From positions 1 through 42,172 of the forward strand of contig ADNK01002538.1 of the NCBI GenBank assembly GCA_000320545.1: a stretch of 42,172 nt of DNA, in the 5' to 3' direction. Positions within the stretch are counted from its first letter, which is position 1. Every line of letters starts with the position of its first letter. The stretch is from Bigelowiella natans CCMP2755 (Eukaryota > Protista > Cercozoa). The notes under the pieces are model-generated. The model had not been told where the DNA came from and made no database searches. It worked only from the letters and a program-made list of their open reading frames with translations. The translations under genes were made by a program, and so were the position numbers. This document shows, piece by piece, positions 1 to 42,172 of the stretch.

Positions 1-274
1 TATGAAACGCAGCAGGCAATCCGTTCACGTACGCCTGTGATACCTTCTCGCGGGGAATATCGAGATGCGAGTTGGTTCTGTGATAGACTGCTATTCATAC
101 GTCCGCAAGGTGAAATTGTTCATCTACGCTCAAGTGAACTAATGTGTATTAGAAACACGCGCTATTTTATATTGGTTAGTAGTCCTCATGTGAGTGGGAC
201 AATCACACACACGAACGTCAACACTGTCGTTCACACACACACTTGTATATAGATATATATAGTTATCAGTAGAC

Positions 275-319
<45 letters not shown>

Positions 320-1140
320 GCCTAAATTTAAGTGTGTATGAGTTATATACAACAGAGGACCTTCATCTAATGCCTTAGCCTGATTCACCGTGCGAGGAAA
401 GCTAATGAATGGAATGTATTGTAAGAGATCTAGAAGATTTCACAAATACTTTGATACAATGTGCGTGCGCGCGCACGCGCGTGTGTGTCTAAGGTGCGGG
501 ACATGGTTGAATAGCCACGCCTACCCATCTAAGAGCCAGCGATTCGTCTTAGCTTCCACATCAACAACATGAGCAAGCACAACATCCACCTACCACACCA
601 TCAGATAGATCACGATTAGATGACGATGATGATGATGATGATGATGATGATGCAGGGGGGGATGTGCATCGCCACTAGACCAGCCACGCTATACCCTCCA
701 TTCACACCATGCTACAGCGGAGGAGATGTTACAAAGAGAGTTCTTCGTGACAAACGAGATCAAACTAAGAGCGACAAGGATGGTGATGACAGAGAGCACG
801 TATAGAGCTACTCGTCCTTAAAACTACATATCAATCGCATTACCAGAAGGTTGTCAGGCACTAGCTCTCCCTTATCCATGAAACCCTTTGCTTCTTTTCC
901 CAGCTGAGTTCCTTCCTGTGTGTGTAGGGGGGGGGGGGGGGCGTGTGTGTCGAATGCATATTTTTTATGGTTGATGCTCATCAACAACCGTGATATGTCC
1001 TCGAAGGGCGTCACCGCTTGAGAAGTGCTTTAGCGAAAACCTGATAAGATCAAGATCCACTCGTCACTGGCTTATGTGCATACCTTATTGTTATAATGCC
1101 TGTGGAGAAATACGAAGAGCAAGTTGATAAATTAAATATT

Positions 1141-1182
<42 letters not shown>

Positions 1183-1449
1183 TATATGCGGGCCTAAAGC
1201 GTATATGCTTCGGATGTACGCACTCCTTAACGAGCCTTGATGACAAAGTCCCTTTGCCGCCTCCAGGGGGGCCCATTATCAAGCATCTAAAACAAACAAA
1301 ATAACACACTGATCACGACGAAGAGGCGCCGCAGCAGTACATCAGCGCTCGCATGACCTTAAAGAGGACAGGTGACGTGTATGGCTGCTCTGCCGTGGCA
1401 CTTGGCTTCGCATAGCCTTGGGGGAACGCGTCGTCAGCGCTCGCAACAT
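1..1449 (-). CDS. AK3: Adenylate kinase (AK3/AK4-like, mitochondrial presequence); multi-exon, 3' end not traced and probably runs off the window start
   Basis: Spliced on GT-AG boundaries: MLRALTTRSPKAMRSQVPRQSSHTRHLSSLR (ATG 1449) | CLIMGPPGGGKGTLSSRLVKE (~1224-1287, P-loop) | FSLKHFSSGDALRGHIT | EGTQLGKEAKGFMDKGELVPDNLL | VDVVLAHVVDVEAKTNRWLLDG | FPRTVNQAKALDE (~361-402). The GPPGxGKGT, SSGD, GELVPD and LDGFPR motifs are diagnostic. The subfamily call is inference. Confidence 0.93.
275..316. repeat. (GT)n microsatellite, one of dozens of intronic (TA)n, (GT)n, (GA)n, (GAT)n, (TAG)n and poly-C/G tracts across the window
   Basis: Directly visible. Other examples: 1146-1178, 13118-13150, 16296-16470, 19995-20122, 31812-31890. 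Confidence 0.95.
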
Positions 1450-1742
1450 CGGCAGAACTGTTGAGCGAAGGGGCTGCGGGACGCGAGAAGGGGGGGGTTT
1501 CGATCGTCGACGGACCGAGACAGTAAATAATTTGTCCCGGATATTTCCTAAACGGTGCGGCCAAAAAAGACTTTGTCAAAAACGGCATTAAATATTTATC
1601 TGCGACAACTATTTTGAGCTCGCATTTAGCATTTATAGAGGGTCTGAGAAAGTGTATGCGAGGAAAGAGCGACATTAATTTAACCTTGTCGCAGCTTATA
1701 AATAGATTGATATTCGAAATAAATTCTTCCCGTCTACCGATA
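1450..1742. promoter_or_regulatory. Short divergent (probably bidirectional) promoter region between adenylate kinase and ferredoxin
   Basis: About 290 bp between two outward-facing ATGs, with no microsatellites. Confidence 0.55.
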
Positions 1743-2975
1743 ATGGGACCACGCGCCTCCCCGTCGCCTGTTGCAGTATGTACGATTGTGACTATTCTCG
1801 TCGTAATGGCCATAAGTGCGACCGGATTTCAAAGACCGGAATTGAGTCTCAGTCCTCAGAGTGTGTCTCGGCGGGTACTTTGTCTTTATGTTCGCCATCC
1901 TGTCTCCCCCCCTCCCTCTCTGTGGGCGTGTGTTGGGGAGTGTGTGTGGACGTAATTGCTTCATCTTCGGCCTCGAACGCTTCGTCCAAACAAATTTCTT
2001 TGCATTTTCAGATTATACGACCATACTTAGCTCGAGGTCTTAATGCCGGTGCCTTTGGGAGACGCAGTATGCGTCCCCTCAGCCGTCGTTGGGGGGAAAA
2101 GGAGATTATCAAGTGTTTCGCTGGCAAGCCAGTCACTTTGAAGGTCATTGACCCTGATGGTACCGAGAAGGAAATCAAAGGTAACTTTAAAGTTGATTCT
2201 TCGTCTTTGTGGCATCATATTTTTGGTGACATTGATGAATGAGCTGATTGCTGGAATCCCCTTAGCCCAAAAAGGTGACATTCTTCGAGACGTGCTCTTA
2301 GAGAACGAAGTCGACGTCTACGACTGGTAGCATTCATATATATCCAGAATTTTTTACGATGATGACTACAAAAAGAATATGATGAGAATTTCAATCTTTT
2401 TCACGACCCTATGCATGTTCGTGAAGTTGCTGCTCACGATCGCTTTTTCTAGGTGGGGAAAGGGTATGAACTGTGGGGGTCAGGGAGCTTGCCTCACCTG
2501 TCTCGTGGATGTCGATAGTGGATGTGGTCAGAACATAATTCTAACAAGCATATAAATGAATTTTATATATGATAATGAAAATGTAACTGCGTCGATTCTG
2601 AATCCGACCAGAGTTAAGAGAAATTGTATGGTTTTTTTGCGGAACATTTTTTTACGTTACAAAGATTTATTGAAGGTGCTCGGACGTAACGTTCTTGCGT
2701 ATCATTGTATTAAATCCGAGAAGAGTGCTGAATAGCCACTTACCTAATAGGCGAAAGATCGGATTATGAAAACAAGAAGCTCAAGAACAAACCGCAGGTG
2801 AAGAAAAACATATACATTGGCCAGTTAGATTGATAGCCTTAAGATTCTTGAATTCCCATCGATAGGACACTGAGTGCAGTCTTATCGTGTTGTTGCTTAG
2901 ACCTGGAGACTCGCTTGTCAATCGGTGTTAGAGGGGAATACGGTGGTGAAGACAAAACCCCAAACTAAGAACTAG
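1743..2975 (+). CDS. Plastid-targeted 2Fe-2S ferredoxin (cyanobacterial/plant PnsB3-related family) with bipartite signal + transit peptide
   Basis: Six exons: ~1743-1874, 2012-2180, 2265-2326, 2453-2526, 2751-2797, 2901-2975. Product: MGPRASPSPVAVCTIVTILVVMAISATG...GKPVTLKVIDPDGTEKEIKAQKGDILRDVLLENEVDVYDWWGKGMNCGGQGACLTCLVDVDSGCGERSDYENKKLKNKPQTWRLACQSVLEGNTVVKTKPQTKN*. It carries the CxxxxxCxxC...RLAC cluster ligands. Confidence 0.92.
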
Positions 2976-3379
2976 CTTGCTGCTGGAGTGCAACATGGAA
3001 TGATTCGCAACGGTGTTTCAGATTGCCAGCATGATAGATTATTATGGCTTCCGAATGAAATGGTCCTATACGTGAATGATGAATTTAAGCCGGCATGAAA
3101 ATCTAAAGAAAACATTCAATAGCTTCTCACATGTCAGCACAGCACGACGCGCCATGACTGCTAGCGAAACGTGCTGTTGTCTGCCTGATGCATATTTTCA
3201 TGGAGTGTCATCATCTTTTCAAAATGCAAAAGCAGGCACCAAAACCCCCGCCCGACCGACCAACTCACGACGAACGAAAAGTGAAACTACCCCCTCACTG
3301 TGACCTGCAACCACCTAGTTTCTACTCTCTTTTTTTCCACTGTGCATGGAGATTGAGGATTCTAATGACATCAAAATAG

Positions 3380-4380
3380 AAAATGCAAAAGGCCACAATG
3401 ATGATCATGAGGAGCTTGAATGATTCGAGACATCGACAGTTGAAACTGTCGCAGATTCCAAAGGAAAAATTAAACGTGAAGTCGAAACGAGAATGTCTGC
3501 ACCACAAAAGTGCGCAACAAAGACAGCTGAGGTTTTCAAAGCGGTCATCAAGATTTCCAAAATAAACCAAATTGAATGCGATGCGATTCTGCAGCAGATG
3601 TGAACAAAGATTCCATGTAAAGGTTGATCGAGCACAATCTTGCCGACAGCAAAGACAAGATGCAGATCTCAAGTGGCCAATCAAAGACAAATCAATGGCA
3701 GTGACATGCGGGCAAAATTGCGAAATTTTTGCAAGTTTTCTCGACCAAACAGGCAAACATCGTCAAAATTTCAAATCTCTCATCACCGCAAATTCGTCAG
3801 GCGGTTGCACACGTATCAATGCATGATTCCTTGCATCCTGTTGCTAAATTGTGAGCCGGCGCAGCACAGTCTAGCAGTGGCAGAGTGACATGGATTTTGC
3901 TGCTCATTTTGGGCACATGCTCGACATGTCTGTTGCACACGCCAGCACGGTAAAACGTGTGTCACAAAACAAGACAGTTTGTCATGAATTCGCGATCAGG
4001 CACAACACAGTGAAATGCTACGGCTTGTCCGTTGGCACATCCTAGCATCGCTCGCTCTCACATGACTAGCTAGCTAGACAACAATGCGTCCACACATGAA
4101 CATTTCAACGCCGGGGCAACGTGCATGTGGCATGCAACGTCTCCTTGATCACCATGACAACCCGTTTACCCGTGGTGCCCATCAGAATGTGGCGCCAAAT
4201 TTCGTCTCTGCGCATTCTCCTCGTCAGCTCGCTGCTTCCGAAGTTTGTTCGAAACTTTCTCCCGCAGCGTGTCAATGTGTGGCGGTGGCCATTCATCTTT
4301 GTCTCCATGACATGACAGCGACAGTCGATGCGACGAGGGTGAAGTGTGCTCCAAACCTTGTCCAGGACCAGCCTTCAGAT
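3380..4380. other. TpA-depleted island 1 (convergent junction ferredoxin / polycystin-like gene); may overlie a decayed coding or transposon relic
   Basis: Only 6 TpA in 3421-3900 (hand count) despite AT-rich sequence. CpG is retained. ctagctagctag occurs at ~4066-4077. Confidence 0.7.
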
Positions 4381-7300
4381 CTTTCGTTTCTGCTGTTTCA
4401 GTGATCTCAAACGTGGCGTAAAAGTGCCGCTGCAGTGCGTGAATTCTTCTGAGTTCACGAATGGCATCGCTTTTGGTGGAGACGGGTGTGCCATTCAGTC
4501 TGGCTAGACGCCAGCCTCGCTGCACGCCGACGTTCCTCGCCTGGTCATAGGCCCGGACGACAAAGTTGCGTCTGTCTAGCTTGCACACGCCGCGGTCGGT
4601 GTCGAAGCGGTAAGTGTATTTGGTATCGGTCCCAGGGACGACACCTTTCTCGGTGCCCGAGGCACAAAGACCGCACACCATGAAGCAAGGAAACATGACG
4701 TAGAGCCACGGCCCTGTCAAGACGGCCTCCAACCACAAGATCGTGCACAGACGGGCTCCAACGTCCTGCGGCCATGTGAGCAGGGAAGTCGCTACAATGT
4801 CCCAATCCGTTCCCTCTTTCTCTATGGATTGGTGTCCCAGCACAAGCACTATGAAAGCACAGCCCGCTGAAGCCACCACGCAAATCGCTGCGGCAACCAC
4901 GTCCCTCAACACCCACTCATTGTAAGACGGTCTGCTAGAATGTCGCATGAGGGTCATCAGCCCGCAGCAGCATTCGACCGTTTTGGTACCGTTTTCTTCC
5001 ACATCTAACGGATCTGTTCTCCAAGACTGCCCCGCTTTGGCTTGGGTTCTAGTTCGTTTGCTTTTCATTTCTGACGTAGAACTGGCGGGCACGCCAAGAC
5101 TGGTTGTGGTGCGCAAGAACAACAAGTTCTGGTTGCTGTTAAAGTCGTCAATCCTGTCTAGACTCCGTGTCCCGCGTGAGCTCTCTACACTACCCGATGA
5201 CCTCATCTTAGATGCAGTCGCTCCTTGGCTTGGGTCGTCAGCCGACGTGGACTGCATGTCGGCATTCATTTTCAGGGTGCTCTTGAAGGCTTGTGCACTT
5301 TGCAACCTTTTGTACCTCCTACCTGCATTCGCTCCGACCAACCCTGCTTCCACCCCGACGGCCCCTGACGCAGCTGCAGCAGCAGCTGGAACTGCTGCTG
5401 TGTTTCTCTGGTCAACCACCAAAATGCCCTCATCTTCCTTATGCCTTCCGGTTCTGCCATCATCGTCATCATCATCACCGTCGTCTCCTTCTCCAACACG
5501 TTCTTGGTCCATGTCGTTGTCCCCCCCGGCATCATCCTCGATCTGCAAACCAAAATCGTATTCCATTTCTCCCATGAGCACGGAAACGACCCAGAACAAC
5601 CAAGGTATCGCCGCCACGAGGCCAAGCGGCGTGTAGCCCATTCTGAACTCCTTCGGTGTCTCTCGTGAAAACATAGATACGACCAGGAATGGCAGTGGAA
5701 ACCCAATGAACAATGCCACGACGGCCACTGCGACATTTCCACGAATGAATCCAAGCTTCTGTTCTGTTCCCAGCAGGAGAGCGCACACGGCAGCCGCGTT
5801 GAAAATCAGAAGGGAAAGGATCATGACTCGTTTTTTTGAATCGATATTGTCTCCGGGCATTCGGGTGAAGATGGACATCCAGGGGTGTCTTCTTCGGACG
5901 GCAAGAACCATCGATTTTTTCCAATTAGCGGCTGAACGAGGTTCCTCGAAATGCAGTTTGCGCGATTGGTTGAGGCTCCGATAAAATTCACGCTCATTTC
6001 TCTCAACAGCTTCTTTGGTCGCAGCGTATGGGGGTTATCTCATACGTGTCATCGTTGTTACCGCTGAGACGATGTTAGACACCGAACTGACTGAGGAAGC
6101 GACGAAATCGTTGATGTTCGGTTCGAGGAGAACTGAGGTGATGGCGGAGGTTGCCAAGCTAGGAGGCGGAACAGCGCTCAAGTTGGAAAGTATCGCGAGG
6201 GTCCGCTCTGTGACCTGCCCGATGATGGATGCAGAACAATGTGCATCAGCGATGGCGGTCAGCAAGCTCTCTCTTTCTCTCTTTCTTCCAATTCTCTCTT
6301 TCTCTCTCTGTCTCTCTCTTCCCCTCCCTCTTTCCCCATTGATGATTTCAATGTCTTTTTTCAGACCAGTGACCTCCTACCTTGCTGGATATTTCCACTG
6401 CTCTCCCTTCGGGGTAGTCCGTGAGCTGGTCTACAAGCCCCGCGACAGTTGCCCGAGGCAGGGACCTTGCAGAGCTCTGCACTGCTGATCTAGGTGAGCG
6501 CTGTGAGCGCTGCAAGCTAGGGCTCACCTCCGCGACTAGAGACAGGAGACTCTCTCTCGTGGAAATGGCCTCCTGGATTGAGATCCTGGTGCCTCTTGTG
6601 GCGCTAGTAGCGTTGGAGGTCGGGCCGGCCGCATCTGCGTTGTGCAGCAGCAGCGACGCCACACCCAATGCGCCGACGACGAAACTCTGCGTGCTGCCTT
6701 CCTGCACTCGCCCTTCAAGATCACGAGAGAGGGCGGCGACGGACACGTTGTTTGGAGATGGCTCTACGTTCAGCCTGATTTCTTCATGGGCCGCGGCGCC
6801 GTTGCAATCGTAGATGGAGGCTTGGACCCGCGTGGCGGTTGAGGCTGACGATGACTGTGACAACAGAGGCCCGAGGAGCTGGGTCTCAAGGTAACCGCTG
6901 CGTCTTCTGCCGCAGAGAGAAACCAGCCGTTTGGTGGACTCTGTGCCCCCTCCCCCCCCGTCCCCCAAAACGTCCTTGTCGTCATCGGTGATGATCAGCG
7001 AGAATGAGTAGGTGAGAGGAACATCGGCGTCCTCGTACCCCTCGCATGCAAGTTGGAACTGTGTCTGGAGCGCGTAGCCGCTCGCCGGGTTCGCCGAACA
7101 GCTCCCTAACCTCGGCGGGGTGTTCACAGCGACAACAAACGAAGCTCGTCCGGCGAGATTAGAAGGAACTGCGGTGTCTGTGACCGTCAGCTGGAAGGAC
7201 AGCTGCGTCCGAACCCCTGCCGTGAATGTCGAAGGATCTAAAGCCTCCCGTAGCATCTCGGCGGGGATGTGGAGGTACGTGCTGTTCTAGCGGCTCTGAC

Positions 7301-9789
7301 CGATGGCCGCCGTCGTGATGTTGGAGGGCGAGAGCAACGACGGGAGGTCCAAGAAATAGCTCTCTGTCCCGGCATCCGTGGAAACCTGGCACGTCCAGTT
7401 GTAACGCAGGGTCCTCCCTGACGATGGGGCCCATGAGGAGGAAGAGGAGGACCTGTGGACGACATGGCTGACGAGACGCAGATCGGTATCAATATTGAGG
7501 GTCCCTGGACCTCTTTCGAACGATGAATCGCCAGGCGGTCGGTCGATGCTGACGCTCGGTGTGCCAAAATTGACGATTCGGACCCGTTGGGTAGCGGTGC
7601 TTGTGCGTCTCAGGGTAGCATCACCATCAGGGTTGGACGAGACGTTGACGCGCACCTCGTAGAGCCTTCCCGCTACGAACACGCTTGCGTTGACCGACAG
7701 GATGGAGGATGCGGAAGAGACTGTGGGCAAAGGCACAACCTGCTGCGAGACCAAATCGACTAGCAACCATGCGTAGCGGAGGTGCGAGTTGTTACCACTG
7801 GGCCCACGCGATGGATCGTAGGAGCTGCTGGCGTCGAAGACAACCGTCATCATTCCAGACGGAGAGAAGTAGTTAGGAACTACTTCCCGCTGGTCGCCAC
7901 CATCGATCGCAGATACCAACGCAGGGTAAGACGCTATGAAGACCTAGCATGCAAAATTAAAAATAAGAATGGTATGTATGTTAAATGGGGCTCATGTTCG
8001 ACGACGCAGGCAAAAGCCTCTAAAATGTGCTTGAGGAAGAAAGGGAGGATGGGACCTTGAACGTGATGTTTGCGATAGCGCTCACAGCAGATCCTGTGAC
8101 CGTGGCTGCGAACGCTTTTAGCTCGAACTCATAAGATGCGTCTGCCGTGAGCGTTCCCACAGGCACATAGAGGTACGCAGCGGTCGGATCGACAAGGGGT
8201 ACTGATACCAACCCGTTGTTGTTGTGGCTTGTGCTGCTGTTGGTGGTGGTGGTGCCCCCGCCGCTGATCTTATATGCGGACCGCTGCGAAACTGCAATTA
8301 TCGTCTGCGTAGTTTGGACGCTCTGGCTTAAGTTACAGGTTGGCGGGACTACTTGGACTTCTAGCCGGAAATCTTCCGAAACGGGTACCGCATCGATGGT
8401 CAGCGGAGCTGGGAGGATGAAACTCGGTTGCGCGCTGCTCTCCTGAAATATCATATAATACAGAACTCAGAGTTCGGGAAGAAGCAAACGATGATAGCAT
8501 GTGTAAGGCTATTGAGAAGAGAGAGAGAAAGAGTGAGAGAGAGAGAGAGGACATGGACTCGTTACATAAAAAGGGAAAGCTTGCAGAAAAAAATAAAGAG
8601 AAATAATGGGTGGGAAGAAAGAGAGAAAAGAGAAGGAAATTTAAAAAAAAATAGTGATTACATGCGGAAGGGGTCAGAGGAGACGTTGATGTCTATCACA
8701 TCTAACAATAAATCTCTTATTCTTTCAAAATTCTCATGCCCTCCTGGTTCGTTCTGTGATGTACATTTTTTCAGAAGAAACACCTTTGTAATGACATGAA
8801 CGGCAGAAGAGGTTTGGTTCAAGAAGTTGGTCACGTTCACTCGAATCTTCATCGCGTAGCCACTAGTGAGGATGAAAACGGGAATGGAAACTACTGCCTT
8901 TGACGATTGTGTTGCTTGGGCAAAGACCACTTCGATCTCTTCCAAGGAACTCAGCTGCGATGAAGGTGTGCCGCCGCTGTGGATGAGTTCCCACGATACG
9001 CTGAACACATGCACACATTTGGCCTTTCCGTCAGGTGAGTTTTATCGGGCTAAAACCGTTTCTCAGAAGACACACCTCCTATTTCTTCCCGCAAAGCCTC
9101 CAAGCTGTGCAATTACTGTCACGTGCGTTTCGCAGATACTAAACGAGGAAGCCGCGAGGAGGGTCACCGTTACCTGCGGAACATCGTCGATATCAGTAAA
9201 ATTGCGTGACTACAAAGAGTCTTAACCCTTCTTCAAATATAGCTACTATTGCTACCACTTTTCCTCCTCCTCCTCCTACTAGTGCTGTACCGGGGAGACT
9301 TTAAATGAACTCGTTGTCGGAGACACCGTACTTGGTGAGAGAGTCGGGGTTTTAGCAACCGGAGACATAGAAGTGGGATTGCAAGTTGGAACCTCTGTAG
9401 GCGACATTGAAGTCGGCGACAGCGTTGATGGTGCAATAGATGTTGGGGAGCATGAGGATGGAGAATGTGAGGTAGGCAAAAGCGATGTAGGAGAAAATGT
9501 TAATGGTGATCGAGTCGAGGGGGAGCACGATGAAGGGCTTTGGGTAGCAGGAGATAAAGTGGAAGGGGACAAAGTTGTTGGAGTCCTCGTAGGGATGTGT
9601 GTATACGGATGTCCAGAGGTAGGGTGGATGGTAGGCCTATACATAGACGAAAGACGATACATCAATTGAGTTTGATGATGAAGATGCTAATGAAGACACT
9701 AATGATAAGAGGAGCAAGCTACATATGAGGGCCACCGGAAATTGTGCATTGTTGTTCCGTCATATTCGTTGATCGTACCACACGAACTC

Positions 9790-9831
<42 letters not shown>

Positions 9832-10063
9832 TCTCCTTCTTCTCTCTTCTAGCTGTTCATCATCATTACCGGTCAGTCTTCGGCGATGAAGAAGGGGAGC
9901 GGGTTGTCGGCGCTAGGGTAGGGGTTGCAGTGGGGGATCGCGTCGGAGTTGGGGTGGGGGCGTGGCTGTGTGGACTATGGCAGCGTGGCCATGAGGAGTG
10001 TGTCTGTGTGGACTATGGCCATGCCCGCCGCCGCCGCCACATAGAGGATGCACACGCCGTGTC
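4166..10063 (-). pseudogene. Polycystin-1/REJ-domain-type large membrane receptor, probably disrupted
   Basis: N-terminal His-Pro and PT/SPT mucin-like repeats (9290-9650, 9870-10020). REJ/PKD module: FDASSSYDP, YAWLL, LSFQLTVTD, NTPPRLGSCSANPASGYALQTQFQLACEGYEDADVPLTYSF. Polycystin-type TM block HPWMSIFTRMPGDNIDSKKRVMILSLLIF. Further TM helices and a PDZ-like tail (QARNVGVQRGWRLARLNG). In-frame TAG at 7287-7289. No GPS or first TM segment is visible. Confidence 0.72.
9290..9650 (-). repeat. Coding repeat of ~5-aa SPT/PT units (mucin-like stalk exon)
   Basis: TLSPSTLSPATQSPSSCSPSTRSPLTFSPTSLLPTSHSPSSCSPTSIAPSTLSPTSMSPTEVPT. Confidence 0.8.
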
Positions 10064-10138
10064 TGATAGAAATATTGCAAATGTAAACTACACGAATAGG
10101 CCCTTTGATTTGCAAGAAATGAAATACACTCCTCAACT

Positions 10139-10340
10139 CTACGCTTGAGATTTTGTTAACTTCCCAAGTGAATAAAACTTAAGATCTTGACGGGTAATGT
10201 GCCATGTCGCTCCATCACAAATAACTCCTCCACGCTTTTTTTTGGAGTGTGTCATTAATCTGGCTGCCAGGTTGACACAATTGCCAAGAATTGAATACTC
10301 TCTACGAGATGGGTTTCCTATTATACCGCAAAATGCTAAA
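10139..10340 (-). pseudogene. Fragment of a class III (soluble, ADCY10-like) adenylyl cyclase catalytic domain, C-terminal half only
   Basis: AFCGIIGNPSRREYSILGNCVNLAARLMTHSKKKRGGVICDGATWHITRQDLKFYSLG matches the FCGxxGxxxRxEYxxxGxxVNLAARLM signature. The metal-binding N-terminal half is absent. Confidence 0.8.
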
Positions 10341-11108
10341 TTTGCTTCGATGTTATCAGGATCAGGTTGTTCACCAGATGATTTCATTTCTGTGTAAATA
10401 TCGGTAACATAGATAAACATGAATGACTTCTTTCGTGGATAAAGAGTCACGCATTTTATTTGCGCTATATTCCACCAAACTGCCACGCTTTGGGGGTTCC
10501 CTCCAAAATTAGGGAGAAAGCAAAATGACGTTTTCTCAAGAGTCAAAAAGCTGCCGCATTCTCACTTAATTTGTATTCATGTGCAAATTTTCTGCTACTT
10601 TTTCGGCAATTTTTCTGTTAATACCATCATCCGATTGTGCTCCTTCGCTTCTCCTATCGTTTTGTGAGAACCCCAATGCATGAACAAGGCGATGGAAAAT
10701 TCCCCTAAAAAAAAGTGAAATAATCTTATACAAAAAATATTTACTTTCCTACTGCCCATGAGTCCGTATATATTGGCAGAACGTAATACAAGATAATGAA
10801 TCACTCCCTCGATTTTCTAGCAACACATACCTGCTTTCTTCCTTCTTTATCGCAGTTTTGTTCTCTTCGCCGGTTTTAATGTTGTCATTTTTTTTATGAT
10901 TCAAATGTCTTTCTTCACCGTCGTCCTCATCGCGGAAAGTATCTTCGAACGTAACTTCATCATACCACTCCTGTGATTCCAAATCTTCTGGATCATTGGG
11001 CTTTGCCTTTGGCGTCACCGGGTTCTTCTCGTTGTTATCATTCTGCCTGTCGACCTCGCTTTTGGATGTCGGAAGCTGCTTTCCAGCGGGGTCGACAGGA
11101 TTTACCAA
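10341..11108 (-). CDS. Hypothetical coding fragments (acidic low-complexity exon, then short globular-looking exons) leading in frame into the cyclase fragment
   Basis: ORFs 10749-11108, 10595-10804 and 10139-10546 are separated by short GT-AG intron-like gaps. No family was recognised. Confidence 0.35.
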
Positions 11109-12992
11109 CAGAAGAATGCTCTGTCATGTGTGAATAATATACAAAAAATAAGGTTAAGATTGATGTGGCCATCATACAATGTTTGGTACAGGAAATGATG
11201 ACAAAACGGTGATGATAAATAACTAGGCCATTTTGCAGATTTGAATAATTCTTTTCTCATCCACCAATGCTTTCTTTGGTACTCTCAAAATTCTTAGCTT
11301 TGGAAATCATCTTTAGAAATCATCTTTGTACCAAGACAATTGTCAACAAGATCCCCCCCCTTAGATGCATGTCCCCAAGAGGCCTCTCTCGGGTATTTCA
11401 GGTTTTAAGTTCGTACATGCGGTGAATGATATGATCCTTTTCCATACTACGACAACATTATTTGACATAAATTCATAAAATATGATTAGATTTTCATGGA
11501 ATTATTCCCTACGCACTGATGTGGAACAGCGGGCAAGGAATGAGTGAGTGTCCATGCTGTTTCATGTCGAGAACGAGAGAATTATTAGCTGTCGTTTGTT
11601 TCAAATGCCATCCATTTTCGTTCATCCTGCGACAACTTATTTTCCTCAATATTGTGACGTTGCCAAGTTGTCAAAATAATTGCACCCTCAACCCGCCCTC
11701 CCCATTTCGCCGCCGCCGGGATCTGTGTAGCTGGAAGAGTCAAGCGACGTAAATAACCGGAGTTTCGGGTACGTGCCAATCGAAGCCGAAATGGTGTCCT
11801 CCTTTGCTGCGATGTATGAATTGGGTATCCTTTTAGGAATGAATTAGATGAAAGCGGCCATGGTTCTTGTCCCGGAAATAAATTGCCCAAAAACCGCAGC
11901 GGCAATGTGGAATTTAACAATCTGTCCAGGAAGACTACTAAAAACCGTTTTTGACAAAATGCCGTTCTCTTGAACAAAACTGGACGCTTTTTTCATTTTG
12001 TCGAATTTCAAGCATTTGCGGTTTCAAATTACACGACATAAGCATGAAACACATGGGAGACAAGCACATCTTCGGCAGAAGAAGATCTCGTAGGAGGAAA
12101 CTCTGGAAACCCAGGAAACCCATGAAAATGCAGGTGGTTTATCCAAAACTAACTACAGTAATATTGAACAAAAATCGACGCCGTTTTTCCACCAGAGACA
12201 GAAAGCCGTTCTCGTCGCAGAAACCTAAACCTCGCTTTTTCCGTGAGCAAGTGCTGCACAGATATTTTCGCAGCGTTCATCCCAGTCTAGAGTCGATTGC
12301 ATTTTCTAAGACCTCGTGTCGAGATAAAACACAAGTATTTTTTGTCATTGCGACATCTACAAAATCCAAATATTCCCACTTTCCCAGGCACTCCAGCATC
12401 CCGATATATTTCCGGGTCAGAAAGATGTGCTGAGCACAGAGTCTCTTCGAGTCTTTGATGTTTCCCGCATGGTTTTCTTTCTTAGGCTACGACACCGCAA
12501 CGCCGTCGGCAAAACCGATCGACTGCCCTTTCACAGTCTACGACATGGTTTTAGAGAAATATTTGTGATAAATACACGGGAAAATTCGCAAAACAATTTC
12601 CCAAATAACTGATTAATTGCCTCGGGAACGAGACTACCCCTTGCTCAGACAACATTCGTCTCGAGCTTCCTTAGCAATTTGTTTGATTCATCCTTATAGG
12701 AAGGCCTACCCAGTGCGAGCAAATAGAGGTTCTGTGACAAAGCGTCCAGAACTAGCAAGTTTGAGTTGCTGGCCGCCCTCTCAGACGAAAGCGAGCTCCA
12801 TTTTTTCCAAATTTTGAACGACAGGCTTGTTATTCATCCAAACGCGGCTAGGAAGTTATCCCCTGGTGACTGAACTCCTCCCCAAGGCAGAATCTTTCAC
12901 CCAAAAACTCATCTAAGGTATTGTTGAATATTCCTTGCTGCCAACTTAATTTTTTGAAGAAGTAAGTTTATGGCGTTGCTCTGTTGCGAAAG

Positions 12993-13109
12993 ATGTCGGG
13001 AAGCAATCCGCCAAAGCACGTTCCCCCTCCCCTCTCATCACCTGCCGGTCGGAGGAAAAAGCCAAGTCCCTCCCCGCCTCCGCGGCCTCAAAGGTATAAT
13101 ATAAATATG

Positions 13110-13156
<47 letters not shown>

Positions 13157-13541
13157 GACGGATGCTGTTCCTCTCTTCTCGACTATGCCGTACTGTACTT
13201 ATCTTGATCCGTGCTCTTAACCTTTTTTATCACAGCGCTCATAAGAAGTTGGAGCTCTCTCGGAGAGGGGTACTTAAAAGAGTGTTATACGGTCTGAACA
13301 ATGATGAACCTAATGCCTTTAATCGTCAGCAAAAGTTCCTCGATAAAAGCAGCCATGCACGCCGCACTCTCTCGCCCTTACGGAGCAAGTCTCAATCTAG
13401 ACCGAGCAGCCCTCCCACCAGTGCATCATCTCCTAGAAACCTGAAGAGTAGTTCAAAGCGGCATTGTTTACCATAGAAAATGATAATTACGGCCAAACCA
13501 CTACAATGACATTATAATATAATGTATATATACATATATAT

Positions 13542-13593
<52 letters not shown>

Positions 13594-14306
13594 AAGATGC
13601 ACATTTATTCTGGGCTTGTGTGCGTGGAATCCTCTCCGAATAATGTGAATACGGCAGATCCGATTTTGACCACGAGAAGCACTTCCCGCTCATTAGACTC
13701 AAGGGACAACGCCACGAGAAAGAAGGCTCCTCCTTCAGCAGGGCAAACCAAGAACAACCCCCCCTCCTCCTCGCCCCACTCGTCTTCAACCCGGAACGAC
13801 TCGAAGCGAGTAAGTTAGCTTGGATGCACAGTACATGAATACATTCTATACCATATCACCTTGATACATCCAAACATCTGCCTTCCTTATTCGTGAGTTC
13901 TTGGAAGCTCCAAGTCGTTTTTTTTTCCAGCAGCAAAGTAGCGTGTAATGACCATCAAATCATATGTTTCCACCTGATCAGCAACGGCCAGTAGAGTCTA
14001 AATCGCTCCTAAAGGTAGTGACTTATACATTCGCGCACAGCTCAATTCCAACGGAGATATCAGCAGAATTAAGTCATCTATATACGTTACCATCTGCATT
14101 TCTCGTTCCCTCTCCCTTACTCTTTGTAGACAAGACGGGCAATAGTGAACGAGATTGTGCATACAGAGGATACATACGTCGCTTCATTACAGCTGCTCCT
14201 TACCGATGTAGTAGAGCTCTTGTGTTGATCAATAGAAATGAATGTGACTTACTGATATAACTGTATAACTATATTAAGATATACATAAATAATATATATA
14301 TATATA

Positions 14307-14344
<38 letters not shown>

Positions 14345-15085
14345 CTGCTTATGCCCATTGAAGCTAAATTCAAGACGAAATTGCAGAAGTCTACACAGGT
14401 CGTCGTTTTGCATAATCTGCATCATCATCATCAACTTCTTCTTCTTCATCATCATTTTCTCTCTCCCTTTCTACTACAACATATCAAAGCACATTGAAAA
14501 AAGAGAGAACACCCTGATGGCTGCATGGAAATGACGCTACGTCGCCCTTTCGTCATCACGAAATGATATAATACACATGACGCTGTTGATAATGATTGAA
14601 CTATAATCGGCGCGCTCAATCCTGAATAACACCTTGTTCCACGAATACCATTCTTTCTTCATCCCCTTCATCCTCCTCGTCGTGACAATCGCTATTGTGT
14701 TGTTATTAATGCCCACAGCTGACACTCGTATCGTCCATGGCCGCTCTGGAGACTCTCATAGTCCTCCACAAACGTCTCTACCAGGTGATGCGACGACGAG
14801 AAGAAAATAGATACATAACGGTTTTCGCAATGTTGCTTTGATGTGTTTTTCTGGTAAGCTTACGCATGCACGTACATGCGGGGGTGTTAGGATCTGAAAG
14901 CAAGAGCTGGTAGCATCTTGGCTACTGTCAAACGCGAGCGGAAGAACGCTGCAAGAGCAGCAGCACAACAACAGAAGAAACATCAAGGTATGGGCCTCGA
15001 TCATGAAATATTTCATCCTTCAAAGCATTCTTGCACGTTTCACTAGTCGCAATAAAGACATAAGCTCGATGATAAAAAACGCCAA

Positions 15086-15120
<35 letters not shown>

Positions 15121-15349
15121 ATATAAGACGGAGAAGCAAGAAGAAACGGAAGGGCAAGAAGCGGGTACATGTCAGCAACGAAATCATCGAATCAACGAGT
15201 TCGCTCAAAGTCACCGATGGTAATAGAGTAGGGTTGAGGGAAATGGGGTATAGAGGAGTGGGTGGGGGGTGGGGAGTACGATAGAGAAGATACATCTGGT
15301 TTTGCGTTGTATAAACCCATGGATGTTAAGATATATTGAAGGTTTCTAT

Positions 15350-15386
<37 letters not shown>

Positions 15387-16061
15387 GGGGGGGGGGGGGG
15401 GGGGTTTGCATGTTTGTGTGTGTGTCTTTTTCCAATTGCCGCCACCAGCGGACCACCTTTCCATCCGCACAAGCAATATGGTCCTGGGTAGCATCATGGT
15501 GGAGGCTTAAGTCAGGAAGCTTAGGACGTTCACGCTCAAAGTTTCAAGGAAATAACAGCAAGTCTCCCCCCCCCCCACGAAAGGCCGCCCCCCCCCCGCC
15601 CCCTAGTAAGAACGCGCCTCCTCCGCCAAACAAAACGAGCGGCGAGAGCGGGGAGAGCAAGAGCAAGGCTGCGGCTCCAAAGCTTCCCCAACGGATTAAG
15701 GCATTGAAAGAGTCTCTACAACTGCAGAAAAGGTGCTGCACGACAGTGTCTATTACTACCCTCACTTCCAGTTGATGGTGAAATATGCACGTGATTTGCT
15801 CATTGATTCATCGGTTTGGGTGAATGTGTTATGTACATTTCCAGAAACTCGCCTAAGCTTCCTCCCAAGCGCCGGACAACACCGCAAAACTCTCCCACCC
15901 GCACAAAGCAGCGAGAGCAAGCAGCTGCTACTAGTAGCTCTGCGGCAGGGGGGGAGGGGGGGGCAGGGAGAAGAGGTCAGAATGAGAATGTACACGGAGG
16001 AGGACGAGGACGAGGAGGAGGGGCGGAGAGAGATGTTAAAAATGATCAAGTTGATACTACA

Positions 16062-16093
<32 letters not shown>

Positions 16094-16751
16094 AACTGCT
16101 TGTTCTCCAGGTCGATTTAATGATAGCGATGTATAAGCTGATAGTGCATGGGGAGGGCTGATTAATAGACAAACACACATATGCACACACATGCGTGCAT
16201 GCATACGTCGCTGCGTATGATAGGGAACGATGTTCACTTACCTGACACCGCTGTTATGCTCGCACAGCAAGAGACAGAAGGGGCAGGTGCCATATCATCA
16301 TAATCATCATCATCCCCCTCATCATCCTTATCATCATCCTTATCATCATCCTCATCATCAACACCATCATCATCATCCTCCTTAGCATCATTATCACCAT
16401 CATCATCCTCATCGCCATCACCATCATTATCACCATCATCATCATCACCACTATCATCATCATCATCATCGCAATTCCAACTCGCTCAGTCATCCAGCTG
16501 TTTCACGAGTACGGAGCTCACTTCAAGATGTAAAAGGACATTCATGATGATATTCGATGAGAGTGTGCTCAACTGTGTGACTGTGCCTGTGCTATACACC
16601 CTACCCCCCCTCTTAGGTACTTCCAATATGTGCAAAACTACCCAAAGCTTGCACTTGACATCTCAACGTCGATAAAGAGAAGCAAAACGCTCAAAAGATT
16701 CATTACAGATGTACGTCATTCATTCCACCTTCAAGCTAATATGTCGTTATC

Positions 16752-16797
<46 letters not shown>

Positions 16798-17382
16798 ATA
16801 AATATAAATGAATAAATAATTAAATTCATCATATCATATACATAATTACTGGCAAATATGAGACAGAGCACCGAGTAATGTGTTGATGATCATCAGGCTT
16901 GCAAAAGAAACAAGCAGCATGGAATATTTAGCCTTCTCATACTACCCATTCAGAGAATTCCGAGGTGAAAAAGCACAAAGGAAAAAGAGAAAGACGAAGA
17001 TGAGGAGGATGGGAGGGGGGGAGGGGGAGGTACAAGGCACAAAAAATCGAATAGAATAAATGCATTTGAAAGTAGTATTCCTTTGTAATATTTGGTTATT
17101 AATATTGAGTGTGAGTGATTTATGAGTGTGTATTAACACACTACTTCATATTTCAAGGTACGTGCTGCTTCTGGAGAGCCTAGATAAATCAACACCACTG
17201 CTTCATTTGTAAGTTGTCATTTCTCTCCATCTCTCCCCCCCCCCCCCCATCTCTCTAAATCACTCTCAAAATCTGTACATATTATGATATTTAATAGCGA
17301 CCCACACAAATTCAGTCGTTAAATATCATGTATGTATACATCTTGTATACACAAATGACATGTGTGCTAATACGTGAGTGGG

Positions 17383-17427
<45 letters not shown>

Positions 17428-18082
17428 AAATCCACACCAGGCACTTACCAAGATTGGAACTTACCCTCGAAAAGCTTCGCTCCGTGACGAAGGTCAGAGA
17501 TATACGATATCACTAGCAGTGCTGATGATGCTGACTTTGAGAAGTGAAATGCTTCAACGAATCTTGCAAAACGAATACTCGCCAGGACGATGATGACACA
17601 TAAAGCACCCATTCGCATTCACGTAAACTGGTATTGAAAACAGGCCATTGATGAATGTCAGCGCCAAAGTGACAACTCGCTAAAGCTCTTTACTCTGCAG
17701 GTGATAGTGCATGTAGCAGCATGCAGTAGTAGAAGTAGAAGTAGAAGTAGAGGTAGTAGTAGAATCTATGATTGGGGCATTTGAGAGCATCTGATGAAAG
17801 GAAGATTGACTGATATTATTCAAGACTACATTGCTGGGAACTCCCTCGGAGCTTCAAATACTGACGCCCTCGAGAGAGTTTAAGAGGCAGGATGATGTGT
17901 TGTTTCTCAAGGTGTGCTGCTGCCTCTCAGGAATGATGCGAGCGTGCAATGTCAAACATCATTCTCTTTGTAGATTATGTAATGAACAATTGCCTCCATG
18001 CCTACAAGATCTAAGGACAGAACACATATGTGCTAATACGAATTGCACACACACACACACACAGAGAGAGAGAGATATATTA

Positions 18083-18122
<40 letters not shown>

Positions 18123-18796
18123 CAACACATGTTTAGACATATAATATGCATCGTATTTAACGTAATAGGCCGAAGAGCTTGGAGGAGAGATAGACGAGAC
18201 GAAATGGTCTCAGGTTAAACTCTGCTTCTATGCTAAAGAGGAGGAGTAGCACCGTCTTTGCTTTGTACCTCTTCCTTTCAAAATAATGATTATAATTCTG
18301 ACGGTGGAAAAAATTACCATATCAATCCTAAAATACCATCCCTCCCCCCTCACCTCCCCACACCGATAATAGGTATAGTTGATGGGCTTCTACACACATA
18401 ATTTATGTAACTATTAGGCCGCCTCGGTGAATCTGCTGCTTTTCAACGACCTTCTCCTCATCATCGATTCCGTGAAGAAATCAGGCCCTGAATATGTCAA
18501 GCATTTCTTCCTTCACGACATCACGATCTATGAGGGAAAAAACCAGGTACTGACAGCTAAGTGCATGTGCAAAATGCTTCATCATTGGGATACTGAGCAC
18601 TTAGCATTCCTACTCGAATCGGAGGGATAAGATAGACTTCGTCTGTCGTTTTTTGCAGTCTGTGTGGGATTTGTATACAGGGTCGCCAGAGCTGCTATAT
18701 GCTCGCGTGATGTTTGACACGGCAAAGCAACTTCGCAAATGGAGTGAGGTGGGTACCCGCTCGCACGTATTCATAGTTAATATATACTCTCACACT

Positions 18797-18830
<34 letters not shown>

Positions 18831-18831
18831 C

Positions 18832-18891
<60 letters not shown>

Positions 18892-20034
18892 TTGTGTGTG
18901 CGTATCGCGTTTGAAAATGCTTGCGTGAATAGCAGAGTCTGCAAGTCGGCCACAAACAACGCTCGCTCTGCACAACTGTTAATAGACTTTTGATTGCTTT
19001 GCTGCTAATGATCTCTCGTCGCAGACCACATTCCCCGCCATCAAATCGGCGAAGGAGAGCCAGATGCTACAGCACAACAAGAAATCGAGCCGTACTTTCC
19101 AAAAGGTGGCGGATAGATAGTATAATGATATGCAATATCTCGTTTCTTATAGTTTTACGCTATATACTCTTCATAGTGTGCAAATCGTTGATCATTAGAG
19201 CTTCGAGAAAAAGCAAATAGTTTAAATGCCACCCCTCCCTTCTACCCCCCCCCCGCGTCCTCCTCTTTCTGACTTTTAACCCATTCCTTAGAGCGACAGC
19301 ATCGTAGACCGAGTCAATGTTTATCTTCGCGTCAGGCCATTCATTACTAAAGATGAGAAGGAGGTTGGTGAAGCTCATTTTGTAGCGACATCAGAAAGAC
19401 GATGTGTTTCTTTAATAACAGTCAATTCATTGGAAGATGCTGCACTTTCCGCTTCCCCCCCCCCCCGCCCCCGCCCTCCTTCTCACTATAACATCAATAA
19501 TATCAGTAATATCCATTATAGGGTCAATGATGATTCGGTTGTTGTCTTATTGTTGCGGCAGATGGACGAGAAATGCTTGAGCTTAGAAGGTGATAATATG
19601 GCCGTTTTGCACCGTCCTTCAACGGGGGGAGGCCCTTCTGAGAGGGTAAAGCGCAAGTGGCCGTGCGTGTGTGCGTGCGTGTGCGTGTGCGTGTGCACAT
19701 GTATACGATATACGAAGTGAACGTTGTTATGTTTTCATTGAGCAGCATTCCCACGTTTTTGTTTGAGAATACATTTCTTTATTTGTATTTGTACACGCGT
19801 ATAAATAAGCCTCGTCCACTCTGACTTGCATTTCTTTGTGGCCTCTTCCAAGATAAGGGAGAGGGTCGCCATCTTCGATCGATGCTTCGATGAGAAGGCG
19901 ACGCAACGTGATGTGTTTAAGCGTGTTGGTGAAGAGGTAGGGTATTGTGCATTAGAGGCTGCAAGCAATATCAATTTTTGTTGTTGAAAATCACACTCAC
20001 ACACACACACACACACACATACACACACACACAC

Positions 20035-20086
<52 letters not shown>

Positions 20087-21553
20087 GGAGAGAGGGAGAG
20101 AGGGAGAAGGGGGGGGGGGGGGAGAAAAAGAGAGAGAAGTTTTTTTTTTTTTTTAAATACGATGATTATTCAATCCCTCACTTTTTCCCTCTCTCTCTCT
20201 CTCTTTCTCTCTCTCTTCTCTCAGGTTTTGGGATCTGTCTTTTGTGGTTACAACTGTGCAATAATCGCCTATGGGAACACAGGTCATTCTAACTTTTCCT
20301 ATGGCAAGATTTTTGGCCGAATGCCCTCAAACTTGAAATAAGAGCTGGTATACGATGGGCTTGTTCAATTACAAGTGTCTCATCATCAATAACACAAGTC
20401 GCAGCCCAACGAAGAGCTTATCGACCAATTCTGAGACGATGCTTTCCTTCATCTTTCTTCTGAAGAGTTGGTACGTCTATTAGGAAGTGGAAAGACCCAC
20501 ACGATAACAGGGGAGGGGGATGGCCACAACAAAGGCATCTTGCCCAGAATACTCGAGCAGTTGTTTCGAGTTTTGCAGAGAAAGAATTGGTACAAATCGA
20601 GAATCTGGGTAGTAATGATACTTCTATGATAACTAATAGCACTTATTCCATGGATTGAAACGACACCTCACAACAACAACAAGAACAGCAGCACCCATAA
20701 CAACAATAACAACATCAATATCAACAATATTTCCGCTGAATCTTAAGATAGCGATTAATTTGAGCATAGAGTTTACTCAAGCCACGGTCACTCGATCTCT
20801 GAATTGGATGTTTTTTTACGCTGCACGTGTGTGTGTGTGGGTGTGTGTGTGCGTGTGTTTGTTTTGTACTGCTCAGGTCTCATATGTGCAGATATACTGC
20901 AATAAGTTAAACGACTACACCAAACACCATCCCCTCCATACAGCATCTAAAAATCAATACGTGTTTGGGAAAAGATTGAATCAACCCTCACTACGCTCCC
21001 CCCCCCCCACCTTCCCCATTAGATGTCATTTGAAGTCGTAGCCATATGGCACTCGTTGTCATATCAAATCAAGCATGGTTTGATGTTTTTTTCACCCTTC
21101 ATGTTGTTTAATCATTCCTTTTCGTTCACAGATTGTACGATCTCCAAGGCACGCACAGGCACCTTCGTCAGCCTCTTAAAATTGTTAAAAAAAATCATTC
21201 CCACGAGGTACGATTCAGCTGCACCTAAGGCTAGAAGGGGGGGGAGGTAACAAGGGTCTATTGATGCGGTTTTATGTTTTTATACAACATTCCTGAAACG
21301 AAAATAAGGTTTGAAACGTGCTTTAAACAACTTTACATCTCCAAATAAGGTGTCAGGAATGGTCAAGACAGAGATTCGGTAGTTGTCTCTGAGCACTCTT
21401 ACTTTGTAGCAGAACTTAGGATGTTTACATTGCGCCATGTTAATGCTATGAGCGAGGCAGAGATGATGTTTGCAGATCTATGTATGTCGTTGTTGCTTCA
21501 ATAGCAGCATAACATGCACACGAGATAAGGGGGAGAAAAACGATGAGAATGCG

Positions 21554-21602
<49 letters not shown>

Positions 21603-22354
21603 AAAAAAAAGGGAGGGGACATATTCGCTTCGTATTCAGAAAGTGAGGAGGAGAAGGATTGACAATTCAAATCACAGCCATTCCGCATACTGATGCAGGC
21701 GTGTGCCTTAGTGTGCCTTTTCATTTCAATGAGTACATTGTGATAGCAAACGCCTGCTGTTTTCAATGTGTATTCAGATCGGCTTTAGAAGCGATGAAGA
21801 TCATTGATTCTGTGGGTTGATTTTGCTTCATTCAATGTATACTTTTTCTTAGAGACATGAACATTCGTAAGCCAGAGCTCACCGTTGTGAACAATCCTTT
21901 CATCCTAACCCCGCCATCCTTCCTCAGGGCAATTCCAAACGAATAACCCGCGCACATCGTATGAATGATGCATCCTCTCGTAGCCATTCTGGTAGGGTGA
22001 AGCACCTGCAGCTTCATCGTTAGAAGCAGTAGACGCATAGTAATAGAAAGGAGGATATATGCTACCTACTGCAACCCTCAATGGCGTGTGAGCCTGTGCA
22101 ATTTCCACCGTATCTATACATCTAACGTTTTTTGGTGATATGAGAGAAACTAGACACTCTTTCTTCGCTATTATTCGCATGTTTAAAAACACCCGCAAAT
22201 GTGTGGGAGGGTTTTGTCTCCGTCTTTCTCTCTTTCCTCCGATGATTCTTTTGCGTGTTGCTTTTTAGAGGTTCCTTCTAATTGTGGTTATGTTTGTTTG
22301 TTGTTGGTTGGTATCATCGTTGTTTGCCGGCATATATCGACGATACATCTCTTC

Positions 22355-22387
<33 letters not shown>

Positions 22388-22914
22388 CCTCGATTTTCCT
22401 ACAATATATCTCAAGTGTTCACGATCCACTGCCAGCTGCACAACGGTAGTAGACCACACTTATAGAATGACAATGATGATGATGATGATTATGATGATTA
22501 TGATGATAGAAGAGGAGAAAGGGTGATAGTAGTACGGCAGTAGTAGTTGTAGTAGTAGTAGTGGTGGTGGTGGTGGTAGTAGAGGTCTTAATAAGTTTTT
22601 TGGTGAAAGAATGTACTTGATTATGATAGGATAGTAAAATGGCCGAGTAATGATCGAGAAGCATTCTATAATGCAGGGCGATGTTTGATTTGTTGCTATT
22701 GTCCTTCTTCTTCTTCAGCATCTTGATTATCTTCATTACATTCTTCTTCTTCTTCTTCTTCTTCTCCTTCTTCTTCTACGTGTGCACGAAATAGGTCAAA
22801 AGGATGCAACGACGAAGACGATTTTGCAGCTCGTGGACCTCGCAGGGAGTGAGAATGTTAAGGTGGTGCTGCTTAAGATGCGGTGTTTGACACGATGCCA
22901 TAGTTGAAAACACT

Positions 22915-22954
<40 letters not shown>

Positions 22955-23290
22955 ACATAAGTTTTATCTTTCTACGCGTGCGTGTCTGTTTATTCTTTGG
23001 GAGAGAGGGGAGGGGGTCAATGCGCATTGTAGCTGGAGATCATTGAGCATGAACGATAAGAGGAGCCAATAGTGTTAGCGGATATATACGTGACATGGGC
23101 AAGTGCCAGGAGGGATATTGATGAAAGAGGCAAAGAGGTGATGATGTTCGTGTTGGAAGGAAACTGGTGTGGAAGGAGTCGCTCTTGCAGAATCAATGCA
23201 TATAAACAAGTCTCTCACATCACTAGGTGCTGCCTCCCCCCCTCCAAACAAGTTGTCTAAATGTGTACACGTGTGAGTATTGGTCGAGAG

Positions 23291-23327
<37 letters not shown>

Positions 23328-23578
23328 TGGGTGTGTGTGTGTGTGTGTGTGTGTGTGTACATATCGTATTCGTGCAATGATTGGAGCTTGTTACACTCAC
23401 ACACAAAACTCCTAAGAATATGTATTCTACATTCAAGAGCATTTTCATGCTATTAACAAACCACACGATTCATTAGGTCGTGCATTGCACGCGGTGCTGT
23501 CTAATGAGGGCAAATCCTCGCAAAAGAAACAAGTAGAGCGTCAATAGTCGAACACCAGCGATTGATTATCGATCTTAT

Positions 23579-23614
<36 letters not shown>

Positions 23615-24159
23615 GATGGACGATTGTAATGATAATGATGTTAAGGACAATGAGAATGATAGCTCATAATGCAAGATTCATTTGGGATCTTAGCTTTGAG
23701 TAATGTACCCCATACTGATGTAGGTTATAAGCTTCAGAGAGACGACTCTCACGCATATTCTAAGCGATGTTCTTAGCGGTGAATGAGTCACAACACAACA
23801 CATACAAACACGCACATGCACACACACATGCACACGATAAATCACATAAAGACACCGAAACACACACAGTAAACAAAAGAGCGACAGAGCAGCCGCTGGC
23901 TCGCTTCTGTTAATCAATATACTACTCACGATATAGTCAATGACTAATTTGAAGAATTGCGTGCTTCAATGCTGATGATCAGGAAACTTCGTTTGTTCAT
24001 TGATTTTAACCGCATCAGCGAGGTGAAGGACGATGAAATGCGTCACTGATTTACCAATCCGTTATCCGCCAATCATATCATTCTATATGCGGTGTTTGCA
24101 TCCACCGATTTACCAATCCTTGAATCATATTATTCTATATGCGGTCTTGCATACTCTCC

Positions 24160-24206
<47 letters not shown>

Positions 24207-24862
24207 GCTCTTTCTCTCTTTAAAACACACAAACACACACACAAACACACACACACACATATTTTTACATATATAAAAATATATATATATATATTTATTC
24301 ATATATTATATAAACACGCAATTGTTGTACAATTCCCTGGTACGCAGCCCTGCGCACAGACAGGCTGAACTGACGTCCAAAACGCTCGCTTTCGGAATGG
24401 GGTAGTATTCCACACCATAATGAAATAGTGCCACGGCATGCAGCATTCTGTTGGCGATGGATATGCTACTTCACATTTGTATACGAGTCGTTGGCTCGAG
24501 CATATGATGCGTATTGTTCTCGTAATTGGCCGTTTGCTGCATTGCATAGTAGGGTAGTGCGTTTTATTGTCATATCGGTGAGAGATACCACCATCTCTTT
24601 TTCGTCTTTTGCGCCAAAAAAAACCCTTACGTGAGACATATTGCTCAAACTGAACAACACGGATTGGGCCTGCTTTCCTGCAGCATGCCCTAGCCGGAAC
24701 GTACGGCTGTGAGCAGTTGTTTATTTTCAAGCCGCTTTTGCTTCTCAGTTGTTTCTTTTTCTTCACATTAAAGTAATAGTAAGATGTATCACTCTCAGAG
24801 CGAAACGAATCGATGTGCGTGCCAGTCCTAATAAAGCCGTTAAAGAAACGAAGCTCTCGTAA
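12993..24862 (+). CDS. RhoGEF (DH-PH) - kinesin motor fusion protein, >30 exons, motor at the C-terminus
   Basis: Pro/Ser-rich N-terminus (MSGSNPPKHVPPP). DH: TRRAIVNEIVHTEDTYVASLQLLLTD (from 14130), LETLIVLHKRLYQ|DLKAR, LFHEYGAHFKM|YFQYVQNY, LLILPIQRIPR|YVLLLESL. PH: ILTPSREFKRQDDV, VNLLLFNDLLLI, MFDTAKQLRKWSE. Kinesin: VNVYLRVRP (19292-19363), FDRCFDEKATQRDVF, GYNCAIIAYGNTG|SGKTHT, VSYVQIYCN, MNDASSRSHS, LVDLAGSE, INKSLTSLG, FRETTLTHIL, TLAFGMG|AKRI. The exact 3' end is uncertain. Confidence 0.88.
24048..24152. repeat. Imperfect intronic direct repeat, two copies of ~50 bp
   Basis: gatttaccaatcc...aatcatat(c/t)attctatatgcggt...ttgcat occurs twice in tandem. Confidence 0.7.
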
Positions 24863-25149
24863 TTGTGACATGAAGCATTTTAGATTCAATTCTTATTTGT
24901 TGTTGTTGTTGTTTAGTGTGTGTGTGTGGGTGTGTGTGCGCGCGTGCATAGATTCTTTGCTCGCAGCATATAATCGTTTATTGTGATACGTGTTTCTGCA
25001 ACTACACGATTCAAGGCACTTCCTTTCTGGAGTTTGGAGAACTGTCACGTGGGGATGATGATGATGATGATGATGAAATCAGTTTCATAGATGCCGTTGC
25101 GAGCAAGGAGAATCTTAGAGTTGTTGATACTGATGATGATTGCAGTTGT

Positions 25150-27020
25150 ATTGACGATGACCTAGCTTGCGTCTAAAACGCACAACATGCGCAGATCATC
25201 GCCTTGTTATATCTAGCATCTAAGCTGGCTAGCTCTAGAGCAAGCTGGGTACGCGCATGCTCTAGTGCATTTCATACACGCCCACTGGCTAGCTAGCTAG
25301 CTCTAGAGCTGGCCCTCGCATTTTCATGTCGATGTTCATGCTAGCATGTATAGCTAGATGGATGCAATCAGATGTGTCGAATCGTGTCACATGCACGCAT
25401 TTCAGTGCATGCACGTGCAACATGCAACAACACTAGAACATCTAGATGTCTAGATGTGCACATGTCTAGATGTGCACAGCTAGCATGTGTCTAGCTAGCT
25501 AGTGTGTGTGCATGTGTGCTAGTGCGACAAGAGCTAGAGAGGCACACACGATCTGTGGCGATACCCCGCAACCATGCTAGATCACTAGGCAACACTAGGA
25601 CAACAGCAGTTCGTTGAACAGGCTGCATGCTCTAGTGCTAGCTAGCAGCTTGCTAGCTAGCTAGCTTGCTGGCCAGCTAGAGTTCACACCTGCTAGCCTG
25701 GTCAAAACCCGGTGATCGACTCGGTCACACTTTCCAGAATCCGAAAAAGCTAGAAAGTGGCATGACTAGATGACTCAGAAAGTTTGATCCAATTTCAATT
25801 TGTTTTGCTGATTCTGAAAGCTCTCATTGCTAGATCTAGAGATTGAGAGCTTTCATCAGAGGGGTGCCAACCATTTTTGTCAAAAAGAGCTAGAATGCGA
25901 ACTAGCGAATTCATGGACCTAGCTAGCTATGCATGCTCTAGACGCTCTGGTGCTCATGCTTACTAGCTCTAGAGCTTGCTAGCTTTGCCTGTCTGGCTCT
26001 AGAGCTGTTTAGTGGCGCTAGCTAGCTCTGGAGCTCTAGAGCCATGTTTGCATGCATTGACTGCCCACTGGCGTGCACTGCTGCTAGACTGATGCATTCC
26101 ATCAATCTAGCATTGCTAGATTGCTACATCTAGCCCAGTAGACACTGCTAGACTGCGCTAGATTGCATTGTTGTTGTGCTTGATTCGGTGTGTGGCAGTC
26201 TAGCAGTCTGCTAGCAATAGCTAGATAGCAGCAGTCTAGCTAGCAGTGCTGAGTGCTCGAGTGCTGCTAGACTAGCTGCACGATCTTTAGATCCATAGCT
26301 AGCTAGCTAAGCAACGATACACGCACTCATCTGTCGTTGGAAAGCACAAGACACCTCTAGACCTCTGCGCTAGACCTAATGTAACTAGCTAGCTAGCTAG
26401 CTAGCTCTAGAGCTAGATATACACGGCAAAAAGTGCACTACTCTAGTACTGCTAGACTGCGCAAGCATCATTCGAGTTCAACAAACCATCTAGATCATGC
26501 ATGCTCTAGCAGTGCTACTAGCTAGCTAGCATGCTTTAGCATGTTCTCTGTTAAATCTCTAGATCTAGAGATTGTTCTCTAGCTAGCTAGTTCTATCTGG
26601 TGAGCTTGCTAGCTTGTGATATATCTAGATATTCTGATGCATTTGAGCTAGTACACTGTGCGCAGCATTCGATCGCGGTGTCTGTGGATGTGATCTAGTG
26701 ACATATTGCTAGCTAGCTAGATTGCGCGGCATTCAAGTGGACTTCGGAAGCTAGCCGCGACTTGGCGTTTTCGAGCAGAATTTAGACATGTACGTAGCTA
26801 GGTAGGCATTTTAAGTTAGAGATTAGCATGATACAACTGGGCAATGCATCCTCACATCTAAACATCTCCAGACATGCATCATTATCATCTAAACGTAGAT
26901 TTGTCAATATTTAACGCTATGCTAGTTTATAATGATAGCATAGTTGCTATGCACGTTTATTGCTATGTAACGTTCTTATGACCGATGACATTGACCTAAA
27001 GATCTCTAGATCTAGAGGTG
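25150..27020. other. CTAG/CATG/TGCA-rich, TpA-depleted island 2 (convergent junction kinesin fusion / Spc24)
   Basis: In 25381-25680, 20 of 21 TpA lie within CTAG (hand count). There are many (CTAG)2-4 runs and short perfect palindromes, and no ORF in the track. Confidence 0.9.
25695..25920. mobile_element. Possible decayed non-autonomous element (MITE-like) with an internal hairpin
   Basis: Perfect 12-bp inverted repeat tgaaagctctca (25815-25826) / tgagagctttca (25844-25855) in a stretch compositionally different from the rest of the island. No termini or TSD were identified. Confidence 0.3.
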
Positions 27021-27111
27021 TGCAACACGCCATTGAATCGATGACGACCACATTCGTTGATGTTGTGGATTCGTCGTCTTGTCTCGACAGTTGAAAGGGC
27101 GACACAACGCA

Positions 27112-28866
27112 CTAGCAGTGGTCCTCCCACATCACGTTCCAAAGGTCGTTTACTTGATCAAATTCACTATCGCCCTTGAGTTCGAAGGGACGCACTAAGT
27201 GGGTTAGAGCACTCGTTAGTCCTTCATTTCATACCGTAACGCATCATTTCTGATTGTGCGCCGTGCGTAACAGACATTATCAGAGGCACTAGCATCAAAT
27301 ATCATTATAATAGGGGGGTATACCCTCCTTCTTCCTCATCAAGTGAGCTGTGCCATCTTTTAAGCCTTTCCATTCGATATGTGTGATGACTTTGTAGACA
27401 TTTAACTTCGCCTGATGCAAGTAACCACCAGCACCATCATCATAATCATCATCATCACCATCATTGTTAGTTGGGTATTTAATTTCGAGCAATCAGCCGT
27501 TGCCATACAACCAAGAGAATGTGCACAGGTAAACAAAGTTATATTTATTCTTTTCAGAAACAGAAGCCATTTATGCTTACAGTGGGCAATACTACCATCA
27601 TGACCATCTCCATCATTATTGTAACGTCTCACCTATTATTACCGTATTCTTCTTCAGATTTTTCTGACTCTCCGCCAATTTGGATTCATTCTCAGCGAAC
27701 ATTTTTTCTTTCTTCTCCGTCAGTTTCTGCACCAAGAAGAAACCATTTTTATGATCGTGGCCGATTTGTGGAGAATGGCGAAGGATAGAAATCATCGCAC
27801 CCAGAAATATAAAACTGCTTCATGTTATGTTCGTCGTTAATGACGATGAGTAACATGTAATATCTGTATAATTGCAGTTTCATGTATGCGCGACGAGCTT
27901 GACGAAAGCTATGAGATTATGTTCGAAACAGTAGTGGATGCTTCTTCCCGAGAGCGACAGCCCCAAAGATATGTATCGCTTATCGTAAATTTTGGGAAAG
28001 TCACCTGTAAATACTGCTCCTCTCCTTGGCGATTTAGTGTGAGGTCATCCATCTTCGTCTTCATAGCAGCGATATCGGAGCTGACGGTTGATTCTCGTTC
28101 CTCCAGCTAATAATTCGTAAAAGTAGTAGTGGTAGTAGTAGTGGTAGTAGTGGTAGTAACAGCAGCAGTAGTTGCAGTAATAGTAAAAGTACCGTTAGCC
28201 ATATTAGAAAGGATTACCAACATATCAGAACATTTTGTTGACTCTTCACAGTACACATCTATGGCGTTTATGTGAGTAAATGACTGTATGTGTGTGTGTG
28301 TGTAGTTTATATGCTCTGTCAGGAAAGGGGGATTGTTTTGAAATACTTCCGCTTTCTTTTCTTCCCAATCTTGGCCGTTTTTATGTTCCAATAATTGGAC
28401 AGATGAAGTCAAATCTGATCGAAAATATATTATTAATATGGTGATGGGCCTCTTCGATTTTCATCGATCTCTATTCCATGGTTCATCGCCTGGTCATGTT
28501 TCTACGTTGAATTTCCGGGTTCTTAAAGTGAAAAAGACCCCATAATGATTTCAAAAGAAAAGAGTAATCATGATTTTTGGACAGGTATTTACATGTGGCA
28601 CTTCCCTGCATTAGCATTGTAACTGCAATATTTGAGGGATTCTACCTTCAATAAGCTGTTTCACATTAACTTCTGTGTGCCTCATAACCACCTCGGAATC
28701 TTGAATGGACTCCAATGCCCTATAGATGATCTCCTCATCTGCAGCATAATTTAATCTAAGGAAGTTGTGATGACAGCGGAAACAACAATCAACCTTTTCC
28801 CTGAGTCTGGAACTCCTGTCTAGTATCGCGAAGTAGCGCGGTGACGGGATCGCTAATTAAGCTCAT
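27112..28866 (-). CDS. SPC24: Kinetochore Ndc80-complex subunit Spc24 (coiled coil + C-terminal globular domain), ~200 aa
   Basis: Spliced product: MSLISDPVTALLRDTRQEFQTQGKDEEIIYRALESIQDSEVVMRHTEVNVKQLIEDLTSSVQLLEHKNGQDWEEKKAE...LEERESTVSSDIAAMKTKMDDLTLNRQGEEQYLQKLTEKKEKMFAENESKLAESQKNLKKNTAKLNVYKVITHIEWKGLKDGTAHLMRKKEVRPFELKGDSEFDQVNDLWNVMWEDHC*. Length, heptads, the YxxIxxIEW motif and the terminal FxxxNxLW motif fit Spc24. Confidence 0.75.
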
Positions 28867-29495
28867 CTGTAGGCCCTGGAATGCCTTTGATATAGAATAA
28901 GGCTGTTAGTCACGGAATTGACCCTCTCCCCGCCTTTCACTTTCCTCACTCATACACCTCCCGACTCCATTCCCTACCTTATTCAGCTCTTAAGGTTTCA
29001 GGTGATGGACTATTTATTTAAAATTGCATGAGATTCTATCGAATTTAGGGCATAATCTTCCGAATTATGCACCAAAATCCAAACTATCCTTCTAAGAAGA
29101 TGTTCTTCAAGAATCCGACTAAGTTCAACGGTCATGGCACAAAGAGATATTCTTCAGTACGACAACAAAATTGCATTGTCGCACATAATGCAATCTGGTT
29201 TTTTGTCGTTCGGAGCGAATTTCGATTGTTCATGCTGGTCCTAATTTCGGAAATACCTTCCCGCATTTTTCTGCGAATTCATGCCAATTTTACCAACTTT
29301 AGAACATTCAATTTGGGATATTATCGGCATAAGTTTCTTGCATTTATATCGGGAATCTTACATTCTTCTCTATACTTGGATTTTCCTTTTTATAGTATTT
29401 GTGAAATTAATTAGATATAGTCCGGTTAATATATTTTCTAATTTTCTCCGAAATCGACGATATTCCGATTTGCATTCTCCACATGGTTACGTGCC
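28867..29495. promoter_or_regulatory. Divergent promoter/5'UTR region between SPC24 and the TPR gene
   Basis: AT-rich, microsatellite-free ~630 bp between outward-facing ATGs, with a possible 5'UTR intron on the - strand (~28870-28977). Confidence 0.45.
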
Positions 29496-31196
29496 ATGAT
29501 TCGCACTACGCCACGCAAACGATGGCCATGGAGGCGGTGCTCGGAAAGATTTATCCTCACTATCCTCCTGCCCCTTGCACTATGGACTTGGATCAGTATC
29601 AGTAAGACTGATGCAGAAAGGAGTCTAATTCCCCCTCCTCAACTTAAATCTACGGGGCCCACAGGAATCGACGAGATCGATTATTTGCAGCGGGCCTATG
29701 ATATGGGGCAGGTAAGTATGGATAGGAGCGAGTGGGTAGAGGCGGAGAAACACTTTGAAGTTGCATACCAAGGTGGGTTGATAGGCTTGTCTATGGAGCG
29801 AAGATAAGAGGGTGGGAAGAGAGAAGAGTGCATAAGAATGAATGAGTAATACAGCCCGCATGCATTGTTGCTTTGGTGAAAAAATAGGAAGCCTCCGAAT
29901 TCTAGGCCCTCACCACGAGCGATCCTGCCAGTCGCTCCACATGCGCTCTCTGGCCCAAAGGGGAGGGAGAAAGTATGGAACGATGTGTGTGTGTCATGTT
30001 TCTGATCTACGCTTCTCACCAGACAATCATGTTTCACAAACATCATATTTACAGACCTCGCCATGGCAATCAGGTTCACCAAAGCTAGAGAGGGTCTCCA
30101 GAAGTGCTTAGAGATTCGAAACCGCACGCTTTCCCCTGTGCACGACCACTATGTCCTTACGCTGCTCAGCTTAGCGGATCTGGAGAGAGATATGGGATTA
30201 GCAAACAGCTCCTATGCAAGAACTGCGGATCTTGTTGCAAGGTTGGGCGCCGGTATCACGGTGACAAACTAGCATAATTGAATAAAACACTGCATTAGTA
30301 CCAATACATGCATACACTTGGACACACTACACACGAAGCATGGCCCTGCCTCTCTCATCATCGTCATCATCACCACCACCTCCACCACTACCACCAGATA
30401 CAAAAGTGCACGAGCGCCCAGCCAAAGCGAGCAGCTTCATCTCGATATTCTTCGCAGTACTGCGTATTCGGGTCTGAATAAGACTGAAGAGGCCGCGGAT
30501 GTTCTTCAGCGTGTGATGAACAAGCTTAGCCTTAACGGCTCTGACATCTTCAATGAAAACGGCAATAAAAGCAACATTCACGATGTCGCTCGGAGTAGTG
30601 CTGGTTGCGGTTCTCTAGGCTCGTCACACGAAGAAACCGTACCCCCTCCGCTTTTGCAAAGGATGAGGAAATCCTCAGAAGCTATCAATGCAAACTGTTA
30701 CTCCGATGACCAATGCGACGGCGAGGGAGGGGAGAGTGGTATATGGGGAGGCGGGGGTCCAGCACGGATGAGAGAGCGCTCAAAGGCTGTTAGATATAAT
30801 GCTTCTGCGCCAAGCAAAGAGCAGCCTGGATTCAATTCCGACAGGAAGCACTCCCCAATGCTACCTCAACAACTTGTGTGTGATGCCAGCGATGCGAACG
30901 AAAACCTGATTAGGACCAAGATCTTCTGCAAAATGGCAATAGGTGTGTACGCTACGTTCATGACGATAATGCTAAGGATGATGATGATGGTGGTGGTGGT
31001 GGTGGTGATGATAATGATGATAAGGATATGCCACGAACCTGGCTATCAAAATGAGAAAGAGGAAGTAGATTGAAAGAGCGAAAATCGGTGTGAGAAAAAA
31101 AGATAGTCGCGAGTTGGTTGTCACAAGCCGCTCCTTGAAGATAGCATGGGACACTTATCTTTAAAATAACACACAAACACACACACACACACACAC

Positions 31197-31234
<38 letters not shown>

Positions 31235-31811
31235 TATTCTCGTTGCACCTCAGGTATGAACATGAAGAGGGCCGGGAATAACGAGAAAGCTCTACAAATC
31301 TTTGAAGAAGGATACGATGAAGCTGTCGGCAAACTGGGGTACAAAGACACTTCCTGCTATGCTACCTACGCATGCTCACGATGCAAATCAAACAAACACC
31401 AACTCAAGCTACATACTGTTCCAAAAACGCTGTTTTCTCTGCAATTTTTACTTTTTCGTCACGCTTTGTCTCCGAGAACGCATACATTTGAATTTAGACC
31501 ACTCCAAATTCATGAACTATCAGTGATATTCGCGCACATCGCCATCAGAGTTTTCGCCTCGTCTTTTGATGACCGATCATCGTGCTTTGCTGCATATTAT
31601 GTCAAATACGTTCTATTTCCTTTGCCATCGTGAAGGCTCACGTATGCGATCAACCCTCCCCTCTCCTGCGAGCTGATAAGATGAAGTAGCACAAATGCAT
31701 GATCATCATCATACTGTGATACGATACAGCAAACAAATGCGTGGCCATCATCATTATGTAGGGCAAACCATTCGTGTGCTCTTCAGATTGGAAGCAATCT
31801 CGCGTAATAAC

Positions 31812-31843
<32 letters not shown>

Positions 31844-32052
31844 GAGGAGGAGGAGGAGGAGGAGGAGGAGGAGGAGGAGAAGGAGGGGGGAGAGAAGGAG
31901 GAAGAGTACTGTATAGCGCCCAATATGATATCTTAGCCTTTTGAGAAGGAAAGGGGTAATACTTTATCGAGAGGGAGGGGGGGAATGCAAGGAACACAGA
32001 AATGAGAGAACTATACATGGCCAGTAGATAGACAGCACGTATGTATGTATAT

Positions 32053-32090
<38 letters not shown>

Positions 32091-32166
32091 TGTTTGTATT
32101 GATTTGCTGCATTTCAATGTTACAACTGCAACTGCCTTAGCGGTGTTGATTTCAGCCTCATCTTCT

Positions 32167-32208
<42 letters not shown>

Positions 32209-32696
32209 ATTTCTCTTTTCCTTTCTCAATAGATATACGCTGATGGAGTTCCAGGAGTATGATAAGAGCGAAACACTGATGCGAGCAATCGTAGCTGCAT
32301 ATAAGTAAGGATATCGACGATGATGATAATGATGATGATGATGACGATGAGAGGGAAGAGGAGAAGAAAGTTCATTTCAATCTCCAAAAACAGCTTGTTC
32401 GCATCGCCTCAGCCTGTCTCGTGAGATTCTCATTGCCAGTGCGTTGCTTTTGTGCTACTGCATTCATCAGCGACAACACGCTGAGCCACCTCGGCTTTAA
32501 CTCGCAAGCGAACCTGGGGATTTGTCTTGTGAGGCAAGGAACTCCCACCAAAGTCAAGGAAGGCCTTCCCCTGCTTCTGACAGCGCGCGACGGCCTTCGA
32601 GGCCTGGGTTTTGAGGAAAACCATCAATGGATAACTAAAATTAATGCTGCAATCGACAACTCTCGAGCAGCGGAATCGTCGCTCGATGCACGATGA
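29496..32696 (+). CDS. TPR-repeat protein with N-terminal signal anchor (KLC/NPHP3-type TPRs)
   Basis: MIRTTPRKRWPWRRCSERFILTILLPLALWTWISIS (basic + hydrophobic). TPR-like helices: AYDMGQVSMDRSEWVEAEKHFEVAYQ, FTKAREGLQKCLEIRNRTLSPVHDHYVLTLLSLADLERDMG, AGNNEKALQIFEEGY, QANLGICLVRQG...FEENHQWITKINAAI. Confidence 0.72.
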
Positions 32697-32999
32697 GCAG
32701 TAAGGCTGGCCCCTTTTATTTCGCAACCTGCCCACCACCATGTATTGCCTTCATCATCTCAGTCTGGAAGCTGCATGTTCGCAGGGGACAAAACTAATGA
32801 AGAATGAATAGAAACTCTGAGTTGTTGAGAAGCATTTATCTAGCTGCAGTAGTGCGACGTGGATATACGTTTAGGCAAATTCTCGTAGGTTGCATTCCAA
32901 GGTGGCTCCGACGTTCTGTCGGGGAAATTAAAAGAAAATTAAAATGATCAATGTTTTGGCAGCGTTTGCTACGAGAATAAGGAAGTGCGGCGTGTGGAG

Positions 33000-33830
33000 T
33001 AGGCGTTTATACGATGCATGCTAGCATGAGAAGCTGCTATATTTTTTGTAACAATTCCATGCAGTCTGATGCAATAGAGGGGTTTGTTCCACATCGCTAG
33101 ATCGCAGCGAAAACACGCCGGATGAATATTTAATGCTGTCGCTTAACGTAACCTCAGACGTGGTGGTAGGCTAGCTACATGCGCGTGCGTGCATGCTGGT
33201 GATGCAAGTGCAGCAGCATCCATGGAAATGGCGGTGACCTGCTGTGCAAGCAGCATGTGTGGAAATCTAGAGAAGCATGTGCGCATCATGTGCACTTGTG
33301 CAGCATAGCTAGATAGGCACATATGATTATACATGTACACAACATCTAGCTAGCAAGGTGTACGACTTGAGCTCTACTAGCTAGCTAGTCTACGCTAGTA
33401 CGCTCGCTAGCTTGAGCACGTGCGTGCTGTTGAGGTCTGATGTGTCTAGATGTGCTTGTGTGCATCCATTGCTATGGATAGATGGGGCGGTCACAGTATG
33501 TACAAGCACTTGGAACGCCATTGAGCTAGACTACCATCAGCACAGTGTCAAAACCAATTGCTGATGGCATGATGAGTTTGACTAGTAGACACCAGGTTCA
33601 GTCGCAATGACCGTCCAGACTGTCTAGCTGTTGCTGCGTGTGTGTGTGTGCAAAAATATAGCAATTACATTCAAACGGTCTTCATCGTAGCGTTGTTTGC
33701 TGAAAATCACTAGATCACACATAAACCATCATCATCATCATCACCTCAGAGCAAAAACGCAGTAGCTGGCTTGATTAGTGTCTGAACATATTACTAGATT
33801 AACCACACACTTCTAGATTTGCTCTTAGAA
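33000..33830. other. CTAG/CATG-rich island 3 (convergent junction TPR gene / hypothetical gene)
   Basis: ctactagctagctagtctacgctag (~33374-33398), tctagctagc, gcatgctagcatg and many tgca/catg. TpA loss is less strict than in island 2. Confidence 0.75.
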
Positions 33831-33916
33831 TTCATCCACCCCCCCCCCCCCCCACAACTAAACAGGCATGCCCCAACTGCCTTTCAACTTTAGCTATTGA
33901 TCGTTCGGGGTAGGCA

Positions 33917-35087
33917 TCACATTGATTTCCAAGCGAAGACTGCAAAATCGCAAGCTGTGCTAATTAGCTTCGACCCCAGATATCCGGCCGCGTGCACAGA
34001 GAATCTAACAGATTCGGTTAGAACTTGGCGTCCAATTCTTCCCGCCACGTGTATCACGTTGGCGATTATAACAACAGCAGTTTCAGCAATCTTGGCTGGT
34101 AGGTCGGAGAACATAGCGGAGTTGAATAGGCGAAGACTCCTCTCTCCAATCCCCCACCCCACCTGCTTAATCACCGGAAATATGACCTCCCCGGCTAGGT
34201 GCCTCATTGGGGAATAAATGAAGCTTTTAATCGGACGGCGTTTCCATCCAAATAGGTAAAGAACTATCTCTAGGCCACACAACATAAGGAATGATGCTCC
34301 GAATACTAAATCCCAGTCGCTTGATGACTTGACCTGTGGTAGTATGAAAGGGCAGGGGAGGGGGGGGGGAGGCATTGTGTGAGAGACAGCTTCATGTAGG
34401 CGACACAATTCAATAATCTCCACGTTTCAAAGCACTTCAATCCTGAGATCTTCATCTTGGGAAATATAGTGTACGTGTGCGTCGATACTGCTAATATTGC
34501 TGCTGATGCTGTTGGTGTTGTTGTCTTTAGTGTCATCATCATCGTCATCTGTGTTTGCTAGCACCTTAATGCCTCCCGCCTTCAAGGTAGGATGTCTCCA
34601 AAACGTGTACCAGCTTGTTTTTGGCGCGCGTTGTATCCCTGCAAAGCATCGAGCTCGCTTCCCGGGAGAGCGGAGTGCTTTGAGTATGAGCGACACGAGC
34701 TTGCCATGCAATTCATCACGGGCCTTGTGATATCCCTCGTCGGCTGCAAAGGGAAATATCTTGACTAGATCTGGCCGAAGGAAGAACTTGGGATGGCAAA
34801 GTACCTTGTAGTTGGAACAAGTAGTAGTAGTAGTAGTAGTAGTAGCAGCAGTAGCAGTATGTATAAATTCGTGATTGTTCTGCTGAGAAGTGTCTTTTTT
34901 CCACATGACAACTGACAGTAGGTTGAGGTTCTACCCTGACTTGGCCATGGATTTTAACGTTCTTTGCCAGATGAGCTTGCAAATTTCGGCGGTTACGGCA
35001 TGGATGGCCCTGCGATAGTAACAAATGATACACATTTTTATGCAATGTCTGTGGGGGGGTGGGGGGGGGGTGAAAGAGAGAAGAGTT

Positions 35088-35137
<50 letters not shown>

Positions 35138-35524
35138 CTTGTATAAATACAAATATGCAAATACACATACATATACATATATGGTGTTTCAAGATTTCCT
35201 AACCATCGGCTGTGCTGCATATGCAACGCTGTTGATGATATCCCTTCTGACGAAGATCTGTAGCAGCTTCCCTGGCTTCTGGTAGCGTGGCTTGCCATTA
35301 TCATATTGTTTACATAGCTTTACGATCTGAAACATTGAAGAATGAACATCGTTCAGCGAATGTGTTAATGCTCTAGCACTCTGAGACGGGGCGACTATGA
35401 CCTCTGATTTGAGATGGGAAATGCCCAGTTGCGTGAGCAGCAGCTTCACAAATCCGGTGATTTGGCCGACGTGATATCCTAGCGGTGTATGTGTGTATGT
35501 ATGTATGTATAGCAGTAAGGCTTC

Positions 35525-35569
<45 letters not shown>

Positions 35570-35658
35570 TTTTTCGGACTGCTGCTGCCGCTGCCATAAG
35601 CTTTCATGCTCAGGTTGATGTATATAGGATTTATATACTTGGCGTCGTATAGATACGA

Positions 35659-35692
<34 letters not shown>

Positions 35693-36330
35693 ATGTATAT
35701 GAATGATATATCTTCTGTATTGTTTTATTAGTGTTACCGTGGTCCCACACAGTGTAAGGGCTAGCTTCCGGGTCTGCGGATAAGAGGGACGTGCTGGCAC
35801 AAATAGCTGCACGCGCACCCACACACAGACACACACATAAATCGATAGTGACTGTAATCTCAATGTCCCCAAAGCAAGTGCTTGTGGCATTATGAATCTT
35901 TCTAAATCACTACCATCGTCATCGTCATCGTCATCATCATTTCATGCACACCATGCTTTAGTGTACACATACCAGCTTGTCGGAAGCGAGGATCATGGTC
36001 CGTTCTCCACGTATTCTGGTGTTTCTTCTTCAACTCCTCGGCGTTGTTAAGGTCATCGAATGCGTGCAGCAATAGCCTGGGGTGACATCGAGGTGATGGG
36101 GAAGGAAAAATACAAACAAGAAAGGTGCGAGGTTAAACGTAATAATTATAATTGAGAAACTGGTCAATATAAATGTGCAGATATCTAATATCAAATATAT
36201 TATTTATATGTGTGGAGAGGAGAGGGGGGAGTTATGTCCTCTAACTTTCGTCCACCTGGGTAATGGCGCACAATTCTCCAACCCGAAAATGATCGATGCT
36301 ACTGCTGCATGGATTTCGTATAGAATATAA
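33917..36330 (-). CDS. Hypothetical multi-exon membrane protein
   Basis: Exons bounded by GT-AG and microsatellite introns: LLLHAFDDLNNAEELKKKHQNTWRTDHDPRFRQA, GYHVGQITGFVKLLL...AAQPM, RAIHAVTAEICKLIWQRTLK, NYKVLCHPKFFLRPDL..., and a terminal exon with a TM-like LVFGASFLMLCGLEIVLYLFGW. No family was recognised. Confidence 0.55.
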
Positions 36331-36489
36331 GCTTGCGAATAGGAGTGATAGATCACTGCGTAGTTCCCACAATACCTGTGCGACAGAAAAAGACAAAAGG
36401 TACTCAGGAGGACCCTATTTATTTTTGACATCTACACCATCAACGCCATGTTTGTTGTTTGTAGATGGGGAAACATGTGTGTGTGTGTA

Positions 36490-36523
<34 letters not shown>

Positions 36524-36639
36524 CGGGGGGGGGGGAATGGCTGTCTTATCAGATATTTATACATCGTAGCACCACCTCTTGCAGATACCTTTTTTCATTA
36601 TCTAGCATCTTATTGAAGCATTGAAGCTTGAACTCACAA

Positions 36640-38480
36640 TTGCTATGAATGTGTGCACCGAGGTTATATCGATTTTCAGCATTGATTTTCTTAGATTCTT
36701 TCAATCCTCCTCCTCGTGATTTTTTCCGGGATTTCCATGTGCAGTCATTTTTGCCTGTATTTCGGCGGAGCGACTGTGGGCCTAAGCATCAGCAGCAGCA
36801 GCTGTTGTTATTATCATCGTCCTATTTTCTAATCGCTCGATTGAGGGAGGAGGCATTCACTTTTGAACAAAAACGAAACACTGATCAAGTTTTTTATCAT
36901 CGCAGCGGTGATTCTTGATAATAGTCATCGTAATCATCAGTCTTATTTTTTTATTTTTACAGCGATTGATCACGATTACCAAGTTTTTCTTGATGCACGC
37001 AAGCATTCTCTCCTGGTGTGCCGGGGGGGCGGACTAGGGTAAGGATTCGACTAACCCCCTCCTTATGTTCGGAAACTATATCATTCGCCTTCTCATCTAT
37101 CACTTTTTCTCCTTTGTTCTCCCTCTCCTCCTCCTCCTCATCCTTTACATTTTTCGTTCTTTTTAAAATGCTCTTCTTGGAGGGTTTTGATTTCTTTTTC
37201 TTCAATGTTGTTGTCTTGTAGGATCCACGGAGACGATCTGTTCAGTGGCAATTTATATAATGCGATTCACCGCCATCAAAATCACTCCGTTGTCAATCAA
37301 ACCTTTTTTTTTCACTTCATTCTTGTTTTTCATTCGATCACTGCGCTTTTGCTTTTTCTTAGCCCTGTGGCCAGATGCAAAGGAGGGAGGACCAACCATC
37401 TGCAATATTGTGTGAAAAATGTTCATCGTGAAATTTGAAAAGTCACGATTTCGAGACCAACGAAAACCGTCAAACATGCATTGGTGAAGATCCAAGGGAA
37501 TGTGCACATAGCTGCACCTATCATAATATCTAAAGAACATGGATGACGCAAATTCCCGTAAATCCAATTTGTATACTCACCTCCCAGGTCCGATGACGAA
37601 TGCAAAAGGCTCGCTGCTTTCAGGTTTCCTTCAACGCAGGCAATTTCTCACTTTTTGCGAAAGCCGTGAACGATTCCGTGAGCATTCCTATGCAGGGACA
37701 ATCGGGGGAATGTATTCGGACCGTTCCGAGAATTTTACAATCGGCCGGCAGAGAAAGGTGAGTTTTGAAGCATTCGTTTGGTGGATTTGGCCCCGTTTCC
37801 CATCTGCGACATAAAATAATTGTACAGCAAATTTCAGGACCTTTCTCATCAAAAGTCGAAAAAGTTTCAGTAATCTTCGGCGATTTCTTTTTACCAAGTC
37901 TTTAAAAAAAAAACAGGATAATTTTAGATTGCGACATCACGAATATGTCTTGAAGTCGAGTTATACTGGCGAGTACTGCCGATTTCGGATTGGAAATACG
38001 TGCTCCTGGTGAGTGCTGCTTTTTTCGTACTAACGTTGCCTATGAGTTTGTTGACGTCACCTTTGCATAAAATGCACTCCATTATTACACATGCGACTTG
38101 ATATTTATTCCGCATGCATTTATAAATGCATTCGAAACTGTTCTCAACACTCTCCTTTTTCGCAGCGTCAACAGAAAATTGCCCTCGTCTTCAGGTTCCG
38201 TCGTCCCTTTTTCTCCGATTCGGAAATTTCCGCGTACCCTGTCGTATTGGAATAGGCTCCGTTTTTCCTGATACAACGGGAATCGAAGGTTGTCGTAGTT
38301 ATAGAACACACTGTGATTATATGTCGTTACATCTTTTGCTATGTCATGCGGAAGCTGACGACCAGAAACGCTCACTCCATAAATTACGGCGCCAGTCAGC
38401 AAGGAAACAGAGAAAGGCCTCCATCCAGAACTCTCTACCCCTCCCCTCTTCCCGCACTTACAGGTGAAAGTTCTGTCCTT
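36640..38480 (-). CDS. Hypothetical coding exons (Lys/Glu-rich); possibly the 5' part of the 33917-36330 gene
   Basis: KKKKSKPSKKSILKRTKNVKDEEEERENKGEKVIDEKAND and several short ORFs separated by compact GT-AG gaps. Confidence 0.4.
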
Positions 38481-38700
38481 TTCCGTTTTCTTTCTGTTTG
38501 GAATCTCAAAAGAAAGGGGATGAAGAAAGAAAGAAATATTTGGTGATGCGGATAAGGATAGTTTCCCACAGAAATAGAGAAACCGTTTGCTGCTCCTCCC
38601 CTTCCTGAAATGACCTTGTTTTCATTGCAAATAATTGCTGGCTAAGCTTTGTTGGGCGGATGTGACACTTGACTAGTATTAAGAAAAATGTTTATAACGG

Positions 38701-39857
38701 ATGATGTCAATCAGGCGAAGAAGAATGCAGCAACCGTGTACACCTGGAAAGGGCCAGGAAATAACGCCCCCGCTTCTCGAATTTGATTCTATCGACCTGC
38801 GGAAGCTCAACCTCTGCGAACCAAATCTTGAGTGGGAATTCAACTTCAGCGGTGCTATAATCCGATCTGAACCGAATACCCCTGCAACGTGTCGGCGACT
38901 AGGTATTTTAGTCAAGAATGAATATACCTCGTTTGACAGTAGAAAATTAGCTGAAGTTACGTCTCTACCAAATAAGCATGCCATCTTTAAAGGCTCTCGT
39001 TGATTTCTCTGTAGGGGCAACTCCAAGGGCTAAGCGTCCAGCCGCTTCCAACTTGACTTTCCGCACACCTCGATATGATCTTGAAACTTCATCAAACTCA
39101 AACGCTACAAGCAGCAGTTACTGGAGCACTAGCAATGAGTCCTCCCAAACCAGGTGATCATCAAAGTTGTAGCATTCTATAAATGCACCTCTCGTTCTCC
39201 TCTCTACATCCTTTAGCTCTCTCTCTCTCTTTCCTCATCAATATCCTCACCGCTTAGTTCCATGCATGCCAATCAGCAGCTTGACATCCATGAGGTGAAC
39301 TAACTTGCTTCTACTACAACAACTAAATTGACAGAGGAGTGGATGAGGAGAGCAGCTCCTCCACATATCCATTGGACATGGAGAACATGAGTGGCTGTCT
39401 TGTCAAAGAGCCTGTTCCTCAATTCGTGTTTGATGGTAATAGTAATACCTCTTCCCGCAGCTCTATCTGACCACGTCGTAAAAATGTCAATGACTTAAAA
39501 ATACCCTCTGTTTAATTGTTTATAGGGAGCGGGCGACCTGTGCTTTCAGAGCCGAATTCCCCCGCCACAGCTCGCAGCGGCCGACGTAAAAGCAAGCGTG
39601 ATGCTATGATTCGCCGTTCCGCTTCAGTACAATCTCCTCGCATTCCATTTCTGCCCAAGGGTGTGTTTGACGTAAATGACGATTTCTGCAACCATCTCGA
39701 GCATATGTCACTGGGCGATGAAAACACCAGCATTAGCAGCCCTAAATATAGAAGCAACTTAAACGTAGATGGTGCTGCTGACTCAGAAACGGTCTGGAGC
39801 GCAATGTCATCGTTGTTTGCTCACGCAAGTGGGAGTTTAGATGACAAAGACACCTGA
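38701..39857 (+). CDS. Hypothetical Ser/Pro-rich protein with a duplicated SEPN[TS]PAT motif
   Basis: Exons at ~38701-38902, ~39015-39153, 39258-39294, 39335-39435 and 39526-39857. The last four splice in frame from MSPPKP. The link to the first exon is unresolved. Confidence 0.5.
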
Positions 39858-40169
39858 TATCATAATTTTAACCAATTAAAATGCAATGAAGCTGTGAGAA
39901 CTACGAGATGCAAGAGAACGAGGGTCAACTCCTCAGCCGTGTTTTGCTTGTTATCAACGTGGACTCCTCAATATACATCAGTAAACATAGAAAGTAAGGT
40001 CGCGCTGTAAGAGTCTAGTTTTGCAGACATTTTAGAAAACTTTAGGAGGTTCACTACTGTGAGGAGGTCGCTATTATTCGCCTATCTCTTTTTCATAAAT
40101 GACCCAGTATCGTATATGCATTCTTAATCGACTTATTGTGCGTATTACTGTAACGATGCAAACTTAGCA

Positions 40170-40830
40170 TTGTGTCACCTTATAAGCATGATGCGAGGAA
40201 CATTTGGATCAATTTTAGCCATGATGATAACAACCACCGCAGAAGTCCGACACATCGAATGAATAATGTACCATGTATTGCACATGCTAGCATGGCTAGA
40301 TGGAGTGCCTGCTTTCGATCGATGAGCTTCATCGCTGGCAATATCATCTGCCTGTGGAATGTACATGAGAAGCGCTATATTATTGTATTATACATATGAA
40401 ATGCAGGTCATCTAGTCGCATACACGATGCAGCTCTAGCTAGAGCTGTCGCACAAAGCTAGGAGCCCAACTAGCCAGTAGTTATATAGCATAGAGACAAA
40501 AGTAGCTTCTAGACCTGTACGTACGCATACACGCTACGCTTGCGCACGTGCCGTGCTTGCTAGCTAGCTAGTGTGTGCTCACGCACAGTGCATGCGATGC
40601 ACGCACGTAGCACATACATTCGCTATAGCAGCACTGCTAGCTAGCGCACATCCATCTAGCCATGTGAAGACCACAGTCATGCTAGCATGTGTAGCAATTT
40701 CAGAATGGGCAACGACAAATTATTCTGATAATATGCATGTTATGACTGACGATGGTTATCCTAATCCATGTCATCATCGTGCACTTATTGTCTATCTCTA
40801 CTAGCGTACTATGCGCTACTAATGCTCTTT
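40170..40830. other. CTAG/CATG-rich island 4 (convergent junction between two hypothetical genes)
   Basis: gctagctagctag (~40559-40571), ctctagctagag, gctagctagc, catgctagcatg and gtacgtac. Confidence 0.75.
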
Positions 40831-40867
40831 ATGCCATTAGCAGCAGAAATTGAATCAAGCCTGACTA

Positions 40868-41204
40868 CTAGTCACAGAATATCGGCTCATACCAGTCTTC
40901 TTTGCCTGTATGAAGATATAGATATATCACAACACAATGCAAGCGAGTGAGTGGCTTTTAGTGTAATACTTTCCTCATAATGCAATTCAAAAGAATGTGT
41001 AAATAACCACTGAGGCCGGGCAGAGGTGCTACTAACAGCAAAAGCAACGTGCCTTACTACTACTATTACGAATGTGAGAATGTATCACACGAAGACATGT
41101 ACTAAGTGCGTGTGTGTGTGTGTAGAGAATATTAGCATTTACCTTCCCCCCTGTTTAAAAACTTAGCTTTGAATACCTGACAACACACACACACAAACAC
41201 ATAC

Positions 41205-41271
<67 letters not shown>

Positions 41272-41890
41272 GATATGCTTGTATCAGAAGAAGAAATAGA
41301 AACAGAAGAAGAAGAAGAAGAAGAAGAAGAAGAAGAAGGCCTAGGGCAGATAGTACTAGTAGTACTAGTAGCAGCAGCAGCAGCAGTGGATATTTTATTA
41401 GAATAAGGTTGATAGACGTATTCCTCATATTTTGTGCTCTAAATATATCTTTCTCTCTCTCTCTCTCTCTCTTTCATAAATACGTGGTTCAGTACCTGTG
41501 CACCCCATTCACTCTTTAGCCTATCCATAGACCGTAGGAAGGCATCTTCGGCCTTTGGCTGATGGTGATTGTAGGTGATGATGATAGTGTGTAGGAAATG
41601 AAGAACACATCTTGGACGCGAGCATGTTTGTACGCACATGTGATGCGGTAGACGAAAATGAGAGAGGGAGAGAGAGGGGGGGAGACAAAGAGATTTGCCA
41701 TACATTTGCAACGAAAGACATTTATTGGAAGTTTCCTCTCCACCATCACCACCATCACCATCATCATCATTATCATCATCATCATCATCGTCGTATATAA
41801 TCTTCCATGGTAGCAAGGATAATCGTCCACATTGGCCGCACCTCTCCAATTGCGAATATGGATGTTCCGCTCCCTTTGCGCCAACAAAGA
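40868..41890 (-). CDS. 3' exons of a hypothetical gene entering from beyond the window end
   Basis: GT-AG-bounded exons PKAEDAFLRSMDRLKSEWGAQ (~41495-41557) | VFKAKFLNRGE (~41143-41176) | GKEDWYEPIFCD* (~40868-40905) splice in frame. Confidence 0.5.
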
Positions 41891-42013
41891 AGAAAAACAA
41901 GAAAATCACATGTGCGTGTTTTTGGTATGCAAAGTTATCAGAGAAGAATACGACTTTACGGGTAATGATTTTGTGTGAGAAGACAGATGGATATGATGAT
42001 ATTGATATAGATA

Positions 42014-42055
<42 letters not shown>

Positions 42056-42086
42056 ATATATATAAATATATACATATACATATATC

Positions 42087-42123
<37 letters not shown>

Positions 42124-42172
42124 ATATATATGTAGATTATTCTCTCTCGCCATTCTGTTTTGAAAAGTCTCC

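What the first reader, a model, noticed from the sequence alone, without database searches (positions are those of the whole stretch)
12993..24862. Single gene fusing a RhoGEF DH-PH module to a complete C-terminal kinesin motor
Seen: the last PH exon (...KWSE, phase 0) joins exon 19025-19105 (27 codons) and exon 19292-19363 (SDSIVDRVNVYLRVRP) in frame. No stop or intergenic gap lies between them, giving a ~30-aa linker. The P-loop, switch I (SSRSH) and switch II (DLAGSE) are intact. Established: in animals, kinesin-6/centralspindlin recruits the separate RhoGEF ECT2 to position cytokinesis, and Dictyostelium MyoM fuses a RhoGEF to a myosin. I know of no characterised kinesin with a built-in DH-PH. 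Inference: a self-delivering Rac/Rho activator linking microtubules to actin, for example in cytokinesis or pseudopod formation.
Basis: partly seen in the sequence, partly recalled or inferred. Interest (0 to 1): 0.85.

Follow-up and report, generated by a model that had tools for sequence, protein, structure and literature searches.

The report
Kinesin motor fused to a RhoGEF
One heavily spliced gene of this protist encodes a Rho-GTPase activator (DH-PH) joined directly to a microtubule motor (kinesin) at its C-terminus, and this apparently undescribed fusion is conserved across rhizarian protists, where it could link microtubules to actin control in one protein.

Summary
Spliced RNA-derived contigs from three studies join the last PH exon (ends 18748) to 19025-19105, then to the first motor exon 19292-19363, all GT..AG and in frame. 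Single contigs run from the DH domain to the kinesin P-loop.

The same architecture occurs in at least eight other sources:
- Amorphochlora amoebiformis, annotated as one gene.
- A relative's genome in which one open frame spans DH, PH, linker and half the motor.
- A metagenome scaffold with one intronless 889-codon ORF.
- Mataza (with an added CAP-Gly domain) and Lapot.

One correction: the CDS ends at 25058, not 24862.

The motor has an intact P-loop, switch I and switch II. In my tree it belongs to a 100/100-supported clade outside the sampled kinesin-1, -3, -4, -5, -6, -8, -12 and -14. It keeps an N-kinesin-like neck linker and has no tail coiled coil. A predicted structure confirms the DH-PH fold.

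GEF activity, motility and direction are untested. I found no paper describing this fusion. It is a new variant of known kinds. The genome is probably Bigelowiella natans.

The parts
12993..13093 (+). Exon 1 with the putative start codon; Pro/Ser/Lys-rich N-terminus
   Evidence: First ATG after an in-frame stop; donor GT; weak match to P0007 residues 44-62. No RNA data here.
13236..13447 (+). Exon 2, low-complexity N-terminal region (the donor could instead be 13450)
   Evidence: Phase-compatible AG/GT sites and an open frame.
13658..13809 (+). Exon 3, low-complexity N-terminal region
   Evidence: Phase-compatible AG/GT sites; GTAAGT donor.
13982..14014 (+). Exon 4, QRPVESKSLLK, just before the DH domain
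   Evidence: Matches P0005 KRPKESKSLLRK; phase 0-0.
14130..14207 (+). Exon 5, DH conserved region 1 (TRRAIVNEIVHTEDTYVASLQLLLTD)
   Evidence: Pfam RhoGEF positions 1-25; 74% identical to P0005.
14345..14398 (+). Exon 6, DH (LLMPIEAKFKTKLQKSTQ)
   Evidence: Homology to P0005/P0007 and splice phases.
14719..14784 (+). Exon 7, DH (LTLVSSMAALETLIVLHKRLYQ)
   Evidence: Homology to P0007 (64% identity) and splice phases.
14891..14987 (+). Exon 8, DH helix running into the insert (DLKARAGSILATVKRERK...)
   Evidence: Homology to P0005/P0006/P0007; donor phase 1.
14988..16223 (+). Region holding the basic Ser/Pro/Lys-rich insert inside the DH domain; exon borders not resolved
   Evidence: Only low-complexity matches, for example 15139-15219 to P0006 residues 67-92 at 59% identity. 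GC is higher here, 0.525. In the orthologue the insert is predicted disordered. No RNA was laid here.
16224..16286 (+). Exon, DH resumes (..PDTAVMLAQQETEGA)
   Evidence: 87% identical to P0006 residues 170-184; splice phases.
16490..16529 (+). Exon, DH (VIQLFHEYGAHFK)
   Evidence: Homology and splice phases.
16617..16710 (+). Exon, DH (YFQYVQNYPKLALDISTSIKRSKTLKRFITD)
   Evidence: Homology and splice phases.
16897..16964 (+). Exon, DH conserved region 3, first half (..GIFSLLILPIQRIP)
   Evidence: 75-79% identical to orthologues. The RNA contigs' loose end equals 16933-16962 and is joined to 17156/17158.
17158..17208 (+). Exon, DH conserved region 3, second half (YVLLLESLDKSTPLLH)
   Evidence: Pfam RhoGEF positions 138-158; RNA contigs begin here.
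17441..17492 (+). Exon, DH (HLPRLELTLEKLRSVTK)
   Evidence: Homology and phases; RNA joint 17492|17644.
17644..17700 (+). Exon, last DH helix (AIDECQRQSDNSLKLFTLQ, with the invariant Asn)
   Evidence: RNA joints on both sides; 85-95% identical to orthologues.
17825..17911 (+). Exon, DH-PH junction and first PH strand
   Evidence: RNA joints on both sides.
18169..18213 (+). Exon, PH (AEELGGEIDETKWSQ)
   Evidence: RNA joints on both sides; 93% identical to P0005.
18418..18546 (+). Exon, PH core strands (..LLLFNDLLLI..)
   Evidence: RNA joints on both sides; invariant FND.
18659..18748 (+). Exon, last PH strands and C-terminal helix (..AKQLRKWSE, invariant Trp)
   Evidence: RNA joints 18546|18659 and 18748|19025.
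19025..19105 (+). Linker exon, 27 codons (TTFPAIKSAKESQMLQHNKKSSRTFQK)
   Evidence: RNA joints 18748|19025 and 19105|19292 in three studies; aligns to P0005 residues 539-564.
19292..19363 (+). First motor exon (SDSIVDRVNVYLRVRPFITKDEKE)
   Evidence: RNA joints on both sides.
19562..19645 (+). Motor exon
   Evidence: RNA joints on both sides.
19853..19936 (+). Motor exon (IRERVAIFDRCFDEKATQRDVFKRVGEE)
   Evidence: RNA joint 19645|19853; the contig length fits this exon plus the next; Pfam Kinesin positions 36-73.
20225..20282 (+). Motor exon, start of the P-loop (..AIIAYGNT-G)
   Evidence: RNA joint 20282|20484; Pfam Kinesin positions 46-85.
20484..20608 (+). Motor exon, P-loop SGKT and helix alpha2
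   Evidence: RNA contigs; Pfam Kinesin 31.4 bits, above the cut-off.
20877..20905 (+). Motor exon (VSYVQIYCN)
   Evidence: RNA joint 20905|21132. An unspliced contig 20876-21161 also exists.
21132..21207 (+). Motor exon
   Evidence: RNA joints on both sides.
21350..21378 (+). Motor exon (VSGMVKTEI)
   Evidence: RNA joints on both sides.
21778..21811 (+). Motor exon (SALEAMKIIDS)
   Evidence: RNA joints on both sides.
21928..21991 (+). Motor exon with switch I (NDASSRSHS; SSRSH at 21973-21987)
   Evidence: RNA joint 21811|21928; Pfam Kinesin positions 179-204.
22416..22445 (+). Motor exon (FTIHCQLHN)
   Evidence: Homology to P0001/P0005 and splice phases. No RNA joint was listed.
22795..22862 (+). 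Motor exon with switch II (LVDLAGSENVK; DLAGSE at 22836-22853)
   Evidence: Pfam Kinesin positions 214-239. The RNA loose end after 22863 equals 23161-23190.
23160..23226 (+). Motor exon (ETGVEGVALAESMHINKSLTSL)
   Evidence: RNA loose end; 88-92% identical to orthologues.
23477..23532 (+). Motor exon (RALHAVLSNEGKSSQKKQ)
   Evidence: Homology and phases.
23724..23778 (+). Motor exon (VISFRETTLTHILSDVLS)
   Evidence: Homology (84-89% identity) and phases.
23983..24022 (+). Motor exon (NFVCSLILTASA)
   Evidence: Homology and phases.
24348..24401 (+). Motor exon, helix alpha6 (PAHRQAELTSKTLAFGM)
   Evidence: Homology (84-89% identity) and phases.
24799..24858 (+).
   Evidence: Homology and phases. 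PDB kinesin-1 and kinesin-3 alignments reach this region of the profile.
25016..25058 (+). Last exon: conserved C-terminal motif HFLSGVWRTVTWG plus the TGA stop
   Evidence: 85-92% identical to orthologues; invariant L, V, W, V; phase fits; a separate last exon in Amorphochlora too.

Best explanation
A single gene (CDS 12993-25058, at least 40 small exons) encodes a protein of roughly 1,000-1,150 residues. Its order is: a disordered basic N-terminus; a Dbl-homology (DH) domain interrupted by a long basic Ser/Pro/Lys-rich disordered insert; a PH domain; a linker of about 30 residues; a complete kinesin motor at the C-terminus; a neck-linker-like segment; and a 13-residue conserved tail (HFLxGVWRTVxW). 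It belongs to a conserved rhizarian family of RhoGEF-kinesins.

Most likely mechanism (inferred, not shown): the kinesin head binds microtubules in an ATP-dependent way and so moves or holds the DH-PH module on microtubules or at their ends next to membrane. There the DH-PH activates a Rho/Rac-type GTPase locally. This would couple microtubule position to actin remodelling, for example in filopodia or cytokinesis of these amoeboid algae.

Shown: one transcript and one ORF, conservation, intact catalytic motifs, and the DH-PH fold. Inferred: GEF activity, motility, direction and cellular role.
For: RNA:
- Spliced contigs of three studies carry joints 18748|19025, 19105|19292 and 19363|19562. 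Single contigs span from the DH domain to the P-loop.
- No contig depth falls in bin 18773-18969, inside the intron that follows the last PH exon.
- Reading frame and splice phases are consistent through the whole resolved exon chain.

Orthologues with RhoGEF plus a C-terminal kinesin by Pfam:
- P0005/P0037.
- P0006.
- P0007, Amorphochlora, annotated as one 33.8-kb gene.
- P0008, one intronless 889-codon ORF on a metagenome scaffold.
- P0004, with one open frame L001:5935-7377 covering DH, PH, linker and motor up to switch I.
- P0038.
- P0153, Mataza, with an added CAP-Gly domain.
- P0040, Lapot.

Conservation and fold:
- Invariant residues across eight orthologues include the DH conserved region 3 (P.I.R..Y), the Asn of the last DH helix, the PH FND and Trp, the P-loop, SSRSH, DLAGSEN and the C-terminal L..VW..V.
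- An AlphaFold model of the DH C-terminal half plus PH (pLDDT 79.5) matches solved DH/PH tandems at E about 1e-9 over 200-234 columns.
- PDB sequence matches to N-type kinesins run through the neck-linker region.

Genome context: the gene is single-copy in this genome, and the genome holds many other RhoGEF exons.
Against: - No biochemical or localisation data exist for any member.
- After the neck-linker-like segment there is only a 13-residue conserved tail and no predicted dimerising tail coiled coil (that model has low confidence, mean pLDDT 55). Processive transport is therefore not implied.
- With the cargo attached at the N-terminal side of the motor, as in kinesin-14, direction cannot be read from sequence.
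- The P-loop reads GNTGSGKT rather than the usual GQTGSGKT.
- Exon borders in the DH insert (14988-16223) and the 5' end are not backed by RNA here.
- Raw RNA reads (X21) gave only 18 reads, so expression level and strand are poorly documented.
- I did not show a Rho-family GTPase in this genome.
Confidence: 0.6

Rival explanations
1. Microtubule-tethered, microtubule-gated GEF rather than a transporter. The kinesin head acts mainly as a nucleotide-dependent microtubule anchor that sequesters or releases the DH-PH, by the same logic as GEF-H1. The basic disordered insert gives a second, electrostatic contact with the microtubule.
For: No coiled coil follows the motor; the tail is only 20-27 residues in all orthologues. 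The DH insert is strongly basic, 43 K/R against 16 D/E in 179 residues of P0005. The Mataza orthologue adds a CAP-Gly microtubule-binding domain.
Against: All ATPase motifs, the neck-linker-like segment and the C-terminal motif are strongly conserved: the motor is 71-81% identical among chlorarachniophyte orthologues against 60-69% for DH-PH. That degree of conservation suggests selection on mechanochemistry, not just on binding. Clustering through the PH domain could allow movement of monomers, as I recall for Unc104.
Confidence: 0.3
2. A kinesin whose DH-PH is a non-catalytic targeting or cargo-binding tail that binds membrane or a GTPase without activating it.
For: Pfam scores for the RhoGEF domain are modest (34-101 bits) and the DH is interrupted by a long insert in chlorarachniophytes. 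Relatives in the same motor clade carry WW or FYVE targeting domains in its place.
Against: The DH motifs that I recall as needed for exchange are invariant or conserved: the conserved-region-1 Glu in NEI..TE..Y, the conserved-region-3 PIQR.PRY.LLL, and the Asn of the last helix. The insert lies in a loop and is predicted disordered. The fold matches active DH/PH tandems.
Confidence: 0.08
3. Two adjacent genes (a RhoGEF and a kinesin) joined only by read-through, by chimeric assembly of RNA contigs, or by a genome misassembly.
For: Logan contigs are assemblies, and the tool warns that a contig across two genes does not prove one transcript. The linker exon contains an internal ATG.
Against: The joints are canonical splices linking PH to linker to motor. 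There is no stop in the linker exon and no depth in the intron after the PH exon. The same fusion is encoded by uninterrupted genomic ORFs in two other organisms and by complete transcripts of at least five more.
Confidence: 0.02

Closest known systems
Dictyostelium MyoM (a myosin with a C-terminal DH-PH RhoGEF)
   Same: A cytoskeletal motor and a Dbl-type RhoGEF in one polypeptide. PMC5499878 lists myosin among the domains joined to DH in Mycetozoa.
   Different: It is an actin motor, not a microtubule motor. The order is reversed (motor N-terminal, GEF C-terminal). It is an unrelated lineage and an independent fusion.
Centralspindlin (kinesin-6 MKLP1/ZEN-4 with CYK-4) recruiting the RhoGEF ECT2
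   Same: A kinesin places a DH-PH RhoGEF at microtubules to activate Rho locally. ECT2 is the top PDB sequence match of the DH C-terminal half (E 8e-7).
   Different: There the parts are separate proteins acting in trans. Here the motor is not in the kinesin-6 clade. No BRCT domains were found by Pfam. The ECT2 match is weak and sits among many DH hits.
GEF-H1 (ARHGEF2), a microtubule-bound DH-PH RhoGEF
   Same: A DH-PH GEF whose activity is tied to microtubule association (PMC13751295 abstract).
   Different: GEF-H1 has no motor domain and binds microtubules through other regions or partners.
Kinesin-14 (Ncd, Kar3, KIFC1, plant KCBP): the known C-terminal-motor kinesins
   Same: The motor sits at the C-terminal end and the functional 'tail' domains are N-terminal. 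KCBP also carries signalling or cytoskeleton-binding domains N-terminally (PMC4574192).
   Different: The motor groups apart from the kinesin-14 sequences in the tree. The segment after helix alpha6 aligns with N-kinesin neck linkers. No neck coiled coil abuts the motor.
Kinesin-3 KIF1A/Unc104 (PH domain) and KIF13B (CAP-Gly)
   Same: Kinesins carrying a PH or a CAP-Gly module. The best PDB matches of the motor are KIF13B, KIF5 and KIF1A. The Mataza orthologue has CAP-Gly.
   Different: Those have N-terminal motors with FHA and coiled-coil regions and no DH domain. In the tree the fusion clade lies outside kinesin-3.

Membership tests
Kinesin superfamily (Pfam PF00225) | Motor-domain profile match | tested here: met
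   Window exons hit PF00225 collinearly at positions 36-264, and one exon alone exceeds the cut-off (31.4 bits). Orthologues score 246-280 bits over positions 1-326.
Kinesin superfamily (Pfam PF00225) | P-loop GxxxxGKT, switch I SSRSH, switch II DxxGxE | tested here: met
   GNTGSGKT, NDASSRSHS and DLAGSEN are present in the window and invariant in eight orthologues.
Kinesin superfamily (Pfam PF00225) | Microtubule-stimulated ATPase and motility | not testable with these tools
   Needs biochemistry.
Dbl-family RhoGEF (DH-PH; Pfam PF00621) | DH-domain profile match with conserved regions 1 and 3 | tested here: met
   Window exons match PF00621 positions 1-25 (21.1 bits) and 138-158; each is below the cut-off alone because the exons are tiny. 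Orthologues score 97-101 bits over positions 1-180. The motifs NEIVHTEDTYV and LLILPIQRIPRYVLLLESL are present.
Dbl-family RhoGEF (DH-PH; Pfam PF00621) | A PH fold directly after the DH domain | tested here: met
   The AlphaFold model of orthologue P0004 residues 1-220 has seven strands plus a C-terminal helix. Foldseek matches DH/PH tandems of PDZ-RhoGEF, P-Rex1 and FARP2 at E about 1e-9 over 200-234 columns. Pfam PH models did not hit. This was tested on an orthologue, not on the window's own joined protein.
Dbl-family RhoGEF (DH-PH; Pfam PF00621) | Nucleotide-exchange activity on a Rho-family GTPase | not testable with these tools
   Needs biochemistry. The presence of Rho GTPases in this genome was not checked.
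Kinesin-14 (C-terminal motors) | Motor groups with kinesin-14 in a phylogeny | tested here: not met
   The three sequences labelled KIFC1 or KIFC1-like form their own 100/100 clade. The fusion clade is a separate 100/100 clade on a long stem.
Kinesin-14 (C-terminal motors) | Neck coiled coil abutting the motor N-terminus | tested here: inconclusive
   In the model, the PH C-terminal helix runs to about 12 residues before strand beta1, but pLDDT is below 50 there. The linker varies from about 25 to about 100 residues among orthologues.
Kinesin-6 (MKLP1/KIF23, the centralspindlin motor) | Motor groups with kinesin-6 in a phylogeny | tested here: not met
   Four KIF23-type sequences form a 100/100 clade away from the fusion clade.
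New rhizarian clade of C-terminal-motor kinesins (DH-PH, WW or FYVE heads) | Monophyly of the motors and a shared C-terminal tail motif | tested here: met
   A 100/100 clade of 10 rows, with a tail of 20-27 residues in the DH-PH members and invariant L..VW..V across the eight aligned DH-PH orthologues. Kinesin-2, -7, -9, -10, -13 and higher families were not in my sample, so 'new family' is not shown.

The most novel reading that the evidence does not exclude
This gene is the founding example of a rhizarian-specific kinesin family. Its motor sits at the C-terminus yet keeps an N-kinesin-type neck linker, which would be a third mechanical layout beside N-type kinesins and kinesin-14. Its 'tail' is an active RhoGEF, so one polypeptide both reads microtubule geometry and switches on Rho/Rac at the cortex. 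That could drive the filopodia or reticulopodia and the cytokinesis of these amoeboid algae. The conserved HFLxGVWRTVxW end may act as a docking or autoinhibitory element.
Probability: 0.3. Interest if true: 0.78.

Novelty: new variant of a known kind. Interest (0 to 1): 0.62.

Why it matters
Cells have to tell the actin cortex where the microtubules are. In animals this is done in trans, by centralspindlin recruiting ECT2 and by release of GEF-H1. A natural protein that welds a RhoGEF to a kinesin works like a 'Rosetta stone' fusion. It argues that coupling a motor to a GEF is a recurrent solution, and it gives a one-protein system in which to test how motor state controls Rho activation.

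The finding also shows a well-supported clade of C-terminal-motor kinesins that are not kinesin-14, which bears on how motor position and neck elements set direction.

Finally, it adds to the picture of lineage-specific innovation in kinesins and Rho regulators among amoeboid Rhizaria (PMC5499878, PMC13746701).

Tried and rejected
- Whole-genome six-frame Pfam searches of the window's own genome did not list this contig for either family, because its exons are too short to rank. Exon-by-exon Pfam was needed instead.
- Raw RNA reads of run X21 gave only 18 reads. They were useless for transcript ends or strand.
- The ESM Atlas search gave no usable hit.
- The first homologous-protein run drew its words from the low-complexity N-terminal 500 residues and was uninformative beyond four orthologues. 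Region-restricted searches worked.
- The supplement of the Dbl survey is not held, so I could not check its domain tables.
- The minus-strand ORF 24299-24889 (196 aa), which overlaps the last exons, has no Pfam hit. I take it as chance.
- The full-length AlphaFold model is low-confidence (mean pLDDT 55) and was used only for order/disorder and secondary structure.
- I rejected kinesin-6 and kinesin-14 membership and the two-gene reading.
The window was searched exon by exon by reference, and natural orthologues returned by the tools stood in for it. P0001, about 95% identical to the window by my reading of its sequence against the window's motor exons, served as the proxy in the trees.

Full report
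**What was checked**

The finding claims that one gene (12993-24862, + strand) fuses a DH-PH RhoGEF to a complete C-terminal kinesin motor. The claim rests on in-frame splicing of the last PH exon to 19025-19105 and then to 19292-19363. I treated the junction, the domain calls and the functional reading as separate questions.

**The sequence**

The window is intron-rich eukaryotic DNA at about 43% GC, and almost every intron holds (AC)n, (AT)n or (GA)n runs.
- Exon-by-exon Pfam scans give collinear pieces of the kinesin motor, profile positions 36-73, 46-85, 85-126, 179-204, 214-239 and 239-264, between 19805 and 23273.
- They also give pieces of the RhoGEF/DH domain, positions 1-25 at 14130-14225 and 138-158 at 17126-17209.
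- The exons are so small (median 60 nt downstream of the DH insert) that whole-genome six-frame searches did not even list this contig.

**RNA evidence**

The run search returned about 20 runs of one organism that hold 11-26% of the stretch's words, most of them 21-26%, which is about what exons alone would give. I laid three of them, from three different studies, plus one raw RNA-seq run on 17000-22900.

The contigs skip the introns at GT..AG borders, so they derive from spliced RNA.
- Joints, after the tool's stated cut offsets: 17492|17644, 17700|17825, 17911|18169, 18213|18418, 18546|18659, 18748|19025, 19105|19292, 19363|19562, 19645|19853, 20282|20484, 20905|21132, 21207|21350, 21378|21778 and 21811|21928.
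- Single contigs of 1066-1311 nt run from before 17158 to 20608. The loose end before 17158 equals 16933-16962, which is the preceding DH exon.
- These contigs therefore reach from the DH domain, through PH and linker, to the P-loop exon.
- A second loose end joins 22862 to 23160.
- The bin 18773-18969, inside the intron behind the last PH exon, has zero depth in all three runs.
- Contig depths are of the same order on both sides of the junction.

Every exon from 17644 to 19645 is a multiple of three and in one frame. The product reads ...LRKWSE-TTFPAIKSAKESQMLQHNKKSSRTFQK-SDSIVDRVNVYLRVRPF... without a stop. The raw-read run gave only 18 reads and adds nothing.

**Orthologues**

A phmmer search with the P-loop exon (window:20486-20608) found only five proteins.
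- P0001 is a 288-aa motor fragment. By my reading of its sequence against the window's motor exons it is about 95% identical to them.
- P0005 (940 aa) and P0004 (459 aa) both carry RhoGEF and Kinesin by Pfam.

Region-restricted searches with P0005 then found more proteins with PF00621 plus PF00225:
- P0006.
- P0007, 'hypothetical protein AAMO2058_000695200' of the chlorarachniophyte Amorphochlora amoebiformis.
- P0008, from an ENA metagenome scaffold.
- P0038, from Logan.
- P0039/P0153, from Mataza sp. D1, which also has an N-terminal CAP-Gly domain.
- P0040, from Lapot gusevi.

Three genomic contexts matter.
- In Amorphochlora the fusion is annotated as one 33.8-kb gene with at least 33 small exons.
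- In assembly GCA_014466275.1 a single open frame, L001:5935-7377, runs from mid-DH through PH and linker to switch I of the motor.
- On the metagenome scaffold the whole 889-residue protein is one intronless ORF.

A junction that lies inside an uninterrupted ORF in other organisms rules out 'two genes'.

**Gene model in the window**

tblastn of P0005/P0007 maps collinearly from 13982 to 25055. Combined with AG/GT sites and phases this gives two chains:
- 8 exons upstream of the DH insert: 12993-14987, 793 nt, ending in phase 1.
- 31 exons downstream: 16224-25058, 1985 nt, starting with 2 bases of a split codon, which gives 660 residues plus a stop.

All borders are canonical. The stretch 14988-16223 encodes a basic low-complexity insert whose exon borders I could not fix without RNA.

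The last exon 25016-25058 supplies (S)HFLSGVWRTVTWG and TGA. It matches HFL(S/T)GVWRTV(N/T/R)W at the very end of all chlorarachniophyte orthologues, and a W-L-x-x-V-W-K-x-V version in Mataza, Lapot and P0038. It is also a separate last exon in Amorphochlora. The gene is single-copy in this genome.

The window was queried exon by exon, and natural orthologues stood in for it.

**Domains**

*DH.*
- Conserved region 1 (RRAIVNEIVHTEDTYVASL), conserved region 3 (LLILPIQRIPRYVLLLESLDKSTP) and the Asn of the last helix are present. In the alignment of eight orthologues the conserved-region-3 residues and the Asn are invariant.
- In chlorarachniophytes the DH is split by an insert of about 180 residues. 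It is basic (43 K/R against 16 D/E) and Ser/Pro/Thr-rich, and it is predicted disordered (pLDDT about 25).
- Mataza, Lapot and P0038 have a contiguous DH.

*PH.*
- Pfam PH models do not hit.
- An AlphaFold model of P0004 residues 1-220 (pLDDT 79.5) shows the DH C-terminal helices, seven strands and a C-terminal helix.
- Foldseek matches solved DH/PH tandems (PDZ-RhoGEF, P-Rex1, FARP2, LARG, Vav) at E about 1e-9 over 200-234 columns.
- By sequence the best PDB match is ECT2 (E 8e-7), but it stands among many DH-PH proteins.

*Motor.*
- GNTGSGKT, NDASSRSHS and DLAGSEN are all invariant.
- The profile matches KIF13B, KIF5 and KIF1A motors at E about 1e-76. The alignments run on through the region behind helix alpha6, which corresponds to the N-kinesin neck linker.
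- After that segment only 13 conserved residues remain.
- The low-confidence full-length model shows no tail coiled coil. In it the PH C-terminal helix extends to about 12 residues before strand beta1.

**Phylogeny**

I built two trees of motor domains:
- 108 rows, quick search.
- 41 rows, IQ-TREE with ultrafast bootstrap and SH-aLRT.

Both recover the named families as clades, judged from the database labels of the rows: kinesin-1, -3, -5, -6, -8, -12 and -14. Kinesin-4 is represented by a single KIF27 row. Both trees place all DH-PH fusions in a 100/100 clade on a long stem (0.63), outside all of those families. Two further C-terminal-motor kinesins fall in the same clade; their N-terminal parts carry WW (P0041) or FYVE (P0042) domains. 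The order inside that clade is unresolved.

My sample came from the hit list, so it is biased and lacks kinesin-2, -7, -9, -10, -13 and others. 'Orphan clade' is shown. 'New family' is not.

**Organism**

The tools withhold names. Four observations fit Bigelowiella natans as described in PMC13746701 (94.7 Mb, mean intron 182 bp, highest ACn density among Rhizaria):
- The nearest orthologues are chlorarachniophyte.
- The genome is 91.4 Mb.
- The median intron in this gene is about 200 bp.
- ACn repeats are dense.

This is an inference.

**How it probably works**

What is shown is one polypeptide with an apparently competent DH-PH and an apparently competent kinesin head, conserved from chlorarachniophytes to Mataza and Lapot. 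That breadth puts its age at least as deep as a large part of Rhizaria.

My preferred reading (about 0.6) is a microtubule-coupled RhoGEF. ATP-dependent microtubule binding or movement by the head places the DH-PH on microtubules or at their ends near membrane, where it activates a Rho/Rac GTPase locally.

I put the tether reading at about 0.3. The absence of a dimerising tail, the basic insert and the CAP-Gly of Mataza favour a tether or tip-tracker. The strong conservation of the motor, neck linker and C-terminal motif favours real mechanochemistry. Direction cannot be read from sequence, because the load is attached at the motor's N-terminal side as in kinesin-14, while the neck-linker-like element is N-kinesin-like.

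**Novelty**

Nine full-text searches found no description of a kinesin carrying a DH domain. The 175-genome survey of Dbl RhoGEFs lists myosin, kinase, RasGAP, LRR and other partners but never mentions kinesin. Its supplement is not held.

The proteins exist in public databases only as hypothetical or unnamed entries. I therefore class this as a new variant of known kinds, meaning a new domain architecture and a probable new kinesin clade, not a new kind of system.

**Verdict**

- The structural interpretation is supported at about 0.97.
- The functional interpretation is plausible but untested.
- Interest is 0.62. This is a clean, conserved, expressed and apparently undescribed motor-GEF fusion in organisms that are hard but not impossible to manipulate.

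Noticed in passing
window 20876-21161: An unspliced contig covering exon 20877-20905, the whole intron and the start of exon 21132 is present in all three RNA-derived runs. Its depth is lower than that of the spliced joint (146 against 337, 4.8 against 25, 12 against 46). If the intron is retained, the frame runs into a TAG at 21039-21041 and truncates the motor after the VSYVQIYCNK strand. This may be a non-productive isoform or pre-mRNA.
   Followed up: partly
window 21962-22343: Contig of run X1 (depth 57) that continues unspliced from the switch I exon into the following intron. No spliced joint 21991|22416 was listed, possibly because joints at repeats were dropped.
   Followed up: no
window 17644-19645: Eight consecutive exons (57, 87, 45, 129, 90, 81, 72 and 84 nt) are all multiples of three and phase 0-0, including those that flank the PH-motor junction. 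Skipping any one of them would keep the frame.
   Followed up: no
window 6348-7919, minus strand: Two long ORFs (302 and 210 aa) hit the REJ domain (PF02010, E 3e-19 and 6e-13). A polycystin/REJ-like gene lies upstream on the opposite strand.
   Followed up: partly
window, introns throughout 13100-24300: Nearly every intron carries a dinucleotide microsatellite, (AC)n, (AT)n or (GA)n. Read laying skipped nine such places. This matches the reported ACn richness of rhizarian genomes, highest in Bigelowiella natans (PMC13746701).
   Followed up: partly
P0153 (Mataza sp. D1), P0041 and P0042 (Logan): The Mataza orthologue has CAP-Gly, then DH-PH, then kinesin. Two relatives in the same motor clade carry WW or FYVE domains instead of DH-PH, also with the motor at the C-terminus. 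The clade seems to swap N-terminal targeting or signalling heads.
   Followed up: partly
window 21009: An A>C difference in the one contig of run X4 that covers it (depth 12); it is intronic. Probably a strain variant.
   Followed up: no
window 24299-24889, minus strand: A 196-aa ORF antisense to the last motor exons, with no Pfam hit. Probably chance.
   Followed up: partly
This suggests that unusual kinesin architectures are frequent in this organism.
   Followed up: no
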